Part shown: positions 1 through 64,000 of the stretch, piece by piece | How the letters are laid out: the number at the start of each line of letters is the position of its first letter | Numbering within the stretch: the first letter of the stretch is position 1 | Assembly (NCBI GenBank): GCA_009777355.1 | Contig: WRMA01000001.1 | Coordinates: 28,505 to 92,504 of the forward strand | Reading direction: 5' to 3' | Origin: Oscillospiraceae bacterium | GTDB taxonomy: Bacteria > Bacillota > Clostridia > Oscillospirales > WRJC01 | DNA length: 64,000 bases | Notes under the pieces: model-generated | What the model was told of the DNA's origin: nothing | Seen by the model: only the letters and a program-made list of their open reading frames with translations | Databases searched by the model: none | Position numbers and translations under genes: made by a program

Positions 1-495
1 TTTCTGCGGGACTATATTTCGCCGAACGGGTTCGGATACGGAATACTTGCCGCAAGTCTCGTTTTATCGGTTATGGTTCTGCCGACCATCGTCAGCGTAA
101 GTTTCGACGCGCTTAACGCCGTGCCCAAAAGTTATTACGAGGGAGCTCTCGCTCTCGGAGCGACGAGCGAACAGAGCGTTTTTAAAGTTATGCTGCCCGC
201 CGCGAAGAGCGGCATACTCGCGGCCGTCGTTCTGGCGATCGGGCGGGCAATCGGCGAGACGATGGCCGTCATAATGGTTCTCGGCAACTCGCCGGTTATG
301 CCCAAAGGCTTATTTCAGTCGGTAAGGACAATGACGTCTAACATCGCGCTCGGAGCGACGGAATTATCCGGAGACGCGGCGACCGCGCTCGTTTCTACGG
401 GAGTCGTACTGTTCGCGTTTACTTTACTGTTGAATATCAGCTTTTCGTTATTGAAAGAACAAGGGGGAGGTAAGCGTGAGAAAAAACGCCCATAA
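1..495 (+). CDS. pstC: Phosphate ABC transporter permease PstC, 5'-truncated by the window edge
   Basis: Frame 1 is open from base 1. The C-terminal permease sequence (EAA-loop-like GRAIGETMAV) is followed by pstA and pstB. Confidence 0.85.
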   Translation, partial: FLRDYISPNGFGYGILAASLVLSVMVLPTIVSVSFDALNAVPKSYYEGALALGATSEQSVFKVMLPAAKSGILAAVVLAIGRAIGETMAVIMVLGNSPVMPKGLFQSVRTMTSNIALGATELSGDAATALVSTGVVLFAFTLLLNISFSLLKEQGGGKREKKRP

Positions 496-1330
496 AAGAC
501 AGATTCTTAAATTCGCTTTTTTTAAATACATATCGCGGGGAGCTCTTTTAATCAGTCTCGCCGCCCTTTCGTCGGTCGTTATATTTATTCTTCTCCGGGG
601 AATCCCGTATATTAATATGCATTTGATATTCGGCGATTTTACTTCGAAAAATCCGTCAATCAAACCCGCTCTCATAGGAACGTTTTACTTGATTTTGATT
701 TCCGTCGGAATCGCCGCGCCGGTCGGCATAGGCAGCGCGATTTTTTTAACGGAGTACACGAACTCGAAAAGCCGGCTTATTCGCATTGTCCGGGTCGCGA
801 CTGAGACCCTGGCGGGGATTCCGTCGATTGTTTACGGCTTGTTCGGCTATCTTATTTTTGTCGTCGCCCTTGGTCTGGGATATTCGCTGATTGGCGGCGG
901 CGTTACTCTCTCGATTATGATTTTACCCGTAATCGTCCGTTCGACCGAAGAAAATCTGCTTGCGGTGCCGGCGTCGCTGCGCGAGGGGAGCTTCGCGCTC
1001 GGCAGTTCGAAAGTACGGACGATTTTTTCGGTTATTCTGCCGTGCGCCGCCAGCGGAATCGTCACGTCCTTGATTTTAGCCGTCGGGCGGGTAATATCAG
1101 AATCCGCGGTGTTAATTCTAACTATCGGAATGGTGGTTGACAGGGCGCCGGATAATTTAATCTCGCCGGGAACGAGCCTCGCTCTCGACGTTTATTATTT
1201 CGGCTCTCACGGATATCCCGAACAGGCGGCGGCGACCGCCGTCGTTCTTCTTGTTTTAGTCATGGCAATCAATATTACGGCGACTGTCCTGGGTAAAATT
1301 TTCGGAAAGGGGGAACTTGCGAATGGATAA
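476..1330 (+). CDS. pstA: Phosphate ABC transporter permease PstA
   Basis: 284-aa multi-TM permease that overlaps the pstC stop and the pstB start. Context is pstB-phoU. Confidence 0.9.
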
Positions 1331-2084
1331 TAAATTTAATATAACGGTTAAGAACTGCGATTTATATTACGGCGATTTTCAGGCGCTGAAAAATATAAAT
1401 ATAGATATAGACGAACGCGAGGTGACCGCGTTTATCGGACCTTCGGGCTGCGGTAAATCGACTTTTATCAAAACTTTCAACAGAATGAACGATTTAATAG
1501 AGGACTGCAGAATTACGGGCGAAATAAAAATCGGGGGAGAGAATATTTACGCAAAGGGTACGGACGTGACTTTGCTGCGCAAAAATATCGGCATGGTGTT
1601 CCAGAAACCCAACCCGTTTCCCATGAGTATATATGACAACGTCGCGTTCGCGCCCCGGACTTTCGGAATAAAAAAGAAAACCGAACTTGACGCAATCGTC
1701 GAGCGTTCGCTTAAACAGGCTGGATTATGGGGAGAAGTAAAAGACAGACTGCGTAAAAACGCGATGGGCCTATCCGGAGGTCAGCAGCAGAGACTCTGCA
1801 TAGCGAGGGCTCTCGCGGCCGAACCGAAAATATTGTTGATGGACGAGCCCACAAGCGCGCTCGACCCGATTTCAACGGGTAAAATCGAGGAGTTAATCAA
1901 CGAACTGAAAGTCGATTACACAATCGTGATCGTAACGCACAATATGCAGCAGGCGACGAGAATATCGGATAAAACGGCGTTTTTTCTCCTGGGCGAGATT
2001 ATAGAGTACGCAAAAACGGGGGAATTGTTCTCGAATCCGAAAGATAAACGCGCGGAAAATTATATAACCGGACGTTTCGGATAA
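1317..2084 (+). CDS. pstB: Phosphate import ATP-binding protein PstB
   Basis: Walker [10 protein letters not shown], signature LSGGQQQRL, Walker B LLMDEP. The length is typical of PstB. Confidence 0.95.
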
Positions 2085-2116
2085 CTTACTTTTCTTTTTG
2101 CAAAAAGAAAAGTAAG
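2085..2116. repeat. AT-rich perfect palindrome CTTACTTTTCTTTTT-GC-AAAAAGAAAAGTAAG, member of a hairpin family
   Basis: 15-bp arms read directly. It starts right after the pstB stop. Related copies lie at 2169-2196, 16259-16292 and 29611-29638. Confidence 0.8.
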
Positions 2117-2168
2117 CAAAAGAAAAATGATAACGCTGTAAAGATTTATGTTTTATTCGTTTTTTTGT

Positions 2169-2196
2169 TTTACTTTTTTTTCGTAAAAAAAGTAAA
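2169..2196. repeat. AT-rich palindrome TTTACTTTTTTT-TCGT-AAAAAAAGTAAA
   Basis: 12-bp arms. It uses the same ACTTTT/AAAAGT core as 2085-2116. Confidence 0.7.
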
Positions 2197-2227
2197 GAAA
2201 TATTCATAAAATAGGAGTATAATTATT

Positions 2228-2887
2228 ATGTCGATAAGGGCGAAATACGAAAAAGAGCTGCAAGGCATTTTCGACAGTCTTGTTCTGATGTGCAGACATA
2301 TAGAAGCCGCGATAGAAAAATGCGTCAAGGCTCTTACGGACTGCGACTTCGAACTTGCGCGGGACGTCTTCGAGGAAGAAAAGCAAATCGACGAAATGGA
2401 GCGGAGCATCGAACAGGCGTGCTTTAAGATTCTGCTGATGGAAACCCCCGTCGCAAGGGATTTCCGGGAAGTTTCGGCCGCCTTGAAGATGATAACGGAC
2501 CTCGAGAGAATCGGCGACCAGGCGAGGGATATAGCCGAAATAGCGATTCAGTTCAAAGACGAGGGATATATAAAAAAGCTGACCGACATTACAAAAATGG
2601 CCGTAATAGTGATTCAAATGGTAAAGGACGGGGTACAGGCGTATATTAACAGGGATTTGGAGCTTGCGCGCTCGCTCGACGCGACCGACGATAAAGTAGA
2701 CGGACTGTTCAATAAAGTCATGGCGGACTGTATAGAGCTGGTAAAAAAAGACCCCGACAATGCGGAACAGGCCGTGATGCTCCTGATGATAAACAAATAT
2801 TTAGAACGCATAGGCGACCATGCGGTTAATATAGGCGAATGGGTCGAGTTTGCCTTAACCGGGTCTCACCCGAAAAAAATAAAATAG
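2228..2887 (+). CDS. phoU: Phosphate signalling regulator PhoU
   Basis: 219 aa with two PhoU repeats (ERIGDQARDIAE and ERIGDHAVNIGE), downstream of pstB. Confidence 0.9.
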   Translation: MSIRAKYEKELQGIFDSLVLMCRHIEAAIEKCVKALTDCDFELARDVFEEEKQIDEMERSIEQACFKILLMETPVARDFREVSAALKMITDLERIGDQARDIAEIAIQFKDEGYIKKLTDITKMAVIVIQMVKDGVQAYINRDLELARSLDATDDKVDGLFNKVMADCIELVKKDPDNAEQAVMLLMINKYLERIGDHAVNIGEWVEFALTGSHPKKIK

Positions 2888-2899
2888 AAGAGAGAGTTT

Positions 2900-3574
2900 A
2901 TGAAACAAATTATTTACGCGGTCGAGGACGACGCCGCTTTACAGGAATTATACGGATATTTGCTGGAGGACGATTTTGACTGCCGCTCGTTTTATGACGG
3001 CGGAACGCTTTTCGCCGAATTGTCAAAAGCTATTCCCGACCTTATTTTACTCGATATAATGCTGCCCGGAGACGACGGATTCGCGATATTATCGAGATTG
3101 AAAGCGGACAAGAAAACTTCGCATATTCCCGTTATTATGATTTCGGCGAAAGGCGAGGAAATATCAAAAGTCAAAGGCTTGAACATGGGAGCGGACGATT
3201 ATATAGCGAAACCGTTCGGAGTTCTCGAATTTACGGCGAGAATCAAAGCGAATCTGCGTAAGAATAATAAACGGGCGGCCGAAAATATTATCTATAAAGA
3301 TATAATTATCGATTTTTCCAAACATCAGATTACGGTAAATAATAATCAGATTCAGACGACGCTCAAAGAATATAATCTGCTGCGCTTACTATGCGGAAAC
3401 GCGGGAAAAGTGCAGGTTCGGGAGGTTATATTCGATAAAGTCTGGGGAGATAATTTTATAGGGGAAACCCGGACGCTCGATATTCACATAAAAGAACTGC
3501 GTAAAAAGCTGTCGGAAGCAGAAAGTCAGGTTACGATTCAAACGATACGAGGGGTGGGATATATGCTGATATGA
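2900..3574 (+). CDS. phoP: OmpR/PhoB-family response regulator (PhoP-like)
   Basis: Receiver domain (DLILLDIMLPGDDG) plus a winged-helix C-terminus (IQTIRGVGYML). The symbol is assigned from the pst-phoU context. Confidence 0.75.
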   Translation: MKQIIYAVEDDAALQELYGYLLEDDFDCRSFYDGGTLFAELSKAIPDLILLDIMLPGDDGFAILSRLKADKKTSHIPVIMISAKGEEISKVKGLNMGADDYIAKPFGVLEFTARIKANLRKNNKRAAENIIYKDIIIDFSKHQITVNNNQIQTTLKEYNLLRLLCGNAGKVQVREVIFDKVWGDNFIGETRTLDIHIKELRKKLSEAESQVTIQTIRGVGYMLI

Positions 3575-5262
3575 AGAAACGATTATTTTTTTACCCGATA
3601 CTGATTTTATTGCTCGGACTGAGCGTCTTTTTTACCGCGTCCGTTTATATAACGCGGGAAAATAATTTTAATATTGCCGAAAAGTCGGTTATTGAAATAA
3701 CGCATATACTTGCGGGATTATATAACCGGGATACGGAACCCGAATTATTCGTTCAGTCGGGAGATAACGCGAGAATCACGGTTATATCTCCGGACGGCGG
3801 GGTCTTAGCGGACAGCCGCCCGCTTGATTTAAACACGGCGGACAATCATCTCGACCGTCCTGAAATTCAGGCGGCGGCGAATGGTTTACCTGCCGCATAC
3901 GTCCGTTATTCCGAAACGCTCGGTATCGATTTAATCTATTACGCCTTAAAGGCTGAAACCGGCGGCGGCTATGTTTTTATCCGCGCCGCAGTTCCCGCGG
4001 AGGAAATAAACGCATATTTATATAAATCTCTGCCTTTATTAATCTCCGTATTGATTGCCGTCGCTTTGTTATGCTTCGTTTTTATCCGCGGCATGGTAAA
4101 CCGTATTACGAGACCGTTTACGGCCGTCGAGAGCAAATTACGGTTATTATCAAGCGGCGGATACGTTTCCGAACCCGCCGCCGGCAGTTATGAAGAAATA
4201 AATAAAATAGTAAGGGAAATCGACGAAATAGCCCTTGTTTTACAAGACAGCTTCGATTCGCTGGGGAACGAAAAAACCAAACTCGACTATATTCTAAATA
4301 ACATCGGGGACGGTATCTTTGCCGTCGACCAAAATAAAAACGTTACTTTGATAAATAACTCCGCGCTTAATATTTTCGGCGTGACGCCGGATATATCCGA
4401 TAAAAACTTAAATTATCTAACCTCGGATAAAATTCTTATCGGAGCGGTTGAGGACTGCGTTAAAACTTCAAACAACGCGCTTTTCGAGATTTTGATAAAC
4501 GGAAAAATATATCTTGTCACGGTAAAAAGACCTCCCGATACGAAACTGATTACGGCGGTTTTATCAGACGTTACGGAGAACCGGGAGAATGCCAAACGGC
4601 GCGAGGAATTTTTCGCGAACGCTTCGCATGAGCTTAAAACTCCCCTGACCGCGATTAAAGGTTTTAACGAATTGACCGCGATTAACAATAAAGACGATAA
4701 CATAAAAAAATATATCGACAGTATTACCCGCGAAACGGACCGTATGCTTTCGCTTATCGGCGATATGTTAAAATTGTCCGAACTTGAGAATGCGCGTAGC
4801 ATAAACCCCGCGCCGGTATCGCTTGCGGATATAGTGAAAGAAGTCGCCGATACGATGTCGGTTGCCGTCAACGAAAAAGGAATATCCCTGACTTTTACGG
4901 GAGACGGCGCGATTACGGCCGAGCAGGGACATATTTACGAACTTGTAAAAAATCTTGTCGAAAACGCGGCGCGTTACAACAATCAGGGCGGTAAGGTTTC
5001 GATTATTATCGAAAACTGTAATAAAACTGTGAAACTTACGGTTTCCGACGACGGCATAGGTATCTCTCCCGCAGAACAGACGAGAATATTCGAACGCTTT
5101 TACCGCGTCGAAAAAAGCCGCTCGCAGCGCGGCGGCGGCACGGGTTTGGGACTTTCGATAGTTAAGCATATATGCTCGCTGTACGACTGGAAATTATCAT
5201 TGAAAAGCAAACTCGGAGTCGGGACCGATATAACGGTGGATTTTAACCGCCGTATCCAATAG
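3571..5262 (+). CDS. phoR: Sensor histidine kinase (PhoR-like): two TM segments, extracytoplasmic domain, PAS, HisKA, HATPase
   Basis: H-box FFANASHELKTPLT and G-box GGGTGLGLSIV. There is a 4-nt ATGA overlap with the regulator gene. Confidence 0.75.
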   Translation: MKKRLFFYPILILLLGLSVFFTASVYITRENNFNIAEKSVIEITHILAGLYNRDTEPELFVQSGDNARITVISPDGGVLADSRPLDLNTADNHLDRPEIQAAANGLPAAYVRYSETLGIDLIYYALKAETGGGYVFIRAAVPAEEINAYLYKSLPLLISVLIAVALLCFVFIRGMVNRITRPFTAVESKLRLLSSGGYVSEPAAGSYEEINKIVREIDEIALVLQDSFDSLGNEKTKLDYILNNIGDGIFAVDQNKNVTLINNSALNIFGVTPDISDKNLNYLTSDKILIGAVEDCVKTSNNALFEILINGKIYLVTVKRPPDTKLITAVLSDVTENRENAKRREEFFANASHELKTPLTAIKGFNELTAINNKDDNIKKYIDSITRETDRMLSLIGDMLKLSELENARSINPAPVSLADIVKEVADTMSVAVNEKGISLTFTGDGAITAEQGHIYELVKNLVENAARYNNQGGKVSIIIENCNKTVKLTVSDDGIGISPAEQTRIFERFYRVEKSRSQRGGGTGLGLSIVKHICSLYDWKLSLKSKLGVGTDITVDFNRRIQ

Positions 5263-5289
5263 TTTTTATATAATTCAACTAATCCTCCG

Positions 5290-5319
5290 TTGACTTTTAT
5301 TAATAAACTATGATATAAT
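5290..5319 (+). promoter_or_regulatory. SigmaA-type promoter TTGACT-N18-TATAAT for the arabinofuranosidase gene
   Basis: Hexamers read directly, ~45 nt upstream of the GGAGG RBS and ATG at 5363. Confidence 0.55.
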
Positions 5320-5362
5320 TAGAAAAATTTATTATTTTTATAAACGGAGGATTTATATATTT

Positions 5363-6865
5363 ATGCTGAAAATGATTATATCGCATGATACCCCGGGTTC
5401 TAAAATCGACAAAAATATCTACGGGCATTTCAGCGAGCATCTCGGACGGTGCATTTACGGCGGCCTGTTTGTCGGCGAAGATTCGGATATTCCCAACGTC
5501 AACGGAATGAGAACCGACGTCGTAAACGCTCTCAAAGAAATAAAAATACCGGTATTGAGATGGCCGGGCGGCTGCTTCGCGGACGAATATCACTGGATGG
5601 ACGGAATCGGCGAGAAAGAAAAACGCAAAAAAATGATTAATACCCATTGGGGAGGAGTGGTCGAGGACAACAGTTTCGGGACCCATGAGTTTTTCGAGCT
5701 GTGCAGACAGCTTGAATGTGAGCCGTATATCTGCGGAAACGTCGGCAGCGGAACGGTAAGGGAGATGCAGGAATGGGTCGAGTATATAACTTTCGACGGA
5801 CTGTCTCCCATGTCGCAGACGAGACGGGATAACGGTCAGGAAAATCCGTGGAAAATCAAATACTGGGGAGTAGGCAACGAGAACTGGGGCTGCGGCGGAA
5901 ACATGACGGCCGAATATTACGCAAACGAATACAAGAGATACGCGACTTATGTCAGAAATTTCGCGGGGAATATAATCCGTAAAATCGCGTGCGGACCGAA
6001 CGCCGCGGATTATCGCTGGACAGAAGTTTTAATGCGCGAGGTAAGATACATGATGTGGGGTTTAACTCTGCATTATTATACTATACCCACGGGAGACTGG
6101 GGGAAAAAAGGCAGCGCGACCGATTTTGACGAGAAGATTTATTTCGACACTATGAAATCGACCCTCAAAATGGACGAGTATATAACCCGCCACAAAACGA
6201 TTATGGACAAATACGACCCGGACAAAGCCATAGCCCTGCTTGTGGACGAATGGGGAATCTGGACGGACGCCGAACCCGGAACGAACCCCGGATTTTTATA
6301 TCAGCAGAACAGTTTGAGAGACGCTCTGATTGCGGCCGTGAATTTTGACATATTCAATAAACATTCGGACAGGGTTAAAATGGCGAATATCGCCCAGACC
6401 GTAAACGTTCTTCAGGCAGTCGTCTTAACAGATAACGAAAAGCGGATTTCACAAATGCTGCTTACGCCGACTTATTACGCTTTTAAATTATACACGGTTC
6501 ATCACGACGCGAATTTACTTCCCGTTTATTTTAATTCCCCGGACTATTGGAACGAAAACGGCGGCGAGAAGATACCGGCGGTTTCAAACACCGCGTCGAT
6601 AAACAAATCCGGAGAGATAAATATAACGCTGACAAATATCGACGCGAATAAACCTCATGAACTCGAGATTGATTTGAGGGGTAAAGATTTGGACGCGAAT
6701 AATATCTCGGCGCAGATTTTAACGGGGGAATACGTAACGTCTCACAACACGTTCGAAAACGGCGGCAACGTTATAATTAAGCCGTACGCGAATTACGCGC
6801 TGAAAGATAGTAAGCTGAATGTCAGGCTCGAGCCGAAATCGCTGATATTATTAAAAATAAAATAA
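5363..6865 (+). CDS. abfA: Alpha-L-arabinofuranosidase, glycoside hydrolase family 51
   Basis: 500 aa. The N-terminal [30 protein letters not shown] and [12 protein letters not shown] motifs are typical of GH51. Confidence 0.9.
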
Positions 6866-6871
6866 ATATCT

Positions 6872-9337
6872 TTACGGTATGGTTAGTTCGTCTGTCTTCG
6901 CGGACGCGGGCTTCGATGCTGTCGCCGCCGCCCATACTACATACTTATCGCCCGTCTTTACTTCAATATCTTGTTTCGAAGCCCCTGTCGTCCGTACCTC
7001 GCCGCCGTTGACCGTGTAGTTCATGCTTGCCTTGAGTTTCATAATGCCGTTCTTTGCCGATACTTTCGGCGCTTTCGCGAGCGAACGGGCCGTTACCTTT
7101 TTGGGGCGCGGACTGGGGGTATATACGTTGCCTTCATACTTTGCGGCGGCTTTGATAAACCTTACGTCTTTTGCCTTTTCTGTTGTAAGAACCGGGATTC
7201 CGCCGTCAGATACCGGCGAATATACGGGAATGTCGGTCTTGTTCTCAATACGCTGCGATACTAATATTTTTTCCGCCGCCTCCGCCGCGGCCTTGCCGTC
7301 GGCTATTACCCAGCCGCCCGGTTCGCTCGCGCCCGCCGCTATCGCATAATTTATCGTCAACTTCCGCGTTTCTTTCGGACGGCCGTCTATTTTGGGGAAT
7401 TTAACGACGGCCGCGCCTTCTGCGGGTTTGCCTTTGTTATCGCCTTTTGCGGCGTCGAGTTCTCCGCTTGTCAAATGCAGCGTCGTCTCTTTATTTAACA
7501 GTTTCGCCAGCAGTTTGTCGTCGAACGGCTTACTCCATTTTTTCCATTTGACTCCGCCGTTAACGCTGTACGCCTTTACGGCGAAGCCGGCAAGGGTTAT
7601 TCTCTCCTGAGTCAGGTTGATGAAGATTCCGTCGTTATCCGACGGAACGATTACGTCTCCGGAATCGTTGATTCTTATGGGTTCTGCATTACGCAGAAAC
7701 GGATAGCCGTCGTTTTTTCCGTCTTCGATAGCCCATATAGTATCAAAGTCGAATCCGGCGAAAACAGCCGCGGCGGTCGCGGCGTTTTTCATCTGCTCCG
7801 TCGTGAGTCCGAAGCCCCACGTGTCGTTGAAGGTCGTCCAGCCGTGTCTGCGTTTAGGAACAGATTCTCCGTTTATTATTTGGTCGCTGTCCGTGTTCCA
7901 GTAAACGTTAGTAAACGTCGCGAGCCCCCAGCTGGCGCTGTCGTTCTGGCGACCGGTAATCGCTCCGGTGTACGCTCCGGTTTGCTGCTGGTCGCCGGCC
8001 GCCGTTCCCTTGGTATCCACTTCGATATTTCCGGTATTGTAACAGTTTGTATATGCCGCGTTACAGTCGGCTTCACCGGAGATTCCGCCCGTGTATGCGG
8101 TCGCCACGTTTTCGGTTTTGATATTTCCCGTATTGTAGCAGTTCGTAAGCTTGGATGAATTGGGATTATTTTGTATTCCTCTGGCGAACCCTATTATGCC
8201 GCCTACCCGAGCCGGCAAGGCCGTCCAGCGGGCATAGAAATTCGCGTATATATCGCCGCTGTTGAAACATTCGCCAATGATAAATATGGGGTTTTGGGTA
8301 ATCGCCATACCGCCGGCGATACCCCCGATGTAGTTGTTTCCCCCGCTTCCGTTTCCCGTAAGGGTAACGCGGGCGGCGTTGAAACTTCTCGTAAAAGTAT
8401 TTACGCCTCCGCTCGAGTGTCCGGCGATTCCGCCTATGACCCCGCTGCCTCCTCCCGTGAACCCGCTTACGCTTCCGAGGTTATAGCAGTTCGTAATAGT
8501 ATAACCGTCGCCGCTGCCGACGATTCCGCCCGCGTAGACGTCCCTGGCGAGGGAGGACGACGACGAATCGGATAGAATCGTTCCGGTATTATAGCAGTTT
8601 TCGATAACGCCGGAAGACATTCCCGCAATACCCCCGGCTGTGAAATATTGTCCTCTGACGCCGTTTCGGGCGGTAATATCGGCGGCGTTGTAGCTGTTGG
8701 AAATAGTTGCGCCGACAGATACGCGTCCGGCTATTCCTCCCGCCGCGCCCCAATGAATTTCGACGCGGTTTATAATACTGCCGGTCACGTAGCAGTTATC
8801 GATAACGGAAATTCCCCTGACCATGCCGGCAATTCCGCCCTGCGACTGATATTCTCCGGCGTAAGGCGATTCGCCTATTGTTTCCACTCCGGAAGAAACA
8901 TCCATGCCGACTCCCGTAAGGCCAAGGTTTCTGATTGTCGCGTCCTCGACGGCTCCGAACAGACCGGACTGGTCGAAACGCCCCGTTATTCTGAGACCTT
9001 CGATTGTGTTTCCCCGTCCGTCGAAAACTCCGGTAAAGGGCGCGTAAAAGTCACCGATCGGCTTCCATTCGCCGTCTAAAGTAATGCCGCCGCTCAAATG
9101 ATACGTACCGTTTAACGGGTATGACGGATTTGTTCCTATCATTGCCAATTCGGCCGCGGTTCCGACGGCTATGGAATCCGCCGGCGGACTGCCGGGGGAA
9201 ACGGCCGCGATAAAGCCGTTATTATTAGCTTTAACCGGACTTGCGGCGGCAGTCAAACCGCCGAAAGTAAAAAATGAGATAATCATTGCGAGAATCAGAG
9301 CAGCGCTTGCTATCCGCTTCGGTAAATTTGCTTTCAC
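6872..9337 (-). CDS. Secreted 821-aa protein with GLUG-type (NCYNTG...GGIAG) beta-helix repeats and C-terminal Ig-like region
   Basis: GTG start and signal peptide MKANLPKRIASAALILAMIISFFTFGGLTAAA. There are about 8 degenerate repeats ending in GGIAG/GGIVG, then a GLTTEQMK...DGYPFL segment. Confidence 0.8.
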   Translation of the reverse strand: MKANLPKRIASAALILAMIISFFTFGGLTAAASPVKANNNGFIAAVSPGSPPADSIAVGTAAELAMIGTNPSYPLNGTYHLSGGITLDGEWKPIGDFYAPFTGVFDGRGNTIEGLRITGRFDQSGLFGAVEDATIRNLGLTGVGMDVSSGVETIGESPYAGEYQSQGGIAGMVRGISVIDNCYVTGSIINRVEIHWGAAGGIAGRVSVGATISNSYNAADITARNGVRGQYFTAGGIAGMSSGVIENCYNTGTILSDSSSSSLARDVYAGGIVGSGDGYTITNCYNLGSVSGFTGGGSGVIGGIAGHSSGGVNTFTRSFNAARVTLTGNGSGGNNYIGGIAGGMAITQNPIFIIGECFNSGDIYANFYARWTALPARVGGIIGFARGIQNNPNSSKLTNCYNTGNIKTENVATAYTGGISGEADCNAAYTNCYNTGNIEVDTKGTAAGDQQQTGAYTGAITGRQNDSASWGLATFTNVYWNTDSDQIINGESVPKRRHGWTTFNDTWGFGLTTEQMKNAATAAAVFAGFDFDTIWAIEDGKNDGYPFLRNAEPIRINDSGDVIVPSDNDGIFINLTQERITLAGFAVKAYSVNGGVKWKKWSKPFDDKLLAKLLNKETTLHLTSGELDAAKGDNKGKPAEGAAVVKFPKIDGRPKETRKLTINYAIAAGASEPGGWVIADGKAAAEAAEKILVSQRIENKTDIPVYSPVSDGGIPVLTTEKAKDVRFIKAAAKYEGNVYTPSPRPKKVTARSLAKAPKVSAKNGIMKLKASMNYTVNGGEVRTTGASKQDIEVKTGDKYVVWAAATASKPASAKTDELTIP

Positions 9338-9474
9338 GTTAAAAATCCTCCTTAATTTCTTGCATACTGAAATATTTCTGAAAGGCTTACCCGCCCTCTT
9401 ATTTATTCTATCGAAAAAATTTATGCAATCTTTAAGGACGTTGCTCTCACCCCGTGTGAGTATTTCGCGAAATT

Positions 9475-10425
9475 TTATGATTTAACCCGGTTCTGCTTTT
9501 CTGTAACCGACAGGATTGTCACGACTGCCGGAACCGCGGCGAGCGTTATAATAGTCTCCGGCAGCATATACTGGAGATTATATATTATAGAATAAACCCA
9601 CGCGCCGACCGTGTGAACGTATTCGTTCCAGCTCTGCGTCTTGGTTATTTCATACCAGACGGCAGCCCCCACGATGACGTGAGCCGCGTATCTTAAAACG
9701 CAGACCAGAAGAGTCGCCGCCGACGCAATCACTATTTTTTTACCCTTGCTTTCCGCTTTTTTAACAAAACTCTTAAAAAATCCCGCCGTTCCTATAAGAG
9801 TGTACGCGAGTACATAATCGATAAGACTGCTGACGATTATGAGATTACGGCTTATGCCCGCGATTCCCGCGACGCTTCCGAGTCCGTATAGAAGCAAATA
9901 CGCCGCCGAATAAACGAACGCGGTAGCGTATCCCCATAAAACGCCCCGTCTCAACCCGATTATAATAAGGGGAACCATGCTGAACAGAGTGACAGAACCC
10001 CCGAGAGGAGCTCTCCAAATTTTTGTGTAAAGAGATAAAACCACTGCGACCGAAACCATTACCGAACATTCTATTATAATTCTCAGATTCTCCTGAGAAT
10101 TACGCTTAACGGCATTTGATTTGATAAACATTAAAATCAAAACCGAACCCGCGATAAACATCGCAAGCGATATAATCATTACCGCAATCGTTGAGATTTC
10201 AACCGCCGAAAGAGGATGCCTGAATCTGATTCTCTGTAAATTCTCCCTTATAATCTCTTCGTTCGCCTCCCAAAATCCACCGGCTAAAAAATCCTCTCCC
10301 AGAAATCTGATTTCCGAACCCCAGTTCATAATTACAATCGCGCATACCGTTCCGATAATTCCGGAAATTAACATTATTAACCCAACCGCCAAATCTTTTT
10401 TGTTTTTCATAAAAAAACGCGCCAT
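9475..10425 (-). CDS. thiT: Thiamine transporter ThiT-like membrane protein (ECF S-component) with ~110-aa N-terminal 2-TM extension
   Basis: The C-terminal ~200 aa looks ThiT/YuaJ-like by recall. A TPP riboswitch lies directly upstream on the same strand. Confidence 0.7.
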   Translation of the reverse strand: MARFFMKNKKDLAVGLIMLISGIIGTVCAIVIMNWGSEIRFLGEDFLAGGFWEANEEIIRENLQRIRFRHPLSAVEISTIAVMIISLAMFIAGSVLILMFIKSNAVKRNSQENLRIIIECSVMVSVAVVLSLYTKIWRAPLGGSVTLFSMVPLIIIGLRRGVLWGYATAFVYSAAYLLLYGLGSVAGIAGISRNLIIVSSLIDYVLAYTLIGTAGFFKSFVKKAESKGKKIVIASAATLLVCVLRYAAHVIVGAAVWYEITKTQSWNEYVHTVGAWVYSIIYNLQYMLPETIITLAAVPAVVTILSVTEKQNRVKS

Positions 10426-10562
10426 CCTTTCTTAAATTTTTAAATTTAAATAAATATATAAAAACCGCGCAAATAATCCCGATTCAATCGCGCGGTTCGC
10501 ATACGTTAAGAACAGCGGAGCCGGCTTTTTTTTTCAAAAAAAGCGGCTGTCCAAAACATAAT

Positions 10563-10650
10563 CTTCCCTACGTTGGCATTACCCATATCAGGTTATAAGG
10601 GACAGCGGATTTTTACTTAAATCCGCATCTCAGCCCTGCGGCGCCCCCGA
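10563..10650 (-). promoter_or_regulatory. TPP (THI-box) riboswitch
   Basis: The minus strand reads GGGGCGCCGCAGGGCUGAGAUGCGG...CCGCUGUCCCUUAUAACCUGAUAUGGGUAAUGCCAACGUAGGGAAG. It contains the CUGAGA and ACCUGAU..GGNUAAUGCC..CGUAGGGAA cores. Confidence 0.9.
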
Positions 10651-10696
10651 CTATTTAATTGCGGTTATTATTTTTTATGAGTTTCAGCAAAGTTTC

Positions 10697-10840
10697 TTAT
10701 TTCTTCTCGAAAACCGTTTTGATACCGTCGCCTTCAAGCGTCAGTTTATTCCCGTCGAGAGTTCCTTTTACGGTTTCTCCGCCGCTTGTTATCTCTATAG
10801 ACTTACCGTTTATTTCAAAATTTTTTATATTTATACCACT
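10697..10840 (-). pseudogene. 47-codon C-terminal gene remnant (..NFEINGKSIEITSGGETVKGTLDGNKLTLEGDGIKTVFEKK*) lacking any ATG/GTG/TTG start
   Basis: My own translation. The open frame is bounded upstream by TAA at 10841-10843 and has no canonical start. Confidence 0.45.
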
Positions 10841-10847
10841 TTAATCA

Positions 10848-10876
10848 ATTATAGCAGTATATTACTCTTATGTCAA
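10848..10876 (-). promoter_or_regulatory. Consensus promoter TTGACA-N17-TATAAT firing toward the remnant, TPP riboswitch and thiT
   Basis: -35 at 10871-10876 and -10 at 10848-10853, read on the minus strand. Confidence 0.6.
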
Positions 10877-10916
10877 TATATTTTTAAGCGAACGCCATAA
10901 ATTTTTTTATTTTTGC

Positions 10917-10945
10917 TTGACAATAATAAACAATCGTGATATAAT
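10917..10945 (+). promoter_or_regulatory. Consensus promoter TTGACA-N17-TATAAT for candidate antisense RNA (copy L)
   Basis: -35 at 10917-10922 and -10 at 10940-10945. Confidence 0.6.
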
Positions 10946-10951
10946 TAAATA

Positions 10952-11086
10952 TGCAAATGAAAGAAAGAGCGGTGTAACGCTCTCTCAATCAGCCGCGCCG
11001 GCCGCTTAAGGCGGCAGGCTTTGCGTAGTTTAAGTTTTAATTAAACGCCGCTAGTCCTTGCTGGGAGGGCGGCGTTTACTTTTTAT
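10952..11086 (+). ncRNA. Candidate ~135-nt antisense sRNA (copy L), convergent with the small ORF
   Basis: Bounded by the promoter above and by hairpin 11043-11077 followed by ACTTTTTAT. An internal hairpin at 10966-10983 is preserved by a compensatory change relative to copy R. Confidence 0.45.
11043..11077. terminator. Shared (bidirectional) hairpin AAACGCCGC...GCGGCGTTT at the 3' end of the small ORF
   Basis: 9-bp stem with a T-run on the plus-strand side. It overlaps the last codons of the ORF. Confidence 0.55.
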
Positions 11087-11167
11087 CACATTTATTATAT
11101 ATTTTACCGGTTCAATAAAATCCGGAAGAAAATATATTACTAAAAATAATATTTCGCAAACATACAT
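11051..11167 (-). CDS. Small ORF, 38 aa MYVCEILFLVIYFLPDFIEPVKYIINVIKSKRRPPSKD (hydrophobic N-terminus, basic tail); candidate type I toxin-like peptide
   Basis: RBS GAAAGGAG lies 7 nt before the ATG. Compared with copy R it shows 2 synonymous and 1 conservative change. Confidence 0.5.
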   Translation of the reverse strand: MYVCEILFLVIYFLPDFIEPVKYIINVIKSKRRPPSKD

Positions 11168-11310
11168 GAGCTTCACTCCTTTCAGTTGGATTTTTGCGAA
11201 GAAATAATATTCTTCAACCCTCCTTTCGGAACGCAAAGCCATGCCGCCCTTAACGCTGCGACGCGACATATATATTTTCTCATACTTCGACAGTTTTGTC
11301 AAGCGCTTTT

Positions 11311-12891
11311 TTATTTTTTCTGAAACGCAATCACAAAAGGCGCTTCGGGTATGTTTATAAGACGGTGATACAGACAGTCAAAAATTTTCCTGTCGAGATT
11401 TTCCGCAAATTCAAAAATTTTTTCGCCCTCTCTCGTTCCTTCCGAGTGTCCGGGATAAACGCAGACTACTATAACTCCTCCGGCTTTTAATATTTCAAGC
11501 GCGCCTTTTAAGCATATGAGCGTCGACTCTGTCAGGGTCGTTATCGATTTGTCTCCCCCGGGAAGATAACCGAGATTGAAAACCGCTCCGTCAAGCTCTG
11601 TTTCTTCCGGCATATATTTTCTGAAATTTCCGTGAGAATCGCGTATCAAATATATATTTTCATCAAAACAATTCTCGCTTTCAAGCCTTTCTTTTGTCGC
11701 TTCGAGAGCTTTTTGCTGTATGTCAAACGCATAAATTTCAGCTTTCGGACATTTCTTTTTTATATAAAGCGTATCGTGACCGTTACCCATGGTAAAATCG
11801 GCGTAAACTCCGCCGCCCGCCTCAAGGCTTCGGTTAATCGCGACGTCGAGCAGACGCTTCGCAAAGCTTAAAATATTCGTCAGTGATTTTTGTTCCGCCC
11901 CCCTTGCAGAAAGAGGCTGATGCGTTTCTCCTGATTTTTCTAATTTTTTCCCCTGATACGTTCCGCGTTTTGCCAACTCTTTGTCTATATCGTTTATAAC
12001 GGAAAATTTTTTGCTTACCCATTCCGGGAGGGTTTTATCGGATTTATCCGATATTTCGGGGTCTCCCGTAAGGCGCATTATAACTATTTCCGGCGGCAGT
12101 TCTTCAAGCTGCGATACGACAATATCTATATATTCTTCTTTTGACGGTAAATTTATTTTTCCCGAATTATATAAATCGTAAATTTCAGTTCCCGGCTCTA
12201 TATAAAGCGCATGGATTTTTACGCCGAGCGGCAAAGGGTCGAGACTTGCGATATATTTCGCGGTTTCAAGCATCATTTCATAATTTTCACCCGGCAGACC
12301 GTTTATAATATGAATAATTACCGGTATTTTATACTCCGCCAAAATTTTATACGCCTCTTCGAAAACTTCGAGCTTATATCCCCGGTTTATAATACCGGCC
12401 GTTTTATCGTGAAAAGTCTGCAATCCGAGTTCAACCGCCGTATCGAGCCCGGTTCTCACGCCTAATTCGCTTAAATATCCCGCGGTTTCGCCGGTTATAC
12501 AGTCCGGACGGGTCGCCGTATATATCCCGGCAAGATTATCTGTATCCAGAACGCTTTCGTAAACTCTTTTCAGTTCGTCAAGCGAAGCGAAAGTATTTGA
12601 CCCCGCCTGAAAATACGCGATATATTTAGTGTCTCTCCATTTTTTTGAGAGCGCTTCTTTTTTTATATCAAACTGTTTTACTATTTCCCCGGGAGACAGC
12701 AAACCCCCGTTTATATCCCCCGTCCGCGTTTGTATACCCCGGCAGAAAATACAGCCCCTTCCGGTCCGTTTTATATGAGGACAGGAAAAACCGGCGTCAA
12801 GCGCGATTTTCGCCGTCTTAACGCCGTATCTGTTTGCTAAATAATAATCGTAAGCGTGATAACGCTTGTTGTTCGGATATATAAAATTAAT
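11311..12891 (-). CDS. Fusion of a TIGR01212/YtqA-type radical SAM protein with a YtqB-type (PF06962-like) SAM methyltransferase; probable ATT start
   Basis: The C-terminal half has GNGHDT...FNLGYLPGGDKSITT. The Cys-cluster region (FSCPHIKRTGRGCIFC) lies in-frame upstream of the first canonical start at 12702. GGAGGA sits 7 nt before ATT at 12891. Confidence 0.8.
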   Translation of the reverse strand: MNFIYPNNKRYHAYDYYLANRYGVKTAKIALDAGFSCPHIKRTGRGCIFCRGIQTRTGDINGGLLSPGEIVKQFDIKKEALSKKWRDTKYIAYFQAGSNTFASLDELKRVYESVLDTDNLAGIYTATRPDCITGETAGYLSELGVRTGLDTAVELGLQTFHDKTAGIINRGYKLEVFEEAYKILAEYKIPVIIHIINGLPGENYEMMLETAKYIASLDPLPLGVKIHALYIEPGTEIYDLYNSGKINLPSKEEYIDIVVSQLEELPPEIVIMRLTGDPEISDKSDKTLPEWVSKKFSVINDIDKELAKRGTYQGKKLEKSGETHQPLSARGAEQKSLTNILSFAKRLLDVAINRSLEAGGGVYADFTMGNGHDTLYIKKKCPKAEIYAFDIQQKALEATKERLESENCFDENIYLIRDSHGNFRKYMPEETELDGAVFNLGYLPGGDKSITTLTESTLICLKGALEILKAGGVIVVCVYPGHSEGTREGEKIFEFAENLDRKIFDCLYHRLINIPEAPFVIAFQKK

Positions 12892-13680
12892 TTACGCGTC
12901 CTCCGGGTTTCTCTTTGTTATCTCATCGTAGAAAGCGGCCGAAATGATTCCCAGGAAAAGCGGCAGCAGAAGAGCCGCGGCAATAGCAAATATAATCAAA
13001 ACGACCATAAAAATAATACCGGCAACCGGTATCAGCGACAGCAGAAAGAGGATAAGCGCCGTAAGTCCGACTGCGAGACAGATAATAAAATCAACGAGGA
13101 ACATTTTGCCTTTATGGCCGTTCGTCTGAACCATGGATTTTTTCAAAGCCTCCGTCGCGGGTATATCGGGTTCGCCCAGCATTATGTAGGGAACAAATCT
13201 GTAAGAATAAGACTTGATAACGGCGAAAACGAATCCGGCGAACGGAATAAGCCCCCAGATAAACACCCACAGACTCATCCATGCCATCCCTCCCGCGTTA
13301 CGGAAAAATTTACTGCTGAATCCTTCGAAAAGCTGCGCCGAGCTTACTTGTTTGCCGCGGTATCCTTTGAGATAAATCGACGTCATGCCGAGCGAAAGAA
13401 CGAGCGTCACCGCGATTCCCAACCCCGGTATTCCCAGAAACATAAAGCTTGCAAGCATCGCCAAAATAGAGTAGAGAAGCGAAAGCCCCCAAAGCAGCAG
13501 GGGTTTTTTCAGAAGAAACCTCGCCGATTTTGAGACGACGTCTCCGACCATACCCGTTTTTTCAAGACTCTGAGTAATATTCCGGGTCTGTTTCGCTTCG
13601 CCTCCGCCGAGACTGCTCCCGCAGTCGCTGCAGAACAGGCTGCCGTCGTTGTTCTGAACTCCGCATTTTGAACAAAACAT
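12892..13680 (-). CDS. Membrane protein with N-terminal zinc ribbon (CSKCG...CSDCG) and DUF975-like multi-TM domain
   Basis: 262 aa with an AGGAGG RBS. CxxC-x14-CxxC is followed by 5-6 TM segments. Confidence 0.8.
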   Translation of the reverse strand: MFCSKCGVQNNDGSLFCSDCGSSLGGGEAKQTRNITQSLEKTGMVGDVVSKSARFLLKKPLLLWGLSLLYSILAMLASFMFLGIPGLGIAVTLVLSLGMTSIYLKGYRGKQVSSAQLFEGFSSKFFRNAGGMAWMSLWVFIWGLIPFAGFVFAVIKSYSYRFVPYIMLGEPDIPATEALKKSMVQTNGHKGKMFLVDFIICLAVGLTALILFLLSLIPVAGIIFMVVLIIFAIAAALLLPLFLGIISAAFYDEITKRNPEDA

Positions 13681-13745
13681 GATAAATCCTCCTTAAAAAT
13701 AATAATATTTACGTTATTTTATTAATATATTTTAAAATTACTTAA

Positions 13746-13775
13746 ATTATAACATAATATTATTAAATTTGTCAA
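13746..13775 (-). promoter_or_regulatory. Promoter TTGACA-N18-TATAAT for the zinc-ribbon/radical-SAM gene pair
   Basis: Hexamers read on the minus strand, ~65 nt upstream of the start at 13680. Confidence 0.55.
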
Positions 13776-13928
13776 GCAGTTATAAAAAAACTCTTGACAA
13801 AAATGTCGAAATGCGCGAAAATATATATGTCGCGTCGCAGCGTTAAGGGCGGCATGGCTTTGCGTTCCGAAAGGAGGGTTGAAGAAAACTATTTCTTCGC
13901 AAAAATCCAACTGAAAGGAGTGAAGCTC

Positions 13929-14036
13929 ATGTATGTTTGCGAAATATTATTTTTAGTAATATATTTCCTGCCGGATTTTATTGAACCGGTAAAATATATA
14001 ATAAATCTGATAAAAAGTAAACGCCGCCCCCAATAG
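13929..14036 (+). CDS. Small ORF, 35 aa MYVCEILFLVIYFLPDFIEPVKYIINLIKSKRRPQ; candidate type I toxin-like peptide
   Basis: RBS GAAAGGAG lies 7 nt upstream. A TTGACA box at 13794-13799 precedes a ~100-nt leader. Confidence 0.5.
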   Translation: MYVCEILFLVIYFLPDFIEPVKYIINLIKSKRRPQ

Positions 14037-14164
14037 CAAAGGTTTGCGGCGTTTATAAATTATAATCTACGCAAAGCCTGCCGCCTTAAGCGGCCGGCGC
14101 GGCTGATTGAGAGAGTGTTAGCAGCACTCTTTCTTTCATTTCTGTCTGTCGGACAGACAGGCAC
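14010..14164 (-). ncRNA. Candidate ~155-nt antisense sRNA (copy R)
   Basis: Runs from the consensus promoter at 14171-14199 to the shared hairpin. It has a 5' hairpin CCTGTCTGTCCGACAGACAG and the hairpin AGAGTG/CACTCT. Confidence 0.45.
14019..14054. terminator. Shared hairpin AAACGCCGC...GCGGCGTTT overlapping the ORF stop
   Basis: 9-bp stem. The T-run (ACTTTTTAT) is on the minus-strand side, so it fits termination of the antisense RNA. A second hairpin at 14112-14130 followed by TTCTTTCATTTCT fits the plus-strand mRNA. Confidence 0.55.
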
Positions 14165-14170
14165 ACACTA

Positions 14171-14199
14171 ATTATATCACGATTGTTTACTAATGTCAA
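14171..14199 (-). promoter_or_regulatory. Consensus promoter TTGACA-N17-TATAAT for the antisense RNA (copy R)
   Basis: -35 at 14194-14199 and -10 at 14171-14176 on the minus strand. Confidence 0.6.
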
Positions 14200-14231
14200 G
14201 CGAATATAAAAAAATAGATATCTGCAAAATA

Positions 14232-16220
14232 TTACCTCGATATTTTATACGCCGCCGCCGTTCTTTTCTCCAATATAAAATCAGATTTTTCTTCAGAATC
14301 CCTCTCTTTTTTCCAACCGCCGAATCTTTCCCACGACGTGTCCAGTATTTTTTTATAATTTCCGAATAAATTTTTTGATTTTAAGACCTCTCCGAAATCA
14401 TAGCTTCCGGATACGCGGAAATTAAACAGAAACAACAGATTATCTTTTTTGAACGCAATAATTTTCTCTTCCTCGCCTATATATAAACTCTCCGAATTAT
14501 ATTTTAATATATTATTTTTCCCCGCAAGCTTTATTAACGCTTCATCGAAATTCTGTAAATATTTATATTTTAAATCCTGATTATCAGCAAGACTCCAGAG
14601 TCTTCTCGCATAATGATAACTGTCGTTATTTTCCGGTCTGGGAAAGTCTATCCATTCGGGGTGTCCGAACTCGTTGCCCATAAAATTTAAATAGCCTTCA
14701 CCCGCGCACATACACGTTATCAGTCTTATTAATTTATGCAGGGAAACCGCCCGTTCTACAACTAAACTATCAGAATCCTCATGCATATTCCAGTACATTT
14801 CTTTGTCCGCGAGCCAGAACATAATAGTCTTATCCCCGACGAGAGCCTGGTCGTGCGATTCGCAGTAGCCTATGACTTTTTCTTTCGGACGTCTCTGCGT
14901 CAGTTCCCAGAATATATGCCCCATATGCCAGTCCTCGTCCTGTTTAGTCCTGAGATTTTTAACCCAGAAATCGGGCGTTCCCATACCCAGCCTGTAATCG
15001 AACCCCAAACCTCCCCATTTTACCGGCAGGCACATTCCCGGCATACCGCTCATATCTTCGGCAATTAATATGCAGTCCGGCTTAATTTCTTTGCACAAAT
15101 CAGACGCGAGCTGCAAGTAAGCGACGGACTCCAAATCTGTATTCGGCGAAAAATACTTATTATAATTATCAAAAGATTCCCCCAGACCGTGGTCATGATA
15201 CAGCATAGAAGTTACCCCGTCGAATCTGAACCCGTCGAATTTATATTCCTCAAGCCAGAATTTTAAATTGGACAAAAGAAAATGCAGAACCTCGCCTTTG
15301 CCGTAATCAAACAATCTCGTTCCCCACGTGGGGTGCGAGCCTCTTTCTCCCGCATGAAAATACTGATACTCCGTTCCGTCGAATTTCGCTAACCCTTCGT
15401 CGGCGTTCGGCGCGGCGTGCGAGTGAACCAAATCGAGCAGGACGGCGATTCCCATTTCGTGAGCCGTATCTATCAGCCGTTTTAATTCTTCGGGCGTTCC
15501 GAATCTCGACGAAACTGCGAAAAAATTAGATACCTGATAACCGAACGACCCGTAATACGGATGCTCTGCGATTGCCATAAGCTGAATCGTGTTATACCCC
15601 AGTTTCTTCACCCTCGGCAGAACAATATTTATATAGTCTGCAAATCCCGATACTTTTTCTTCTTCTCCGCACATTCCGACATGACTCTCATAAATCAGCG
15701 GCGTTTTGATTTTTTTTATGTCAAAATTTTCAACCCGCCATTTATATTTACTGTCCCAGACCTGACCGTAAAACTCGAAAGTCTCGGGATTCTGCTCAAC
15801 TCTTCTGCAATACGCCGGGATTCTGTCGAAGATTTCCCCGTTTGCCTTTATTCTTATTTTAATTTTTGATTCGTGAGGCAGGGAATTGATTCCCGGTATA
15901 AAAATCTCCCAAACCCCCGGGATTTGCGATTCGGACGGCTTTAATTTATGCGATTTGTCATTCCAGCCGTTAAACTCGCCGATAAGAGAAATCTCTTCGG
16001 CGTTCGGAGCCCATTCCCTATAATACCAGCCGTTATTTTTCTTTGATTTATGAAACCCGAAATATAAATGCCCGTTCGCGAAATCCGACAAACTTTTTGT
16101 ATTATTCAAAAGCTTTTTTTTAAGCTTCGCGTAATTTTTCATGCGCAGCTCTATATCGCCGCCGTAATCGTTCAGATATTTATCAATCTCAAGTATTTTA
16201 TATTTATATTTTTTACCCAT
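14232..16220 (-). CDS. glgB: 1,4-alpha-glucan branching enzyme (GH13)
   Basis: 662 aa with GH13 catalytic regions DLVHSHAA, GFRFDGVTSM and IAEDMSG, plus an N-terminal CBM48-like region. Confidence 0.9.
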   Translation of the reverse strand: MGKKYKYKILEIDKYLNDYGGDIELRMKNYAKLKKKLLNNTKSLSDFANGHLYFGFHKSKKNNGWYYREWAPNAEEISLIGEFNGWNDKSHKLKPSESQIPGVWEIFIPGINSLPHESKIKIRIKANGEIFDRIPAYCRRVEQNPETFEFYGQVWDSKYKWRVENFDIKKIKTPLIYESHVGMCGEEEKVSGFADYINIVLPRVKKLGYNTIQLMAIAEHPYYGSFGYQVSNFFAVSSRFGTPEELKRLIDTAHEMGIAVLLDLVHSHAAPNADEGLAKFDGTEYQYFHAGERGSHPTWGTRLFDYGKGEVLHFLLSNLKFWLEEYKFDGFRFDGVTSMLYHDHGLGESFDNYNKYFSPNTDLESVAYLQLASDLCKEIKPDCILIAEDMSGMPGMCLPVKWGGLGFDYRLGMGTPDFWVKNLRTKQDEDWHMGHIFWELTQRRPKEKVIGYCESHDQALVGDKTIMFWLADKEMYWNMHEDSDSLVVERAVSLHKLIRLITCMCAGEGYLNFMGNEFGHPEWIDFPRPENNDSYHYARRLWSLADNQDLKYKYLQNFDEALIKLAGKNNILKYNSESLYIGEEEKIIAFKKDNLLFLFNFRVSGSYDFGEVLKSKNLFGNYKKILDTSWERFGGWKKERDSEEKSDFILEKRTAAAYKISR

Positions 16221-16258
16221 TCTGTTTAGTTTCCCCTTTTTTTATCGTTTCTTTTTTG

Positions 16259-16292
16259 CTTACTTTTTTCTTTTCGTAAAGAAAAAAGTAAG
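16259..16292. repeat. AT-rich palindrome CTTACTTTTTTCTTT-TCGT-AAAGAAAAAAGTAAG
   Basis: 15-bp arms. Same family as 2085-2116. It lies between the chrA-like stop and the glgB start. Confidence 0.8.
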
Positions 16293-16293
16293 T

Positions 16294-16896
16294 TTACGCC
16301 CTCCATATAAGCCCGATTAAAGCTCCCGCAAGAATTATAATTGCCGGACTTAAATTAAAATATATGCTGAAAAAACACGCCAGACCCGCGACCGCGACGT
16401 ATATTATCGGGTCAATGCCGAATATTATAACGGTATAATTCCACGCGAGCATACAGATTAATCCCGCCGACAGTAGATTTATATACTTAACAGAATACTT
16501 AAACAATATATTTTTATATAGTTTCTCTCCGGTTTTTAATATAGCCGCGATAATCAGGACAGACGGGGTCATATATGCGATAACTCCCAGAATCCCGCCT
16601 AAAATCCCGAGATTCGTGTATGTTCCGAGATACGCCGCGAGCGTCATTCCCTGCGCGTAACCGCCGATTTGGGATATCGTCGCGACGTTTAGAATCTGTA
16701 TTTCCATTTGCTCAAACCTGAAGATAATCTCTTCGGATTTTATAATCTCCGGATTAGCGTCTATAACCGTATAAAATTTATCTATCCAGCCCCGGGCGAA
16801 CTCTTTCATAATATTGATTCCGCCGATACCTCCGCCGAAACTGCCGACTCCCGCGAGAAGCATTGCGAGTATGTATTCAAAAAAATTAACTATCAT
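16294..16896 (-). CDS. Chromate transporter family protein (second half-size subunit)
   Basis: 200-aa polytopic protein, 4 nt downstream of a paralogous half-size gene. Confidence 0.75.
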   Translation of the reverse strand: MIVNFFEYILAMLLAGVGSFGGGIGGINIMKEFARGWIDKFYTVIDANPEIIKSEEIIFRFEQMEIQILNVATISQIGGYAQGMTLAAYLGTYTNLGILGGILGVIAYMTPSVLIIAAILKTGEKLYKNILFKYSVKYINLLSAGLICMLAWNYTVIIFGIDPIIYVAVAGLACFFSIYFNLSPAIIILAGALIGLIWRA

Positions 16897-16900
16897 AATT

Positions 16901-17662
16901 TTACTCCTCGCCTCTGTATTTTCTCTTTTTCGCAGCCTCTTCCTCGAGCTGTTGCCTGCGTTTCTTTATCGTGTCGTCGTCTATATATTTTCTCAGCGCG
17001 TATTCTTCTTCCCTCAACTGACGCTCTCTTAATTTTTTGCCTTTTCTGCTGTACGGGTCTATATATTTTTTACTCGGGTTCTTCTCCCTGTATTCCAGTA
17101 ATTTTACGTGGATAATCCCGAATATTACCCCGAATATAACTACAGCGATAATATAAAACGGCATTAATATATGATTCCCGATTCCCGTAATATCGCTTAA
17201 AAAAATAAATATAAACGCGGACGGGATTATTACTGACAAAGACTTCGCGCCGGTTTTGTTAAAATAAACTATTTTAATCAAATGAGCGATAATTAAACCC
17301 AGAGCCGCCGCGTGCATACCCCTGACGGCCGAGTTTACAAAACTCCCCGCTCCTGAATAAAACAGATTATTATATACAAAATATAAAGCCGCGGCCGCGG
17401 CAATCACCGGGATAAACAACGCCGCGACAGAAACGCAAACCCCAATCGTTCCGTTTATTTTACCGCCGACGTACGCCGCGTATTTTATTCCCGCAGGTCC
17501 GGGAGTATCTCTCAAAAGCTGCTCTTTTTCGTCGAAATCTTCGGCCGGGAAATATTCGGGGCAGAATTTTGCCTTTATATAATCGTGCATATTATATTCG
17601 TCGCGGGGTTTAATCAGCCCGAATTTTAAAAACCAGACAAAAAGCATAAGATTTTTATTCAT
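16901..17662 (-). CDS. Chromate transporter family protein (first half-size subunit) with charged C-terminal tail
   Basis: Start reassigned to MNKNLMLF (RBS GGAGAAG). The longer ORF-track version would run through a plus-strand promoter. Confidence 0.75.
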   Translation of the reverse strand: MNKNLMLFVWFLKFGLIKPRDEYNMHDYIKAKFCPEYFPAEDFDEKEQLLRDTPGPAGIKYAAYVGGKINGTIGVCVSVAALFIPVIAAAAALYFVYNNLFYSGAGSFVNSAVRGMHAAALGLIIAHLIKIVYFNKTGAKSLSVIIPSAFIFIFLSDITGIGNHILMPFYIIAVVIFGVIFGIIHVKLLEYREKNPSKKYIDPYSRKGKKLRERQLREEEYALRKYIDDDTIKKRRQQLEEEAAKKRKYRGEE

Positions 17663-17706
17663 GAAAAATACTTCTCCGTTTTTTTGAAATTTAAAATAAA
17701 AAAATC

Positions 17707-17735
17707 TTGACATTAATAAATTAATATGATATAAT
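17707..17735 (+). promoter_or_regulatory. Consensus promoter TTGACA-N17-TATAAT for the candidate antisense RNA of the third module
   Basis: -35 at 17707-17712 and -10 at 17730-17735. Confidence 0.6.
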
Positions 17736-17741
17736 GGCAGC

Positions 17742-17865
17742 AAGGGAAACTGCGCGCTGATAACGCGCAAATCTCCCCTGAACCGCAAAGCGGCTTGGTA
17801 TTAGATTATTATTAAAATAAATTAACCGTAATCCAATTACCGGACTGGGGCGGTTAATTTACGTC
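17742..17865 (+). ncRNA. Candidate ~120-nt antisense sRNA (module 3)
   Basis: 5' hairpin GGGAAACTGCGCG..CGCGCAAATCTCCC, small hairpin CCGCAAAGCGG, an AU-rich tract, and terminator hairpin 17822-17857. Confidence 0.45.
17822..17857. terminator. Shared hairpin TTAACCG...CGGTTAA overlapping the stop codon of the 27-aa ORF
   Basis: 7-bp stem. On the minus-strand side it is followed by TTTATTTTAATAATAAT. Confidence 0.55.
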
Positions 17866-17937
17866 TATAGAAAATAATATCATAAGTATTAATACAATAA
17901 TAATTATTATTATCCATTTCAGTATCTTATTTTTCAT
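17854..17937 (-). CDS. Small ORF, 27 aa MKNKILKWIIIIIIVLILMILFSIDVN (single TM); candidate type I toxin-like peptide
   Basis: My own translation. SD GGGGG lies 8 nt before the ATG and is paired in the hairpin CCUCC-GAAA-GGGGG. Confidence 0.5.
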   Translation of the reverse strand: MKNKILKWIIIIIIVLILMILFSIDVN

Positions 17938-17992
17938 TGATTCACCCCCTTTCGGAGGAAAACCAAGCCGCCTCACAGTTTCTGCCGACTTT

Positions 17993-18021
17993 ATTATACA
18001 CTATGTTAAATAATTTGTCAA
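17993..18021 (-). promoter_or_regulatory. Consensus promoter TTGACA-N17-TATAAT for the 27-aa ORF mRNA
   Basis: -35 at 18016-18021 and -10 at 17993-17998 on the minus strand. Confidence 0.6.
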
Positions 18022-18056
18022 TATATGTTTTAGAGTATTTTTAAAACATATATTTT

Positions 18057-18941
18057 TTATTTAGCCCCAATCCATCTCGAAAAACCGCCGCACGGAAACG
18101 GAGTTTCCGTACTTTCAGAGAAAATCCCGATTTCGCCGCTTTCAACCGCTCCGCCTGAATTATTTTTGAATATCATCGACAGCATATATCCGACGCACGA
18201 CGGCGCGAGTCCCGCCGTATATAAATTCACGAGAACGAACAACGCCCTGTCCGACAGTAAATTTTTTATTAGTTTCAGTAAATTATATAAATCGTCCTCT
18301 ATTTTCCACGTCTCGCCGCCCGAACCCCTGCCGTACGACGGCGGGTCTAATATAACCCCGTCGTACTTTTTCCCCCGTCTGATTTCCCGAAGGACAAATT
18401 TAACGCAGTCGTCCGCGATATATCTTATATTCGCGTTTTCAAGTCCGGACAATCCTGCGTTTCGTTTCGCCGTATTTATAATATTTTTCTGCGCGTCGAC
18501 ATGGCAAACGTCCGCTCCCGCCCTTGCGCAGGCAAGCGTCGCTCCGCCCGTGTACGCAAAAAGATTGAGAATATTTAAATTCTGTTTATCATTTTCCCGA
18601 CTTCGCCGGATTATATCATGCATAAAATTCCAGTTCGCCGCCTGTTCGGGAAAAAGCCCGGTATGTTTAAATCCCATAGGCGAAATCTCAAAGCTTAAAT
18701 TTAAAGGCGTATATTCAACCGTCCATTTATCGGGGATTTTTGACTTAAAATCCCAGCTGCCTCCGCCTTTGTCCGAACGGGTATATACGGCGTCGGCTTT
18801 ACGCCATAAATCGCTGTTTTTTTCTGACCATATAGCCTGAGGGTCGGGTCTTATTAAAATATATTTTCCCCATCGTTCGAGTCTTTTGCCGTCCGAGACG
18901 TCGAGCAGCGCGTAATCTTCCCAGTTTTTTTCGTATATCAT
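18057..18941 (-). CDS. Class I SAM-dependent methyltransferase (RlmI/PF10672-like, no PUA domain)
   Basis: Start reassigned to MIYEKNWEDY. It has the motifs LNLFAYTGGATLA and VILDPPSYGRG. Confidence 0.8.
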   Translation of the reverse strand: MIYEKNWEDYALLDVSDGKRLERWGKYILIRPDPQAIWSEKNSDLWRKADAVYTRSDKGGGSWDFKSKIPDKWTVEYTPLNLSFEISPMGFKHTGLFPEQAANWNFMHDIIRRSRENDKQNLNILNLFAYTGGATLACARAGADVCHVDAQKNIINTAKRNAGLSGLENANIRYIADDCVKFVLREIRRGKKYDGVILDPPSYGRGSGGETWKIEDDLYNLLKLIKNLLSDRALFVLVNLYTAGLAPSCVGYMLSMIFKNNSGGAVESGEIGIFSESTETPFPCGGFSRWIGAK

Positions 18942-18998
18942 TTTTTTAAGCACCAGAATTACAGCTTTAAATAATTTAAAATTATTTTTAAATTTTCG

Positions 18999-19027
18999 TT
19001 GACAAACAATAAAATATGTGTTAAAAT
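18999..19027 (+). promoter_or_regulatory. Promoter TTGACA-N17-TAAAAT with a ~275-nt leader before the 68-aa ORF
   Basis: Hexamers read directly. It is divergent from the methyltransferase gene. Confidence 0.5.
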
Positions 19028-19308
19028 ACCTCAAAGAGAAATAATAAATGCGGGAAGCCCGTAAAGTGAAGCAAACACTTTGCGAAATGCGTCCGGTACA
19101 GTCCACCATACACATTGATTTTCTCGAATCCCGCGATTATATTATACATCAATTAAAGCATATAGTCAAGTGTATTTTTAGTCGCGTAATAAAAAATTTA
19201 GGGATAATTTTTTATTGATGTTTTTTCGCCGTGCGTGGGTTTATTTTCCATACCCGGCATTTATTATTTCTCGGAGTGTGTGAAGTAATAAAAAAAGGGG
19301 GGAATTAA

Positions 19309-19515
19309 ATGGCAAATGACGACTTAATGCAAGGACTACAGGTGCTTCGTAATAGAGGAAATTCTGGTGATGTAGATGCGATGAAACGATTAGTAATGAT
19401 TTTCACAGGCATTATGGAACAGGCAACAAACGCTCGTGATTATTCAGCCGCAATTTCCGCGCGAGACGAAGGACAATATTGGTTAGACAAGTTGGAAAAA
19501 GCAGGTATTCGTTGA
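19309..19515 (+). CDS. Small helical protein, 68 aa, weak Sel1/TPR-like pattern
   Basis: Strong RBS AAGGGGGG and a downstream rho-independent terminator. Codon choice looks atypical for the window. Confidence 0.5.
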   Translation: MANDDLMQGLQVLRNRGNSGDVDAMKRLVMIFTGIMEQATNARDYSAAISARDEGQYWLDKLEKAGIR

Positions 19516-19553
19516 GGCAGATGGCTACCATAAACGATTTATTAAACATAATC

Positions 19554-19579
19554 AGAGCGGCTAATTCGCCGCTCTTTTT
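19554..19579 (+). terminator. Rho-independent terminator AGAGCGG-CTAATTCG-CCGCTCT-TTTT
   Basis: 7-bp GC-rich stem followed by a T-run. Confidence 0.7.
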
Positions 19580-19619
19580 GTTATCACGGGTTACGCGCTT
19601 GATGTATTTACTATCCTTG

Positions 19620-19787
19620 CCCTCTTTCGTAAAGAGGGTGGCACGAAGTGACGGGTGTTTTCGTCTCCCCGTACGCAACATCAAATTTCAAATCCCCCTG
19701 CGGCTTCGCCGCTTTCCCTCTTTGTAAAAGGGGGCTTAAAACACCCGTCAGCCGCTTACGCGACTGCCACCCTCTTTAAAAAAGAGG
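19620..19787. repeat. Composite nested palindrome (arms CCCTCTTT..AAAGAGGGTGGCA..GACGGGTGTTTT / AAAACACCCGTC..TGCCACCCTCTTT..AAAGAGGG)
   Basis: ~45-bp imperfect inverted arms. Each arm contains its own CCCTCTTT-N4-6-AAAGAGGG hairpin, and a third such hairpin sits in the centre. Confidence 0.65.
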
Positions 19788-19827
19788 GCTTTGGCGTAAA
19801 TTTAAACAATGCGCGGAACTTGAATAT

Positions 19828-21204
19828 TTATATATCCCCCAACTTCTCCAGAATCACCCTCTCTATATCTCTTGCGTATTCTGTGATAACGTCTTGTTCT
19901 TCTCCCTCGAGCATGATTCTTACAAGCGGTTCCGTTCCCGACGCTCTCAATAATACCCGTCCGTTGCCGTTTAATAAATTCTCGGCGTTTTTTACGGCAT
20001 CTAAAACTTTTCCGTCCGTCATAATCTCTTTTTTCCTGTCGTTCGCGACTTTTACGTTAAGCGCAATTTGGGGATAAGATTTCATCGCGTTGAAAATCCC
20101 GCTCGCTTTTTGACTTGGGTCAAGAGATTTATATTTTCTCAGTACGCCCAAAATTAAAACCGCAGTCAACTGTCCGTCTCCCGTCGTCGCATAGTCTGAA
20201 ACTATTATATGCCCCGACTGCTCCCCGCCTATATTCATGCCTTTTTCAAGCATACGCTCCAGAACGTATCTGTCGCCGACGTCAGTCTGTTCAACGTTTA
20301 TATTTTTATTTTCGCAGAACTTATGCAGTCCCATATTCGATAATTTAGTCACGACGACAGAATTATTTTTTAATAGTCCGCTTTTTTTCATATCTTCTGC
20401 GAGAATACAGATTATTTTATCGCCGTCTATGATTTCGCCCGTTTCATCAACAGCCAGGCATCTGTCCGCGTCGCCGTCAAAGGCGAATCCTATGTCGTAA
20501 TCCCCCATTTTCATGCGTTTTATAAGTCCGTCCATATGAGTAGAACCGCAGTTATCGTTTATATTTATACCGTTCGGTTCTGCATTTATTATACTGTAAG
20601 AAACTTTCTCTCCCCCGAATATTTTTTCAGCCGTAGCCGAAGCCGAACCGTTTGAACAGTCCGCCAGAACTTTTAAATTATATCTCGAATCTATAATTTT
20701 ATTTACGCCGGATATATTATCTATATATTTTTCGGTGAGTTTTTCGTCTCTTGTTACCCTGCCGATAAATCCGCCTGTTTTCAGCTCTATTTCCGTATAA
20801 TTATCTATGGCGTTCTCTATTTCATCTTCAAGTTCGTCGGGGATTTTATATCCCTGCGGACCGAATATTTTTATGCCGTTGTCATAAGCCTGATTATGCG
20901 ACGCGGAAATCATAACTCCCGCGGCAAAACCGCAGTCTTTGACTAAAAACGCGACAGCCGGAGTGGGAACTACCCCGCATAAAACGACGTCGCACCCTCC
21001 CGCGCATATCCCCGAAGCAATGGCGGCCTCGAACATATCTCCCGATATACGGGTGTCTTTGCCGATTAAAATCCTCGGCTTTTTATTATTTATGTTTCTT
21101 GTTAAGATATTTGAAGCCGAGAGACCTATTTTATAAGCGAGTTCAACGCTCAAATCTTTATTCGCCGTTCCTCTGACTCCGTCCGTACCGAAATATTTAC
21201 CCAT
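19828..21204 (-). CDS. glmM: Phosphoglucosamine mutase
   Basis: 458 aa with MGKYFGTDGVRG, active-site SASHN, and DGDADR. Confidence 0.95.
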   Translation of the reverse strand: MGKYFGTDGVRGTANKDLSVELAYKIGLSASNILTRNINNKKPRILIGKDTRISGDMFEAAIASGICAGGCDVVLCGVVPTPAVAFLVKDCGFAAGVMISASHNQAYDNGIKIFGPQGYKIPDELEDEIENAIDNYTEIELKTGGFIGRVTRDEKLTEKYIDNISGVNKIIDSRYNLKVLADCSNGSASATAEKIFGGEKVSYSIINAEPNGININDNCGSTHMDGLIKRMKMGDYDIGFAFDGDADRCLAVDETGEIIDGDKIICILAEDMKKSGLLKNNSVVVTKLSNMGLHKFCENKNINVEQTDVGDRYVLERMLEKGMNIGGEQSGHIIVSDYATTGDGQLTAVLILGVLRKYKSLDPSQKASGIFNAMKSYPQIALNVKVANDRKKEIMTDGKVLDAVKNAENLLNGNGRVLLRASGTEPLVRIMLEGEEQDVITEYARDIERVILEKLGDI

Positions 21205-21248
21205 GTGTTTAAAATTCTCCTTTTTTATATTATTATTTTATTTTTATA

Positions 21249-22376
21249 TTATATCCCCGATTCGCCGTCAATCAGCGACATTTGCCATGAGTTCGCCGCT
21301 CTGTACTCTATCTTTAAATGCTCGTACGCGATTCTCGTCGCGCACCTTCCCCGGGGAGTCCTGTTCAAGAACCCGATTTGCATCAGAAACGGCTCGTAAA
21401 CGTCTTCCAGAGTTATCGCCTCTTCGTTGATTGTCGCCGCGAGAGTATCGAGCCCTACCGGTCCGCCGTCGAAAAATTTTATAATCGCCTCAAGCATCCT
21501 TCTGTCCGTCGAATCGAGCCCCAGCTTGTCAATCTCAAGCATATTCAGCGCTTTGTCCGCAATATCCTTGTCTATCACCCCGCTGCCCTTTACCTGCGCG
21601 AAATCCCGCACGCGCTTTAAAATCCTGTTTGCTATACGCGGGGTTCCCCTCGAACGCGACGCGATTTCAAACGCTCCGCCCTCGTCTATTTCCATTCCCA
21701 GAATCCCCGCGCTTCTCTTGACTATTATCGCCAGATGCTCCGGCGGATATAAATCCAGCCTCTGAATCACGCCGAATCTATCCCTCAGGGGAGCCGAAAG
21801 CTGTCCCGCTCTCGTCGTCGCGCCGACAAGCGTAAATTTAGGCAGGTCTATTCTGATACTTCTCGCGGCTGGACCTTTGCCGATTATTATATCAAAAACG
21901 AAATCTTCCATCGCGGGATACAGAACCTCTTCGACGACTCTCGAAAGTCTGTGAATCTCGTCGATAAACAAAACGTCGCCGTCTGACAAACCCGATAAAA
22001 TCGCCGCCAAATCTCCCTGACGCTCAATCGCCGGCCCCGACGTTATTCTTAAACTCACTCCCATTTCGTTCGCGATAATCGACGACAGACAAGTCTTACC
22101 CAATCCGGGCGGACCGTACAGCAAAACATGGTCGAGACTTTCTCCCCGTTCTTTCGCCGCGTCTATAAAAATTTTAAGATTCTCTTTAACTTTTTCCTGA
22201 CCTATATATTCGCGTAAATTTTTAGGTCTGAGCGATAATTCGGCGTTGCCGTCGTCGTCCTGATATTTCGTCGAGACAACCCTGGTTCTCTCTTCGCCGT
22301 CATATTCGCCGTAATCGTCACTATTATTATATTCAATTTCTTGATTCTTGTTTTCTTCCATAAATAATTTATCCAA
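21249..22376 (-). CDS. ruvB: Holliday junction branch migration helicase RuvB (with ~35-aa acidic N-terminal extension)
   Basis: [12 protein letters not shown], Walker A GPPGLGKT, and DEIHRL. Confidence 0.95.
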
Positions 22377-22399
22377 TCGTATATTATTTTATAATTATT

Positions 22400-23026
22400 C
22401 TAAAATTTCGCCGAATTTTTCAGTCCGGTTTTTATTATATCTTCGAGAGGTTTCGTAAAGTCCGCGTCTTTAAGAGCGTCGCCGGCTTCGTTTCTCGAAT
22501 ATCCCAGGGCAATCAGAGCGTTTATCGCGTCTCCTCTGATATTTCCCGCGGCGGGCGTAGAATCGAACCCTCCCGGCGTAAACTGAGCGTCGGACTTACC
22601 CGATTTCTTCTGGACTGTGTTTTCTTTGTCTATTTTGTCTTTCAGTTCAAGAATTATTTTCTGCGCCGTTTTCGCGCTTACGCCCTGCGCCGTCGCGATT
22701 TCTTTATAATCTCCGGAGACGACCGCGTACGCGAATCTCTCCGGAGATAAAACGGACAGAACGGCAAGCGCTGATTTTACGCCGATTCCCGAAATAGAAA
22801 GCAGCATTAAAAAAGCGTTTTTCTCTGCCAAATCCCCGAAGCCCAGTAAATCGAGCGCGTCGTCTTTAACTACCAAATGCGTAAACAATTTAACTTGTTT
22901 TCCAATTTCGGGCAGTCTCGAATAAGTAGTATAAGTTATATTTAATTTATAGCCAACTCCGCCGCAATCGACGACCGCGAGATTCGCGTCTTTATAAGAC
23001 AGTTCGCCTTGTATATGATAGTACAT
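22400..23026 (-). CDS. ruvA: Holliday junction DNA-binding protein RuvA
   Basis: 208 aa. MYYHIQGEL..VDCGGVGYKL followed by an HhH region ISGIG. Lies upstream of ruvB. Confidence 0.9.
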   Translation of the reverse strand: MYYHIQGELSYKDANLAVVDCGGVGYKLNITYTTYSRLPEIGKQVKLFTHLVVKDDALDLLGFGDLAEKNAFLMLLSISGIGVKSALAVLSVLSPERFAYAVVSGDYKEIATAQGVSAKTAQKIILELKDKIDKENTVQKKSGKSDAQFTPGGFDSTPAAGNIRGDAINALIALGYSRNEAGDALKDADFTKPLEDIIKTGLKNSAKF

Positions 23027-23068
23027 GATTTATATATCTCCTTGATTTTTTTATATTTTAAGTTTCTA

Positions 23069-23097
23069 TTGACAAACATGAATATACGTGTTATAAT
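23069..23097 (+). promoter_or_regulatory. Consensus promoter TTGACA-N17-TATAAT antisense to the ruvA 5' region
   Basis: -35 at 23069-23074 and -10 at 23092-23097. Confidence 0.6.
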
Positions 23098-23103
23098 TAT
23101 AAT

Positions 23104-23220
23104 ATAATAAATGAAGAAGTTAAGGTAAACAGCAGAGATAATCAGTCCAGACTGCCGGGTGGACCGTTTTTCGGTTCTTGCGATGAAGGGGTGACTGTCC
23201 TTCTGCCTTAACTTCTTTTT
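23104..23220 (+). ncRNA. Candidate ~115-nt structured RNA closed by a 12-bp helix AAGAAGUUAAGG/CCUUAACUUCUU plus a U-run
   Basis: The promoter, closing helix (23114-23125 with 23206-23217), T7 tract and internal hairpins were all read directly. I recognise no known RNA class. Confidence 0.45.
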
Positions 23221-23513
23221 TTCATTCTTTTGAGATTATTGTCGTTAATTTTCATCAAATGCACTATTTCAAAGCAGTTTTTAAGTTCAGACATTTCGAC
23301 CAGCGCCAATGAATTATCTCTGTCATTTATTTTGGCGACTAAATTAATATAATTATTTTTAAGACCGGGAAAATATGAGGGATTATTATATAACGACTGT
23401 CCGAGTAAATAATTATATTCTTTTTTGTCAATTTCGGGGTGTCTCGATAAATTCCGGTCAATAATACTCTTTTTCAGCAGCACCGGCTTGCTTGATTTCC
23501 CTAGTTTATCCAA
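23208..23513 (-). CDS. 101-aa ORF (TTG start) resembling the C-terminal nuclease-like (PBECR-type) module of phage/ICE polyvalent proteins; possibly a truncated remnant
   Basis: The pattern LG..KPVLLKKSII.RN..RHPEI...NP......LVAK....N.LALVE....FEIVH matches by recall only. The frame is open upstream to 23640 with no start. Confidence 0.4.
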   Translation of the reverse strand: MDKLGKSSKPVLLKKSIIDRNLSRHPEIDKKEYNYLLGQSLYNNPSYFPGLKNNYINLVAKINDRDNSLALVEMSELKNCFEIVHLMKINDNNLKRMKKRS

Positions 23514-23640
23514 ATCTTCTTTATTCAGTTCGGGCAGTATATTATCGCGGTCAAAGTCGATACGTATATTATCGGCTTTTTTCTGTTTTTCAGCTTCTGA
23601 CGTTATTTCTGATATATTATCACTTTCTTCCTTGATTTTT

Positions 23641-24147
23641 TTATATTTTCGCGTTTAATATATTAAACAGAGAATTTGTCGATTTCGAGTGCGCGTGGCA
23701 TATACCAATCGCCAAAGCGTCCGCCGCGTCGTCCGGTTTGGGCATTTTTTCAAGATTCAATATATTCTTCACCATTGTCTGAACCTGGATTTTATCCGCT
23801 CTGCCGTAACCCACTACAGACTGTTTTACTTGCAGCGGCGTATACTCGCCTATATCGAGCCTGTTCTGATACGCGCACAGCAAAACGACTCCTCTCGCCT
23901 CGCATACTGAAATAATAGTCTTCTGATTCGTGTTATAAAATAATTCTTCTATTGCGAGGTCGTCGGGTTTATACATATCTATTAAATTTTTGATTTCGTC
24001 GTATATCGTTTTAAGACGTTCATGCACGGGGGTTTTCGGGGGGGTTATTATTACCCCGTAATTAATCGTCGTGAATTTATTTCTCTCAAATTTTAATACG
24101 CCGTAACCGACCGTCGCGAGTCCGGGGTCTATTCCCAAAATAATCAC
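23641..24147 (-). CDS. ruvC: Crossover junction endodeoxyribonuclease RuvC
   Basis: GTG start. ILGIDPGLATVGYG, then DAADALAIGICH at the C-terminus. Confidence 0.9.
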   Translation of the reverse strand: MIILGIDPGLATVGYGVLKFERNKFTTINYGVIITPPKTPVHERLKTIYDEIKNLIDMYKPDDLAIEELFYNTNQKTIISVCEARGVVLLCAYQNRLDIGEYTPLQVKQSVVGYGRADKIQVQTMVKNILNLEKMPKPDDAADALAIGICHAHSKSTNSLFNILNAKI

Positions 24148-24189
24148 TTTTTTATTTTCTCTTTTATTATAATTATATTTCCTGCAAAT

Positions 24190-24218
24190 ATTATAGCATA
24201 TTTTTGTTCCCCTGTCAA
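24190..24218 (-). promoter_or_regulatory. Consensus promoter TTGACA-N17-TATAAT for ruvC
   Basis: Hexamers read on the minus strand, ~40 nt upstream of the ruvC start. Confidence 0.6.
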
Positions 24219-24267
24219 ATTTTTTATTATATTAAAAAAAATTTTTAAAAAATTTTGTTTGACCCCC

Positions 24268-24296
24268 TTGACAAATTAAATTGACCGTGATATAAT
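24268..24296 (+). promoter_or_regulatory. Consensus promoter TTGACA-N17-TATAAT for the TetR/ABC operon
   Basis: Hexamers read directly. Confidence 0.6.
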
Positions 24297-24300
24297 AACT

Positions 24301-24329
24301 ATTGACCAGTTAAATTATAATTGGTCAAT
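24301..24329. promoter_or_regulatory. Probable TetR operator: palindrome ATTGACCA-N13-TGGTCAAT, with a third ATTGACC half-site inside the promoter spacer
   Basis: 8-bp inverted arms immediately downstream of the -10 box. Confidence 0.5.
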
Positions 24330-24357
24330 ATCAGAAAATTATTTAATAAAACCGGGG

Positions 24358-25011
24358 GTGATTTTATTGATTGGGCGGTTTGATTTATTTTACTCGCTCG
24401 AACCCGAAAAGCAGAAACAGATTATAGATTCGGCAATGACGGAGTTCGGCGAAAAAGGTTTCAGGCGGGCTTCGACTAACGCAATCGTCGAAAACGCGGG
24501 CATAAGCAAGGGCATATTGTTTTATTACTTCGGCAGCAAAGAAGAACTCTTTGATTTTTTGTGCGAATATACGCTCGAATTTTGGAAAGCTGAATACGCG
24601 CATAATTTTTCTTCAAAAAAATCCGGCGATTTTCTCGAACGCTGCAAGATTTTATCTGAATTTAAACGCAGGGCCATAACGGAGTTTCCCGTAATAATAA
24701 GATTTTTCGAGTGTATTTATCTTCCGGAAAACGAGGAGCGCATGAAAAAACATCAGGAAGCCGCGGCCGGGCTTCGCGAAGATATCAGAAGAAATCTCTA
24801 CGACGATATAGATTATTCTCTGTTTCGGGACGATATTGACCCTCAAAATATTATAAAATACACAAAATGGCTGATGGACAGTTACGAAGCTTCCGTTATG
24901 CAGAAAGTAAAAAGCGAGAATTTAAAGTACGACATGAAGAATTTCGACGAAGAATGGAAGAATTTCTATGATTTAATGGACGATTTGAGAAAAATATTCT
25001 ATAAAAATTAA
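24358..25011 (+). CDS. TetR/AcrR family transcriptional regulator
   Basis: N-terminal HTH FRRASTNAIVENAGISKGILFYYFGSKEELF. The start could be TTG at 24367. Confidence 0.85.
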   Translation: MILLIGRFDLFYSLEPEKQKQIIDSAMTEFGEKGFRRASTNAIVENAGISKGILFYYFGSKEELFDFLCEYTLEFWKAEYAHNFSSKKSGDFLERCKILSEFKRRAITEFPVIIRFFECIYLPENEERMKKHQEAAAGLREDIRRNLYDDIDYSLFRDDIDPQNIIKYTKWLMDSYEASVMQKVKSENLKYDMKNFDEEWKNFYDLMDDLRKIFYKN

Positions 25012-25045
25012 TTTTAAAAATTTTAAGAAGGGAGCGGTATTTATT

Positions 25046-25789
25046 ATGAAAGTAATTGAAATTAAAGAACTCGTGAAAAAATTCGGCAGGTTTACGGCTT
25101 TGGACGGCGTAAATTTAAATTTAGACGGCGGCGAGGTTCTCGCGTTTATGGGACCGAACGGCGCGGGAAAAACGACTACTATAAGAGCGCTTCTCGGTAT
25201 TATCAGGGCGACCTCCGGCAGCGTCGAGATGTTCGGCGAGGACGCCTGGGCAAACGCCGTAAAGCTTCACAGACGTATTTCTTTTGTTCCGGGAGACGTG
25301 AATCTATGGAGCAATTTAACCGGGGGTGAAGTCATAGATTTATTTATGGCTATGCGTAAAGGCGGCAAGCCCGACCGGAAAAGACGCGAGGAATATATCC
25401 AGAGATTTGAGCTTGACCCGTCGAAAAAATGCCGGACGTACTCAAAAGGAAACAGGCAGAAGGTCGCTCTCGTTTCGGCTTTTGCGTCGGACGCGGATTT
25501 ATTTATTCTCGACGAACCCACAAGCGGTCTCGACCCGTTAATGGAAAATATATTCCACGACTGCATACGCGAACAGAAAAAAGACGGGAAAAGCGTTTTA
25601 TTATCCAGTCATATTATGAGCGAGGTCGAAAAACTCGCGGACAAAATTATAATTATAAGAGAAGGCAAAATAGTCGAGAGCGGGGTAATGTCTGAAATTC
25701 TCGAGAAATTCAACGGAAGAACCCTCGAAGAGTTTTTCTTAAGCAAATATAATAAAAACGGGGGAGGCGATAAAAATGACGCAGGTTAA
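25046..25789 (+). CDS. ABC transporter ATP-binding protein
   Basis: Walker A GPNGAGKTT, signature YSKGNRQK, Walker B LFILDEPTSGLD. Confidence 0.9.
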   Translation: MKVIEIKELVKKFGRFTALDGVNLNLDGGEVLAFMGPNGAGKTTTIRALLGIIRATSGSVEMFGEDAWANAVKLHRRISFVPGDVNLWSNLTGGEVIDLFMAMRKGGKPDRKRREEYIQRFELDPSKKCRTYSKGNRQKVALVSAFASDADLFILDEPTSGLDPLMENIFHDCIREQKKDGKSVLLSSHIMSEVEKLADKIIIIREGKIVESGVMSEILEKFNGRTLEEFFLSKYNKNGGGDKNDAG

Positions 25790-27470
25790 GGGTTTTTGCC
25801 TATATTCTAAATTCATATTCAGAAGGGAACGCATAACGAGTTTAATTTGGACAATGAGCATAATATTGTTTAATACTGTCGTTGCGGCGGCGTTTATGCA
25901 GCTTTTCCCGGACGACGTTTCTATGCGTCAGATGGTCGAGACTCTGTCTATGCCGGCGATGCAGGCTATTGTCGGTCCGATTTACGGACCTTCTGTAAAT
26001 ATGCTTTACGCTTCTGAACACGTCGCTATGGTTTTCGCGCAGGAAATGCTCGTATTTATGATGCTCGCCTCTGTTATTATGAATATATTTCTAATCAACA
26101 GGCACACGAGAGCAGACGAAGAACTCGGAAGAATCGAGATGATTCGTTCTCTTCCCGCCGGCAGGCTCACGGTTTCCGTATCGGCTCTGGTTTTCGCTTT
26201 CGGACTTAATATATTCATATCTGTTTTGACGGCTTTGGCTATGCTTTTAATAAATATCGCAGGAACGACTGTTGCGGGGGCGTTTATTTACAGCTTTGCC
26301 ATTGGAGCCGTCGGTTTTTTGTTCGCGTGCATAACTTTACTTACGGCGCAGGTTTTCCAGAACGCGAGAAGCGCGTCGGCGTGGGCGTTCGCTCTGCTCG
26401 GGATATTTTACGGAGTAAGGGCTTACGCCGATATGTCCGGAGAAATAATATTTAATTATATCTCGCCTCTCGGTCTCGGACTGCATGTCCATGCGTTCCA
26501 CGCAAATAGAATTATGCCGCTGATTATATTATTTATACAGGGATTAATTTTAGCGTTTATTTCTCTTGTAATCTGCGCGAAGCGCGATTTAGGCGAAGGC
26601 GTTATCCCCGCGAAAAAAGGCAGAAGAAACGCATCCGTATTTTTAAAAAGCCCTCTCGGTCTCGCGTGGCGTTTATCAAAAGGTTCTGTCATTGCGTGGG
26701 TTATAACTATGCTCGCGCTCGGCGCGACTTACGGCGCGGTTATCGGCGATATAGGCGGCTTTGTCGAAACTAACGAAATGTTTAATCAGTTAATAGTCGG
26801 CGGAGACGAAGAACTCGCGGCGTTACTCGAATATTTAGCCGAAAATCCCGAGGCCGCCGAAGCTTTCGCCGAAGAAGCCAATAAAAAAATGGCCGATAAT
26901 TTTATCGCTTTTATCTATTTGATAACAGCGCTGCTCGCGACCGTTCCGGTTATAACTATATCGGGGAAAATAAACGCCGAAGAAAAACGCGGCAGACTCG
27001 AAGGTATATTCGCGAGGTCGGTAAGCCGTCCGGCAATGTTCTGCAGTTATTTATTGATTGCTATAGTCGGCGGCGCGTTATTTATGATTTGCGGCGCGCT
27101 GGGGATTTACGCGGGAACGGCGTCCTCCGGGCTTGCCGAAGCCGGCGATTTAATTTCCGCTTCCCTGACATATATTCCGTCGCTTTTGGTCATGACGGGT
27201 ATAAACGTTTTATTAATCGGGTTAGCGCCGAAAATAAAGGCGTTGATTTGGGCGGTGTTCGCATATTCTTTTATAACCGTTTATTTCGGCAAACTGCTTG
27301 ACCTGCCTGAAATCCTCCCGAAAATGACCCCGTACGGAGTAATACCGCAGTATACCGATATAGTAAGCCGAAATATTGATATAAAATCTATAATTATCTT
27401 AACCGCAATATCAGCGGTACTGACCGTATCCGGAGTTCTGGCGTTTATGAGGCGCGACATAAAACAGTAG
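25776..27470 (+). CDS. ABC-2 type exporter permease (12 predicted TM)
   Basis: 564-aa polytopic protein that overlaps the ATPase gene stop. Confidence 0.8.
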   Translation: MTQVKGFCLYSKFIFRRERITSLIWTMSIILFNTVVAAAFMQLFPDDVSMRQMVETLSMPAMQAIVGPIYGPSVNMLYASEHVAMVFAQEMLVFMMLASVIMNIFLINRHTRADEELGRIEMIRSLPAGRLTVSVSALVFAFGLNIFISVLTALAMLLINIAGTTVAGAFIYSFAIGAVGFLFACITLLTAQVFQNARSASAWAFALLGIFYGVRAYADMSGEIIFNYISPLGLGLHVHAFHANRIMPLIILFIQGLILAFISLVICAKRDLGEGVIPAKKGRRNASVFLKSPLGLAWRLSKGSVIAWVITMLALGATYGAVIGDIGGFVETNEMFNQLIVGGDEELAALLEYLAENPEAAEAFAEEANKKMADNFIAFIYLITALLATVPVITISGKINAEEKRGRLEGIFARSVSRPAMFCSYLLIAIVGGALFMICGALGIYAGTASSGLAEAGDLISASLTYIPSLLVMTGINVLLIGLAPKIKALIWAVFAYSFITVYFGKLLDLPEILPKMTPYGVIPQYTDIVSRNIDIKSIIILTAISAVLTVSGVLAFMRRDIKQ

Positions 27471-27519
27471 GGGCGATTATTAATCGCCCGCGCCGCCTAA
27501 CGTAAAAATTTTGCGAATG

Positions 27520-27635
27520 TAGGGCGCGGCTTCCATGCCGCGCCGTGAATTTCAATCAAGCGTTGGCGGTATTTTGCGGCGCGCCGGGGATTTTCGCCAA
27601 TTTTACACGGCGCGGCATGGAAGCCGCGCCCTACA
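27520..27635. repeat. GTAGGG-type extragenic palindrome: perfect 29-bp inverted arms GTAGGGCGCGGCTTCCATGCCGCGCCGTG / CACGGCGCGGCATGGAAGCCGCGCCCTAC, 58-bp spacer
   Basis: Arms at 27520-27548 and 27607-27635. Each arm is itself a hairpin. Confidence 0.85.
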
Positions 27636-27668
27636 ATAAAGATTTATTTTGTTTAATATAACATTTTT

Positions 27669-28916
27669 TTATTTATACCCCAAAATTCTTATAAATCTGA
27701 TTTGCCGCCATTGATACGTGTCGAGAGCCCTGTTGTCCGAATCGAACGAATGGGCGCATATTTTTATTCCACCGTAGGAAACCTCCCCCGAAGGCTCGCG
27801 TCTGACAGATATTATAAACGGCGTGTGTTGGAAATTTTTGCCGTTAAACGAAAGCTGAACTATATCTCCCGCTTCAACTTCGTTCAAATCAATTTCAGAC
27901 GCGATTACTCCGTGAGTTTTTTCTCTTACGAGATAATTATACAAATGCTCGACTCCCGTCCACGACGGGCTTTTATCGTTGGCAGTATTATAATACCAAC
28001 CGTAAACCGGAGAATTTCTGTCCATTTTGCATCCTCCCGCAAGCAGAATCTGCGAGACATAATTCGTACAGTCTCCCCCGATTTCCTCAAAGTTATAATA
28101 ATCCGGGTTTCTGTCGAGAGACCAGCGTCTCGCATATTCGACGGCTTTCTCCCGGTCAAACGGATTAATGCCGGAATGTTCTGATAAAACCGGCGGTTCG
28201 TTTGCTATTATCTCTTCTTGCTTATGCTCTTGTATTTGCTCCTGTATTTCTTCATGCTCCCGGATTTCTTCTTTATCTGAGTGAACCGGCGCGAAAACCG
28301 GAACTGTATCATGCCAATCCTCTATATGCATATGTACGGGAATCTCTATCTTTATTTCTTCCGGCTCTGTTTCTAACTCTAACTCTAATTCACGCTCTTC
28401 TATATATTTTGTCTCTTCAATCTCTATTTCTTCTTCCTCTTCTTCGCCGTAATATCCGGCATAATCATAGTCAAATCCGCTTGATTCTTCTTGTTCGGCA
28501 GAATAAACCGGCCTGACGAAATATCCGCCGTTTTCTGTTCTTTTAGACGCTTCTTCCATCGCTCTTATGTCTTCCTCCTCTTCTTTTCTTGACTCTATCG
28601 CTATTATCTCTTCAATTAATTCGGGCGGTTCGGGTAATTCAAACGCTTCGAGCGTTTCGGCTGTCTCCGTAATATCTGTTGCAACCGCAGCTTCCGGCTC
28701 TTTTATCGGTTCGGACGGTTCGTAAATCATACCGGCGGCGCTGCGTATGTAATATTCCTGCGCGGCTTCTTTTTCTTCCTCGCGTAATTCTTCTTCCGCT
28801 TCTTTTATTTCCTCTTTCTGGATTATTTCGCACTTTTCCCGTTGGTTCATAATTTTGAGTTCTTCGTCTGTATAAAATTCGGGGTAAAAACGCCGCCTGT
28901 TTCTATGTTTTGACAT
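27669..28916 (-). CDS. Protein with a highly acidic E-rich N-terminal half and a C-terminal putative amidase domain (Amidase_6-like)
   Basis: C-terminal AVEYARRWSLDRNPDYYNF..GGDCTNYVSQILLAGG...SPSWTGV. Confidence 0.7.
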   Translation of the reverse strand: MSKHRNRRRFYPEFYTDEELKIMNQREKCEIIQKEEIKEAEEELREEEKEAAQEYYIRSAAGMIYEPSEPIKEPEAAVATDITETAETLEAFELPEPPELIEEIIAIESRKEEEEDIRAMEEASKRTENGGYFVRPVYSAEQEESSGFDYDYAGYYGEEEEEEIEIEETKYIEERELELELETEPEEIKIEIPVHMHIEDWHDTVPVFAPVHSDKEEIREHEEIQEQIQEHKQEEIIANEPPVLSEHSGINPFDREKAVEYARRWSLDRNPDYYNFEEIGGDCTNYVSQILLAGGCKMDRNSPVYGWYYNTANDKSPSWTGVEHLYNYLVREKTHGVIASEIDLNEVEAGDIVQLSFNGKNFQHTPFIISVRREPSGEVSYGGIKICAHSFDSDNRALDTYQWRQIRFIRILGYK

Positions 28917-29007
28917 TTTATTGCAATCCTCCGTTAATTATTAAAGATAATAATAAATTATATAAAATTAGCCTTATATAAACATTTTATGCGTTGAATT
29001 TTAAAAA

Positions 29008-29036
29008 TTGACAAAAACTTTATTTTGGTGTATAAT
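29008..29036 (+). promoter_or_regulatory. Consensus promoter TTGACA-N17-TATAAT (TG-extended) for iscU
   Basis: Hexamers read directly. Confidence 0.6.
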
Positions 29037-29087
29037 AATATTCAGATATGAATTTGTTAAAAAAGACATAAAGGAGAAAAGATTTTT

Positions 29088-29525
29088 ATGTATAGTGAAA
29101 AAGTCATGGAGCATTTTGCAAATCCCCGCAACGTAGGAGAAATAGAAAACGCCGACGGAATCGGCGAAGTAGGCAACGCCAAGTGCGGCGACATTATGAA
29201 GATTTTTCTGAAAATAGAAGATAATATTATAAAAGATATAAAATTCAAGACGTTCGGCTGCGGCGCGGCAATCGCGTCGTCGTCCGTTATGACGGAAATG
29301 ATTCTGGGAAAAAGCATTGAAGAAGCCCTCGCCCTCACGAACAAAGACGTCGCCGCCGCTCTTGACGGACTGCCCGCCGCGAAGATGCACTGCTCGGTTC
29401 TCGCCGAAGAAGCAATCAAAAACGCCGTCGGCGATTACTACAGAAAAAATAATATCCCCGTGGATTTTAAATCCGGATGCGACGGGCGCTGCGGAGGCTG
29501 CGGCGTAAACGACGGCGCGGAATAG
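29088..29525 (+). CDS. iscU: Fe-S cluster assembly scaffold IscU/NifU-like
   Basis: MYSEKVMEHFANPRNVG, with GNAKCGD, FGCGAAIASS and MHCSVLA cysteines. Confidence 0.85.
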   Translation: MYSEKVMEHFANPRNVGEIENADGIGEVGNAKCGDIMKIFLKIEDNIIKDIKFKTFGCGAAIASSSVMTEMILGKSIEEALALTNKDVAAALDGLPAAKMHCSVLAEEAIKNAVGDYYRKNNIPVDFKSGCDGRCGGCGVNDGAE

Positions 29526-29568
29526 TATCAAGTCAAACGCCGCCCTTTAGCGATAGAGCGGGGGATTT

Positions 29569-29598
29569 TTAAGGGGAATCGCGGCCAATTCCCCTTAA
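29569..29598. repeat. Palindrome TTAAGGGGAAT-N8-ATTCCCCTTAA
   Basis: 11-bp arms, downstream of iscU. Confidence 0.7.
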
Positions 29599-29610
29599 AT
29601 TTCTTTTTTG

Positions 29611-29638
29611 GTACTTTTTGTGAAACAACAAAAAGTAC
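29611..29638. repeat. AT-rich palindrome GTACTTTTTGT-GAAACA-ACAAAAAGTAC
   Basis: 11-bp arms with an ACTTTT/AAAAGT core like the 2085 family. Confidence 0.7.
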
Positions 29639-29661
29639 ACATATTAATATTATAATTATAA

Positions 29662-30120
29662 TCACAAATAATTTCTGAGCCTGTTTATGCTCTTCTGTTC
29701 AAAATAAATCGCCTCGCAGCCAATCTGCGAAATCTCGCAGTCGAGATTCCTGCACCGGTTGTATATTTTCTGCGCTTCGATTAGTCCCGACGTCGAGTTT
29801 TCGATTATAACCTCCGCAAGATGACTTTCGGAGTCGTCCACGTATACTTTCAGTTTCATATACGCCATAGACGGAATCCTACTTAATATAAACAAATCGC
29901 TCGGACTTTCGTCTATATCGTCGAATTTTGACGAAACTCTGTTTATAAATTTAAAATAACCCGCCATCTGCGACGCTAAATCTTTTTTTAAATTAGAGTT
30001 CTTTATCCTCGGCAGAATATAATCTATCGAATCTATTCCCGTTTTTGAATTTTGATATACTGTATTTAGCAAATCCGCGTTCGAAGTATTTGAATCCCCG
30101 TATATTTCTCTAATCTGCAT
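29662..30120 (-). CDS. Hypothetical 152-aa helical protein
   Basis: Long ORF with RBS GGGAGG. I recognise no family. Confidence 0.5.
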   Translation of the reverse strand: MQIREIYGDSNTSNADLLNTVYQNSKTGIDSIDYILPRIKNSNLKKDLASQMAGYFKFINRVSSKFDDIDESPSDLFILSRIPSMAYMKLKVYVDDSESHLAEVIIENSTSGLIEAQKIYNRCRNLDCEISQIGCEAIYFEQKSINRLRNYL

Positions 30121-30274
30121 TTTTTTAGAACCTCCCGTTTTTTTAACTTTTCTATATTATTTTATGATAAAAAAAATTTTTTATTCGGAGAGTAATAACA
30201 TCTTGCAAAATATGCCGGTTAATGATAGAATTAATAAAAGTCAAATAATTATATCAGGAGGTAAAAATAAAATC

Positions 30275-31858
30275 ATGACAAAATCAAAGCCGAATCAGAA
30301 CCGGCGCTATATTTACGAATCCAATAATTTATTAAATAGTTTCGACGTTATTATAATCGGCTGCGGTATCGCGGGGATTTACGCCGCCCTGCATATAGAC
30401 AAGACAAAAAAAGTCGCGCTCGTAAACAAAGGTTCTGAAATCAAATCCGGCAGTTCTTATTACGCCCAGGGAGGAATCGCCGCCGTCATGACCGAAAGCG
30501 ACAGCTGCGACCTGCATATAGAAGACACTCTAAACGCCGGAGCGGGACTCTGCAACGCCGAAGCCGTTAAAGTTCTTGTAAACGAAGGTCCGGAAAATAT
30601 AAGAACTCTCGTCGATTTAAACGTGCCCTTCGACGTAAATTCAGAGGGCGAGCTGTTGTTTACAAGAGAAGGCGGACACACAAAACGCAGAATCGTTCAC
30701 TGCGGAGGCGACGCTACGGGCAAAGAAACGACGGACAGATTATATAATATAGCAAAAGAAAGAGAAAATATAGAGTTTTTTTTCGGTACTGCCTTAATAG
30801 ATATAATTTCCGGCGAAAAAGAAAACAAAGTCTCCGGGGTTATACTCCAGGAAACTGAAACGGAAAAAATATTTATACTGGGGAGTGAAAATATAATCCT
30901 CGCGACGGGAGGCATAGGTCAGGTCTATAACAGCACGACGAACCCGAAGGGCGCGGTCGGCGACGGTATTGCCGCGGCGTACAGGGCGGGCGCGGTAATC
31001 GAAAGCATGGAAATGGTACAGTTCCATCCGACCGCTCTGGTCCCACAGTACGAGAGCGACAGGCTGTTTTTGATTTCTGAAGCCGTTCGCGGAGAGGGAG
31101 GTATCCTCAGGAACAGAACGGGCGAAGCGTTTATGCGCGGAGTTCACCCGATGGCGGACCTCGCCCCGAGAGATATCGTCACGAGAGCGATATATAAAGA
31201 ACTGCTTAAAACCGGAGATAATTTCGTCTTTATCGACGCGGGAAGCATGACAAAAGATTTTTTTATTAAAAGATTCCCGACTATATACGCCGAATGTATG
31301 AAATTCAATATAGACGTTCCCGTTGATTTTATCCCCGTAAGCCCGGCGCAGCATTATCAGATGGGCGGTATAAAAACAGACTTATACGGCAGGACAAACA
31401 TAGGCGGCCTTTACGCCTGCGGAGAAGCCGCGAGTACGGGCATACACGGAGGAAACAGACTCGCGTCGAACAGCGTTCTCGAATGTCTTGTTTTCGGCAG
31501 ACGCTGCGCGCTCGATATAAATTCAAGAAAAAACTTATCAAAACGTCAAGGCGTAAATATCAGCCGTGAAAATATTATTCGGACTGCTGGAAGAAAACTC
31601 GATTTATATCAAATCGAAGGGTTTACGAAAGAAATAAGGACGATTATGAGTTTATACGCGGGAGCGGTGAGAAAAACCGACGGATTATTATTCGCTCTCG
31701 AGAGAATAAACAGAATCATGGATTACGCAGATGAAACAGACATAGAAACGTTCGGCGGAGCGGAGTTTTATAACATGACCCAGACGGCGAAGCTTGTCGT
31801 CGAATCGGCTCTCGAACGCAAAGAAAGCGCGGGAGCTCATTATATAGAAGATTTATAA
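30275..31858 (+). CDS. nadB: L-aspartate oxidase
   Basis: Start reassigned to MTKSK (RBS AGGAGG). FAD motif DVIIIGCGIAG, plus FHPTAL and RLASNS. Confidence 0.9.
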   Translation: MTKSKPNQNRRYIYESNNLLNSFDVIIIGCGIAGIYAALHIDKTKKVALVNKGSEIKSGSSYYAQGGIAAVMTESDSCDLHIEDTLNAGAGLCNAEAVKVLVNEGPENIRTLVDLNVPFDVNSEGELLFTREGGHTKRRIVHCGGDATGKETTDRLYNIAKERENIEFFFGTALIDIISGEKENKVSGVILQETETEKIFILGSENIILATGGIGQVYNSTTNPKGAVGDGIAAAYRAGAVIESMEMVQFHPTALVPQYESDRLFLISEAVRGEGGILRNRTGEAFMRGVHPMADLAPRDIVTRAIYKELLKTGDNFVFIDAGSMTKDFFIKRFPTIYAECMKFNIDVPVDFIPVSPAQHYQMGGIKTDLYGRTNIGGLYACGEAASTGIHGGNRLASNSVLECLVFGRRCALDINSRKNLSKRQGVNISRENIIRTAGRKLDLYQIEGFTKEIRTIMSLYAGAVRKTDGLLFALERINRIMDYADETDIETFGGAEFYNMTQTAKLVVESALERKESAGAHYIEDL

Positions 31859-31886
31859 AAATTTTAAATTCAGGAGATTTTTAATT

Positions 31887-32729
31887 ATGAACATAAATAA
31901 TATAATAATCGACGAAATCATAATAAACGCGCTGAAAGAAGACATAGGCGCGGGAGATATAACGACAAATTCCATAATCGACGAAAACCAAAAAATCACG
32001 GGAGAATTTACGGCGAAAGCAAACGGGATTATATGCGGACTGGATATTTGCCGCAGGGTTTTTGAAATACTTGACGAAGATATAATATTTTCGCCGTATA
32101 AAAAAGACGGCGAAGAAGTTAAAACCGGCGAAGCGATTGCAAAAGTCAGCGGGAACGCGAAAAGTCTCTTGACCGGCGAGAGAACGGCTATAAATTTACT
32201 GCAGAGAATGTCCGGGATTTCTACGCAGACGGCAGAATCTGTCAGGAAAATTTCGGGAACGAAGGCTAAAATCGCCGACACCAGAAAAACAACCCCCGGA
32301 CTTCGGGTTCTTGAAAAATACGCCGTTAAAGCAGGCGGCGGAACAAATCACAGATTTAACCTGTCCGACGGGATTTTAATCAAAGACAATCACATAACCG
32401 CCGCGAACGGGATAGTAAACGCCGTAAAAAAAGCCCGCGGAAATTCTCCTCACACGCTTAAAATCGAAGTCGAGTGCGAAAATCTTAAATCCGTCGAAGA
32501 AGCCGTCCAAGCGAAAGCCGATATAATAATGCTCGATAATATGCCCGCTGAAGAAATGAGAAAAGCCGTTGAATTTATCAACGGCAGGGCATTGACAGAG
32601 GCGTCGGGCAATATGGACGAAAAAGATTTGCTCGAAGTCGCGAAAACAGGCGTCGATATAATCTCAATCGGCGCGCTTACCCACTCTGTCAGAAGTCTGG
32701 ATATAAGCCTGAAATTTGTTATGAAATAA
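31887..32729 (+). CDS. nadC: Nicotinate-nucleotide diphosphorylase (quinolinate phosphoribosyltransferase)
   Basis: 280 aa. LLTGERTAINLLQRMSGI, DTRKTTPG, and LDNM. Confidence 0.9.
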   Translation: MNINNIIIDEIIINALKEDIGAGDITTNSIIDENQKITGEFTAKANGIICGLDICRRVFEILDEDIIFSPYKKDGEEVKTGEAIAKVSGNAKSLLTGERTAINLLQRMSGISTQTAESVRKISGTKAKIADTRKTTPGLRVLEKYAVKAGGGTNHRFNLSDGILIKDNHITAANGIVNAVKKARGNSPHTLKIEVECENLKSVEEAVQAKADIIMLDNMPAEEMRKAVEFINGRALTEASGNMDEKDLLEVAKTGVDIISIGALTHSVRSLDISLKFVMK

Positions 32730-32731
32730 AT

Positions 32732-35221
32732 TTAAACGCCGCGTTTTGCCTCGTCTATTTTCCCGACCTCGGTCATATCCGTCGTCGGGATATAGTTTTT
32801 TATAGGCATGATTTTCTGGTGCAGCGCGTCTATAAACCAGTCTGTCTGCGGGAAAAAATATTTTTCAAGTTCAAACGCCGGGGTTATCCAGTTTTTCGAG
32901 CCCAAAACAACGGGCGGCGCGTCAAGATAATCAAAGCAAAATTCCGTTATATTCGCCGCAAGCTCCTTCATAAACGAACCCCTCTCGCAAGCGTCTCCCG
33001 CGATTATTATTTTCCCGGTCTTTTTAACCGACTCTATAACTAAACTGTAATCAAAAGGCGCGAGAGAACGAGCGTCTATAACCTCGGCCGATATATTATA
33101 TTTTTCCTGCAAAATTTCAGCCGCTTCTATCGCCCTGTATAATATCGCGCCGATTGTCAGAATCGTAACGTCGCTTCCCCGGCGTTTTATATCGGGTTCG
33201 CCTATTTTCACTTCGTAATATTCGTCCGGTCCCGGAACTCCGCCTTTTTTAAACATCTCGCCTACGTCGTAAATTCGCTGGCTCTCGAAGAAAATCACGG
33301 GGTCGGAGCCGTTCAGCGCCGCGTTCATCAAGCCTTTCGCATCATAAGGCGTCGCCGGAAATACAACTTTAAGCCCGGGTATATGCGAAGTCAGAGCCGT
33401 CCAGTCCTGGGAGTGCTGCGCGCCGTACTTCGACCCCACGGAAACTCTTATTACAACCGGCATTTTTAAAACCCCCGCGCTCATCGACTGCCATTTCGAG
33501 ACCTGATTGAAAATCTCGTCGCCCGCTCTGCCGATAAAATCCGCGTACATCAGCTCCGCAATCACCCGGCCTCCGCACATCGCGTAACCCACCGCAGAAC
33601 CTATAATCGCCGCCTCTGAAATCGGCGAGTTGAAAAATCTGTGATACGGCAGCGATTCTGTCAAACCCCTGTAAACCGCGAACGCTCCTCCCCAGTCCCT
33701 GTTATCTTCGCCGTATGCGATAAGCGTAGGGTCTTCGTAAAATTTATCAAGAATCGCTTCAAACAATGCGTCTCTTAACAAAAACTGCTTTAATTTAGGT
33801 ACGGGCTTATTATTTTTGTCAAAAACGCTTCTCGCTTTCGTCAATAGCTGCTTAACTCTCGGATTATCCTGTTTTTCTGTCAGAACGTCGGGGGTTCTGC
33901 CCGACTCTGAATCAAATTTTCTAATAGTCTGATTCGAGAACATGAGTTTCGCGACCGCGTCCGGCTCTCTGCCCAAATCCATTCTGGGCGATATGCCGCC
34001 GTCAATCGCAAGCTTGCAGATTTTCGTCATTTTCAGGCTTATTCCCGCGTGAATATTTTCTATATCGCCTTTTATGCAGATATTATTATTTATTAATTTA
34101 TCAGAAAACTCTTTTAGACTATCTTGATTTTTCCACGCTTCTATTTCTTCGGGGGTTCTGTAAGTAGACGAATCAGACGGGGAATGTCCTGTGACGCGAT
34201 AAGTCACGACGTCGAGCATAGCCGGACCTTTACCGTCGAGCAGAATCTTTTTTTTGCGCGAGACCGCGTCGATTACGGCCAGCGGATTATATCCGTCTAT
34301 TCTCTCCGTATGCATCTGCTCGGGATTTATCCCCGCGCCGATTCTCGCGGGCATATCGTAACCCATAGTCTCTCCCCTCGTCTGACCTCCCATGCCGTAC
34401 TGATTATTAAATATATTAAACAAAACCGGCAGACCTCCGTTGTGTTCTTTGTCCCACAACCGTTTGACCTGGTCCATGCAAGCCATGTTAAACGCCTCCC
34501 ACACGGGTCCGCAGCCGAGAGCTCCGTCGCCGAAATTCGCGATAATTATCCCCGGCTTTTTATTCGCTCTCTTAAATAACGCCGCGCCGAGGGCTACGGG
34601 CGCGGCTCCGCCGACGATCGCGTTGTTGGGGTAAATCCCGAACGGCGTAAAAAATGCGTGCATAGAACCTCCGAGACCTTTGTTAAACCCCGTCTCCCTC
34701 GCGAATATCTCAGCCAGCGCGCCGTATAACAAGAAGTCGACCGCCAAATCTTTAACGTCGCCTTTTATTTCTTCTTTACCCTCGACGGCTTTTAATATAC
34801 TCCCGCCGAAAAAACCCCGCATTATATCATATAGTTCGTCTTCGTCGAGTTTATATATAGCGGACAGACCCTTCGCGAGAATTTCGCCGTGGCTTCTGTG
34901 CGAACCGAAGATAAAATCCTCCGGGTCAAGAGAATACGCCTGACCGACCGCGGACGCTTCCTGACCGAGCGATAAATGGGCGGGTCCCGGGTTATTATAC
35001 TCAACCCCGTTATAGACGCTCTTCGTCTTAATCTCGTTGAGCATAGTTTCAAACTCGCGGATTACGGCCATATCGTGATATATTCTCAAAAAATCCTTTC
35101 TCGAATATATATTTCTTTCTTCGGCTAAAGTTTTTTTATACTGATTGACGGGAATATCCGAAAATTTAATCCAGCCCGGAGCTCTTAACTCTTCCGGGTC
35201 TGCAAACTGTGATTTAGGCAT
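32732..35221 (-). CDS. Fused alpha/beta E1 component of a TPP-dependent 2-oxoacid (acetoin/pyruvate/BCKA-type) dehydrogenase
   Basis: 829 aa. The N-terminal half is E1-alpha-like (GDGALGCGPVWEAFNMA). The C-terminal half is E1-beta/transketolase-like. Confidence 0.85.
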   Translation of the reverse strand: MPKSQFADPEELRAPGWIKFSDIPVNQYKKTLAEERNIYSRKDFLRIYHDMAVIREFETMLNEIKTKSVYNGVEYNNPGPAHLSLGQEASAVGQAYSLDPEDFIFGSHRSHGEILAKGLSAIYKLDEDELYDIMRGFFGGSILKAVEGKEEIKGDVKDLAVDFLLYGALAEIFARETGFNKGLGGSMHAFFTPFGIYPNNAIVGGAAPVALGAALFKRANKKPGIIIANFGDGALGCGPVWEAFNMACMDQVKRLWDKEHNGGLPVLFNIFNNQYGMGGQTRGETMGYDMPARIGAGINPEQMHTERIDGYNPLAVIDAVSRKKKILLDGKGPAMLDVVTYRVTGHSPSDSSTYRTPEEIEAWKNQDSLKEFSDKLINNNICIKGDIENIHAGISLKMTKICKLAIDGGISPRMDLGREPDAVAKLMFSNQTIRKFDSESGRTPDVLTEKQDNPRVKQLLTKARSVFDKNNKPVPKLKQFLLRDALFEAILDKFYEDPTLIAYGEDNRDWGGAFAVYRGLTESLPYHRFFNSPISEAAIIGSAVGYAMCGGRVIAELMYADFIGRAGDEIFNQVSKWQSMSAGVLKMPVVIRVSVGSKYGAQHSQDWTALTSHIPGLKVVFPATPYDAKGLMNAALNGSDPVIFFESQRIYDVGEMFKKGGVPGPDEYYEVKIGEPDIKRRGSDVTILTIGAILYRAIEAAEILQEKYNISAEVIDARSLAPFDYSLVIESVKKTGKIIIAGDACERGSFMKELAANITEFCFDYLDAPPVVLGSKNWITPAFELEKYFFPQTDWFIDALHQKIMPIKNYIPTTDMTEVGKIDEAKRGV

Positions 35222-35264
35222 AATTTTTATCCTCTCCTGTAAATTTAATTTTTTTGTTTTTGAT

Positions 35265-35690
35265 TCAAGAAACGAAGTCCGGACGTAAATAGATATTTAT
35301 AATTTCAAGTTTGCTTTCGATTATTTGTCCGTCGCTTAAATCCTCGCTCAGCAAATAAGCGCACCCGCTTTCAAGAGCGGCGGCAATAACAAGACTGTCG
35401 TAATATGAATACCCGTAGCGTTTCTTTATGTCTAACGCTTTTTTTATCCATTCCTGCCGTATTACTACAACTTCGCAGGTTGATAATACTGCGTCAATAA
35501 ATTGTTTCGTTAAGTCAATATCTACGGCAAATTGTTTCGTGAATACATTGCATATCTCACTCAAAACCTGCGCGCTTGTTATGCAATTAAGATTATTAAT
35601 CGCTAATTCGGACAGTTCTTTTTTTTGTTTCCCTTTTTCAGACTGCATATAAATAAAAACATTAGTGTCCACAAAAACTCTATCGTTCAT
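35265..35690 (-). CDS. vapC: PIN-domain ribonuclease toxin VapC
   Basis: MNDRVFVDTNVFIY..., with conserved D/E/D positions. It overlaps the antitoxin stop by 11 nt. Confidence 0.8.
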   Translation of the reverse strand: MNDRVFVDTNVFIYMQSEKGKQKKELSELAINNLNCITSAQVLSEICNVFTKQFAVDIDLTKQFIDAVLSTCEVVVIRQEWIKKALDIKKRYGYSYYDSLVIAAALESGCAYLLSEDLSDGQIIESKLEIINIYLRPDFVS

Positions 35691-35880
35691 TAGCTTCCTC
35701 CCTGTCAAATTTATATCCGGTTGTGTCTATCGTAAAATCGGGAAAAAGACTTTTTTTATCCGGTACGGATTCTTCAGTTAATACGATAACTTTAATTTTT
35801 GAGATAATTTTTTTCTTGTACTCGTCAGGTATGGGTATAATTCCGTTATGAACGAAAGTTTGAAATTCGTATGCCCGCAT
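35680..35880 (-). CDS. Small antitoxin partner of VapC (66 aa)
   Basis: Position and overlap are typical of type II TA. The fold was not recognised. Confidence 0.6.
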   Translation of the reverse strand: MRAYEFQTFVHNGIIPIPDEYKKKIISKIKVIVLTEESVPDKKSLFPDFTIDTTGYKFDREEANER

Positions 35881-35913
35881 ATATTTTTCCTCCGGTCAGT
35901 TTAATTTTTTTAT

Positions 35914-37425
35914 TTAAAACAATCTGTCCTGGTTTCTGTCTTTCAGCATTACGTCGTGCGCTCCGCCTTCCACTATGCTCGTCGACGAAACCAGCGTTAT
36001 TTTCGCTTTTTGATGCAGCTCCGGTATGCTTAACGCTCCGCAGTTGCACATCGTCGAACGCACTTTGCTGAGCGACGTCTCGACGTTGTCTTTTAATCTG
36101 CCCGCATAGGGAACGTACGCGTCGACGCCCTCCTCAAACGTAAGGCCGCCGCTTCCCCCCGAGTCGTATCTCTGCCAGTTCTGCGCCCTGTTCGTCCCCT
36201 CTCCCCAGTATTCTTTCATGTAACTGCCGTTTATATTTATTATATTAGTCGGACTTTCGTCGAAACGCGAGAAATATCTTCCGAGCATGATAAAATCCGC
36301 GCCCATCGCGAGAGCCAGGGTCATGTGATAATCCTGCGCCACTCCGCCGTCCGAACAAATGGGAATATATACCCCGGTCTTCTCAAAATATTCGTCTCGC
36401 GCGGCCGCGACCTCGATAATCGCGGTCGCCTGTCCTCTGCCTATCCCTTTCTGCTCTCTCGTTATGCAAATCGCTCCGCCGCCGATTCCCACTTTTATAA
36501 AATCCGCTCCCGCCTCCGCAAGAAATAAAAACCCGTCTTTATCGACGACGTTCCCCGCGCCTATTTTAACTTTTTCCCCGTATTTCTCCCGTATATATAA
36601 AATCGCCCTCTTCTGCCATTCTGTGAAGCCGTCCGAGCTGTCTATACACAAGACGTCCGCTCCCGCTTCGACGAGAGCGGGAACTCTCTCTTCGTAATCC
36701 CTCGTGTTAATCCCCGCCCCGACCATAAATCTCTTCGAATCGTCTATCAACTGATTCTCGTTTTCTTTGTCCGAATCATAGTCTTTTCTGAAAACAAAAT
36801 ATTTTAATCTCTGTTCTCCGTCTATTAACGGCAGACAGTTCAATTTATTCTTCCATATAATATCGTTCGCCTCTCTTAACGTCGTGTTCTCCCCCGCGTA
36901 AATCAAATTCTCGAACTTCGTCATAAATTCGCTTACTTTCGTGTCCAAAGCCATTCGGCTCACCCTGTAATCCCTTCCCGTAACGATTCCGGCAAGTTTA
37001 CCCGAAAGAGTACCGTCCGACGTAACCGCGACCGTCGAATGGCCCGTCTTTTCTTTGAGCGCCAAAATATCCGCAAGAGTCTTGTCCGGTGATATATTAG
37101 AGTTGCTAACGACGAATCCCGCCTTGTAGCTTTTGACCTTCGCGACCATATTCGCCTGACTTTCGACCGGCTGCGAACAGTAAATAAACGACATCCCCCC
37201 CTCTCTCGCGAGAGCCGTCGCCATTTTGTCGTCCGAAACCGACTGCATAATCGCCGAAACCAACGGGATATTAATCTTAATCTCGCTTTCTCCGCCTTTA
37301 TTATATTTAACCAGCGGGGTTTTCAAGCTCACCCGCGACGGTACGCAGTCCGCCGAGGAATAACCCGGTACGAGAAGATATTCCCCGAAAGTATGCGACT
37401 GTTCCAAAAATAACGCCATAATCAA
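35914..37425 (-). CDS. guaB: IMP dehydrogenase family protein (with CBS pair)
   Basis: Catalytic loop [16 protein letters not shown] region, SDGG. The start may be ATG at 37419. Confidence 0.8.
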
Positions 37426-37453
37426 ATCGACCTCCTTAATTTATAATTAAATA

Positions 37454-38641
37454 TTAATTTTCCATATCCAGTTTAATCTGGCTGTCTCTTAAATCCTCAG
37501 CCAGCGCTTTTATTTTATCTACGGGGTCAAGAAGGCCGCTTATCGAATGGTCGCAGTTAAGCGCGTCTATAATCTTCGCGAGATATTTCGACACGTCCAC
37601 GTCGCAGAACCACGGCCTTGATTTTACTTCGTCCGATTTGTAATTAGTCCCGGCTACGAAAATTTTATGTATTTCCTTTTTTTCGTACGCCTCGTCGAAT
37701 TTGTCCGGTCCGGAGCTGAACTGTCCGAACGTTATAAACACGAATACCCTTCTCGCTCCCATTTCTTTAAGCTTTCTCGCGACCTCCAGAATAGATTCCC
37801 CGCTGGCGATTATATCGTCTATTATTATAACGTCCTTGCCTTTAACGTCTTTGACAGAGCCCAGAAAATCATGGCTTATTATGGGATTCCTGCCCTTTAT
37901 CACTTTGCTGTAATCGCGTCTTTTATAGAACATTCCGATATTAAGACCAAGATACGACGAGTATTTTAGACACCTCGACATCCCCCCCTCGTCCGGAGAA
38001 ATAATAAGAGCCTTATCAGAGGTGAGTTCGATATCGTCCACGTTACTGTATAACGCCTTAATCATCTGGTAGGACGGACGTATCGTGTCAAACCCGCTTA
38101 ACGGGATTGCGTTCTGCACTCGCGGTTCGTGCGCGTCGAACGTCAGTATATTTGACACACCCATTCTGACAAGCTCCTGGAGTGAAATCGCGCAGTCGAG
38201 CGATTCCCTCTGCGTTCTGTTGTCCTGCCTGCTGCTGTAGAGCATAGGCATAATTACGTTTATTCTTCTCGCTTTCCCGTTTAAGGCGCCGATAGTTCTG
38301 ATTAAATCCCTGTAATGGTCGTCGGGACTCATCCAGGTGTCCCTGCCGTACATTTTATAAGTCACGCTGTAATTATAGCAGTCGCACAGTATAAAAACGT
38401 CGCAGCCCCGAACGCTGTCCCCGATAATCGCCTTCGCCTCTCCCGTGTTAAATCTCGGGCACGACGATTTAAGTAAAAAATCAGCGTTTTCCTCAAATCT
38501 GAATTCGTTCAGATAAGCGTTGATTTTCTCCCCGGTCTCTTCGCAGCCGCGCATCGCTATCACCCCGAGATTCCCGAGCGTCGAAAAGTCGTCCACCATC
38601 TCCGCTATCGGCGGACCGTACGAAACACCCGTAACGTCCAT
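37454..38641 (-). CDS. Ribose-phosphate pyrophosphokinase family protein, long (395 aa) form
   Basis: PRPP-binding loop VIIIDDIIASGESI and a Prs N-terminal domain. It is longer than the canonical ~315 aa. Confidence 0.75.
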   Translation of the reverse strand: MDVTGVSYGPPIAEMVDDFSTLGNLGVIAMRGCEETGEKINAYLNEFRFEENADFLLKSSCPRFNTGEAKAIIGDSVRGCDVFILCDCYNYSVTYKMYGRDTWMSPDDHYRDLIRTIGALNGKARRINVIMPMLYSSRQDNRTQRESLDCAISLQELVRMGVSNILTFDAHEPRVQNAIPLSGFDTIRPSYQMIKALYSNVDDIELTSDKALIISPDEGGMSRCLKYSSYLGLNIGMFYKRRDYSKVIKGRNPIISHDFLGSVKDVKGKDVIIIDDIIASGESILEVARKLKEMGARRVFVFITFGQFSSGPDKFDEAYEKKEIHKIFVAGTNYKSDEVKSRPWFCDVDVSKYLAKIIDALNCDHSISGLLDPVDKIKALAEDLRDSQIKLDMEN

Positions 38642-38774
38642 TTTAATCCTCTCCCCCTCTGTTTTTTTAAATTTTTATAACAAAAAAATTCCCGTATCAT
38701 ATATGCCAAATCGTTTCGGTTACCCGGATAAGATTATATGTTAGAGAAATTTTTCATAAATTTATGATTTTACT

Positions 38775-38850
38775 TGGTGCCTCCGGTCGGAATTGAACCA
38801 ACGACACGGGGATTTTCAGTCCCCTGCTCTACCAACTGAGCTACAGAGGC
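38775..38850 (-). tRNA. tRNA-Phe (anticodon GAA), CCA encoded
   Basis: The minus strand reads GCCTCTGTAGCTCAGTTGGTAGAGCAGGGGACTGAAAATCCCCGTGTCGTTGGTTCAATTCCGACCGGAGGCACCA. The cloverleaf was checked by hand. Confidence 0.95.
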
Positions 38851-38888
38851 AAGACCTTTCGTCATGCGCGCCGCAACGGGATAAAGAC

Positions 38889-38917
38889 ATTATACACGAT
38901 ATTTTTTCGTTTGTCAA
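38889..38917 (-). promoter_or_regulatory. Consensus promoter TTGACA-N17-TATAAT for tRNA-Phe (and downstream prs-like/guaB-like genes)
   Basis: Hexamers read on the minus strand, ~38 nt upstream of the tRNA 5' end. Confidence 0.6.
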
Positions 38918-38982
38918 GGGGTAAACCCAAATTTTTTATAAAAAAAGCTGAGGAATTTTACGCCCCGCGGTTTTTTTATTAT

Positions 38983-39492
38983 TCACACCCTGATTATCTT
39001 CGCGCATATATTATCCCCGGTTATATCGATCGCGCAGTACGAGCGTCCTTCGCCGCTCCTGTCGAAGCTTACCGAACCCGGACAGATTATATAAGTTCCG
39101 TCGTGATAGTCTTCTCTCGGTATGTGCGTGTGTCCGTATAAAATAATATCGCAGTTTCTCTGTTCCGCGATTGATTTAAGAGAATCGAGCGAGAAATTAT
39201 AGGCGTTTATATTCCGGGTGTGTCCGTGGAGAATAAAAAATTTTTTCCCCCCGATTTCAAATTCTTTTTCGAAATCGCTCCGGTTATAAGAAAAATCGCC
39301 GTTGCCGTAAATATATATCACGGGTATATCGGGGAAAATTCCCCGCAAATATTCAGCGTCGCGTACTAAATCCCCCAAATGGATAATATAATTTAGTGCG
39401 GCGTTTTTTGCCTTGAACCGTTTTATAATATCAATCATCTTTTCGCGTTTATTATGCGAATCGGAAAAAACAAGAACTTTCATCACAATCAA
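38983..39492 (-). CDS. YfcE/MJ0936-family metallophosphoesterase
   Basis: VFSDSHN, HLGD, GNGD, LHGH and GHTH motifs. Confidence 0.8.
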   Translation of the reverse strand: MIVMKVLVFSDSHNKREKMIDIIKRFKAKNAALNYIIHLGDLVRDAEYLRGIFPDIPVIYIYGNGDFSYNRSDFEKEFEIGGKKFFILHGHTRNINAYNFSLDSLKSIAEQRNCDIILYGHTHIPREDYHDGTYIICPGSVSFDRSGEGRSYCAIDITGDNICAKIIRV

Positions 39493-39601
39493 ACCTCCGG
39501 AATATATTTAATATAATAATATCATAAAAAAACTAAAAACATATAATAATTATATAAATATTTTTTTAAAATTTATTATAAATTCCGGAGGTCTGCATAA
39601 T

Positions 39602-39853
39602 ATGCAAATAGATAAAGAAAAATTAAGGCAATTACTGAGTTTGAGCGAAGACGACCTGAAGAAAAAAGTGACGGACGCGGTAAACGCGGTCAGTTTCGAC
39701 AAAAAAGACAAAGAACATATAGACAAAGCTCTGAAAAACATGAAAGATATAAAAAAAACTCTCGGAAGTATAGACGAGGAAAGCATAAAAAAAGCTATGG
39801 ACGCGCTCGGCGGGGATAAAATAGAAGAACTGAAGAAAAATCTGAAAAAATAG
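39602..39853 (+). CDS. Hypothetical 83-aa K/E/D-rich helical protein
   Basis: ORF with RBS GGAGG. Confidence 0.55.
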   Translation: MQIDKEKLRQLLSLSEDDLKKKVTDAVNAVSFDKKDKEHIDKALKNMKDIKKTLGSIDEESIKKAMDALGGDKIEELKKNLKK

Positions 39854-39892
39854 AGGTTTTTTTGATTATGAAACAGAAAGGAGCGTTAAAAT

Positions 39893-40513
39893 ATGGAAAA
39901 TAACGGCATTTCAGAGATGCTTAACAGCGTTTTGTCCAATCCCGAGGCAATAAGCAAAATAATGACGATGATGCCCGCGGTAGCCCAGATGATGAACAAC
40001 AGCAATAATAATAATAATAACGGCGGCTCATCTGATAAAATATCGCAACCAAGTGAAAAAACAGAGAGAATAATCGAAACTGCGGCGTCGGCGAACACCC
40101 CCGCGTCCGGCGATATAATGGCAAACGCCGAAGTCGCGAACGCGCTCAAAAATCTTGTAGCCGCCCTGAATTCAGCGTCCGGAACAGCAAATAATACAAA
40201 TAATAATATAAATAACGGTCCGGATAATTCAGAAGAAAAAGAAGAAGCGATACCGGCTTTCTCTCAATCTGAAATAAATAATAATAACACGCCGGATACC
40301 GGCGATTTTTCAAGCGCGAGAATAGAGAAGACGCTCGACACTTTAAAAAACTTTTCAAGCGCGACGAGCCCCGAAAGCGATAACCGCTCAAAGCTTCTTC
40401 TCGCGCTCAAGCCGTTTCTCAAAGACGGCAGGAAAACCAAAATAGACACCGCGATAAAATACATGAACGCGGCAAAAATAATCACTATGTTCGGTAAAAA
40501 CGGATTTGTATAA
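39893..40513 (+). CDS. Hypothetical 206-aa low-complexity (N/S-rich) protein
   Basis: ORF with RBS AGGAG, in the same operon as its neighbours. Confidence 0.55.
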   Translation: MENNGISEMLNSVLSNPEAISKIMTMMPAVAQMMNNSNNNNNNGGSSDKISQPSEKTERIIETAASANTPASGDIMANAEVANALKNLVAALNSASGTANNTNNNINNGPDNSEEKEEAIPAFSQSEINNNNTPDTGDFSSARIEKTLDTLKNFSSATSPESDNRSKLLLALKPFLKDGRKTKIDTAIKYMNAAKIITMFGKNGFV

Positions 40514-40551
40514 ATTATTAATATACGCAGATATAACACGGGTAAAGATAT

Positions 40552-40983
40552 ATGTACATGAGAAACAATAAATACTCAAGATATAATATAGACGGTTTCC
40601 CGCCTAACTATTCGGGGCAGCTTAACGAACCCGAGATTACGGGACGCGGCGAAAACGAAAAAGAAAAAGACCCCGAAGAAACCGGCGGAAATACGGAAAA
40701 AACAGAGAGAACGGAAAAATCCGGGAAAAGAGAGGAATCAAAAAAAGACCACTCTCTTTTCGGCGGTCTGTTCGGAAATAAAGACGGAAACAAAGACGGC
40801 AGAAAAGGCGGTCTTTTATCCGGTTTGTTCAATAAAGGCGGAGTCCATGACAAGGACGGGGGTTTTCTGTCAAATATAGAACTCGAGGATTTGATTCTTC
40901 TCGCAGTCATATTTTTTCTTCTCAAAGACGGTTTCGAGGACGACCTGATTATAATACTGGCTATTATTTTATTCTCGTCTTAA
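40552..40983 (+). CDS. Hypothetical 143-aa protein, charged G/K-rich region plus C-terminal hydrophobic segment
   Basis: ORF only. Confidence 0.5.
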   Translation: MYMRNNKYSRYNIDGFPPNYSGQLNEPEITGRGENEKEKDPEETGGNTEKTERTEKSGKREESKKDHSLFGGLFGNKDGNKDGRKGGLLSGLFNKGGVHDKDGGFLSNIELEDLILLAVIFFLLKDGFEDDLIIILAIILFSS

Positions 40984-40997
40984 TATAAATTTATAAT

Positions 40998-41903
40998 CTA
41001 TCTTATATCAAACAGGGAATCCCGGATTAATATGCCCCCGGACGTATCCGGAAGAATATCCCCGTCGTAATACGCCTCTATAACTGACGTAACGCTCTCG
41101 TAATACAGGTCGTAATGCTCGCCCGCATAGCTTCGCGCTCTCATCGCGATACCCGTGTCAAGCGATATTTCTATAAGCTCGCTCTGCTCTGAACCGGGGA
41201 TAATATATTTGATTTCGACTATGTTCGCGTCCCTGTCCTGACGCGACCAAACGTTCGCAAGCTCGCTCGATTCAAGGCGTTCAAGTAAATCGAGATAATA
41301 ATTTATATTCGCAATATGCGGTATATTGTCAAACGAAAACGCCTCCGGCGAGGATTTTCTCAATCTGCCGCCGGTGTTAAAATTTTCGATAAGCTCAGTT
41401 TCCGAATTATTTATATAAGATTCCTGAATGATATCGTTTACGGCAAGCGTATATTTATATTTTTTGTCTTTCTTCCAGAGAAGCATCTCTTCGGTTCTCG
41501 TTATTACGCCGTTTATATAATAACGCGCGACGGTTTCAAGATGCAGATTATCCGGCAGTCTTGTCTGCGATATTACCTCTCTTATATTATCCAGCGTAAT
41601 TTCGAGAACGAAGCCTTCGTCTCCGTTATTTTCCCCGCCGGTTTGGGAAGAATCGCCCGGGCGCAGGATATCATAGAAATTCAGGCCGTCGCCGCCAAGG
41701 GGAGTTTCCCCGCCGTCCGAAGTAAAAAAAATATTTTTTATAAACTGCGGAAATTCAAACAGGCCGAATCTGTACAGCCCCGTTATTATAAACGCGAAAA
41801 GCCCGAACATAATCAAAAACAGAAACGCAATAGATATTGTCTTCGTGAGTATGTTATTACCGCCGATTATTTCTCTGAACGATTTATTATTAAGCTTGCC
41901 CAT
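40998..41903 (-). CDS. Hypothetical membrane-anchored protein (301 aa, one N-terminal TM)
   Basis: Overlaps the upstream tagO-like stop by 14 nt. Confidence 0.6.
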   Translation of the reverse strand: MGKLNNKSFREIIGGNNILTKTISIAFLFLIMFGLFAFIITGLYRFGLFEFPQFIKNIFFTSDGGETPLGGDGLNFYDILRPGDSSQTGGENNGDEGFVLEITLDNIREVISQTRLPDNLHLETVARYYINGVITRTEEMLLWKKDKKYKYTLAVNDIIQESYINNSETELIENFNTGGRLRKSSPEAFSFDNIPHIANINYYLDLLERLESSELANVWSRQDRDANIVEIKYIIPGSEQSELIEISLDTGIAMRARSYAGEHYDLYYESVTSVIEAYYDGDILPDTSGGILIRDSLFDIR

Positions 41904-43056
41904 CTTCCGAACCCTTGTCTTTATTATGATTATGCCCGTTGCCGTTTTCGGGAATAATACCGCTCTCCGTTTTCATTTTTTCGTCTCTGAAAATAATCCA
42001 CATAGCAAAGGATATTCCCAGAGATATCGCTATTATTACAAGCGCGTAAATTATTTTATGCGTTACGAACATGATTGAGGAAACGCCGAGCAGCGCGCTT
42101 ACCGCGTATAAAATCCTCACGGTCTGCTTTTTATTGAACCCCATGTCTATGAGTCTGTGATGAAGATGACCCCTGTCCGCGGAAAACGGATGCCTCCCCG
42201 TAATCACCCTGCGTATAATCGCGAAAGTAGTGTCGAAAATCGGCACCGCAAGAATCAAAAACGGAATAATAAAAGTAATAACCGCCTGGGCTTTGAATAA
42301 TCCCTGAATCGATACGACCGCGAGTATATATCCGAGAAACGTCGCTCCGGTGTCGCCGATAAAAATTTTCGCCGGATTTATATTGAACGGCAGAAATCCG
42401 AGACACGACCCCGCAAGTATCGCAATCAGAAGCGCGAGCCTGAAATCGCCGAGCAGAATAGTGACGAGAAGCAGCGAAACCGCAGATATAGTCGCAATCC
42501 CGCAGGACAATCCGTCGAGACCGTCGATAAGATTGACGGCGTTTATAATCCCGACTATCCAGAACACGGTCAGAGGAACGGAGAAATAACCGAAGTGTAT
42601 ATACCGGCCGAAAATATTCACCCGTTCGATTAAAACTTCGCCCTGCCAAACTACTAATCCCGCCGCCGCGATTTGCACCAGCAGTTTTATTACCGCGCGT
42701 ATTTTATCCCTGAAAACGTCGTCGAGTATTCCCACTATTATAAGAAGAAACGCTCCGGCAATCATGCTCAAAGTAAAATTAGAAACGCCGTAAAAGAGAA
42801 AAACCGAAACGACGAAAGAGAAGAAAACCGCGAGTCCCCCGAGTCTGGGAGTCGGGGTTTTGTGCATTCTCCTGTTATCTCTTTTTGGGTCGTCCACCGC
42901 GCCTGTTTTAAACGCTATGACCCTGACTATCGGCGTCGTCACGAACGCCATGAGCGCGGCGAAAATCACCGCCGTAACGGCGTTCAGAAACCCGTACACA
43001 CTCACGCTGCCGAAAGTCAGGTCTATTATCTCCTCTAAATTTTCTATGTTATCCAT
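41890..43056 (-). CDS. Glycosyltransferase family 4 (MraY/WecA/TagO-like undecaprenyl-phosphate GlcNAc-1-P transferase)
   Basis: 388 aa and polytopic. AVNLIDGLDGL and IFIGDTGA motifs. Confidence 0.85.
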   Translation of the reverse strand: MDNIENLEEIIDLTFGSVSVYGFLNAVTAVIFAALMAFVTTPIVRVIAFKTGAVDDPKRDNRRMHKTPTPRLGGLAVFFSFVVSVFLFYGVSNFTLSMIAGAFLLIIVGILDDVFRDKIRAVIKLLVQIAAAGLVVWQGEVLIERVNIFGRYIHFGYFSVPLTVFWIVGIINAVNLIDGLDGLSCGIATISAVSLLLVTILLGDFRLALLIAILAGSCLGFLPFNINPAKIFIGDTGATFLGYILAVVSIQGLFKAQAVITFIIPFLILAVPIFDTTFAIIRRVITGRHPFSADRGHLHHRLIDMGFNKKQTVRILYAVSALLGVSSIMFVTHKIIYALVIIAISLGISFAMWIIFRDEKMKTESGIIPENGNGHNHNKDKGSEDGQA

Positions 43057-43081
43057 TTTTTTATCATGCCTCTCTTTTTGA

Positions 43082-43354
43082 TTAACAGTAAAATTTTATA
43101 CTGCCGAAAAATTTTTCCCATTCATTGCATATATTTAAATATTCTATTTCAATAATTCTTTTTAAATGAAATAAATTATTTTGAGGTATTTTCCCTTTGT
43201 TATGCGCTACAATACAGCCGCCGTTGCGGGTGAGCCATACTTTTGTCGCATTGGGAATCGGTTTCCCTTTTGAAATATGAACATGAATCGACTCTCCGGT
43301 TTCATTTGACCAAAAGAAAATATAATATCCGGCGATTTTATATAGCTTCGGCAA
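43082..43354 (-). CDS. DUF4160-like small protein (TTG start)
   Basis: YYIFFWSNETGESIHVHISKG core. GGGGGT lies 7 nt before the TTG. It overlaps the upstream ORF stop. Confidence 0.6.
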   Translation of the reverse strand: MPKLYKIAGYYIFFWSNETGESIHVHISKGKPIPNATKVWLTRNGGCIVAHNKGKIPQNNLFHLKRIIEIEYLNICNEWEKFFGSIKFYC

Positions 43355-43619
43355 AAGGTATACCCCCAATCTCTGCGTAATAGAAGAAATTGTGAGCGTG
43401 TCTCGCAGCGAAATCCTCAAATCCCTTAATTTCATCGTCGGTAAATCCGTCTCTCATTATCCATTCGTAAGACGGCAGAGAACAACGGGCGCTTTCAAAA
43501 AATTTAGTCTCCGAAGGCCGCTCAAAATAAACCTCTACGGTTTTCATTCCGTTTTTTTCAATTAAATGCGAGTGAACGATTTCAGTTTCGTCGGCAAGCG
43601 TAATATACGGATACATCAT
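43338..43619 (-). CDS. Hypothetical 93-aa protein, partner of the DUF4160 gene
   Basis: Start reassigned to MMYPYITL (RBS GGGAGA). Confidence 0.5.
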   Translation of the reverse strand: MMYPYITLADETEIVHSHLIEKNGMKTVEVYFERPSETKFFESARCSLPSYEWIMRDGFTDDEIKGFEDFAARHAHNFFYYAEIGGIPFAEAI

Positions 43620-43650
43620 ATTTTTATCTCCCGTTAAATAAATCAAAAAT

Positions 43651-44667
43651 CTATATCTGTAAAAACCCGATTTTTTTATAAACTTTCGCGAGAGTCCTGT
43701 CCGCTCTGCGCGACGCTCTCTGAGCTCCGTCCTTCAAAATCTTCTCAAGTTCGGTTCTGTCGCTCATCAATTCGCCGAATTTTTTCTGTATCGGCATAAG
43801 CGCGTCCGCGACCGCTTCGCCGACGGCGAGCTTGAAATCCCCGTAGCCTTTACCCGAAAATTCACGCTCAATCTCGTCGTAGCTTTTACCCGTCGCGCAC
43901 GAATAAATCGTCATAAGATTATTTACGCCGTCTTTTCCCTCCGCGAATCTTACGGCAGTATCCGAATCGGTCACCGCCCTCTTGAATTTTTTTATTATAT
44001 CGTCTTTTTTATCGAAAAGCAAAACCGTGGCGTTTACGTTTTTGTCGCTTTTGCTCATTTTTTTTGCGGGCTCTTGCAGAGAGCATATTTTCGCGCTTTT
44101 CTCTTTCGATATATACGGCTCGGGAACTGTGAAAACATCGCCGTAAACAGAATTAAATCTAACCGCTATATCTCTCGAAAGCTCAAGATGCTGCTTCTGG
44201 TCCGCTCCGACGGGAACTAAATGCGCGTTATAGATTAATATATCCGCGGCTTGTAAAACAGGGTATGTGAATAATCCCGCGTTTATATTATCAGAATGTT
44301 GTTCCGATTTTTCTTTGAACTGCGTCATTCTCGAAAGCTCCCCGAACATCGCGTAGCAGTTCAAAACCCACGCGAGCTGCGCGTGAGCGGGTACGTGACT
44401 CTGGACAAAAAGCGCGCATTTTTCCGGGTCGAGCCCGCACGCGATATAACCCGCCGCGACCTCCAGAGTCCTGCGTCTCAAAACAGACGGGTCCTGCCTT
44501 ACAGTTATTGCGTGCATATCGACTATGCAGAAATAATTTATATAATCGTTTTGTAATTTCACCCAGTTTTTCAAAGCCCCGAAATAAGTGCCGATGTTTA
44601 AATCTCCGCTCGGCTGTATCCCCGACAATACTATTTTTTTGCCGTTATTATTTATATTATTATCCAT
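43651..44667 (-). CDS. trpS: Tryptophan--tRNA ligase
   Basis: 338 aa. SGIQPSG..NIGTYFGA (HIGH region) and KMSKS. Confidence 0.95.
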   Translation of the reverse strand: MDNNINNNGKKIVLSGIQPSGDLNIGTYFGALKNWVKLQNDYINYFCIVDMHAITVRQDPSVLRRRTLEVAAGYIACGLDPEKCALFVQSHVPAHAQLAWVLNCYAMFGELSRMTQFKEKSEQHSDNINAGLFTYPVLQAADILIYNAHLVPVGADQKQHLELSRDIAVRFNSVYGDVFTVPEPYISKEKSAKICSLQEPAKKMSKSDKNVNATVLLFDKKDDIIKKFKRAVTDSDTAVRFAEGKDGVNNLMTIYSCATGKSYDEIEREFSGKGYGDFKLAVGEAVADALMPIQKKFGELMSDRTELEKILKDGAQRASRRADRTLAKVYKKIGFLQI

Positions 44668-44689
44668 AAAATCCCCTCCTGAATCAAGA

Positions 44690-45895
44690 TTATTGACCGC
44701 GCAGCAAATCCATAGCGCTCCTTGCCAGAATATCGACCCCGGCTATTATCTGTTCGTTTGACGGATAGGAGAAATTCACCCTGAACGAACGCGAAGCCTC
44801 CCTCTCGTCCGCCAAAAACGTTCCTCCCGGAACGACCGCCGCCTTTCTCTCTAAACAAAGCTTAACAAATTCGGACAAATCTATACTCTCCGGCAAATCG
44901 CACCACAAAAACAACCCGCCGTCCGGCTCCGTGTATTTTATCCCTGTGTTACCGAACTTTTTATTCATCTCGCCGAGCATAAGCAAACACTTGTCTTTAT
45001 ATAAGACTCTTATTTTCTCAATATGTTCGTCTATATTATATCTCTCTAAAAATAAATCGCAGATTAACTGGAAATATATATTCGTGTGAACGTCGCTGAC
45101 CTGCTTCGCGACGATTATTTTGCTTGCGAGTTCAGACGGGGCGGAGAGATAACCCACTCTGATTGCCGGAGCTATTATCTTCGAGAACGACGAACAGTAA
45201 ACGACGGAGCCGCCGCCGTTATCAAGACTTTTTAGAGTAGGCAGCTCTTCCCCCCTGAACCTCAGCTCCCCGTAGGGATTATCCTCGAGAATTATAACCC
45301 CGTATTTTTTCGCGAGAGCCAAAACGGCCCTGCGTTTTTCAAGAGAAAGCGTACTCCCCGACGGATTCTGGAAAGTCGGTATAAGATATATTATCTTCGC
45401 GTTCTTATACTCAATCAACGCTTTTTCCAATTTTTCTATAGAAATGCCGTCGAAGTTTGACTCGATTTGAACGGGAATCGCTCCGTTCGCCTTAAACGCA
45501 TTGAGCGCGCCTATAAAAGTAGGCTTTTCGCACAGGACGACATCCCCTTCGTCGCACATGACTTTACTTGTCAAATCAATCCCCTGCTGACCTCCCGCGA
45601 CTATAATCGTCGTATCGTTTCCGCAGTCTATATTAAATTTATCTTTCATGCGCAGTCTTATTTTTTCGACGAGAGGAGCGTATCCCTCCGTAATCCCGTA
45701 CTGCAAAGCCAAAACCGGCGTCTTTTCATAGACTATTTTTGAAAGTTCGCTGATTTGCCCAAGCGGAAAAGCGTCCGGCGAAGGATTCCCCGCCGCGAAA
45801 GAAATCACCGAAGGGTCGCTTAAAGCCTTGAAAATCTCCCGGATTGCCGACGGTTTTATACTAACCATTTTATCGCTTATTTTATATTCCCGCAT
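44690..45895 (-). CDS. PLP-dependent aminotransferase, class I/II
   Basis: 401 aa. NPSG, SFSK (Lys) and R near the C-terminus. Confidence 0.85.
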   Translation of the reverse strand: MREYKISDKMVSIKPSAIREIFKALSDPSVISFAAGNPSPDAFPLGQISELSKIVYEKTPVLALQYGITEGYAPLVEKIRLRMKDKFNIDCGNDTTIIVAGGQQGIDLTSKVMCDEGDVVLCEKPTFIGALNAFKANGAIPVQIESNFDGISIEKLEKALIEYKNAKIIYLIPTFQNPSGSTLSLEKRRAVLALAKKYGVIILEDNPYGELRFRGEELPTLKSLDNGGGSVVYCSSFSKIIAPAIRVGYLSAPSELASKIIVAKQVSDVHTNIYFQLICDLFLERYNIDEHIEKIRVLYKDKCLLMLGEMNKKFGNTGIKYTEPDGGLFLWCDLPESIDLSEFVKLCLERKAAVVPGGTFLADEREASRSFRVNFSYPSNEQIIAGVDILARSAMDLLRGQ

Positions 45896-45926
45896 AATAA
45901 TTCACTCCGTTTAATTTATATATTAG

Positions 45927-45952
45927 TAGGGGCGATTGATAATCGCCCCTAC
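45927..45952. repeat. GTAGGG-type palindrome GTAGGGGCGATT-GA-AATCGCCCCTAC
   Basis: 12-bp arms, between the SBP gene stop and the aminotransferase start. Confidence 0.8.
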
Positions 45953-45979
45953 GTTTGACGATGTGGTTTCGCAATGGGT

Positions 45980-47524
45980 TTAATCCAGATTCTGTATTTT
46001 ATCGATTAACAAATCTATCTGCCTGTTTACCCTGTTTTCGTTTCTTTCGTAGAACGTGGCCAAAGCCCTGTCGTTGTTGTTCGCGCGTCTGTAAAATTCT
46101 ATGCCGAAATCCGCGAAATTATATACATCGCCGATGTCGAGAACCCTGTTCGCCAGTATAATATCCAGCATCTCGCTCGACTCGTCGTCCCTTATTCCTT
46201 TTGTCCTGAGCGACACGTCGTAATACGCGGGCGTAAGCGTGTATTTCGATTCGGCCGCGAGAGCTTCCATGATTACGGTCGTCCTCTCTATTATTTCTGA
46301 TTTTCCCGCCGAATTAATGGGGATTGCGAGAGCGCACGAAGTATGGACGTTTACAGTCGAATAATACATAGTATCGTTGGATTCGTATATTTTCGGGATG
46401 GGCAGTATGCCGAAGTCCGCGTCCATTCCCCTGAGACGGGGAACCCAGCCGAGTCTGAGCCAGCCGAAGGCCGCCCTGTTGTCGCTGAATATATTTTCGA
46501 AAGCTAAATCGGACCAGTCGGAGAACAAAGCCTTCTGAACGTTTCCCGTCACGTCCTCGTCGTAAAGCAAATCCATTACTTTGTCCATCGCGGTATAAGT
46601 CTGCTGATTATTAAAAGATAAGAACGGCAGGTCGTTTTCGTCCTTGCTGACCAGTCTCTGACCGGCGGAGTGAAGATAGGATATCATAGCGTCTCCCCAT
46701 ATCAGATAGCCGAACTGCGAATCTGAAGGGTGCATCAATCCGTTATTGTTAAATCTCGCCGTCTCTTTCGCCATTTCGTAAAGCTTGTCTACCGTCCATT
46801 TACCCTCTCTTACAAGAGAATAAGGGTCGCCCAGACCGTGGTCCTGCAAAATCTTCTTGTTAAAAACGGTTATCGTCGTAGCGTTGTTGTCTGAAAGCAA
46901 TATATCCGACAGTAATATAAACAATCTGTTGTCTATACTCATTTCGGCTATAGCCTGCTGATTATACCAGGGTTTATCCAAATCGAGATGCTCGATTTCG
47001 GAACTGAACAGATTCATGAAAAATCCGTCCTGCATAAATCCCGCGCTTTCTATGACCCGGGGGCTGAATAAATCATATTCGTTCGTTCCCGCCCTGACTT
47101 CGTTTCTTAGAGCGTTTCTGAAATCGTCGTCGTATCTGTGTACCTGATTGAGCGTAATATTATATTTCGATTCGACTACGGCGTTTCTTCTGAAAACCGC
47201 GTCGCCTATGACGTTGCCTTCGTCAAGCTCCGGGTTCAAATCGATATTTTCCCATTCGTGCGAACCCTGAACCCCGAAAGTCAGGATATTAAACGTATGA
47301 CCTCCGAAATCCAGAGCGGGAAGATTCGGCAGTATTTTTTCTTCGCCCTGATTTTCAGCTTCTCCGCCGCCCTGAATATCCGAGTCCGCGTCGGGCAGGT
47401 CTCCCGCGCCTCCGGTATTTGCTTCAGGCTCTCCTCCGCACGCCGCGAGCAGCCCGAGTAATATAACCAGTATAACCGAACCCGATATAATTTTAAGCGC
47501 GTTTGCAAGTTTTGTTTCTTTCAT
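45980..47524 (-). CDS. Extracellular solute-binding lipoprotein (ABC substrate-binding, orphan)
   Basis: Lipobox LLAACGG. 514 aa. No adjacent permease genes. Confidence 0.8.
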   Translation of the reverse strand: MKETKLANALKIISGSVILVILLGLLAACGGEPEANTGGAGDLPDADSDIQGGGEAENQGEEKILPNLPALDFGGHTFNILTFGVQGSHEWENIDLNPELDEGNVIGDAVFRRNAVVESKYNITLNQVHRYDDDFRNALRNEVRAGTNEYDLFSPRVIESAGFMQDGFFMNLFSSEIEHLDLDKPWYNQQAIAEMSIDNRLFILLSDILLSDNNATTITVFNKKILQDHGLGDPYSLVREGKWTVDKLYEMAKETARFNNNGLMHPSDSQFGYLIWGDAMISYLHSAGQRLVSKDENDLPFLSFNNQQTYTAMDKVMDLLYDEDVTGNVQKALFSDWSDLAFENIFSDNRAAFGWLRLGWVPRLRGMDADFGILPIPKIYESNDTMYYSTVNVHTSCALAIPINSAGKSEIIERTTVIMEALAAESKYTLTPAYYDVSLRTKGIRDDESSEMLDIILANRVLDIGDVYNFADFGIEFYRRANNNDRALATFYERNENRVNRQIDLLIDKIQNLD

Positions 47525-47679
47525 AAATAAATAACCTCCGTAAATAAATATTTTTTTTATTTTATCTTAATTATAATATTTATATTTGAATTTATTGTCA
47601 AGGCTTAATGAATTTTTTCGCATAATATAAGCGTTTTACAGAGATAATAATATAAAAAATACAATCGAGGTAAATATTT

Positions 47680-47835
47680 ATGGCAAAAGCAGGCATGAGA
47701 CGTCCCGACCCGAAAGAACCTCACGGTACTGAGAGCAATAAAAAAACGCATATCAAAAAAAACGACGCTCCTCCCGTACCCGAAATTCAGGGCAAGGCGA
47801 AAAGCGGAAAGCAAAAAGCGGGCAGACCCGGATAA
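47680..47835 (+). CDS. Small basic 51-aa ORF MAKAGMRRPDPKEPHGTESNKKTHIKKNDAPPVPEIQGKAKSGKQKAGRPG
   Basis: My own translation (below the ORF-track cutoff). RBS GAGG lies 9 nt upstream and a terminator lies downstream. Confidence 0.4.
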   Translation: MAKAGMRRPDPKEPHGTESNKKTHIKKNDAPPVPEIQGKAKSGKQKAGRPG

Positions 47836-47861
47836 AATAAAACGGCAGATTAATAAATTAT

Positions 47862-47888
47862 GCAGGGACGCGCAACGCGCGCCCCTGC
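47862..47888. terminator. GC-rich hairpin GCAGGGACGCGC-AAC-GCGCGCCCCTGC between convergent genes
   Basis: Read directly. Confidence 0.6.
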
Positions 47889-47898
47889 GATTTATACA

Positions 47899-48210
47899 TT
47901 ACCCCTCAAACATCTGTATAATTTTATCTTTCGGTTTTACTCCCGACGAAATATTCACCACTCTGCCGTCTTTTATTACCGCGAACGACGGTATATTCTT
48001 TATATTAAACGCTCCCGCTAGCTCTGGCTGTTCGTCGACGTTGATTTTACATATTTTTTTGTCGCCGCTCTCGTCGGCGATTTCGTCAATCACCGGCGAA
48101 ACAATCCGGCACGGTCCGCACCAGTCCGCCCAGAACTCAAGCAGCGCCGGCTTGTCTGATTTTATCACTTCCGTTTCAAAATTTTCCATTGTTATATTAA
48201 CCGCGGGCAT
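47899..48210 (-). CDS. trxA: Thioredoxin
   Basis: 103 aa with WCGPC. Confidence 0.9.
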   Translation of the reverse strand: MPAVNITMENFETEVIKSDKPALLEFWADWCGPCRIVSPVIDEIADESGDKKICKINVDEQPELAGAFNIKNIPSFAVIKDGRVVNISSGVKPKDKIIQMFEG

Positions 48211-48242
48211 ATATTTATTTTCCTCCCGTAATTTATTATATA

Positions 48243-50354
48243 TTAATTTTTATAATCCAAGCCCAGCGATTCGCGAAGCCCGCCGATACTGCTTACCGGA
48301 GGCTTGCACACGCTGTTTTCGCATATATAAACTTCAGATTTGTTTTTAGTATTATAATTATTATAATAGCCGCCGTAAAACTCTATGTCTGCGGCGAGGT
48401 CTTTACCGGCGTGAGCGATTGTCGCGAACGGATTATAAACGGAATTTATTTCAGACAAATAATCTATGAAATATTTGTCGCCTAGTTCTCCCGTTATTAT
48501 AATCTCCCTCGAAAGATATTCGAGATGCATGAGTCCGCACAGCGCGAAGCTGTGACCGTAAGGCGCGCTCCCGAGATTCTCCGAAAAAAACCTTATGATT
48601 TCAACCGCCATCTCCTCAAGTCTGTGTTCACCGAAGAAACGCGAAAGCTTTATGAAATTGCTTATGCTTACGCTGTTTGCCGACGGAACCGCCCCGTCGT
48701 ATATCTCCCGGGTTCTCGATATTAACTTTTCGCTTTTTCTGCCGCTTAGATATAACGCTCCGTTCTCCCAGAAATTTTCTATTAATATTTTATTTAAATT
48801 ATACGCAGCGAGAAGATAGATTTTATCAAACGTACTCTGATATAATTCTATGAGACCCCATATCATAAAAGCGTAATCGTCCGAAACTCCGCTGAATTTC
48901 GCCTCGCCGTCCCTGTATCTCGTAAAAAGTTCCCCGTCTCTGTCCGTCATCTTTTCGAGAACGAAATCCGCGGCGTTTCTTGCCGAATCTATATATTTTT
49001 TATTATTTAAAACCCTGCCGCCGTAAGCGAGCGCGCATATCATAAGCCCGTTCCATGACGCGGTTATTTTATCGTCTTTGAACGGGCGGACTCTTTTTTC
49101 CCTGTATTTAAACAGCTTTTTTCTGCAGCCTTCGAAAAACTCCCCGGATTTTTCGCCGTCATATTCGCCGTAATCGAACGCGCTCGATTTTATCAGGTTT
49201 AAAATATTTTCTCCCTCAAAATTGCCTTCTTCCGTTATATCGTATCTCGCGCAGAATTTTTCTCCGTCTTTTTCACCCAGTATTTTTATTGCTTCTTCTT
49301 TCGCAAATATATAGAATTTGCCCTCGATTCCTTCGGAATCCGCGTCCTCGGCGTTGTAAAATCCGCCTTCGCCTTTATTTATATCAGAAGTCATATCTCT
49401 GATTATATACTCAAAGATTTCTTCGGCGGCGCGAGCGTAAAATAAATCTTTCGTACACTGATACGCCTCGCAGTACGCAAGAGCCAGCAGAGCGTTGTCA
49501 TAGAGCATTTTCTCAAAATGCGGAACGAGCCACGTTCTGTCCGTCGAATATCTGCAGAACCCGAATCCTATATGGTCGTAAATTCCTCCGTTATACATAC
49601 TCTTTAAAGTCTTTTCCGCGATTTCGAGGGCTTCGGAGTCTTTTTTGCAGTAATAATATCTAATCAAAAATATAAGATTGTGCGGCGACGGGAATTTCGG
49701 CGCGTTTCCGAATCCGCCGTATTCTTTATCGAAAATCTTTTTGAACTGATTACAGCCTTTCGTTATAATTTTTTCATAGTCAATATCGATATTTGCGTTT
49801 GCTCTCCGTATATCGGGCGTATTTAATTTATTCATTTCTTCTATTACGGCTATGCCGCTGTCGAAAAGGCGCTGTCTGCTGTTACGCCATAAACGCGCGA
49901 GCGTTTCCAGAATCTCTGTAAATCCCGGACCCCGGCCGCCGAAGCCGCCGTTTTTCGGAAAGTACGTCCCGGCATATATCGGACGCTTGTCAGTATCCAT
50001 AAAAACGGACAGAGGCCAGCCTCCGCCGCCGCTGATAATCTGCGCCGCGTTCATATATACGGCGTCGATATCGGGGCGTTCCTCTCTGTCTACTTTTACA
50101 CAAACAAAATATTTGTTTAAAATTCCGGCGACTTCTTCGTCCTCGAAAGATTCCCTCTCCATTACGTGACACCAATGGCACGCGGAATATCCGACGGAAA
50201 GAAAAATCGGCTTATCCTCGCGTTTTGCCTTTAAAAACGCTTCGTCGCGCCACGGATACCAATCCACAGGATTATATGCGTGCTGCAAAAGATAAGGCGA
50301 TTTTTCATCTATTAATCTGTTAGGCGTTTTAGTTAAACTTGCAGAATTTATCAT
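48243..50354 (-). CDS. Thioredoxin-domain (DUF255) / six-hairpin glycosidase-like protein, YyaL family
   Basis: Start reassigned to [24 protein letters not shown] and [13 protein letters not shown]. Confidence 0.85.
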
Positions 50355-50392
50355 GACAATATCTCTTTTCTTTAAAAATTTTGGGATTAAAA

Positions 50393-50460
50393 GTAGGGAC
50401 GAACTGTGTTCGTCCGTCAAATCCATACAATACCCGCGGACGAACACAGTTCGTCCCTAC
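50393..50460. repeat. GTAGGG-type palindrome: perfect 24-bp arms GTAGGGACGAACTGTGTTCGTCCG / CGGACGAACACAGTTCGTCCCTAC, 20-bp spacer
   Basis: Arms at 50393-50416 and 50437-50460. Confidence 0.85.
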
Positions 50461-50511
50461 TCCCCCAATTTAAAAATTTATTAATTTAGAAATATTGTCC
50501 CCTTGACCCGG

Positions 50512-51429
50512 CTAAATTATACGGGAAAATTCTTTTAGAAACTTTTTGAAATCTTCCCCGGTTTCGGGATGCTTAACTCCCTCGATTACGTTTGCCGTAA
50601 GAAATCCGAGTTTCGAACCCATGTCGTGGCGTTCTCCCGAGAAAACTTTAGCGAGCATTTTCGCGGGTTCGTTCTTTTCTTCACAGGCTTTTTTAACCAG
50701 GGTTTTCATAGCGTCCGTAAGCTGGATTTCGTTGTTTACCCCCGGTTTCTGCTCTCTTAAAATATCGAAAATTTCACGGGTTAATATAACCCTGCCCAAA
50801 ATAGAATAATTGGAAAAAATCTCTTCGTCCGTCTTTGGTTTTTCGTTCATGTCGTAAACGTAAAATTCGCTGTTATCGCCGCAGTTTTCAACGGGCGTAA
50901 CTTTAAGCGAACAGTATTTTCGGACTTGTTCGGCCGGCACTTCTTTTACTGCCGCAACGCAGATATTTTTGTTTTTATTATAGACGTCAATCAACTGTCC
51001 GGACGCGGGAGTTTCGCCTATAATTATATCGTCTCCGTACATGACTAAAAAATCGTCGCTCCCGATAAAAGATTCCGCGCGCAGAACCGCGTGCCCCAAG
51101 CCTTTCGGTTCTTTTTGACGTATATAATAAATATTAGCGAGTTCGGGAATATTTCTCAAAATCTCAAGATTTTTAACGCCGCCTTTATTTTTTAACGCGC
51201 TCTCGTATTCCGGCGAGTAATCAAAATAATTTTCGATTGAACTTTTATCCCGTCCGGTAACTATTAAAATATCGGTAATCCCCGACGCGGCCGCTTCTTC
51301 GATATTATACTGCATCGCGGGTTTATCGACAATCGGCAGCATTTCTTTAGGTACGGCTTTCGCAACGGGCAGCATCCTCGTGCCCAGACCTCCCGCCAGT
51401 ATAACCGCTTTCGTTATTTTTTTTGACAT
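50512..51429 (-). CDS. galU: UTP--glucose-1-phosphate uridylyltransferase
   Basis: KAVILAGGLGTRMLP..KEMLPIVDKP. Confidence 0.9.
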   Translation of the reverse strand: MSKKITKAVILAGGLGTRMLPVAKAVPKEMLPIVDKPAMQYNIEEAAASGITDILIVTGRDKSSIENYFDYSPEYESALKNKGGVKNLEILRNIPELANIYYIRQKEPKGLGHAVLRAESFIGSDDFLVMYGDDIIIGETPASGQLIDVYNKNKNICVAAVKEVPAEQVRKYCSLKVTPVENCGDNSEFYVYDMNEKPKTDEEIFSNYSILGRVILTREIFDILREQKPGVNNEIQLTDAMKTLVKKACEEKNEPAKMLAKVFSGERHDMGSKLGFLTANVIEGVKHPETGEDFKKFLKEFSRII

Positions 51430-51447
51430 AATAATTATATCCCCATT

Positions 51448-51984
51448 CTATAATTTTAAATATCTTAAATCAAATTTTATACCGTCCTCCGAAACTAATA
51501 TATCAGCTAAATTTTTATCCTCGATTCTTTTCTGCCCATAGTAACATTCAACCGTATTCGAATCCTGTTCTATATACCATTGTTCCGTGACGGGGCTCGT
51601 TGAATATAAATATTTCTTGAACGCCCTGTCGGCCGGACTGTTATCGTCGGACCACACTTCCGCGATTAAATCCGGATAACCCGCGACTCTTGTCTCTTTT
51701 TTGTTTATTAAATATTTATTATTCTTAAAGTGCATATAATCCGGCGTTACTATATTTAACTCTCCCATTACGTCCTCTGTGAACTTTTCTGTATTTGTTA
51801 TATCGTCAAGATTCACAAGCTCGCACAAAGACAATTCTTTTTTATTGCCGTAATAAACTAACGACGAAGATTCCGAAAAATTTATTATTTCTTTTTTCTC
51901 GAACAGCTCAAAAGTCGATTTGATTAAATAATCCAACAGTCTGCCGTGTCTTGCCGTCGTTCCTGTTTCAAAAATATTATTCAT
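51448..51984 (-). CDS. Uma2 (DUF820)-like putative restriction-endonuclease-fold protein
   Basis: PDLIAEVWS...K...Y......EQWYIEQ pattern, by recall. Confidence 0.5.
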   Translation of the reverse strand: MNNIFETGTTARHGRLLDYLIKSTFELFEKKEIINFSESSSLVYYGNKKELSLCELVNLDDITNTEKFTEDVMGELNIVTPDYMHFKNNKYLINKKETRVAGYPDLIAEVWSDDNSPADRAFKKYLYSTSPVTEQWYIEQDSNTVECYYGQKRIEDKNLADILVSEDGIKFDLRYLKL

Positions 51985-52012
51985 AAAATTTTGTCCCCCG
52001 AATTATTTTTTC

Positions 52013-53530
52013 TCACTTTCTTATTTCAGTTATCTTCTCTATGCTAATCCCGGTGTAAAACGCCTTTAATATATCCTGATATTTTAACCCCGCAAGAGCC
52101 ATGTCGTACATTCCCCACTGGCTCAGCCCGACTCCGTGACCCCAGCCTCTCCCGTCGAAAATAAAATCGCTCCCCGAAGAATACGCGCTTACTGAATATC
52201 TGCCGTTACCCGTCAAAATATGCAGCTTCCCGTCGCCCGGTGTCGACACAGTAAGCCCGTTCGCCGTTAATATATGCGTCACGCCCGACTCTATATCCCG
52301 ATTTATTATATTATTACTCCCCGAAATCATAAAACTTCTGAATTTTGAATCCTTATATATATCCATGTTCGCGCTGTTCGCATATTTTGAAAACGCGCTC
52401 CTCACAGTATCAGAATTCTGAATCCCGACGCTGTTGCCGTTTATGTCCGTAACCCTTACCCCTTTTATATAATTAGACGACGGAGACCTTTCCGTTATTA
52501 CTATACTCGCGATATCAGAGTCGAGCCTTCCCCGGAATCTCGAAGCCTGGCCGCTCTCTCCCGTAAGATAGGCGAACAGAGCCGACGGCGAAACTCTGTT
52601 TGTCCAAAGCGAGTTGTTTCTTCCCGGGGTATCGTATTTTTCAAGCGGAACTTTTACGCTCGACAAATACGGCAAGCGCATCTGACCTCCCCATGCGTCG
52701 TTGTGATTTTCAGTAACCCCTCCGCTCGAAGAGTGATAAACCGATTCTATTATTTGATTATTATAAACGGCGGCTAAATCTTTTGTCGAATCGACGGCAG
52801 AATCGGACGCCGCAGTCGCCCTTCTCGCTCCCGCGTAAAACTGGCAGTGCGTACTGTTGCACAGCATAAACCCCGCGTCCGCGTGCCTGCCTGCCGACCT
52901 TAAAGAATAAGACCGTACGGCAACAGAAAACGCCTTCTGCGACTCTTCGGGCCAGCTCGGGGATATTTCATACGGCAGCACGCCTTTTATATAATCCTCC
53001 AGGCTTATAAGATTTATAACTTCAATTCCCGAACCCGCAGGTCTGTAAATAAACGCTCCCGTATTTAAATTATTCGCGGGAGTAGTGATAAATCCCGCGT
53101 TTTCCGACGACAGTTCATAAATCGCATCGCCCGCGCTTAAATTTTTATTTGATTCTGCCGCCGCCGCGGCCGCAAAATTATTTTCGCCGTCTTCATATTC
53201 CAGGATTATATCTCCCGTATCGGGATTTACAACTCTTAAAATATTATTACCCGCATGTGAGACTAATATTTTACGGCTGTCCGTATAAAATAAAACATTG
53301 AATTTATCCGATGAGTTTCTGCCTACGTAACCCAGTAAAAAACCCGTCTCCGAAGAAGTCTGGAAACTCGTAACCGCGCCGCTCCCGTAAATCAGGCCGA
53401 TTTTCATATTGGGATTCGATTCGAAAAATTCACCGTCGCTTCCGTAAACGTAAACCGTACCCGAATATATAATATCCGAGCAAAAATAAACGCAGATTAA
53501 AATCATAACGACAGCTTTAATATATCTCAT
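52013..53530 (-). CDS. SpoIID/LytB domain protein
   Basis: EDYIKGVLPYEISPSW, CNSTHCQFY and YHSSSGGVTE. Confidence 0.8.
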   Translation of the reverse strand: MRYIKAVVMILICVYFCSDIIYSGTVYVYGSDGEFFESNPNMKIGLIYGSGAVTSFQTSSETGFLLGYVGRNSSDKFNVLFYTDSRKILVSHAGNNILRVVNPDTGDIILEYEDGENNFAAAAAAESNKNLSAGDAIYELSSENAGFITTPANNLNTGAFIYRPAGSGIEVINLISLEDYIKGVLPYEISPSWPEESQKAFSVAVRSYSLRSAGRHADAGFMLCNSTHCQFYAGARRATAASDSAVDSTKDLAAVYNNQIIESVYHSSSGGVTENHNDAWGGQMRLPYLSSVKVPLEKYDTPGRNNSLWTNRVSPSALFAYLTGESGQASRFRGRLDSDIASIVITERSPSSNYIKGVRVTDINGNSVGIQNSDTVRSAFSKYANSANMDIYKDSKFRSFMISGSNNIINRDIESGVTHILTANGLTVSTPGDGKLHILTGNGRYSVSAYSSGSDFIFDGRGWGHGVGLSQWGMYDMALAGLKYQDILKAFYTGISIEKITEIRK

Positions 53531-53990
53531 AGTCGCCCCTCGCCATTATATAAGCGTTTTCAGAAACTATCGAAATCCCCCTGCCGTCCGCCCTGGGAAT
53601 CAAGACGAGATGATTAGTCGGTACGCTGTCCCCCTCGAGCAGTTCAAGCCCCGAAGTAAGGTCGGCGAGACCCACCCCGACGTCGCTGCGCTGCGATATA
53701 ACCGTCGCGGCATATCCCGGACGGAGAATAATCTCCAGCGAGTTTGTCCTCGCCCTGATTTTCTGCCCCCTCCGCAGTTCAATAGTCGCATAACCGCCGG
53801 AATCTGAAGAATTACCCGGCAAAACGCCGTTTAAATAACTTAAAGTAATAAGCGGGTCGTCCGCCGAACCCGCCGCCGCATCGGACGCTTGACCGGCGTT
53901 TGCGCCAAGCGTCACCGACAGCAGCAAAGCCAGACAGAAAGCAAGAAAAACAAGAACTATTTTTATTTTCAAATCATTATTTTTTAACAT
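53517..53990 (-). CDS. Hypothetical secreted protein (157 aa, signal peptide)
   Basis: N-terminal TM/signal sequence. It overlaps the SpoIID-like start by 14 nt. Confidence 0.6.
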   Translation of the reverse strand: MLKNNDLKIKIVLVFLAFCLALLLSVTLGANAGQASDAAAGSADDPLITLSYLNGVLPGNSSDSGGYATIELRRGQKIRARTNSLEIILRPGYAATVISQRSDVGVGLADLTSGLELLEGDSVPTNHLVLIPRADGRGISIVSENAYIMARGDYEIY

Positions 53991-54049
53991 ATATTAACTT
54001 TCCTTTTTTTTTACGCGCGTCAAATAATCAAACCATAAACTTAAACGAA

Positions 54050-55411
54050 CTATATCATAAAACAGCCTTCGCGTATGACTTCGCATACGGTCGGGTGGGG
54101 GAAAACGATTTTTTGTACATCCTCAAATCTCATTTTCGTTCCTATCATCATCGCCGCGCCGTAAATTATTTCAGACGCGTAACTGCCTATTATATGCAGA
54201 CCGATTATGTTTCCCGTGTTTTTTTCGGTAATTATTTTAACTATCCCGTCTCCCGATGAATTTTCCGCAATATATCTGCCGCTGTATTTTAAACTGAACG
54301 AGTGGATATTTGCCGCCAATCCCTTTTGCTTCACGCTTTCTGTCGTTTCGCCGACCCCCGCGACCTCCGGATTTGTATATATGACCGACGGAACAGAATT
54401 ATAATTCACCCTGTCTTTTATACCCAGAATATTATTGACGCAGACCTCGCCTTCGCGATACGCCGTATGGGCGAGCATAGATTTGCCGTTTACGTCGCCC
54501 GCCGCATAGACGTTCGCCGCGCTCGTTCTGCCGTAATCGTCCGTAATAATCGCGCCGCGTTCAGTCAGGACGTTTATATTCTCAAGTCCGAGATTTTGGG
54601 TCGACGCCCTGCGTCCGACAGAAACCAAGACTTTATCCGTTTTGAGTTCAGAAACTTTTCCCCCGGATTCATATACGACAATATTATTTTTTATTGCCGT
54701 GACTTTCGCCCCGAGCTTAAACTCCACGCCTTTTTTAACATAATTTTTATATAATATATCTGCAATTTCACCGTCTATATACCCGCCGATTTTGTCAAGC
54801 ATTTCTATAACCGTCACTTTTGAGCCGATGGAGTTAAAATAAGACGCCATTTCGAGCCCAATCACTCCGCCCCCGATTACGGCAAGACTTCCCGGAACTT
54901 CTTTTAAACTTAAAATCTCGCGGTTAGTCAGACAGAAATTATCCGCGACGCCCTCTTTAATTCCCGGAACAGGCGGCGCGACGGCTTCCGAACCCGTACA
55001 GATTAATAAATATTTGCCCGAATAAATTCTGCCCGAAACTTCTATATTAAACCCGTTCTCATCCCTGCCTTTAATAAAAGCCGCGCCGTTTATGACTTCA
55101 GCCTTTGCTTTTTTCAGCTTCGACGCAATCCCCGATACAAGACTTTTCACGATTTTATCTTTTCTGTCTATAACGAACGAATGGTCTATTTCCGCTCCCT
55201 GAAAACTCACGCCGTAATCTCCGCCGTATTTTGCGTAATCATAGATTTTCGCCGAATACAGCAGGGTTTTCGTCGGGATACAGCCCTCGTTGAGGCAAAC
55301 TCCTCCGAGAGATTTTTTCTCGACGAGCAGCGTTTTCAATCCGTTGTGAGCGGCGCGTTCGGCTGCGTTATATCCCGCCGGCCCGCCGCCTATTATAATT
55401 AAATCATACAT
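54050..55411 (-). CDS. lpdA: Dihydrolipoyl dehydrogenase (E3)
   Basis: GGGPAGY and redox-active GGVCLNEGCIPTK. Confidence 0.9.
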   Translation of the reverse strand: MYDLIIIGGGPAGYNAAERAAHNGLKTLLVEKKSLGGVCLNEGCIPTKTLLYSAKIYDYAKYGGDYGVSFQGAEIDHSFVIDRKDKIVKSLVSGIASKLKKAKAEVINGAAFIKGRDENGFNIEVSGRIYSGKYLLICTGSEAVAPPVPGIKEGVADNFCLTNREILSLKEVPGSLAVIGGGVIGLEMASYFNSIGSKVTVIEMLDKIGGYIDGEIADILYKNYVKKGVEFKLGAKVTAIKNNIVVYESGGKVSELKTDKVLVSVGRRASTQNLGLENINVLTERGAIITDDYGRTSAANVYAAGDVNGKSMLAHTAYREGEVCVNNILGIKDRVNYNSVPSVIYTNPEVAGVGETTESVKQKGLAANIHSFSLKYSGRYIAENSSGDGIVKIITEKNTGNIIGLHIIGSYASEIIYGAAMMIGTKMRFEDVQKIVFPHPTVCEVIREGCFMI

Positions 55412-55426
55412 ATAAAATTTCCCCCT

Positions 55427-56734
55427 CTACTTCGCAAGCAGCAAATCGAAGTTTTCAAGATTCGCGCATAACTCTTTTAAAAATCTCGCGGCGGGAGCGC
55501 CGTCCAGCGCTCTGTGGTCGAACGTCAGAGACAGAGCCATACAGTCGTAGAAAATATCCTGATTATTAACCTGCTTAACCCTTCTCGTTATGTTATTAAC
55601 CCCCAGAATACACGTCTGCGGCGGATTTATTACCGGAGTGAAACTCTCTATCCCGAGCGAACCGAGATTTGTAACGGTAAACGTACCGCCCTTTAATTTA
55701 TCGGGGGCGAGCGAACCGTTCTGCGCTTCGGATATAATTTTTTTCGTTTGTTTCGCAAGCTCGTTGAGCGAAAGTTTTTCCGCGCCGGATATAACCGGAA
55801 CGACAAGACCCCGTTTCGTATCCGCGGCAATGCCGAGATTAACGGCGTTAAAATATCTTATTACTCCAATATCTCCGAGATAATGAGCGTTTACGTCTCT
55901 GTGATTTACAAGGGTTTTAGAAACCGCGTATAAAATTATATCGTTGAGCGTGATGTTTTCAAGTTCCAGACTCTGCGCGTTATTTTTAAGCTTTTGCCTG
56001 AAATTTAATATCGCCGAAGCGTCGAAGCTTGAATTTAACGTAAGCTGCGCCATTTCAGACAGAGACGTATGCATCGCTTTCGCTATAATTTTACGTATGT
56101 TCGGCAGTTTAACGTCGGTATATAATTCTAATAATTCTGATTCTTTTACCGGAATATTATTATTTTCTTCAGGGAGAAGCGCTGCGGTATCTTCGGTAAC
56201 GCCGGCGGCGCTATCGTCCGCGAAGCGTTCCCCTCCGCTAACTTTTATCAGCTCCGCTATATCCCTTTCTATTATACGACCGTTCGGACCCGTCGGAACA
56301 GCCTTGGCAAAATCGACGCGGGCTTGCTTCGCGTAATCTCTCGCGCGCGGTGAAATTTTTACTTCGCCGCCGGAACTCGCCGTAACGCTCGCCGACGCGG
56401 TAAAATCCGCTTTTTTTTCTGCAACTTCTTCCGGTTTATTATTATCATTATTATCCTGAATTTTATTCTGCGTCAAAAACGCAGATATATCCTCGCCTTC
56501 TTTCCCTATTATCATGACGGAATCGAGACAAGCGACATCGTCTCCCTCTTCGAACAAAACGGAAAGAACCGTTCCCGATAATTTAGACTCTTCGTCAAAA
56601 GCGGATTTATCCGTCTCGTAAGAAAATAAAATATCCCCCGTCTCAACAACGTCGCCTTGTTTTTTATTGATTGCCGTAATCAGGCAGCTTTCGACGCTCT
56701 GACCCTGTCTCGGCATTATTACAGCTTCGGCCAT
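55427..56734 (-). CDS. Dihydrolipoamide acyltransferase (E2): lipoyl domain, E3-binding domain, catalytic domain
   Basis: ETDKSAF lipoyl-Lys, PRARDYAKQ, and the catalytic DHRALDG. Confidence 0.9.
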   Translation of the reverse strand: MAEAVIMPRQGQSVESCLITAINKKQGDVVETGDILFSYETDKSAFDEESKLSGTVLSVLFEEGDDVACLDSVMIIGKEGEDISAFLTQNKIQDNNDNNKPEEVAEKKADFTASASVTASSGGEVKISPRARDYAKQARVDFAKAVPTGPNGRIIERDIAELIKVSGGERFADDSAAGVTEDTAALLPEENNNIPVKESELLELYTDVKLPNIRKIIAKAMHTSLSEMAQLTLNSSFDASAILNFRQKLKNNAQSLELENITLNDIILYAVSKTLVNHRDVNAHYLGDIGVIRYFNAVNLGIAADTKRGLVVPVISGAEKLSLNELAKQTKKIISEAQNGSLAPDKLKGGTFTVTNLGSLGIESFTPVINPPQTCILGVNNITRRVKQVNNQDIFYDCMALSLTFDHRALDGAPAARFLKELCANLENFDLLLAK

Positions 56735-56892
56735 ATGATTTATACCTCCCCTAAAGCTAATAAAACTATTTTATAGAAAATATATTATCATATATTAGAC
56801 TTTTAGTCAAGAATTGTTTATAAATATATTGTAATATTAAGATTAATAATTTATTTTTTCTGTTTTTTATATTTAAAAGGAGTTATATTTTT

Positions 56893-57993
56893 ATGAAATT
56901 CACAAAAAATCCGTTCTCAAAAACAATCCCCGACGAGAGCTTTGAACTGTCGATGAGAAGATACGAAGCGTTTTTTAACGGCGAAGTATACGACAGACCT
57001 CCCGTAAGCGTTACTTTCTGGAAAGGGAATAAAGACGCGGTAAAACCCGAGGACAAAACTTACGCCTCTCATCGCGAACGCTGGCTCGACGTTGAACACA
57101 GAGCTAAACAGGCGGACTATCACTTTGCCTGCGCTGAATTTTACGCGGACGCTATGCCCGCTTATTTCCCGAATCTCGGTCCGGAAATATTTTCGGCGAT
57201 ATGCGGCTGCAAATATCATTTTATGCCCGAAACGACATGGACAGAGCCGAATATTATTAACTGGGAAAAAGATATTGACAAAGCCGTAGTGAACCGTTCA
57301 AGCGAATATTTTATCGCTCTTGATAAATTTATAAGAGAGCTTTTGAAATATTCAAAAGATAAATTCGCGGTCGGCTTTACGGATTTACACGCGGGAGGCG
57401 ACCATCTCGCGGCTCTGCGCGACCCCGAGATTTTATGCCTCGATTTATACGACAACCCCGAATTTGTAAAGTCTAAAATAAAATCTTCATACGAAGAGTA
57501 TTTTAAACTATACGAATATTTCTATAATTTAACGACTCTCGAAGGCGAGCCTACGACCTCGTGGATAGGTCTCGTCGTAAACGGCAGATATAACGTAGTG
57601 CAGAACGATTTTTCGTGCATGATAAGCAAAAAGATGTTCGACGAGTTTTTTCTCGAAGGCTTAATTACAGAGTGCGAAAAACTCGACAGGAGCATATATC
57701 ATCTGGACGGACCGGACGCGGTAAAGCATCTCGACTCTCTTCTTGAAATAAAAAAGTTAAACGCGGTCCAGTGGGTATGCGGCGCGGGCAACGAAGGTTT
57801 TATGCGCTGGCTCGACGTTTATAAGAGAATACAGAAGGCTAAAAAAGGCGTACATCTGCATATTAACCTTAATGAACTTGACGACGTTTTCGCCAATTTA
57901 AAGCCCGACGGCATATGGTTCTCTCACATAGACGGCATAAGAGACAGGGAAACGGCGGCAAAAGTCATAGAGAGAATAAAAAACTGGAAATAA
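56893..57993 (+). CDS. Hypothetical 366-aa protein, possibly uroporphyrinogen-decarboxylase-like fold
   Basis: Good ORF and RBS. The family assignment is a weak recollection only. Confidence 0.5.
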   Translation: MKFTKNPFSKTIPDESFELSMRRYEAFFNGEVYDRPPVSVTFWKGNKDAVKPEDKTYASHRERWLDVEHRAKQADYHFACAEFYADAMPAYFPNLGPEIFSAICGCKYHFMPETTWTEPNIINWEKDIDKAVVNRSSEYFIALDKFIRELLKYSKDKFAVGFTDLHAGGDHLAALRDPEILCLDLYDNPEFVKSKIKSSYEEYFKLYEYFYNLTTLEGEPTTSWIGLVVNGRYNVVQNDFSCMISKKMFDEFFLEGLITECEKLDRSIYHLDGPDAVKHLDSLLEIKKLNAVQWVCGAGNEGFMRWLDVYKRIQKAKKGVHLHINLNELDDVFANLKPDGIWFSHIDGIRDRETAAKVIERIKNWK

Positions 57994-58003
57994 AAAATAT
58001 ATC

Positions 58004-58032
58004 TTGACAACGTATAGCAATTAATATATAAT
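58004..58032 (+). promoter_or_regulatory. Consensus promoter TTGACA-N17-TATAAT for the dinJ-yoeB pair
   Basis: Hexamers read directly. Confidence 0.6.
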
Positions 58033-58056
58033 AGCTGTACAAAAGGAGGTGAAACA

Positions 58057-58332
58057 ATGGCGCAGATAAATATAAGAATAGACGACGACTTAAAAAACAA
58101 CGCGGAAACTTTGTTTGCCGATTTGGGACTTAATATAACGACGGCGATAAATATGTTCATACGTCAGGCAGTCCGTCAGAGAGGCATACCGTTTGAAGTA
58201 ACAAAAAATGCCGACCCGTTCTGGAACGACGCAAATCAGGCTCATCTGAGAAAAGTTATAGCGGAATTTGAATCCGGCAAAGGAAAGTTTATAGAAAAAA
58301 CAATAGAAGAGTTAGAGGCGATGGAAGAATGA
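58057..58332 (+). CDS. RelB/DinJ-family antitoxin
   Basis: MAQINIRIDDDLKNNAETLFADLGLNITTAINMFIRQ. 4-nt overlap with the toxin gene. Confidence 0.8.
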   Translation: MAQINIRIDDDLKNNAETLFADLGLNITTAINMFIRQAVRQRGIPFEVTKNADPFWNDANQAHLRKVIAEFESGKGKFIEKTIEELEAMEE

Positions 58333-58598
58333 GAAAAATATTGCAATTTATGTCGCAAGGCTGGGAAGATTATTTATATTGGCAGACTCAGGATAAAAAG
58401 ATTCTCAAACGAGTCAATAAATTAATACGGGATATTGAACGGAACGGATATGAGGGTATTGGAAAACCGGAACCGTTAAAACACGGTTTATCGGGATACT
58501 GGAGCCGCGAAATAGACGAAACAAACAGAATAGTATATAAAATTACGGACGATGAAATTGTTATTTTTTCCTGTCGTACTCACTACGGAGATAAATAA
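58329..58598 (+). CDS. yoeB: Txe/YoeB-family mRNA interferase toxin
   Basis: WEDYLYWQ..DKK...RVN.LI.DI.R...EGIGKPEPLK..LSGYWSR.ID..NR.VY. Confidence 0.85.
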   Translation: MRKILQFMSQGWEDYLYWQTQDKKILKRVNKLIRDIERNGYEGIGKPEPLKHGLSGYWSREIDETNRIVYKITDDEIVIFSCRTHYGDK

Positions 58599-58621
58599 AA
58601 AATATATCGAAAAAACCCATA

Positions 58622-58645
58622 GGGGCGGGATTATTTTCCCGCCCC
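58622..58645. terminator. GC-rich hairpin GGGGCGGGA-N6-TCCCGCCCC after yoeB
   Basis: 9-bp stem. Confidence 0.55.
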
Positions 58646-58772
58646 CTGAATTTTACGCCGCATAGCGCGCCGGATTTATACAACTGTTATAAAACCGTTG
58701 TTATATAACGAGCGAGCAATATTTGATATTATTGAAGTGTTGCATAACGGTTATATAACAGAGGTGGTATTT

Positions 58773-58958
58773 TTGCCGACAAATAAAGCTCCGTTTGGCT
58801 TTAATCTGGAATACGAATATTTACTGAAAATAAAATTTATCGCGAAAAGAGAAACGAGAAGTTTAAGCAATCTTCTCGAACATCTTTGCAAACTGCATAT
58901 CGAGCAGTACGAAGAAAAATACGGAGAAATAGATATTTCGAAGGAAATAAAGAAATGA
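58773..58958 (+). CDS. Small ribbon-helix-helix-like protein (61 aa, TTG start) translationally coupled to comEC
   Basis: RBS AGAGGTGG. Its stop overlaps the comEC ATG (ATGA). Confidence 0.45.
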   Translation: MPTNKAPFGFNLEYEYLLKIKFIAKRETRSLSNLLEHLCKLHIEQYEEKYGEIDISKEIKK

Positions 58959-61444
58959 TTTTTGCGGAACGTCGTCTCGCGGCGGCATTAAGCGTATTTA
59001 TGCTGACCGTGTTTTTTCTGCGCGTTCTTGAATATAAATTTATAACGGCTGCGGTTATAATCTCGGCTGTTTTGACCGCCGCGTTTATCGCCCTGCGTTT
59101 TTCTGTAAAAAATTTAAAAAGCTTTTGCGCTTTGGCTGTAATTTTTAATTTATCTATGTTCGCCGCTCTGCTTTTCTGTTTTGTTCACTATAATATATAT
59201 CAGAAACCCGTCTTGAATTATGCCGAAAAATACGGGGATAATCCGGTTTATATAAAAGCGGAAATAAAAAACGCCTCAAGTCTTGCTTTTATGTCGTCGT
59301 TTGATTTGAAAGTCCTTGAAATAAACGGTGAAAAAGTAAGAAAATTTAATCTTTTGCTCGATATATACGGCGAAGTCGGCGCGGATTACGACGAAATAGA
59401 TTATATACTTGAAACTTATATTATATTCAAAAGTTTACTGGACGACGTTCCGTCATCTTCAAGCGGGTCTTACTATAAATCCGGAGGGTATTATATATCC
59501 GCCGAACACGCCGATATTACCAATATTTCAAATGCGGACGAAGAAGACGAAGAAGACGAAGAAAATCAAACTGGAGACAGGCTTGAATCTCCCGCGTATA
59601 AAATCACTCCGCCGAAATCGAGAAGCCTGAATTATTACCTCGAATTAACAAGAAGGCGCGCCGGAAATATATTTTTCAGGAGCGTAAAAATAAAGCCGGG
59701 AGACTACGGAACGACTGAATCGGCCGTCGTTTACGGCATATTCACAGGGAATAAAAATTATATACCCCAAAATATAATAAACGATTTCAGAAAATCCGGA
59801 ATCGCTCATATACTCGCGGTCTCGGGTATGCATCTCGCGATATTATGCGGGATTATATTCGAGCTTTTAAATTATATTAAAACGCATAAAAAAATAATAT
59901 GCATGATTATAATTTTATTCTGCCTGATTTTTATGGCGTTCACGGGTTTTTCGGTTTCCGTAATCAGAGCGGGAATCATGACGGTTTTATTTTATTCGGC
60001 TTTTCTTCTGGGCAGAAAAAGCGACCCTCTCACTTCTCTGCTTATCGCCGGAGTATTTATAGTTTTATTAAATCCCAATAATATTTTAAATACGGGATTC
60101 CAGCTCTCGTTCAGCGCGACTCTGGGGATTATACTGATAGTTAATAACGGTAACGTGAAAATCCCCAGAATCGCATACGACCGGAACAGACGCTTGTTTT
60201 TCAGAATATTTATTAAAATTTTAAACGGCGTAATTTCTGTTCTGGCAGTTACGGTCGCGGCGACCCTGTTTACCCTGCCGTTCGCCGCGTATAATTTTAA
60301 AGCCCTGAGTCTCGTTTCCCCGATTGCGAATATAATAGCCGCGCCGCTTGTTACCGCGATATTATTTTTGTCTCTGTGTATTATGATATTTTCGTTGATT
60401 ATGCCGTTTGCGGCCGGAGTTTTCGCCGCGCCCGCTTATTTTATCACAAAAATACTGCTGTCGCCGGCAAATTATCTGGCCTCGCTTAAATATTCTTATA
60501 TCTCTGTCGAAAGTACGAATTTTACGGGGTTTTATTATTTCGCGGCGGCTTTAATCGTCATGATAATATTCTGCTTTTTATTTAAAAGGCGGCTATTATA
60601 TTTTCTAACCGTAATTATTTTAATTATAACGTCCGGAACGCTGATATATCCGAGAATTATATTCAAAGACAGCGTCCGCTTCGCTTATTATTCGGATTAC
60701 AGAAACCAGAATATAATAATATTTAACAAAGATTATGATTCTGCCGATATAATAGATATAACCCACGGAAATCTCGCGCATATAAGACCCGTTTATAATA
60801 TTATTTCCCGAAACGGCGCTATGCGTATAAATTCTCTGATACTAACGGATTACAGAAAAAGGCACGTCCAGATGATAAGGAGATACTTTAACTATTCGGA
60901 GATAAAAAAAGTTTACGTTCCCGCGCCGTTAAACGATTATGATTTTGAAGTGTTAAATATGATTTATAATCTGACAGTTACGGGTTCTTTAAATTTTGAG
61001 CTTATAAACTACGGAAATTTATTAAAATCGGATAATATTTTAATAAATATTAAAAATTTCGAATATAATAAAATGGCGCATACTTTAGTTGAAATAGACA
61101 TAGATACGGAAAATACGGTAAGAAAATTATTATATCTGGGAATAGGCTACAAAGAAGGCTATGAAATATATACCGATACGGCAAATAATAATTACGATAT
61201 TGTTTTTTACGGCTCTCACAAGCATAATTTAAGAGACGACGACTATATAACGGATACCGCCGGTTCTTATGCGGGCGTGTTGTCGGAATATCTTGACAAT
61301 AATAAAAATATAACGTCGCAGAAGCTCGAAAAAAACGCGGTCGTAACTTACCTTTCGGATTCGGTTCTGTTTTTGGGAGGGGAATCGGGCTCGCCCGTTT
61401 TCGAGGCAAAAAAAACCGGGGTTATGAAATATTATCTGAAATAA
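58955..61444 (+). CDS. comEC: ComEC/Rec2 DNA internalisation-related competence protein
   Basis: Start reassigned to MIFAERRL. Competence domain SGIAHILAVSGMHLAIL. The C-terminal lactamase-like region appears degenerate. Confidence 0.85.
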   Translation: MIFAERRLAAALSVFMLTVFFLRVLEYKFITAAVIISAVLTAAFIALRFSVKNLKSFCALAVIFNLSMFAALLFCFVHYNIYQKPVLNYAEKYGDNPVYIKAEIKNASSLAFMSSFDLKVLEINGEKVRKFNLLLDIYGEVGADYDEIDYILETYIIFKSLLDDVPSSSSGSYYKSGGYYISAEHADITNISNADEEDEEDEENQTGDRLESPAYKITPPKSRSLNYYLELTRRRAGNIFFRSVKIKPGDYGTTESAVVYGIFTGNKNYIPQNIINDFRKSGIAHILAVSGMHLAILCGIIFELLNYIKTHKKIICMIIILFCLIFMAFTGFSVSVIRAGIMTVLFYSAFLLGRKSDPLTSLLIAGVFIVLLNPNNILNTGFQLSFSATLGIILIVNNGNVKIPRIAYDRNRRLFFRIFIKILNGVISVLAVTVAATLFTLPFAAYNFKALSLVSPIANIIAAPLVTAILFLSLCIMIFSLIMPFAAGVFAAPAYFITKILLSPANYLASLKYSYISVESTNFTGFYYFAAALIVMIIFCFLFKRRLLYFLTVIILIITSGTLIYPRIIFKDSVRFAYYSDYRNQNIIIFNKDYDSADIIDITHGNLAHIRPVYNIISRNGAMRINSLILTDYRKRHVQMIRRYFNYSEIKKVYVPAPLNDYDFEVLNMIYNLTVTGSLNFELINYGNLLKSDNILINIKNFEYNKMAHTLVEIDIDTENTVRKLLYLGIGYKEGYEIYTDTANNNYDIVFYGSHKHNLRDDDYITDTAGSYAGVLSEYLDNNKNITSQKLEKNAVVTYLSDSVLFLGGESGSPVFEAKKTGVMKYYLK

Positions 61445-61476
61445 TAATATTTTTTTAAAATAATTTCAAATTGCTA

Positions 61477-61505
61477 TTGACAATAAAAAATTATTGTGTT
61501 ATAAT
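61477..61505 (+). promoter_or_regulatory. Consensus promoter TTGACA-N17-TATAAT for the T-box leader
   Basis: Hexamers read directly. Confidence 0.6.
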
Positions 61506-61511
61506 TACTTT

Positions 61512-61960
61512 TGTGAAAATTTAATAACGCCGTTAAATCGTTGATTAAGAGTAGTAAAAACGTAGGAAGACGTTCACAGAGAGCCGTCGCGAGGTGAAAG
61601 CCGGCAGCGTCGCGCGTTTTGAATGGGCTTATGAGAGCGGAGCGAACAGAATAATTAATAATTATTAATTATTTTAAGTAGTAGCCGACGGGAGCCGACC
61701 GTTATATCGGTAAGCATATAATAACCGGATTGTTTTTGATGTATAAATCCGGCGCGAGTATGCGTTAAGCAGGGTTTGGGCATGATTTTGCGTTTTAGTC
61801 TATAATTCGCGGACCGCGCCGCAGACCAATGTGGGTGGTACCGCAGAGATTTTTATTTTTTATATTTTAAAAATAATTAACCTTTGTCCCATTTGTTTAT
61901 TGTTTATAATAGACATGGGCTGAGGTATTTTTTATTTAATAATTTTTATTTAATTTCAAG
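61512..61960 (+). promoter_or_regulatory. T-box leader, probable Trp specifier (UGG at 61624-61626)
   Basis: Stem I elements (AGAGAG, GGUGAAAG), a specifier-loop GAAUGGG, and the T-box AAUGUGGGUGGUACCGCAG at 61828-61846. Confidence 0.8.
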
Positions 61961-61972
61961 GAGGAAAAAAAC

Positions 61973-63352
61973 ATGAAAAATATCCCGCGCAAAATATATC
62001 TTCAGGAGAACGAAATCCCGAAAGTATGGTATAATATAGTTCCCGATATGCCGGAAAAACAAGCGCCGTTTATTCATCCCGGCAAACTCAAACCCGTAGA
62101 ACTCGAGGATTTGCTTCCCGTTTTCTGCGAAGAACTCGCAAAGCAGGAGCTCGACGAAACCACGAGATATTTCGAGATACCGGAAGAAGTGAGGGAATAC
62201 TACAAGACGTTCAGGCCTTCGCCTCTCGTAAGGGCGTATAATCTCGAGAAAGAACTTAAAACCCCCGCTAAAATATATTATAAATTCGAGGGTAACAACA
62301 CCTCGGGCAGCCATAAGTTAAATTCGGCCGCCGCTCAGGTTTATTACTGCAAGAAACAGGGACTCACAAAACTCACGACCGAAACCGGAGCGGGTCAGTG
62401 GGGAACCGCCCTCGCTATGGCGTGCGCGTATTTCGAAATGGATTTGACCGTTTATATGGTTAAAGTATCGTTTGAACAGAAACCGTTCAGAAAAGCCGTT
62501 ATCCAGACTTACGGCGCGAATGTAATAGCGAGCCCGTCCGACACGACGGATATAGGCAAAAAAATACTCGCGCAGAATCCCGGCACCGGGGGAAGCCTCG
62601 GCTGCGCGATTTCAGAAGCGATTGAAGCCGCGGTCAAGACAGACAACTGCCGCTACGTTCTCGGCTCGGTTTTGAATCACGTCCTTCTGCACCAGTCGGT
62701 AATCGGACTCGAAACGAAAGCGGCTTTCGAAAAAATAGACGAGTATCCCGATATAATTATCGGCTGCACAGGCGGCGGTTCAAATTCCGGCGGACTTATG
62801 ACCCCGTTCATAAAAGACAAGCTCGACAAAAAACAGTCGCCGTATTTTATACTCGCGGAACCCGTGTCGTGCCCGTCGTTCACGAGGGGAAAATTCACGT
62901 ACGATTTCTGCGATACCGGAAATATAACCCCTCTCGCGAAAATGTATACGGTAGGCAACGGATATATCCCGTCGGCAAATCATGCCGGAGGACTTCGTTT
63001 CCACGGAATGTCGCCGATTATGTCGAAGCTCTATCACGATAAAATCATCGACGAGGCGAGAGCCGAGGAACAGACCAGCGTTTTTGAAGCGGCGACGCTT
63101 TTCGCGAAATGCGAAACCATACTTCCCGCGCCCGAATCTTCCCACGCAATCAGGGTAGCGATAGACGAGGCTCTGAAATGCAGGGAAACCGGAGAGGCGA
63201 AAACGATATTGTTCGGACTTTCCGGAACGGGATACTTCGACATGAACGCTTACGAGCAGTTCATGGACAAAACGATGACGGACCATATTCCGACGGACGA
63301 GGAACTCGAAGCGGGATTCGCGTCTATCCCGAAATTCCCGGGAATAGAATAA
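61973..63352 (+). CDS. TrpB2-type tryptophan synthase beta-subunit-like PLP enzyme
   Basis: 459 aa. A long N-terminal extension (IPKVWYNIVPD), GSHKLN (PLP Lys) and GGGSN. Confidence 0.9.
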   Translation: MKNIPRKIYLQENEIPKVWYNIVPDMPEKQAPFIHPGKLKPVELEDLLPVFCEELAKQELDETTRYFEIPEEVREYYKTFRPSPLVRAYNLEKELKTPAKIYYKFEGNNTSGSHKLNSAAAQVYYCKKQGLTKLTTETGAGQWGTALAMACAYFEMDLTVYMVKVSFEQKPFRKAVIQTYGANVIASPSDTTDIGKKILAQNPGTGGSLGCAISEAIEAAVKTDNCRYVLGSVLNHVLLHQSVIGLETKAAFEKIDEYPDIIIGCTGGGSNSGGLMTPFIKDKLDKKQSPYFILAEPVSCPSFTRGKFTYDFCDTGNITPLAKMYTVGNGYIPSANHAGGLRFHGMSPIMSKLYHDKIIDEARAEEQTSVFEAATLFAKCETILPAPESSHAIRVAIDEALKCRETGEAKTILFGLSGTGYFDMNAYEQFMDKTMTDHIPTDEELEAGFASIPKFPGIE

Positions 63353-63377
63353 ATAATATTAAAATATCAAAGCAAAG

Positions 63378-63404
63378 GGGCGGGGTTTTATTATAATCCC
63401 GCCC
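63378..63404. terminator. Hairpin GGGCGGG-N13-CCCGCCC after trpB2
   Basis: 7-bp GC stem. Confidence 0.5.
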
Positions 63405-63453
63405 TTGATTATATTAGCCCTTTTGCGAAATCACGTTACAATCACGTTATTAT

Positions 63454-63532
63454 GTAGGGGCGGCCATTGGCCGTCCGTCTGAAAAACGTCAAAACTGCGT
63501 TGATTTTGCGGACGCGCAATGCGCGCCCCTAC
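63454..63532. repeat. GTAGGG-type element: GTAGGGGCGGCCATTGGCCGTCCG ... CGGACGCGCAATGCGCGCCCCTAC
   Basis: The termini GTAGGGG/CCCCTAC and CCG/CGG are conserved, while the internal hairpins differ. Confidence 0.75.
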
Positions 63533-63573
63533 AATCAGGATTTTAATTTCGCAAGAAGTCTATTGTAATATTA

Positions 63574-64000
63574 TCAGGTCATGGCTTTGTTGCGGAGTCT
63601 TAAATTATCCGCGACCATCGCGATAAATTCGGAGTTTGTCGGTTTCCCTCTCGAACTCTGTATAGTATACCCGAATATTTCGGTAATCGTGTCGTAATCC
63701 CCCCTGTCCCAGGCTACTTCGATGGCGTGCCTTATCGCTCTCTCAACCCTTGAAGAAGTCGTCGAAAACGTCTTGCCTATCGAAGGGTAAAGCCGCTTCG
63801 TGACCGAGTTTATTATGGCCGCGTCCTGCATAACGAGAAGAATCGCGGTTCTCAAATACTGATAGCCTTTTATATGCGCGGGAACCCCGATTTGATGTAT
63901 CATTTTCGTCACCTGGGTTTCAATATCGGGAGAATTGCGCATACCCTGCTCGTTCATCGCCGAAACGCTCTCCCCCCGAGGGAAGAAAGATTTGTCCCCG
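63574..64000 (-). CDS. spo0A: Sporulation master regulator Spo0A, C-terminal DNA-binding domain (5' part outside the window)
   Basis: [20 protein letters not shown]...[15 protein letters not shown]. The frame remains open to the window edge. Confidence 0.85.

Follow-up and report, generated by a model that had tools for sequence, protein, structure and literature searches.

In bsrG/SR4, a type I toxin-antitoxin (TA) pair of Bacillus subtilis, a ~294-nt RNA encoding a 38-aa peptide is countered by an RNA antisense to its 3' end, and SR4 has a stronger promoter than bsrG (PMC3834814). Type I TA modules of Clostridioides difficile prophages (for instance CD0956.2/RCd10 and CD0904.1) encode 34-53-aa toxins with charged C-termini and are present as several paralogues per genome (PMC6563280), and the paralogous type I modules zorO-orzO and zorP-orzP of E. 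coli lie close together in the chromosome (PMC3919570).

We analysed a 64,000-nt stretch of DNA (hereafter the window) from an uncultured Oscillospiraceae bacterium, in which two inverted arms enclose a 2.5-kb segment. With a probability of roughly two in three, we read the arms as bsrG/SR4-like type I TA cassettes that are diverged paralogues placed around resident genes, with the inverted geometry as a by-product. Similar to bsrG/SR4, the modules have convergent genes, a predicted RNA antisense to the 3' end of a ~300-nt toxin mRNA, a 38-aa peptide, a Shine-Dalgarno sequence in a short helix, a stronger antitoxin promoter and membership of a phage-associated family (PMC3834814). They differ from it in that their host is uncultured and they are predicted from sequence, in scoring 22-25 bits against the Rfam BsrG gathering score of 55, in a peptide without recognisable similarity to known toxins, and in a ~32-bp helix closing the extreme 5' and 3' ends that is far more extensive than in bsrG. 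With the C. difficile modules they share the class Clostridia, short toxins with charged C-termini, paralogous copies and a prophage location; however, no sequence relationship was detected, and the region around the window copies is a housekeeping one, free of phage genes and with no CRISPR array close by.

Extent, divergence and copy number of the inverted arms

A repeat finder, gapped alignment and blastn all identified positions 10901-11314 as the reverse complement of 13782-14215. The left arm (414 bp) is a complete predicted TA module and the right arm (434 bp) a second one in the opposite orientation, both annotated without strand. Five collinear inverted blocks link the arms, the largest of 248 nt at 95% identity (11067-11314 versus 13782-14029), with others of 65 nt at 92% (10975-11039/14056-14120) and 47 nt at 91% (10901-10947/14169-14215); the remaining two are shorter. 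The initial annotation had judged the arms to be reverse-complementary at about nine in ten positions, and pairwise alignment bore this out, with 92.4% identity at ungapped positions, 91.3% when the alignment was limited to the module, and 86.9% over 436 columns in gapped blastn. Its coordinates captured the core of both arms, whose true extent is slightly wider, and because the homology runs beyond those coordinates, the glgB stop at 14232 lies 16 bp past the right arm rather than 27 bp. The main indel, 20 nt inserted in the right copy, falls at the 5' end of its small RNA, and exact runs of 77, 70, 49 and 36 nt are common to both arms. A 55-nt arm core had two exact matches in the window against zero expected from shuffles, and blastn detected no third copy of the arm within the window, which holds two only.

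The inverted pair is no fresh duplication, since its arms are ~9% diverged, about as far from one another as from a phage-borne copy and from an additional copy of a sister strain. Neither is it an assembly artefact of this record, since contigs from a second sample reproduce its junctions: one (L021) contains both inner junctions at 99.7%, and another (L031) contains the outer junction between glgB and the right arm together with the entire right arm, with 0 differences across the arm.

The predicted module is a member of a small multi-copy family. A third copy is present in the same MAG, and a further copy directly abuts the right arm on a sister-strain contig of the second sample. The only copies found outside this species are located in phage tail-gene clusters, between connector and tail-sheath genes, where they occur singly. 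As two modules 2.5 kb apart are unlikely to arise by random placement, some local mechanism or selection is implied. Paralogous type I modules are likewise clustered in the ibs/sib and ldr/rdl loci of E. coli, and these arrays, as well as zor/orz, are tandem and direct. The abutting copy in the sister strain resembles this arrangement, whereas the two copies in the window are inverted and have resident genes between them.

Predicted toxin and antitoxin genes

Each arm carries a predicted antisense gene, complete with promoter and terminator, that overlaps the putative toxin mRNA by ~130 nt; both RNAs and the peptide are predictions, and transcript ends were placed by consensus motifs. In the left module, consensus scanning identified an antitoxin-RNA promoter (10917..10945, plus strand; TTGACA-17-TATAAT with a TG extension, 12/12) at the outer edge of the arm and directed inward. 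The predicted antisense RNA downstream of it (10952..11085, plus strand, ~134 nt, ends set from promoter and terminator positions) folds into three stem-loops at -55 kcal/mol (z = -3.4), the third of which is a terminator with a U-tract. Sequence, folds and a terminator scan indicated that this small-RNA terminator is a shared hairpin (11042..11075, no strand), which also codes the variable toxin C-terminus and the stop codon. The toxin ORF (11051..11167, minus strand) would encode 38 aa, MYVCEILFLVIYFLPDFIEPVKYIINVIKSKRRPPSKD, and has AAAGGAG upstream; the upstream part of the left 83-aa mechanical ORF is non-coding, since the frame is lost in another copy (P0122). The predicted ~314-nt toxin mRNA (10955..11268, minus strand), supported by its fold and by a sub-threshold match to the full Rfam BsrG model, contains a ~32-bp helix joining the 5' UTR to the 3' end and a terminator hairpin at 10986-10963, and folds at -125 kcal/mol (z = -8.9). 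Its promoter (11274..11302, minus strand; TTGACA-17-GAAAAT, 10/12) begins 8 nt past the ytqAB stop codon.

The right module repeats this layout on the opposite strands. Its antitoxin-RNA promoter (14171..14199, minus strand) again matches the consensus at 12/12 with TG, and its predicted antisense RNA (14012..14164, minus strand, ~153 nt; -57 kcal/mol, z = -3.6) has an extra 8-bp 5' hairpin derived from the 20-nt insertion. The toxin ORF (13929..14036, plus strand) would encode 35 aa, MYVCEILFLVIYFLPDFIEPVKYIINLIKSKRRPQ, and differs from the left ORF over the first 33 codons by two synonymous changes and one conservative change. The predicted toxin mRNA (13828..14142, plus strand) was supported by a consensus fold and by a match to the full Rfam BsrG model (24.8 bits, E 5e-4, E-values being valid only for the short stretches searched), and its promoter (13794..13822, plus strand, 10/12) stands back-to-back with the promoter of the DUF975 gene.

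In both arms the convergent promoters thus match the consensus at 12/12 for the antisense RNA versus 10/12 for the toxin mRNA. The weaker promoter would yield an mRNA of ~314 nt encoding a peptide of 35-38 aa, whose N-terminal part is hydrophobic and whose tail is basic. Poor translation of this mRNA is predicted, since its 5' UTR would pair with its 3' end and a small hairpin would enclose the ribosome-binding site. The perfect-consensus promoter on the other strand would produce an RNA of ~135-153 nt that is complementary throughout to the final ~130 nt of the mRNA and that, by analogy with SR4, would trigger mRNA decay and tighten the translation block.

Comparison of copies showed that the toxin ORF is conserved in five of them, with AAAGGAG before ORFs of 35-38 aa and mainly conservative or synonymous changes in the peptide, while the upstream frame is not conserved. 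The ~32-bp helix is kept, with two compensatory pairs, in a consensus fold of three sequences only. The peptide has a mean Kyte-Doolittle hydropathy of +1.5 over residues 1-28 and a net charge of +4 over its last 10 residues; since E, P and D interrupt the hydrophobic stretch, membrane insertion is not assured. Each of the three full copies had BsrG (RF01412) as its best Rfam match, at 21.7, 24.8 and 22.9 bits; the match covers the entire model for the two copies of the window and model positions 31-147 of 259 for a phage copy (L024); the gathering score of 55 bits was not reached, and a gathering-threshold scan of the window gave no match. The toxin peptide matched no Pfam family up to E = 10 and nothing meaningful in NCBIfam.

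Enclosed resident genes and the inserted modules

The enclosed segment contains two genes, on whose identity Pfam and NCBIfam agreed with the initial annotation, and the promoter proposed there for them (13746..13775, minus strand) is a 12/12 consensus match. Gene 1 (12892..13680, minus strand, 262 aa) encodes a zinc-ribbon and DUF975-like membrane protein, with Pfam matches to Zn_Ribbon_1 and to DUF975, the latter just below its cut-off (34.4 versus 34.8 bits). Gene 2, ytqAB (11311..12891, minus strand), encodes a fusion of MnmL (YtqA, radical SAM) and MnmM (YtqB, methyltransferase) for tRNA U34 modification, scoring above the curated cut-offs of both TIGR01212 (269 bits) and NF053511 (182 bits); MnmM corresponds to the protein named YtqB in the initial annotation. 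The fusion is read from an ATT codon, ytqAB having lost its ATG, and homologues at 62-71% identity retain the N-terminus.

The synteny of relatives showed a single orientation: chrA-chrA-glgB is followed by 0-2 variable genes, often a Zn-ribbon membrane gene, and then by ytqAB, all co-directional and without modules. In two relatives (L028 and L029), ytqAB follows glgB after 6 nt, and in others different Zn-ribbon membrane genes occupy the position of enclosed gene 1. Since relatives share this order and orientation without modules, the enclosed genes are resident and in their ancestral orientation, and the modules are the insertions, having arrived around a resident gene pair. The earlier suggestion of an origin by insertion or rearrangement therefore holds, but not with the 2.5-kb segment as the insert.

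The start-less remnant reported beside the left copy (10697..10840, minus strand) corresponds, by tblastn, to the C-terminal end (~47 codons) of the gene that relatives carry after ytqAB. Residues 96-137, the last 42 aa of the 137-aa protein in L028, align to window positions 10819..10700 with 43% identity (E 5e-7), and the left insertion would have deleted ~95 codons, the 5' two-thirds of this downstream gene. The right insertion, with its terminator, sits where glgB abuts ytqAB in L028 and L029. The enclosed operon may formerly have been transcriptionally coupled to glgB; it now has its own consensus promoter.

Alternative readings and significance of the pair

Inverted terminal copies around gene cargo, with a truncated gene at one border, could be taken for the termini of a mobile element, such as a composite transposon, that brought the two genes. 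We give this almost no credence: as the initial annotation had noted, no recognisable composite transposon is present, and a Pfam scan of all ORFs of at least 70 aa in the 64-kb window found no transposase, integrase or invertase. The arms lack a target-site duplication, and their flanks (left arm, CGCCATAA and TTTTTCTG; right arm, GATATCT and AACTGCTT) have no direct repeat in common; the arms hold only a promoter-to-promoter TA unit with a sole ORF of 35-38 aa, and the supposed cargo ytqAB is in its ancestral position and orientation by glgB. A reversible flip of the 2.5-kb segment by RecA crossover between the arms, with some phenotype, is improbable, and no inverted form was seen. Inverted repeats such as rrn operons and IS copies support inversion by homologous recombination, and the minimal length usually quoted for RecA-dependent exchange is shorter than the exact runs in the arms. 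Given the runs of 77, 70 and 49 nt in these ~420-bp repeats, such inversion is mechanistically possible, as had been proposed; ruvABC lies within the window, and the assembly graph of the second sample has a branch where the right arm ends on its inner side, for which an inverted segment is one interpretation and a tandem third copy a simpler one. Contigs of that sample break inside or just past the arms, and no second assembly runs through an arm into the segment, so that the orientation of the segment is fixed in this record only. However, the arms are ~9% diverged, which should depress homologous recombination, ytqAB is oriented to glgB in the window just as it is in every relative where glgB lies nearby, and GC skew keeps its sign across the segment. 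Exchange between the arms has left no sign: the right arm is identical in two strains, and the variants of the left arm are not alleles of the right. No change of phenotype is expected, because the operon has its own promoter and the inward arm promoters are followed by terminators. A site-specific switch of the Hin/Gin/Fim type also found no support, as the Pfam scan of ORFs of at least 70 aa in the window showed no invertase or tyrosine recombinase gene and there is no promoter-gene link that would change.

Retention of both modules as addiction factors that guard the DNA between them from deletion would fit their position on either side of the segment and the role proposed for type I systems in prophages and genome regions of Bacillus and Clostridioides (PMC6563280, PMC3834814). 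We consider this quite unlikely: the MnmL/MnmM gene is conserved, resident and kept in place by relatives without a module, and deletion between inverted copies would not specially remove both modules. As the family occurs as single copies inside phage tail clusters, a selfish or phage-maintenance role fits better than one tied to the segment. It is also rather unlikely that the arms are no TA modules and represent instead either two copies of a cis-antisense RNA pair or a gene whose small protein has a different role, for instance as a regulator, or a terminator/insulator cassette. The peptide without a toxin-family HMM match and the sub-threshold BsrG match would agree with this, as would the arms being the sole source of recognisable terminators behind glgB and behind ytqAB. 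Against it stands the full set of type I hallmarks, which occur together and are kept in the various copies, those of phages among them: a short hydrophobic/basic ORF that is conserved and has a Shine-Dalgarno sequence, long-range 5'-3' pairing, a stronger convergent antisense promoter, a ~130-nt 3' overlap, multi-copy distribution and phage association.

The reading of the arms as type I TA cassettes accumulated around resident genes is therefore preferred. The pair is not a mobile element and not evidently a switch; its inverted geometry is most likely a by-product of local cassette accumulation rather than a functional device, and the unusual arrangement is probably incidental. A more speculative view, to which we attach little probability, is that the glgB-mnmLM locus is a hot spot where phage-derived cassettes multiply and reshuffle, with copy number differing by strain, and that the pair might occasionally flip the tRNA-modification operon. 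If so, the TA family itself would drive rearrangement of the chromosome around it, the loss of the downstream gene's 5' part included. A possible trace of this is the contig of the second sample in which the right arm continues into a further copy and not into the DUF975 promoter.

The modules represent a previously undescribed predicted type I TA family of uncultured Oscillospiraceae, with members both in phage tail-gene clusters and in the chromosome. Homology searches detect type I systems poorly, and a covariance model could be seeded with the five copies. The locus also indicates how such cassettes may remodel their surroundings, with one gene truncated, the glgB-ytqAB contact seen in L028 and L029 lost, and an operon left with its own promoter.

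Predicted architecture of the two modules

The initial annotation had described, by eye, a ~400-bp inverted duplication with roughly nine in ten positions identical. Pairwise alignment bore this out: 10901-11314 and 13782-14215 are reverse-complementary in five collinear inverted blocks detected by a repeat finder, the largest being 248 nt at 95%, with 87% identity over 436 columns of a gapped alignment and 91-92% at ungapped positions. The difference in arm length comes chiefly from 20 nt inserted into the right-hand module. A 55-nt core occurred exactly twice in the window versus 0 times in shuffled sequence, and a blastn search of the 64 kb found no third arm copy. Two contigs of the same species from another sample (ERZ27257348, 99.7% identical) contain junctions of the duplication: L021 has both inner junctions as in the window, and L031 has the glgB/right-arm junction and the whole right arm with 0 differences. 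Because these junctions recur in independent contigs, the duplication is real, and an artefact of a single assembly is ruled out.

A consensus scan indicated that each arm extends from one promoter to a second, convergent promoter. The antisense-RNA promoter lies at the outer edge and points inward (TTGACA-17-TATAAT, a perfect match with a TG extension), and the weaker toxin promoter (TTGACA-17-GAAAAT) lies at the inner edge and points outward. The predicted antisense RNAs, ~134 nt from 10952(+) on the left and ~153 nt from 14164(-) on the right, fold into three or four stem-loops (z = -3.4 and -3.6, respectively), ending in a GC-rich hairpin that carries a U-tract. At 14143-14164, the 20-nt insertion gives the right antisense RNA an 8-bp 5' hairpin, CUGUCUGU CCG ACAGACAG, so that the two antitoxin RNAs may differ in stability.

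Downstream of the toxin promoter, a structured leader and AAAGGAG precede the toxin ORF, 38 aa long in the left arm and 35 aa in the right, encoding MYVCEILFLVIYFLPDFIEPVKYIIN(V/L)IKSKRRP.... The U-tract of the shared hairpin is poor when read on the toxin strand, and a second terminator-like hairpin follows ~100 nt beyond (left: 10986-10963). The predicted toxin transcript of ~314 nt, from about 11268(-) on the left and about 13828(+) on the right, folds at -125 kcal/mol (z = -8.9), with a modelled helix of ~32 bp, in the left arm between 11235-11267 and 10987-11024, that would pair its extreme 5' end with its 3' end and thereby account for the internal inverted repeat inside each arm. The entire 3' part of the toxin mRNA, including the 3' strand of this helix, is complementary to the antisense RNA. 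Mechanical calls of 80-83-aa ORFs in the arms, corresponding to the depositors' FWH10_00200 and FWH10_00215, were rejected as genes, since the reading frame upstream of the 35-38-aa part is interrupted in another copy while that part is conserved.

A gathering-threshold scan of the arms with Rfam returned no family above its curated threshold. The best permissive match was BsrG (RF01412), at 21.7 and 24.8 bits for the window copies and 22.9 bits for a full copy in a phage contig, all below the gathering score of 55 that defines the family; the window copies both align along the full length of the model, and the phage copy aligns to its positions 31-147 of 259. The toxin peptide matched no Pfam or NCBIfam model. 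In bsrG/SR4, an mRNA of ~294 nt encodes a 38-aa toxin, the antisense RNA targets the 3' end of the mRNA, the antitoxin promoter is the stronger of the two, and antitoxin binding lengthens a 4-bp helix over the SD (PMC3834814). The arms share this design as predicted from their sequence, and are a predicted new, rare type I toxin-antitoxin member with bsrG/SR4 architecture.

Further copies and the age of the repeat

Five copies of the module are known: the window pair, a third elsewhere in the MAG, a fourth in a sister strain and a full one in a phage contig; a second phage contig ends in part of a sixth. By protein search the window was assigned to an NCBI MAG that bears the label Oscillospiraceae bacterium (locus-tag prefix FWH10), of which a different contig (23,676 bp) carries the third copy with the toxin MYVCDLLFLIIYFLPDFIEPARYITMIIKSKRRPK; its protein, MCL2095944.1 (FWH10_03470), is 78% identical across the mechanical ORF. 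Viral and JGI metagenome scans found the full phage copy (L024, the same as L025; 86% over ~305 nt), and the first 88 nt of another copy lie at the end of L026 (92-94%). The two contigs matched in the JGI scan came from one metagenome (Ga0099364; IMG/VR 3300006226), with the module at 640-1075 in L024 and 1386-1473 in L026. A further viral-contig DNA scan recovered L024 and nothing else, BLAST of one arm against phage and plasmid collections gave chance promoter-like matches only, and an nhmmer profile of the module, run over 367 kb of fetched loci, added no diverged copy to those in L021, L031, L024/L025 and L026. The module immediately precedes tail-sheath, tail-tube and XkdN-like genes in L024, and comes after connector and tail-terminator genes in L026; this position in phage morphogenesis clusters is moron-like.

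In a consensus fold of three full copies, the long helix was kept with two compensatory pairs, among five overall, a covariation that is only suggestive given three sequences. Peptide changes among copies were mostly conservative, and synonymous changes were also present. Between the right arm and the further sister-strain copy identity is 89% (91.5% within the small-RNA body), and between the L026 fragment and each arm it is 90-92% over the stretch covered. The divergence between the arms is thus comparable to that from other copies, which argues that they are old paralogues, or related copies that would have arrived independently, rather than a fresh duplication. The central ~150 nt of the arms (leader and ORF start) are near-identical and are also kept in the phage copy, which can be explained by selection; gene conversion need not be invoked.

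Resident genes between the modules

The enclosed fusion gene matched MnmL/YtqA (TIGR01212, 269 bits) and MnmM (NF053511, 182 bits; YtqB in the initial annotation), upholding its description as a YtqA/YtqB fusion, and both halves are tRNA U34-modification enzymes. In relatives with fusion homologues of 62-71% identity, the order is chrA-chrA-(one gene)-glgB-(0-2 genes)-fusion gene, all co-directional, where the variable genes are often a Zn-ribbon membrane protein; in the relatives' loci L028/L029, 6 nt separate glgB from the fusion gene. The window has the same gene order and relative orientation, and blastn and the profile search over 367 kb found no module in the relatives' loci. GTDB genomes contain DUF975 relatives (≤50% identity) that have different neighbours and lack the modules, so they were uninformative for synteny. 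The start-less ORF noticed beside the left arm is a genuine remnant: it aligns with the C-terminal 42 residues of a 137-aa protein whose gene comes next after the fusion gene in L028 (43% identity, E 5e-7). Because relatives keep this order and orientation without modules and the remnant is the end of the next gene, the segment is resident and the modules were inserted, with insertion of the left module probably removing ~95 codons of the neighbouring gene. An origin by insertion or rearrangement had been proposed; rearrangement holds, while the 2.5-kb segment as the insert is ruled out by synteny, the modules being the inserts.

The left toxin promoter starts 8 nt past the fusion-gene stop codon (11311-11313) with no terminator between, and operon transcripts should therefore enter the left toxin gene. 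Likewise, glgB transcripts should extend into the antisense-RNA gene of the right arm and end at that gene's terminator, which separates glgB from the enclosed operon; in L028/L029 glgB abuts the fusion gene directly. Another promoter, matching the consensus perfectly and extended by TG (10848-10876, minus strand), lies 25 bp outside the left arm, back-to-back with that of the antisense RNA. Transcription from it would cross ~180 nt of the remnant before the thiT TPP riboswitch (10547-10658), an unusually long leader, and it may or may not be the promoter that serves thiT.

The fusion gene lacks ATG, GTG and TTG ahead of its radical-SAM cysteine motif CPHIKRTGRGCIFC (12885-12905, 12702-12891, minus strand). 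The in-frame DUF975 stop TAA occupies the position of the relatives' ATG-AAA and is followed by ATT AAT TTT ATA TAT, equivalent to the relatives' ...NNFIY, with GGAGGA 7 nt upstream of ATT. This sequence suggests that translation begins either at ATT or by termination-reinitiation. Publicly available gene calls begin at TTG 12702 (463 aa) and therefore omit the iron-sulfur cluster motif.

Inversion, structural variation and mobility

Exact runs of 77, 70, 49 and 36 nt shared by the arms would allow homologous exchange, at a rate that their 9% divergence should lower. The enclosed segment has the ancestral orientation, and the sign of the GC skew is unchanged through it; its orientation is fixed only in the window record, as no other assembly reads through an arm into it. 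The right arm does not differ between two strains, and the left arm has four differences, none of them a right-arm allele, so no arm-to-arm exchange was seen between them. The promoter previously assigned to the enclosed genes (13775-13746) was corroborated by a 12/12 consensus match, and terminators lie downstream of each inward-facing arm promoter; an inversion would thus be functionally silent. Both RecA-type inversion of the segment and its stabilisation by the modules, as once suggested, are unsupported. The operon promoter region (13742-13790) also resembles the antisense promoter at 10902-10950 (74.5% over 51 nt, E 0.02), a likeness that extends past the hexamers and may stem from a module copy since lost, or be mere AT-rich consensus similarity.

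In L031 (ERZ27257348 k141_2264956), the right arm runs at its inner end directly into a further module copy (4718-5001), 82-89% identical to the arms and with the toxin end ...ARYITMVIKSKRRPK, beyond which the contig ends in the Illumina adapter AGATCGGAAGAGCACACGTCTGAACTC. L021 shares those final 119 nt of the right arm and then, like the window, passes into the DUF975 promoter. Most simply, a strain or a subpopulation has an additional module in tandem beside the right arm; the L031 branch may instead reflect inversion of the segment or a chimeric path of low coverage. Together, the two junctions point to copy-number or structural heterogeneity, or to a low-coverage path.

No window ORF of ≥70 aa had a Pfam match to a transposase, integrase or invertase, in agreement with the initial annotation, and no target-site duplication was found at the arms. 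With the cargo ancestral, a composite transposon is rejected. Elsewhere in the window are protein-type toxin-antitoxin genes (35265-35708, 58057-58598), namely a PIN-domain protein and a RelB/YoeB pair adjoining comEC, and a 101-aa ORF with LPD13 (large polyvalent protein-associated domain 13) between ruvA and ruvC (23208-23513). The surroundings are housekeeping genes, including pst/phoU/phoBR, thiT behind its TPP riboswitch, glgB, chrA, glmM and ruvABC. The inverted placement of the modules around resident genes is unusual and most likely incidental.

What the first reader, a model, noticed from the sequence alone, without database searches (positions are those of the whole stretch)
13791..14205. 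Compact small-ORF plus convergent antisense-RNA locus with type I toxin-antitoxin-like architecture (copy R; mirror copy L at 10905-11306)
All parts below were read directly from the sequence.

- **Plus strand:** a TTGACA box at 13794, a ~100-nt leader, RBS GAAAGGAG, and a 35-codon ORF (13929-14036). The peptide is MYVCEILFLVIYFLPDFIEPVKYIINLIKSKRRPQ, with a hydrophobic N-terminus and a basic tail.
- **Minus strand:** a perfect TTGACA-N17-TATAAT promoter (14199-14171) fires toward the ORF.
- **Shared 3' region:** both transcripts would run into the hairpin at 14019-14054, which overlaps the ORF stop. A second hairpin with a T-run (14112-14143) fits the plus-strand mRNA. If so, the two RNAs overlap at their 3' ends by roughly 35-125 nt.

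Comparing the two copies supports function on both strands:
- In the first 33 codons there are only 3 differences. Two are synonymous (ttc ctg vs ttt ctt) and one is conservative (L/V).
- The antisense-RNA hairpin AGAGTG/CACTCT in copy R becomes AGAGCG/CGCTCT in copy L, a compensatory pair.

Convergent toxin mRNA and sRNA with 3' overlap is the layout of known type I systems such as txpA/RatA, bsrG/SR4 and par/Fst. I don't recognise the peptide as a member of any named family.
Basis: partly seen in the sequence, partly recalled or inferred. Interest (0 to 1): 0.8.

Follow-up and report, generated by a model that had tools for sequence, protein, structure and literature searches.

The report
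Duplicated BsrG-like type I toxin-antitoxin

Summary
The window holds two copies, not three.

I recovered 11 DNA units and 2 protein-only copies, from the same MAG and from four metagenome assemblies, in three subfamilies and often in tandem.
- The ORF is intact in every unit. Variation by codon position is 3>1>2, pN/pS is 0.56 against 0.80 and 1.38 in the other frames, and one insertion is in frame.
- Every antisense gene with its promoter region in hand has a TTGACA-17-TATAAT or TATAGT promoter and a terminator that overlaps the ORF end.

The mRNA terminator follows this helix directly. The antisense RNA is therefore complementary to about 130 nt of the mRNA, including the 3' strand of that helix.

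This is the published bsrG/SR4 design. Rfam's BsrG model is the best match to both window copies but falls below threshold (24.8 and 21.7 bits; cut-off 55). The peptide matches no Pfam, NCBIfam, PHROG or PADLOC family.

Verdict: a probable type I toxin-antitoxin system and a new member of a known kind. Toxicity and transcription are untested.

The parts
13794..13822 (+). Copy R: promoter of the peptide mRNA (TTGACA-17-GAAAAT). It is weaker than the antisense promoter. The predicted transcription start is about 13829.
   Evidence: The equivalent weak promoter (TTGATT-17-TACACT) sits at the same place in subfamily B.
13829..14143 (+). Copy R: predicted peptide (toxin) mRNA of about 315 nt, running from the predicted start to the T-run after hairpin H1.
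   Evidence: Fold of 13826-14150 has z = -8.06. Consensus fold of 8 units. The ends are inferred from promoter and terminator, not measured.
13831..13865 (+). Copy R: segment X, the 5' strand of long-range helix P1. Its 3' half can instead pair with SD2, the AUG and the first codons.
   Evidence: P1. (alternative pairing).
13870..13920 (+). Copy R: rest of the leader. It holds an SD-like AAAGGAGGG (13870-13878), a small hairpin, UCC (13906-13908) that can pair locally with the SD, and the real SD GAAAGGAG (13913-13920).
   Evidence: The Rfam BsrG alignment places UCC...GGA in the model's SD hairpin.
13929..14036 (+). Copy R: 35-codon ORF plus stop. The product is one helix with a narrow charged stripe and a basic tail, KSKRRPQ.
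14018..14055 (.). Copy R: hairpin T1 over the ORF end. It is the terminator of the antisense RNA, whose U-run is the complement of 14006-14017. The codons for K-S-K-R-R-P are the complement of that U-run and stem.
   Evidence: (helix 6: 100% paired, 2 pairs changed on both sides).
14069..14101 (+). Copy R: 3' strand of helix P1. It contains the local hairpin H2, GCCGC-CTTAA-GCGGC (14080-14094).
14109..14143 (+). Copy R: hairpin H1 plus T-run, the terminator of the peptide mRNA. Its upper stem is also the 5' hairpin of the antisense RNA.
   Evidence: The G.U pairs in the lower stem (columns 325-328/346-349) are valid only on the plus strand.
14008..14164 (-). Copy R: predicted antisense (antitoxin) RNA of about 155 nt, including an R-specific 5' hairpin (14144-14164). 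It is complementary to about 130 nt of the mRNA.
   Evidence: z = -3.9.. Covariance-model hit at 14007-14140. The ends are inferred.
14171..14199 (-). Copy R: antisense-RNA promoter, a perfect TTGACA-17-TATAAT with TG, next to an A-rich upstream tract.
   Evidence: Found, with a 17-nt spacer, in all nine units scanned that include this region and visible in the second L016 unit.
11274..11302 (-). Copy L: promoter of the peptide mRNA (TTGACA-17-GAAAAT with TG).
10953..11267 (-). Copy L: predicted peptide mRNA. X is 11231-11265, the 3' strand of P1 is 10994-11026, T1 is 11042-11078, and terminator H1 is 10963-10986 plus its T-run.
11051..11167 (-). Copy L: 38-codon ORF plus stop, MYVCEILFLVIYFLPDFIEPVKYIINVIKSKRRPPSKD.
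10917..10945 (+). Copy L: antisense-RNA promoter (perfect TTGACA-17-TATAAT with TG).
10952..11092 (+). Copy L: predicted antisense RNA of about 140 nt.
   Evidence: Covariance-model hit at 10956-11089.

Best explanation
Each repeat is an autonomous type I toxin-antitoxin module built like bsrG/SR4 of Bacillus subtilis.

A weak promoter makes an mRNA of about 315 nt for a 35-38-residue peptide. The peptide is one long hydrophobic helix with a narrow charged stripe and a basic tail, and is presumed to act on the membrane. A consensus-strength convergent promoter makes an antisense RNA of about 140-155 nt. That RNA is complementary to the last codons of the ORF and to the whole 3' UTR.

The 5' segment X of the mRNA has two mutually exclusive partners.
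1. While the mRNA is being made, X can pair with the SD, the AUG and the first codons, which keeps the nascent RNA silent.
2. Once the 3' UTR exists, X pairs with it instead, in the much stronger 30-bp helix P1. This frees the start site.
3. The antisense RNA binds the 3' UTR, including the 3' strand of P1. That would push X back onto the start site and create a long duplex for RNase III, so translation stops and the mRNA decays.

Shown here: the sequence elements, the coding signature, and the conservation and covariation of P1 and the hairpins. Inferred: the transcript ends, the switch itself, the role of RNase III, and toxicity.
For: Family. 11 DNA units and 2 protein-only copies fall into three subfamilies. 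There are at least four copies in this genome, and tandem arrays in L018, L019 and L020.

Coding.
- The ORF is intact in all units (35-45 aa).
- Frame 0 has no stops in 9 units, against 58 and 7 in the other frames.
- pN/pS is 0.56, against 0.80 and 1.38.
- Mean pairwise difference by codon position is 0.249 / 0.136 / 0.372.
- L020 carries a 21-nt in-frame insertion.
- The upstream extension changes frame between copies, so the leader is not coding.

Peptide. AlphaFold predicts one helix over residues 2-32, pLDDT about 89. Polar residues 5, 12, 16, 19 and 26 lie within a 100-degree arc, and the tail is basic.

Antisense gene. The promoter is TTGACA-17-TATAAT or TATAGT in every unit whose promoter region is in hand. 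The hairpins and terminator are conserved, with 5 pairs changed on both sides.

mRNA structure.
- RNAalifold recovers P1 in all 8 full units. 95.6% of cells are paired, against 37-47% when partners are slid.
- 12 pairs change on both sides, a count reached by 0 of 500 shuffles.
- G.U pairs in the lower H1 stem are valid only on the plus strand. H1 is therefore the mRNA terminator, and the mRNA must read through T1.

Switch. The X:start-site pairing is the minimum-energy fold of all eight 5' fragments and is 85.7% paired, against 31-47% slid. Its energy is -16 to -25 kcal/mol, against -47 to -57 for P1.

Precedent. In bsrG mRNA, nt 1-35 pair with nt 232-262 and the terminator follows directly. 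[quoted passage not shown] SR4 binding frees the 5' strand and extends the SD helix from 4 to 8 bp, and it also promotes decay (PMC3834814; my fold of the bsrG RNA).

Sequence-level links to bsrG. Rfam BsrG (RF01412) is the best match of 4227 families to both window copies, on the ORF strand and over the full model: 24.8 bits (E 5e-4) and 21.7 bits (E 4e-3). My antisense-RNA model hits the SR4 position in an SPbeta-like phage (17.6 bits).
Against: - There is no expression or toxicity data.
- The Rfam BsrG scores are far below the 55-bit cut-off, and a subfamily B unit gives no BsrG match even at E 10.
- The X:start-site pairing shows no covariation beyond shuffles (434 of 500). It rests on conserved pairing potential only.
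- The 17.6-bit hit on SR4 is weaker than a 22.3-bit hit on an unrelated window locus, so it shows shared architecture at most.
- pN/pS of 0.56 is only moderate constraint. Part of the ORF conservation is RNA-level: the KSKRRP codons are the antisense terminator, and codons 3-5 pair with X.
- The L020 copy has ATA in place of ATG.
- All units come from one MAG and four metagenome assemblies, which is about three independent lineages. The covariation counts are therefore not independent events.
- The peptide has more charged residues than classical type I toxins such as BsrG.
Confidence: 0.78

Rival explanations
1. The locus encodes a small membrane protein controlled by a cis-antisense RNA, but it is not a toxin-antitoxin system. 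The peptide would have a physiological role, for example modulating a transporter or responding to stress, and the antisense RNA would simply tune its level.
For: All the sequence evidence fits any antisense-regulated small-protein gene equally well. The peptide is amphipathic with many charged residues. The window copies are chromosomal, among housekeeping genes.
Against: The strong-antisense/weak-sense promoter asymmetry, the elaborate devices that silence translation, the multicopy and tandem organisation and the match to the bsrG/SR4 design are typical of toxin genes. They are not typical of ordinary small-protein genes.
Confidence: 0.13
2. The locus is a purely RNA element, a sense/antisense pair of structured small RNAs. 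The ORF would be an untranslated by-product of RNA-level conservation.
For: RNA structure constrains much of the unit, including parts of the ORF: helices 4-6 lie inside it, and the KSKRRP codons are the antisense terminator. The leader is more conserved than the ORF. One copy lacks ATG.
Against: Frame-specific signals argue for translation: no stops in frame 0 against 58 and 7 in the others, the lowest pN/pS in frame 0, variation by codon position in the order 3>1>2, and an in-frame 21-nt insertion. A strong SD sits 8 nt before the start codon in every unit.
Confidence: 0.05
3. The two copies are the terminal inverted repeats of a mobile or invertible 2.5-kb cassette (radical-SAM/methylase plus DUF975 genes). 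The promoter-like and ORF-like features would be incidental.
For: The copies are inverted and flank two genes. In L016 two direct copies flank another two-gene cassette. L001 shows a different left junction for copy R in another sample.
Against: There is no transposase or recombinase between or beside the copies. Elsewhere the same unit occurs as head-to-tail tandem arrays with nothing or one small ORF between units. Each unit carries a complete, selected gene pair. Homologous recombination between copies may occur, but only as a side effect.
Confidence: 0.03
4. The peptides are RiPP precursors matured by the adjacent radical-SAM enzyme.
For: Two small ORFs flank a radical-SAM gene.
Against: The enzyme combines Radical_SAM, Radical_SAM_C and an rRNA-methylase domain. 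That is a housekeeping-type architecture and not a RiPP maturase type. The other ten units have no radical-SAM neighbour. The peptide has only one cysteine and no leader/core organisation.
Confidence: 0.01

Closest known systems
bsrG/SR4 (Bacillus subtilis SPbeta prophage; Rfam RF01412 BsrG)
   Same: - A 38-aa peptide, an mRNA of about 300 nt, and a convergent antisense RNA that overlaps the 3' end.
- A long helix pairs the mRNA 5' end (nt 1-35) with the 3' UTR, and the terminator follows directly.
- The antitoxin is complementary to the hairpin at the ORF end, the 3' half of that helix and the terminator.
- The SD sits in a short local helix.
- The basic C-terminus is encoded by the complement of the antitoxin terminator's U-run.
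- Sources: PMC3834814.
- Rfam BsrG is the top sub-threshold match.
- The peptide N-termini resemble each other: MTVYESLMIMINF against MTVWDLLFLMIYF.
   Different: - The Rfam score is less than half the cut-off, and subfamily B is not detected.
- Peptide similarity stops after about 24 residues. BsrG has a fully hydrophobic core, whereas this peptide has a D/K or E/K stripe, an invariant Pro15 and a KSKRRP tail.
- About 60 nt at the 5' end of SR4 (183 nt) lies outside the overlap. Here almost the whole antisense RNA overlaps the mRNA.
- The host is a Clostridia-class Oscillospiraceae chromosome, not a Bacillus prophage.
txpA/RatA, bsrE/SR5, yonT/SR6 (Bacillus) and SprG/SprF (Staphylococcus)
   Same: In these Gram-positive type I families the antisense RNA lies on the 3' side and overlaps the ORF end (T1TAdb paper PMC8594479). 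In the Bacillus systems decay of the toxin mRNA depends on RNase III (PMC3531473, listed).
   Different: There is no sequence match to the peptide and none of their Rfam families matches. I did not compare their mRNA folds directly.
Clostridioides difficile CD2517.1-RCd8, CD2907.1-RCd9 and CD0956.2-RCd10
   Same: These are Clostridia-class modules with convergent, overlapping toxin and antitoxin genes and long complementarity. The toxins have a hydrophobic N-terminal part and a positively charged C-terminal tail (PMC6563280).
   Different: Those toxins are 50-53 aa (30-56 aa for their homologues in phages), with lysine-rich tails, and are linked to prophages and CRISPR arrays. No homology was detected: the exhaustive HMMER search found only this family.
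par (Fst/RNAII) of Enterococcus pAD1
   Same: Convergent transcription with a shared bidirectional terminator, and a small helical peptide.
   Different: In par the interaction uses repeats outside the overlap that are complementary between the two RNAs (PMC8594479). Here the internal repeat is inverted, so it pairs within the mRNA, and the antisense RNA carries a copy of the leader, not its complement.
hok/Sok and aapA1/IsoA1
   Same: A long-distance 5'-3' interaction in the toxin mRNA is used to control access to the start site (PMC8594479).
   Different: In those systems the long-distance interaction hides the SD and 3' processing activates the mRNA, and the antisense RNA acts at the 5' part. 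Here the interaction is predicted to free the start site, and the antisense RNA targets the 3' strand of the helix.

Membership tests
Type I toxin-antitoxin systems (class) | A small ORF (under about 60 aa) with its own SD, encoding a hydrophobic or helical peptide. | tested here: met
   The ORF is 35-45 aa and GAAAGGAG lies 8 nt before the start codon in all units. One helix over residues 2-32. The best 19-residue hydrophobicity window is 1.3-2.55.
Type I toxin-antitoxin systems (class) | The ORF is a real coding sequence. | tested here: met
   Frame-specific absence of stops, pN/pS of 0.56 against 0.80 and 1.38, codon-position variation in the order 3>1>2, and an in-frame indel.
Type I toxin-antitoxin systems (class) | A cis-encoded antisense RNA gene with its own promoter and terminator, complementary to the toxin mRNA. 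| tested here: met
   A consensus promoter in every unit whose promoter region is in hand, and conserved hairpins plus a terminator with U-run. This is sequence-level evidence only. Transcription was not observed.
Type I toxin-antitoxin systems (class) | The peptide is toxic when over-produced, and the RNA neutralises it. | not testable with these tools
   This needs expression experiments.
BsrG/SR4 family | A match to Rfam RF01412 (BsrG RNA) at or above the gathering score of 55 bits. | tested here: not met
   24.8 bits for R and 21.7 bits for L, each the top hit over the full model. A subfamily B unit gives nothing at E 10.
BsrG/SR4 family | The mRNA 5' end pairs with the 3' UTR in a long helix (P1), and the terminator follows immediately. 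| tested here: met
   A 30-bp helix in all 8 units with covariation, and the terminator 7 nt after it in copy R. Compare PMC3834814.
BsrG/SR4 family | [quoted passage not shown] | tested here: met
   This follows from the positions of the antisense promoter and terminator. Overlap is about 14012-14143 in R.
BsrG/SR4 family | The peptide is homologous to BsrG. | tested here: inconclusive
   BLASTP of BsrG against P0005 gives 8 of 24 identical residues, E 7e-4 for a single comparison. The BsrG sequence was verified against SPbeta. There is no profile-level support.
BsrG/SR4 family | Release of the 5' strand on antitoxin binding increases occlusion of the SD. | tested here: inconclusive
   The X:SD/AUG pairing is the minimum-energy fold of all eight 5' fragments and is 85.7% paired, but it shows no covariation beyond shuffles.
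Fst/RNAII (par) family | Repeats at the 5' ends of both RNAs that are complementary between the RNAs, outside the overlap. | tested here: not met
   The repeat 13831-13865 / 14069-14101 is inverted, so it pairs within the mRNA.
Fst/Ldr, TisB, Hok and other Pfam/NCBIfam toxin families | The peptide matches the family profile. | tested here: not met
   No relevant hit at E up to 10 in Pfam or NCBIfam. Nothing in PADLOC or PHROGs.

The most novel reading that the evidence does not exclude
The family could be a deep-branching relative of BsrG/SR4. That would make the '5' end pairs with 3' UTR, antitoxin displaces it' design older than the split between Bacilli and Clostridia.

In addition, pairs of units may work as brackets around small gene cassettes. 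In the window, an inverted pair flanks the radical-SAM/methylase and DUF975 genes. In L016, a direct pair flanks an HExxH gene and a Zn-ribbon gene. Such brackets could stabilise the enclosed genes by addiction, or move or invert them by recombination between the 400-bp repeats.
Probability: 0.1. Interest if true: 0.6.

Novelty: new member of a known kind. Interest (0 to 1): 0.42.

Why it matters
Type I toxin-antitoxin systems are badly under-annotated because both genes are tiny. Within Clostridia, the review read here (PMC6563280) deals mainly with C. difficile, its phages and a few plasmids.

This locus adds a family from uncultured Oscillospiraceae. The annotators called its peptide only as spurious 69-77-aa ORFs. 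It comes with enough natural variants (three subfamilies) to define the mRNA and antisense structures by covariation.

It also suggests that the bsrG/SR4 regulatory design is not restricted to Bacillus prophages. The family gives a ready-made set of natural variants for testing the predicted three-way switch (start site, 5' segment, 3' UTR).

Practically, the repeats break metagenome assemblies: four contigs (L001, L002, L019, L020) end inside a unit. The units should therefore be annotated as genes, not as unexplained repeats.

Tried and rejected
- **Third copy in the window.** blastn, tblastn and the covariance model find only two. The 31-nt match at 46101 is chance.
- **GTDB species genomes, two scans.** Peptide patterns gave 195 pattern matches, none confirmed. 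The leader pattern gave 5 single matches, all in unrelated, non-Firmicute lineages (Mycobacterium, Chloroflexota, Alphaproteobacteria, Lindowbacteria), and I treated them as chance without blasting them. The family is therefore absent from the species representatives at that sensitivity.
- **JGI metagenome scan with a gapped leader pattern.** 14 loci were returned. Only L002 (promoter and leader at a contig end) is a real relative.
- **Look-ups that returned nothing.** Encoding-contig look-ups for P0001, P0002, P0005 and the DUF975 protein.
- **Longer 80/83-aa TTG ORF.** Rejected because the upstream part changes frame between copies.
- **Rfam at gathering threshold.** Nothing at the locus. 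The only hits in the window are a tRNA and a TPP riboswitch.
- **Riboswitch or leader-peptide reading of the 100-nt leader.** Rejected. There is no Rfam match, the 11-codon upstream reading frame is not conserved (it is fused or absent in other copies), and the leader is accounted for by helix P1.
- **RiPP and transposon readings.** See the rival explanations.
- **Covariation test of the X:start-site helix.** It gave no signal beyond shuffles, so that step of the mechanism stays an inference.
- **Reciprocal covariance-model hit on SR4.** Too weak to count as homology, because an unrelated locus scores higher.
- **Literature.** A literature search listed no paper among its top ten (of 2,035 holding at least two of the four terms) that links type I toxin-antitoxin systems with Oscillospiraceae or Ruminococcaceae.
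Full report
**1. Observation**

- On the plus strand there is a TTGACA-17-GAAAAT promoter (13794-13822), a leader of about 100 nt, the SD GAAAGGAG (13913-13920), and a 35-codon ORF (13929-14036).
- A GC-rich hairpin (14018-14055) lies across the stop codon. A second hairpin with a T-run lies at 14109-14143.
- On the minus strand there is a perfect TTGACA-17-TATAAT promoter with TG (14199-14171).

The mirror copy at 10901-11314 is 87% identical over 436 nt (E 1e-152). From promoter to ORF it is 95% identical.

The two copies flank a radical-SAM/rRNA-methylase fusion gene and a DUF975/zinc-ribbon membrane-protein gene. The window holds only two copies. Copy R has a 21-nt palindromic insertion (14144-14164) that copy L lacks.

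**2. Relatives**

The window comes from an NCBI MAG labelled 'Oscillospiraceae bacterium' (locus tags FWH10_). Its annotators called the ORFs with spurious N-terminal extensions of 69-72 aa.

Two further copies exist in the same genome:
- P0005 (FWH10_00080), on the same contig but outside the window;
- P0002 (FWH10_03470), on another contig.

An exhaustive HMMER search of 1.84 billion representative proteins found only this family. A profile search then gave five more members from metagenome contigs. I recovered their DNA, and a pattern scan of JGI metagenomes added a promoter-leader fragment (L002).

In all there are 11 DNA units in three subfamilies:
- **A:** R, L, a partial unit V in L001, and the L002 fragment.
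- **B:** two units in L016, one in L017, two in L018 and two in L019.
- **C:** L020.

L018, L019 and L020 carry head-to-tail arrays. L016 has two direct units around two small genes. Two scans of GTDB species representatives found no real relative, so the family looks rare and lineage-restricted.

**3. The ORF is coding**

- The ORF is open in every unit (35-45 aa).
- Over the first 33 codons of nine units, frame 0 has no stop codons, against 58 and 7 in the other frames.
- Summed pN/pS is 0.56, against 0.80 and 1.38.
- Mean pairwise difference by codon position is 0.249 / 0.136 / 0.372.
- Pairwise dN/dS ranges from 0.08 to 0.79.
- The subfamily C unit carries a 21-nt in-frame insertion. It also has ATA where the others have ATG.
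- The annotated N-terminal extensions are in different frames in different copies, so the leader is not coding.

AlphaFold2 on the 10-sequence alignment predicts one helix over residues 2-32, with pLDDT about 89. The polar residues at positions 5, 12, 16, 19 and 26 fall within a 100-degree arc of the helical wheel. They are D/K/D/K/D in subfamily B. The tail is basic, KSKRRP. This narrow stripe of alternating charges recalls TisB; that comparison is from memory and was not tested.

No Pfam, NCBIfam, PADLOC or PHROG family matches.

**4. The antisense gene**

Every unit whose promoter region is in hand has TTGACA, a 17-nt spacer and TATAAT or TATAGT on the opposite strand (L019b is cut off before it, and the second L016 unit shows it). 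The sense promoter is weaker: GAAAAT or TACACT at -10 and TTGATT at -35 in subfamily B.

The predicted antisense RNA is 136-158 nt long. It folds into a 5' hairpin, a GCCGC/GCGGC hairpin, an extra hairpin in subfamily B, and a terminator followed by a U-run. Five pairs change on both sides.

The terminator stem and U-run are the complement of the codons for K-S-K-R-R-P. Conservation of the basic tail is therefore at least partly an RNA constraint. The same relation holds in bsrG, where the QKKK codons are the complement of the U-tract that follows the hairpin at the predicted SR4 3' end.

**5.

Segment X at the mRNA 5' end (13831-13865) is an imperfect inverted repeat of 14069-14101 in the 3' UTR. 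Folding 13826-14150 pairs the two segments (-123.5 kcal/mol, z = -8.06).

RNAalifold on eight complete units recovers the same 30-bp helix, P1, in all of them.
- Over the whole consensus structure, 95.6% of cells are standard pairs, against 37-47% when partners are slid.
- 12 pairs change on both sides, a count reached by 0 of 500 shuffles.
- P1 alone is 95.4% paired, with 3 pairs changed on both sides.

Hairpin H1 follows P1 directly and is followed by the T-run. Its lower stem contains G.U pairs that would be A.C mismatches on the other strand. H1 is therefore the terminator of the sense RNA, so the sense RNA must read through the first hairpin.

The sense RNA is thus about 315 nt long. The antisense RNA is complementary to about 130 nt of it: the last codons, the T1 hairpin, the 3' strand of P1 and the terminator.

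One caveat applies to these counts. The units represent about three independent lineages, so the numbers overstate independent events.

**6. Mechanism**

When the 3' UTR is left out, the minimum-energy fold of every unit pairs the 3' half of X with the SD, the spacer and the AUG. It pairs the 5' half of X with codons 3-6.
- This pairing is 85.7% conserved, against 31-47% for slid partners. It shows no covariation beyond shuffles, so it is a conserved potential and not a proven helix.
- Duplex energies are -16 to -25 kcal/mol for X with the start site, and -47 to -57 kcal/mol for X with the 3' UTR.

My reading has three steps:
1. The nascent RNA is silent because X covers the start site.
2. The finished RNA forms P1, which exposes the start site.
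3. The antisense RNA binds the 3' strand of P1, returns X to the start site, and creates a long duplex for RNase III.

The elements and P1 are shown here. The switch, the role of RNase III and the toxicity are inferred.

**7. Comparison with known systems**

The design matches bsrG/SR4 as determined experimentally (PMC3834814).
- In bsrG mRNA (296 nt), nt 1-35 pair with nt 232-262 in helix P1.
- The terminator follows after one nucleotide.
- The SD sits in a 4-bp helix.
- SR4 binding makes nt 1-33 single-stranded, extends the SD helix to 8 bp and promotes decay.

I confirmed the BsrG peptide sequence against SPbeta and folded the annotated bsrG RNA.

Several sequence-level links to bsrG exist, and all are weak.
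- Rfam's BsrG model is the best of 4227 families on both window copies, on the ORF strand and over the full model. The scores are 24.8 and 21.7 bits against a cut-off of 55.
- In that alignment the SD region, the small hairpin in the 3' strand of P1 and the terminator loop line up (GUGUUAGCAGCAC against GUGcUAcCAgCAC).
- A subfamily B unit gives no BsrG match.
- BsrG and P0005 share MTV..L..MI.F at the N-terminus (E 7e-4 for one comparison).
- My antisense model hits the SR4 position (17.6 bits), but an unrelated window locus scores higher.

I therefore file the locus as working like bsrG/SR4, with family membership unproven.

It differs from par/Fst. There, the repeats are complementary between the two RNAs (PMC8594479). 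It also differs from hok and aapA1, where the long-distance interaction hides the SD.

The placement of the antisense RNA on the 3' side, overlapping the ORF, is the rule for Gram-positive families. The C. difficile modules share the convergent layout and the charged tail but not the sequence.

**8. Rivals**

- **An antisense-regulated small protein that is not toxic** cannot be excluded without experiments (0.13).
- **A purely RNA element** is unlikely given the frame-specific signals (0.05).
- **Terminal repeats of a mobile or invertible cassette** is unlikely. There is no recombinase, and the same unit forms tandem arrays elsewhere (0.03).
- **RiPP precursors for the neighbouring radical-SAM enzyme** is rejected, because the enzyme is of a housekeeping type and the other units have no such neighbour (0.01).

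**9. Verdict**

It is sharpened to a bsrG/SR4-type module with a conserved 5'-3' helix. This is a new family of a known kind, of moderate interest. Its value is good comparative definition of both RNAs, a testable switch, and an extension of this design to uncultured Clostridia.

Noticed in passing
window 17700-17980: A second, unrelated locus with a type I toxin-antitoxin-like layout. A plus-strand consensus promoter (TTGACA-17-TATAAT, 17708-17736) drives a small structured RNA with a terminator-like hairpin at 17826-17860. It converges on a minus-strand 27-codon ORF, MKNKILKWIIIIIIVLILMILFSIDVN (17934 down to 17854), which has the SD AAAGGGGGTGA. It surfaced as a 22.3-bit hit of the antisense-RNA model.
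   Followed up: partly
window 10547-10658 (-) and 9475-10425 (-): A TPP riboswitch (66.7 bits) lies upstream of a Thia_YuaJ-type thiamine transporter gene. A consensus promoter at 10876-10848 (-) sits about 190 nt upstream of the riboswitch.
   Followed up: partly
window 10684-10830 (-): By eye, an open 3' gene fragment (...KNFEINGKSIEITSGGETVKGTLDGNKLTLEGDGIKTVFEKK*) with no start codon, between that promoter and the riboswitch and directly outside copy L. It may be a remnant of a rearrangement at the repeat.
   Followed up: no
window 12700-12890 (-): The conserved N-terminus of the radical-SAM/methylase fusion (CPHIKRTGRGCIFC motif) is in frame with the rest of the gene. It has no ATG, GTG or TTG between the upstream stop and TTG 12702. 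The gene may use a non-canonical start, or the assembly may have an error.
   Followed up: partly
window 13746-13790 (-) and L001:230-300: The promoter of the DUF975 gene has a -35 and A-tract almost identical to the outer end of a unit's antisense promoter (TGTCAAGCnnnTATAAAAAAA; repeat D5). In contig L001, from another sample, the same position holds a further, divergent unit V in tandem with R. That contig begins with an Illumina adapter, so the junction may be chimeric.
   Followed up: partly
window 14144-14164: A 21-nt palindromic insertion (CTGTCTGTCGGACAGACAG plus flank) is present only in copy R. It adds a hairpin to the 5' end of R's antisense RNA.
   Followed up: partly
L016:1380-1400, L018:470-540, L019:400-420: The motif GAGAACCGTCCCCCTGTTTT recurs just downstream of subfamily B units and appears several times in a row in L018. 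Its function is unknown.
   Followed up: no
L016:1419-2013: Two direct subfamily B units flank a 112-aa protein with an HExxH motif (weak, sub-threshold SprT-like and Tox-MPTase4 hits) and an overlapping 89-aa zinc-ribbon protein. These may be a toxin/immunity-like pair.
   Followed up: partly

Follow-up and report, generated by a model that had tools for sequence, protein, structure and literature searches.

A candidate toxin gene with a predicted overlapping antisense RNA

The DNA analyzed here, referred to below as the window, is a stretch of 64,000 nucleotides from an Oscillospiraceae bacterium. In this window, a locus that we named copy R contains a 35-amino-acid open reading frame (ORF) for a putative toxin, MYVCEILFLVIYFLPDFIEPVKYIINLIKSKRRPQ, at positions 13929 to 14036 of the plus strand. 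A promoter for its mRNA is predicted at 13794 to 13822 (+), where the promoter scan found TTGACA, a 17-nt spacer and GAAAAT (10/12 matches), and the mRNA probably starts near 13829. The segment from the Shine-Dalgarno (SD) sequence GGAG (13917 to 13920) to the start codon ATG (13929 to 13931) occupies 13917 to 13931 (+). We assigned the toxin start to this ATG because a 1-nt deletion in the leader of L001, a related locus from another genome, disrupts the frame upstream of it.

Two hairpins follow. The proximal one lies across the stop codon at 14019 to 14055, and its tail in the antisense sense reads TTTACTTTTT. A terminator scan identified the distal hairpin with its T-run, at 14109 to 14142 (+), as the putative intrinsic terminator of this mRNA. 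It was the sole terminator-like site found between 13650 and 14300 and lies on the plus strand, and a compensatory C-G to T-A change distinguishes this hairpin between copy L (see below) and copy R. The toxin mRNA would be ~310 nt long and run roughly from 13829 to 14142. At all window loci, RNA ends were placed by consensus matching.

On the opposite strand, a promoter with TTGACA, a 17-nt spacer and an extended −10 element, TG-n-TATAAT (12/12 matches), lies at 14171 to 14199 (−). Downstream of it, an antisense (antitoxin) RNA of ~150 nt is predicted at 14012 to 14164 (−); it would overlap the 3' end of the mRNA by ~125 to 130 nt. Cofolding of the two RNAs yielded a full duplex that was 141.5 kcal/mol more favorable than the separate molecules. 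Promoters with 12/12 consensus matches were found on the opposite strand at all three window loci, i.e., copy R, copy L and a third locus, T. The corresponding ORFs (35, 38 and 27 amino acids, respectively) have a hydrophobic N-terminal part, followed in R and L by a basic tail. The peptides are presumably toxic, and the mRNA-antisense duplexes are presumably degraded by RNase III.

The two ends of the toxin mRNA are predicted to pair

The minimum-energy fold of the copy R mRNA contains a long helix of 32 bp, in which 13829 to 13865 (+) pairs with 14069 to 14103 (+); both strands are recovered in the centroid fold as well. A preliminary description of this DNA had pointed out a complementarity of ~23 bp between 13840 to 13865 and 14069 to 14092. 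The fold indeed contains 23 bp in this inner part, interrupted twice (at A17 and at U27 of the mRNA), and the helix extends outward beyond these boxes, which are the inner parts of its strands. The sequence GCGTTAAGGGCGGCATGGCTTTGCGT of the 5' box (13840 to 13865, +) has a second copy at 11231 to 11256 (−), with 0 chance matches expected, and GGCGGCAGGCTTTGCG, at 14070 to 14085 (−) on the side of the 3' box, recurs at 11010 to 11025 (+). The helix begins at the inferred +1 position, as in bsrG of Bacillus subtilis, and ends 5 nt before the terminator hairpin; its 5' strand is the counterpart of the 5' strand of bsrG P1.

Pairing of the 5'-terminal 40 nt with the 3'-terminal 110 nt of the copy R mRNA had a predicted duplex energy of −57.0 kcal/mol, compared with −20.4 ± 5.0 kcal/mol for 1,000 dinucleotide shuffles, the best of which reached −37.3 kcal/mol (0/1,000 as low as the real sequence). 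None of the other 40-nt segments sampled in the window equaled copy R, the best one (−50.9 kcal/mol) being located in GC-rich coding DNA. Strong 40-nt duplexes near 29150 and at 7050 to 7350 were considered as similar loci and rejected, since they also lie in GC-rich coding sequence. The whole copy R mRNA folded with a z score of −8.3. Both complementary boxes are thus confirmed as genuine by the modeling, in which the start and the end of a small toxin mRNA pair with each other.

The arrangement recurs within and outside the window

Copy L (10900 to 11314, −) is oriented inversely to copy R, and the two copies flank two genes. It comprises an mRNA promoter (11302 to 11274, −), the 5' strand of the helix (11267 to 11231, −), a 38-amino-acid ORF (11167 to 11051, −), the 3' strand of the helix (11026 to 10992, −), an mRNA terminator (10986 to 10963, −) and an antisense promoter (10917 to 10945, +). 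The equivalent of the proximal hairpin in copy L is called as a terminator on the antisense strand. We read the proximal hairpin of copy R likewise: on the mRNA it would correspond to bsrG SL3, and its complement would terminate the antisense RNA.

The third locus, T (17700 to 18030, −), is diverged. Its mRNA promoter (18021 to 17993, −) is followed by the 5' strand of the helix (17980 to 17962, −), an SD hairpin, CCUCC-GAAA-GGGGG, with the AUG (17949 to 17935, −), a 27-amino-acid ORF (17937 to 17854, −), the 3' strand of the helix (17799 to 17781, −) and a distal hairpin (17770 to 17750, −); the antisense promoter lies at 17707 to 17735 (+). The mRNA-sense tail of the proximal hairpin of locus T is U-rich, and some transcripts of this locus could stop ahead of the 3' box. 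In each of R, L and T, no terminator-like site in mRNA sense other than the distal hairpin was found, and the proposal that the mRNA ends there is the most likely one. A recurrence of the helix in copy L and the third locus, with correctly placed third-locus boxes at 17961 to 17974 and 17790 to 17799, had also been proposed; the same helix is present in the minimum-energy and centroid folds of both.

The toxin peptides are too short for protein searches. Exact-sequence look-ups of the R and L toxins and of one flanking protein returned no match. A 79-amino-acid pseudo-protein (leader plus ORF) had no relative in genome contigs and found, in metagenome and viral collections, only the L001 contig (also listed as L003 and L008) and a partial locus, L002. 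No phage or plasmid match was obtained by BLAST with the locus, and a search with the 41-amino-acid toxin of another locus, L029, returned only itself. Scanning with a leader pattern retrieved L001 and two chance matches in GC-rich coding DNA from viral contigs, and 33 matches from genome contigs, among which L022 and L029 were the only family members. Two further candidates (L012 and L016) were rejected, since the same 12-mer sits in an unrelated hairpin there.

L001, L022 and L029 are thus three related loci from other genomes; L001 lies inside a prophage. L022 and L029 have the leader box GGCGGCWTGGYTT and the general layout in common with the window loci, and the 5'-3' helix is present in the minimum-energy and centroid folds of all six loci (R, L, T, L001, L022 and L029). 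Individual loci carry additional elements: L001 has an extra perfect hairpin at the 5' end, and copy R has an extra hairpin at the 5' end of the antisense RNA. In R-type leaders, an insertion of ~47 nt duplicates an SD-like motif and shifts the working SD sequence downstream.

The helix covaries at the RNA level

Covariation was assessed in five distinct loci. A plain MAFFT alignment of the two strands was out of register, and we therefore used a joint alignment in structural register. In this alignment, where the 5' strands are aligned with the reverse-complemented 3' strands, an arrangement that leans towards pairing, 89.9% of the cells of the 25 helix pairs were paired and 11 of the 25 pairs had changed on both sides; in L022 and L029, 13 positions of the 5' box were fixed by the search pattern. 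This level of covariation was reached by 0/500 shuffles, and slid registers were only 35 to 47% paired. RNAalifold, applied to a sequence-only alignment, recovered the helix in part, along with the proximal hairpin and the terminator; the latter two show compensatory changes. A U-to-C change in the 5' box and an A-to-G change in the 3' box of L001 were rejected as a compensatory pair, since in register they correspond to a U·G pair and a C·A mismatch. Within the helix, G·U pairs (13) are more frequent than A·C mismatches (3), and this excess favors an RNA helix on the mRNA strand.

The boxes might instead be a DNA-level inverted repeat, such as the ends of a small mobile element or a recombination site, without any RNA helix. 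Such an origin would fit the inverted orientation of copies R and L around two genes. It would also fit the gain or loss of the loci as units, which is suggested by the absence of the three loci at syntenic positions: two related genomes (L004 and L005, reached via the neighboring glgB) contain the same genes, and neither position carries a toxin-antitoxin locus. However, pairing is kept through changes on both sides between loci, and the asymmetry between G·U and A·C is not expected of a DNA repeat. Moreover, the boxes lie inside the transcription unit, between promoter and terminator, and the homologous helix of bsrG mRNA has been demonstrated by RNA probing: nucleotides 1 to 35 pair with nucleotides 232 to 262 (P1), and the terminator SL4 begins one nucleotide later (PMC3834814). 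We thus consider a DNA repeat very improbable. The existence of the helix at the RNA level, on the mRNA strand, is supported by folding and covariation.

The loci resemble the bsrG/SR4 type I system

The loci were compared with the Rfam model RF01412 (BsrG; gathering score, 55 bits) and the Pfam model PF16935 (Hol_Tox; 23.3 bits). As a positive control, SPbeta bsrG scored 210 bits against RF01412. Copy R (24.8 bits; E = 6e-4 in a 561-nt search), copy L (21.7 bits) and locus T (19.5 bits) gave matches below the cutoff; all three were full length (model positions 1 to 259) and on the mRNA strand. L029 (17.8 bits, full length) and L001 (22.9 bits, partial, model positions 31 to 147) scored in the same range, and L022 passed the cutoff with 75.7 bits. 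Similarly, the L022 toxin passed the Hol_Tox cutoff with 53.2 bits, the peptides of R, L, T and L001 had no Hol_Tox match at E values up to 10, and the copy R toxin had no match in Pfam or NCBIfam. Comparison of R-type toxins with L022/BsrG toxins by hhalign gave a probability of 86.5%, which is only suggestive for such short peptides. The model matches support homology to BsrG RNA; the window loci are distant relatives, below the curated cutoff, whose family membership would be based on transitive similarity through L022.

The likeness extends to the layout of the locus. In both bsrG/SR4 and the window loci, the first ~35 nt of a toxin mRNA of ~300 nt pair with the 3' untranslated region just before the terminator, and the 5' strand is closely followed by the SD sequence, which lies beside a hairpin motif, GAAAGG(G)G. 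Each has a hairpin across the stop codon, with the antisense terminator (predicted here) in its complement. Like bsrG, the window loci are predicted to have a convergent antisense RNA, with a 3' overlap of ~120 nt that includes the 3' strand of P1. Folding further predicts for the window loci what is known of SR4, namely that binding of the antisense RNA frees the 5' strand and raises sequestration of the SD sequence. The helix of P1 type between the mRNA 5' end and the 3' untranslated region was found here by folds, statistics and covariation alike. We estimate at roughly 75% the probability that copy R belongs to the type I toxin-antitoxin modules of the bsrG/SR4 kind, with the switch mechanism proposed below, and that the window holds three such modules.

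B. subtilis bsrG/SR4 already provides a known case of such a helix that is opened by an antisense RNA overlapping it; the window loci are a diverged example, and the mechanism is not new. The published bsrG/SR4 arrangement had not been recognized in the preliminary description. Unlike BsrG, the window toxins have no Hol_Tox match, the RF01412 scores reach only 19.5 to 24.8 bits (cutoff, 55) and R-type loci carry the ~47-nt leader insertion. Further, the predicted alternative helix is longer here (14 bp, with the AUG), the predicted energy change is 4 to 7 kcal/mol, compared to 0.8 kcal/mol in bsrG, and the host is an Oscillospiraceae (Clostridia) metagenome-assembled genome rather than a Bacillus.

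Folding predicts a switch at the ribosome-binding site

The SD sequence and the AUG lie outside the 5'-3' helix. The 3' half of the 5' box of copy R, together with UCC (13853 to 13868, +), forms a predicted anti-SD/anti-AUG segment, which is the partner of the SD-to-AUG stretch in folds of nascent, 3'-truncated and antisense-bound mRNA. Upon cofolding with the antisense RNA, the freed 5' box paired with the SD sequence and the AUG, as it did in nascent and truncated transcripts; in R-type loci, this alternative helix is predicted to have 14 bp and to include the start codon. The predicted cost of opening the SD-to-AUG stretch rose upon blocking of the 3' overlap in six of six loci and in bsrG. 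With the fold-back versus with the 3' box blocked or absent, it was 5.4 versus 9.1 kcal/mol in R, 4.4 versus 9.3 in L, 5.8 versus 11.4 in L001, 4.5 versus 11.1 in L029, 8.7 versus 10.7 in T and 17.1 versus 19.3 in L022. The predicted switch is small (~2 kcal/mol) in T and L022 because their local SD hairpin persists in both states. The alternative helix was modest when compared with shuffles (P values of 0.0075 to 0.24 per locus and ~0.04 for copy R), and no in-register covariation was detected in it. Apparent covariation between R and T was rejected, since the helix of one locus is shifted by 3 nt against that of the other when both are placed by the AUG.

Probing of bsrG showed that upon SR4 binding nucleotides 1 to 33 are single stranded, the SD helix is extended from 4 to 8 bp and translation is inhibited (PMC3834814). 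Our folding of SPbeta bsrG (L042, 341 to 636) reproduced P1 as 1 to 36 paired with 232 to 262 and, with the 3' overlap blocked, the extension of the SD helix, as probed. From the folding and these bsrG/SR4 experiments, we infer a switch at the ribosome-binding site (RBS) in the window loci. As long as the 3' box is still to be transcribed, 13853 to 13868 of the nascent mRNA would pair with 13917 to 13931 and block early translation. In the finished free mRNA, the stronger 5'-3' helix would take over the 5' box and leave the RBS comparatively open, so that toxin could be made if the antitoxin RNA is absent. The antisense RNA would form a long duplex with the 3' region and free the 5' box, which would sequester the RBS again; the duplex would be a substrate for RNase III, and the mRNA would thus be silenced and degraded.

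An antisense RNA that overlaps the 3' strand of the helix automatically has the sequence of the 5' strand in the same sense and is a competitor of that strand. The preliminary description was right about this same-sense copy. It had also suggested that the antisense RNA could displace the fold-back partner, and the 5' strand should indeed be displaced, as has been shown experimentally for the homologous bsrG/SR4 pair (PMC3834814). A more far-reaching reading, which we advance tentatively and at somewhat less than even odds, makes the 5' box a two-partner switch with three mRNA states (nascent, OFF; free, ON; antisense bound, OFF). According to the same reading, the antitoxin RNA would repress from ~150 nt away purely as a mimic of the 5' box that competes for the 3' box, the effect would be much stronger in R-type loci than in bsrG/SR4 and the leader duplication would have evolved to build the switch.

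Alternatively, in the same BsrG-like module, the helix might merely compact the mRNA and stabilize it, its ends being shielded from RNase J1, RNase Y and 3' exonucleases, with the antisense RNA acting purely as a means to create an RNase III substrate and ribosome access being unaffected. The txpA/RatA and bsrE/SR5 systems of B. subtilis, 3'-overlapping type I systems from the same wider group, have a convergent antisense RNA with a 3' overlap of 100 to 140 nt and a duplex on which RNase III acts, as is predicted for the window loci. They provide a precedent: RatA and SR5 cause only decay and no antisense-induced change of the RBS was seen, although bsrE mRNA is reported to have a bsrG-like fold (PMC6562991). 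The modest statistics of the alternative helix fit this explanation, as do the extra 5' hairpins of L001 and of the copy R antisense RNA, which are typical stabilizers. However, unlike in these systems, folding predicts a change of the RBS structure here: complementarity to the SD/AUG region is present in the 3' part of the 5' strand at each of the loci, and occupation of the 3' box is predicted to raise the opening cost by 2 to 6.6 kcal/mol. Moreover, the 14-bp alternative helix of R-type loci, with the start codon, exceeds the 4-to-8-bp change that is functional in bsrG. A role restricted to mRNA stability is possible, and we rather doubt it.

The fold-back is probably not an inert storage form

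The 5'-3' helix had been compared in the preliminary description to the fold-back of hok and Helicobacter pylori AapA1 mRNAs, i.e., to an inert form that requires 3' processing or displacement of the fold-back to be translated. Like those of hok/Sok (plasmid R1) and aapA1/IsoA1, the toxin mRNA of the window loci is closed at full length by pairing between its distant 5' and 3' parts, and the long helix is real. Metastable 5' structures have been proposed to prevent cotranscriptional translation of hok and aapA1 (PMC5416894), which resembles the nascent state proposed here. In AapA1, the 5'-3' interaction itself sequesters the SD sequence and 3' trimming activates translation (PMC5416894). In contrast, the SD sequence and AUG of the window loci are outside the helix, the predicted accessibility of the RBS is higher in the fold-back at all loci and removal or blocking of the 3' box is predicted to close it in all six. 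The antisense RNAs differ as well, since those of hok and aapA1 act on the 5' region exposed by mRNA processing, whereas here the antisense RNA has its predicted promoter beyond the end of the ORF and would overlap only the 3' end of the mRNA. The SD sequence of T and L022 is within a hairpin even in the fold-back form, as an inert mRNA would have it, and full-length bsrG mRNA with the equivalent helix is barely translated in vitro; however, the latter is due to the local SD hairpin and not to P1 (PMC3834814). An inert, hok-like fold-back is thus unlikely.

The window loci would share with par (fst/RNA II of Enterococcus faecalis pAD1) the features of a Firmicutes type I module, with convergent RNAs and a shared bidirectional terminator region. 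The 5' regions of the two par RNAs are complementary owing to direct repeats, and the antisense RNA directly covers the translation start. Unlike in par, the antisense RNA here has no complementarity to the 5' leader, and the distinction from par/Fst drawn earlier is correct. Of the preliminary description as a whole, the pairing of the mRNA ends, the distal 3' end and the displacement by the antisense RNA were upheld, and the analogy to hok/AapA1 was not. The folding with and without antisense RNA that it had called for yielded the helix in the free mRNA, and the antisense-bound form is predicted to close the RBS rather than to open it.

Significance

According to a review from 2019, hardly any of the known type I toxins had turned up in Clostridia when homology searches were made (PMC6563280). 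The bsrG/SR4 design, with a toxin mRNA closed by 5'-3' pairing and a 3' strand that is the target of the antisense RNA, would be present in strongly diverged form in gut Clostridia, here of the families Oscillospiraceae and Defluviitaleaceae. The RNA scaffold is easier to recognize than the toxin peptides of R, L and T, which have no match to a curated model, and may thus be used to find unannotated toxins. R-type loci would provide a convenient natural system for studying repression at a distance by an antisense RNA bound to the 3' end.

A long 5'-3' helix in three putative toxin loci

The 26-mer GCGTTAAGGGCGGCATGGCTTTGCGT, which forms the 5' box of copy R (13840-13865, + strand), has a second copy in the window at 11231-11256 (-), with none expected by chance, and the 16-mer GGCGGCAGGCTTTGCG lies at 14070-14085 (-) and 11010-11025 (+). 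On a single strand, the 5' and 3' boxes are therefore complements of each other, in agreement with the preliminary description. The RNA fold of 13829-14142 had a free energy of -123.5 kcal/mol, and that of the slightly shorter 13830-14142 gave z = -8.3 against shuffles. In both the minimum-energy and centroid structures of copy R, 13829-13865 paired with 14069-14103 in a 32-bp helix, of which the 23 bp described initially are the inner part. The duplex of the first 40 nt with the last 110 nt of the R mRNA was predicted at -57.0 kcal/mol, compared to -20.4 ± 5.0 kcal/mol (best, -37.3) for 1000 dinucleotide shuffles, and no other segment sampled across the 64-kb window was as stable. The same arrangement had been proposed for copy L, an inverted, 95% identical copy of R on the minus strand, and for the diverged third locus T (18030-17700, -); folding recovered the 5'-3' helix in both, with a different sequence in T. 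Sequence matches and folds confirmed the complementary leader and 3' boxes and their predicted pairing.

In copy R, an mRNA promoter (13794-13822) is followed by the 5' strand of the helix, beginning at the inferred transcription start, a Shine-Dalgarno sequence (13917-13920), a small ORF of 35 aa (13929-14036) and a proximal hairpin spanning the stop codon (14019-14055). An AU-rich spacer of 13 nt separates this hairpin from the 3' strand of the helix (14069-14103), and a distal hairpin with a T-run (14109-14142), the sole mRNA-sense terminator-like site, stands 5 nt past the helix. On the opposite strand lies a perfect antisense promoter, TTGACA-17-TGnTATAAT (14199-14171). Copies L and T have the same set of parts. 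The calls in copy L placed an antisense-direction terminator at the proximal hairpin (tail TTTACTTTTT) and an mRNA-direction terminator at the distal one. From this layout of terminators and promoters we infer a toxin mRNA of ~310 nt and a convergent antisense RNA of ~150 nt; with ends placed by consensus matches, the latter is predicted to cover the last 125-130 nt of the mRNA.

Conservation of the helix in related loci

We identified three relatives: L001, a metagenome contig listed also as viral, with a toxin match of 77% identity, and L022 and L029, from Defluviitaleaceae metagenome-assembled genomes, which were found by a leader pattern that left the 3' box unconstrained. All three share the layout, including the convergent promoter, which matches perfectly in L029 and L001 and less well in L022. 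As in copy L, the U-rich tail of the proximal hairpin lies on the antisense side in L022 and L029. The 12-mer GGCGGCTTGGTT, identical to the T-locus box, was present in two gut Clostridia genomes (L012, ~4150-4222; L016, ~1020-1094), where it pairs with AACCAAGCCGC as a local hairpin upstream of a small ORF (MSKKIKISVRLTETEHAHLKEQ...) resembling, by eye, a ribbon-helix-helix or MobC-type protein; the 12-mer appears to serve in an unrelated context there, and neither was taken as a family member.

The helix was present in the minimum-energy fold of all six mRNAs (R, L, T, L001, L022 and L029). The 5' strands and reverse-complemented 3' strands of the only five distinct loci available were aligned jointly with the register kept, which biases towards pairing, and 13 positions of the 5' box were preset by the search pattern in two of the five; over 25 helix pairs, 89.9% of cells held a standard pair (35-47% in slid registers), 11 pairs had changed on both sides, and 0 of 500 shuffles reached any of five measures. 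RNAalifold, run on a sequence-only alignment, also found part of the helix as well as the proximal hairpin and the terminator, and showed compensatory changes. G·U pairs outnumbered A·C mismatches 13 to 3, a bias that fits a structure shaped for pairing in the mRNA and argues against a DNA repeat. Taken with the compensatory changes and the location of the boxes inside a transcription unit, this bias makes a DNA-level repeat very unlikely as their origin.

Some elements differed among loci. Copy R has a perfect 8-bp hairpin, CTGTCTGT-CGG-ACAGACAG (14142-14160), absent from copy L, where the antisense RNA is predicted to begin, and in L001 a perfect 10-bp hairpin (683-707) is inserted where the toxin mRNA is predicted to begin; both look like acquired 5' stabilisers. 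Relative to T, L022 and Bacillus subtilis bsrG, the leaders of R (13870-13921), L (11226-11175, -), L001 and L029 contain an insertion of ~47 nt that duplicates a Shine-Dalgarno-like motif, GAAAGGAG(G), and relocates the Shine-Dalgarno sequence. The upstream copy in R, AGGAGGG (13873-13879), has no start codon that could be used with it; it might serve as a decoy or as a stand-by site.

The boxes as probable P1 strands of a BsrG-like mRNA

The L022 toxin (MSIYESLSLMFMFGLFILALLTYISKKNNRPP...) matched Pfam Hol_Tox, the family with BsrG and TxpA, at 53 bits; the toxins of the window loci had no match in Pfam or NCBIfam. BsrG (RF01412, gathering score 55 bits) was the sole Rfam family recurring among the loci. 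L022 scored 75.7 bits, above the gathering score, and R (24.8), L001 (22.9), L (21.7), T (19.5) and L029 (17.8) scored below it; the control, SPbeta bsrG, reached 210 bits. All matches were on the mRNA strand and full-length (model 1-259), except the partial match of L001 (31-147). Probing of the 296-nt bsrG mRNA has shown that nt 1-35 and 232-262 form a long, bulged helix, P1, from which SL1 to SL3 branch off, with the terminator SL4 after one unpaired nucleotide (PMC3834814). Our fold of SPbeta bsrG (L042, 341-636) gave P1 as 1-36 with 232-262, matching the published helix. On the basis of these family matches, scores, probing and fold, the two boxes are the two strands of P1 in a BsrG-like toxin mRNA. 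The Shine-Dalgarno motifs of L022 (CUCCCGAAUGAAAGGGGGUG) and T (CCUCCGAAAGGGGGUG) are visibly related to that of bsrG (CAUCCCCUAUGAAAGGGGUG). A same-sense copy of the 5' box in the antisense RNA follows automatically from the overlap of this RNA with the 3' strand of the helix. The contrast drawn earlier with par/Fst was correct, though it does not make for a new arrangement.

A possible switch at the ribosome-binding site

[quoted passage not shown] Folding SPbeta bsrG with the SR4-complementary part blocked reproduced this extension. In folds of truncated or nascent R transcripts, with lengths between 100 nt and the point where the 3' box begins, 13853-13868 paired with 13917-13931, an alternative helix of 14 base pairs over the Shine-Dalgarno sequence and AUG; once the 3' box was present, the 5' box moved to it. 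Compared to shuffled 5' strands, the alternative helix was moderately better (per-locus p 0.044, 0.0075, 0.064, 0.020 and 0.24), and the experimentally supported bsrG gave p 0.043.

The predicted free energy of opening the Shine-Dalgarno-to-AUG stretch, in the free full-length mRNA versus with the 3' overlap blocked, was 5.4 versus 9.1 kcal/mol for R, 4.4 versus 9.3 for L, 5.8 versus 11.4 for L001, 4.5 versus 11.1 for L029, 8.7 versus 10.7 for T, 17.1 versus 19.3 for L022 and 11.9 versus 12.6 for bsrG. Ending the mRNA at the proximal hairpin (computed for R, L, L001 and T) cost about the same as blocking. Cofolding of the R mRNA with its antisense RNA, suggested in the preliminary description, paired the two along the whole overlap, with a gain of 141.5 kcal/mol over the separate molecules; in this complex the 5' box sat on the Shine-Dalgarno sequence and AUG.

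These folds suggest that it is in the fold-back that the mRNA can be translated, or at least that this is the more open state. In nascent RNA, the 5' box on the Shine-Dalgarno sequence and AUG would block translation until the mRNA is complete; the antisense RNA would later take the 3' box, so that the 5' box returns to the ribosome-binding site and the mRNA is silenced, and the duplex would be a long RNase III substrate. The one experimental precedent for this scheme, which is otherwise a prediction, is bsrG, and we give a strong three-state switch, with the antitoxin acting as a 5'-box mimic, somewhat less than even odds. It is quite possible that the helix has a role in stability only and that the antisense RNA acts by decay alone, as reported for txpA/RatA and bsrE/SR5 (PMC6562991); this is compatible with the BsrG-like identification.

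The likeness to the inert fold-back of hok and Helicobacter AapA1 proposed earlier was not supported. In AapA1, the Shine-Dalgarno sequence is sequestered by the 5'-3' interaction, and 3' trimming activates the mRNA, whose processed form is then bound by the antisense RNA in the 5' UTR (PMC5416894). In the window loci, by contrast, the helix does not include the ribosome-binding site, which truncation is predicted to close, and it is the 3' end of the mRNA that the antisense RNA would bind.

Genomic setting and significance

Copies L (10900-11314) and R (13782-14215) are inverted around two genes, for a radical-SAM/methyltransferase fusion and a zinc-ribbon membrane protein, and their antisense RNAs, 92-95% alike, would be similar enough for cross-reaction. 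The radical-SAM ORF, listed at 11311-12702, extends upstream in the same frame (12702-12880, -) through a Cys motif, CPHIKRTGRGCIFC; this extension has no ATG, GTG or TTG start, which points to a non-canonical start, to loss of the start codon or to a mistake in the assembly. The antisense-promoter end of copy L is ~250 nt away from a TPP riboswitch (RF00059, 66.7 bits; 10547-10658, -). Elsewhere in the window, a T-box leader match (RF00230; 61532-61894, +) scored 78.6 bits (E 2.5e-15) and so did not reach the gathering score of 93; just upstream of it is a promoter-like repeat (61463-61507) of a four-copy family (others at 10903-10947, 18985-19029 and 23055-23099).

The product of the neighbouring glgB has a 100% identical counterpart in an Oscillospiraceae metagenome-assembled genome. 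R, L and T are all absent from related genomes with the same gene order; L004 and L005 have the L/R gene order and no toxin-antitoxin copy. In the intergenic region equivalent to the T position, L005 (3210-3500) has, in place of such a copy, repeated GGGGCGACC...GGTCGCCCC and GGGCGGATATAGAATCCGCCC hairpins resembling REP-like elements. The L001 locus immediately precedes genes for phage tail sheath, tail tube and XkdN-like chaperone proteins (L008, the same contig, 1291-3821), a PBSX-like tail module; this recalls bsrG and txpA, which reside in prophages (SPbeta and the skin element, respectively).

According to a review of Clostridia, known type I toxin families are almost never found there by homology searches (PMC6563280). 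The mechanism and architecture are already published and the instance is new: an Oscillospiraceae genome has three such loci, strongly diverged and so far without annotation, and Defluviitaleaceae have relatives of them.
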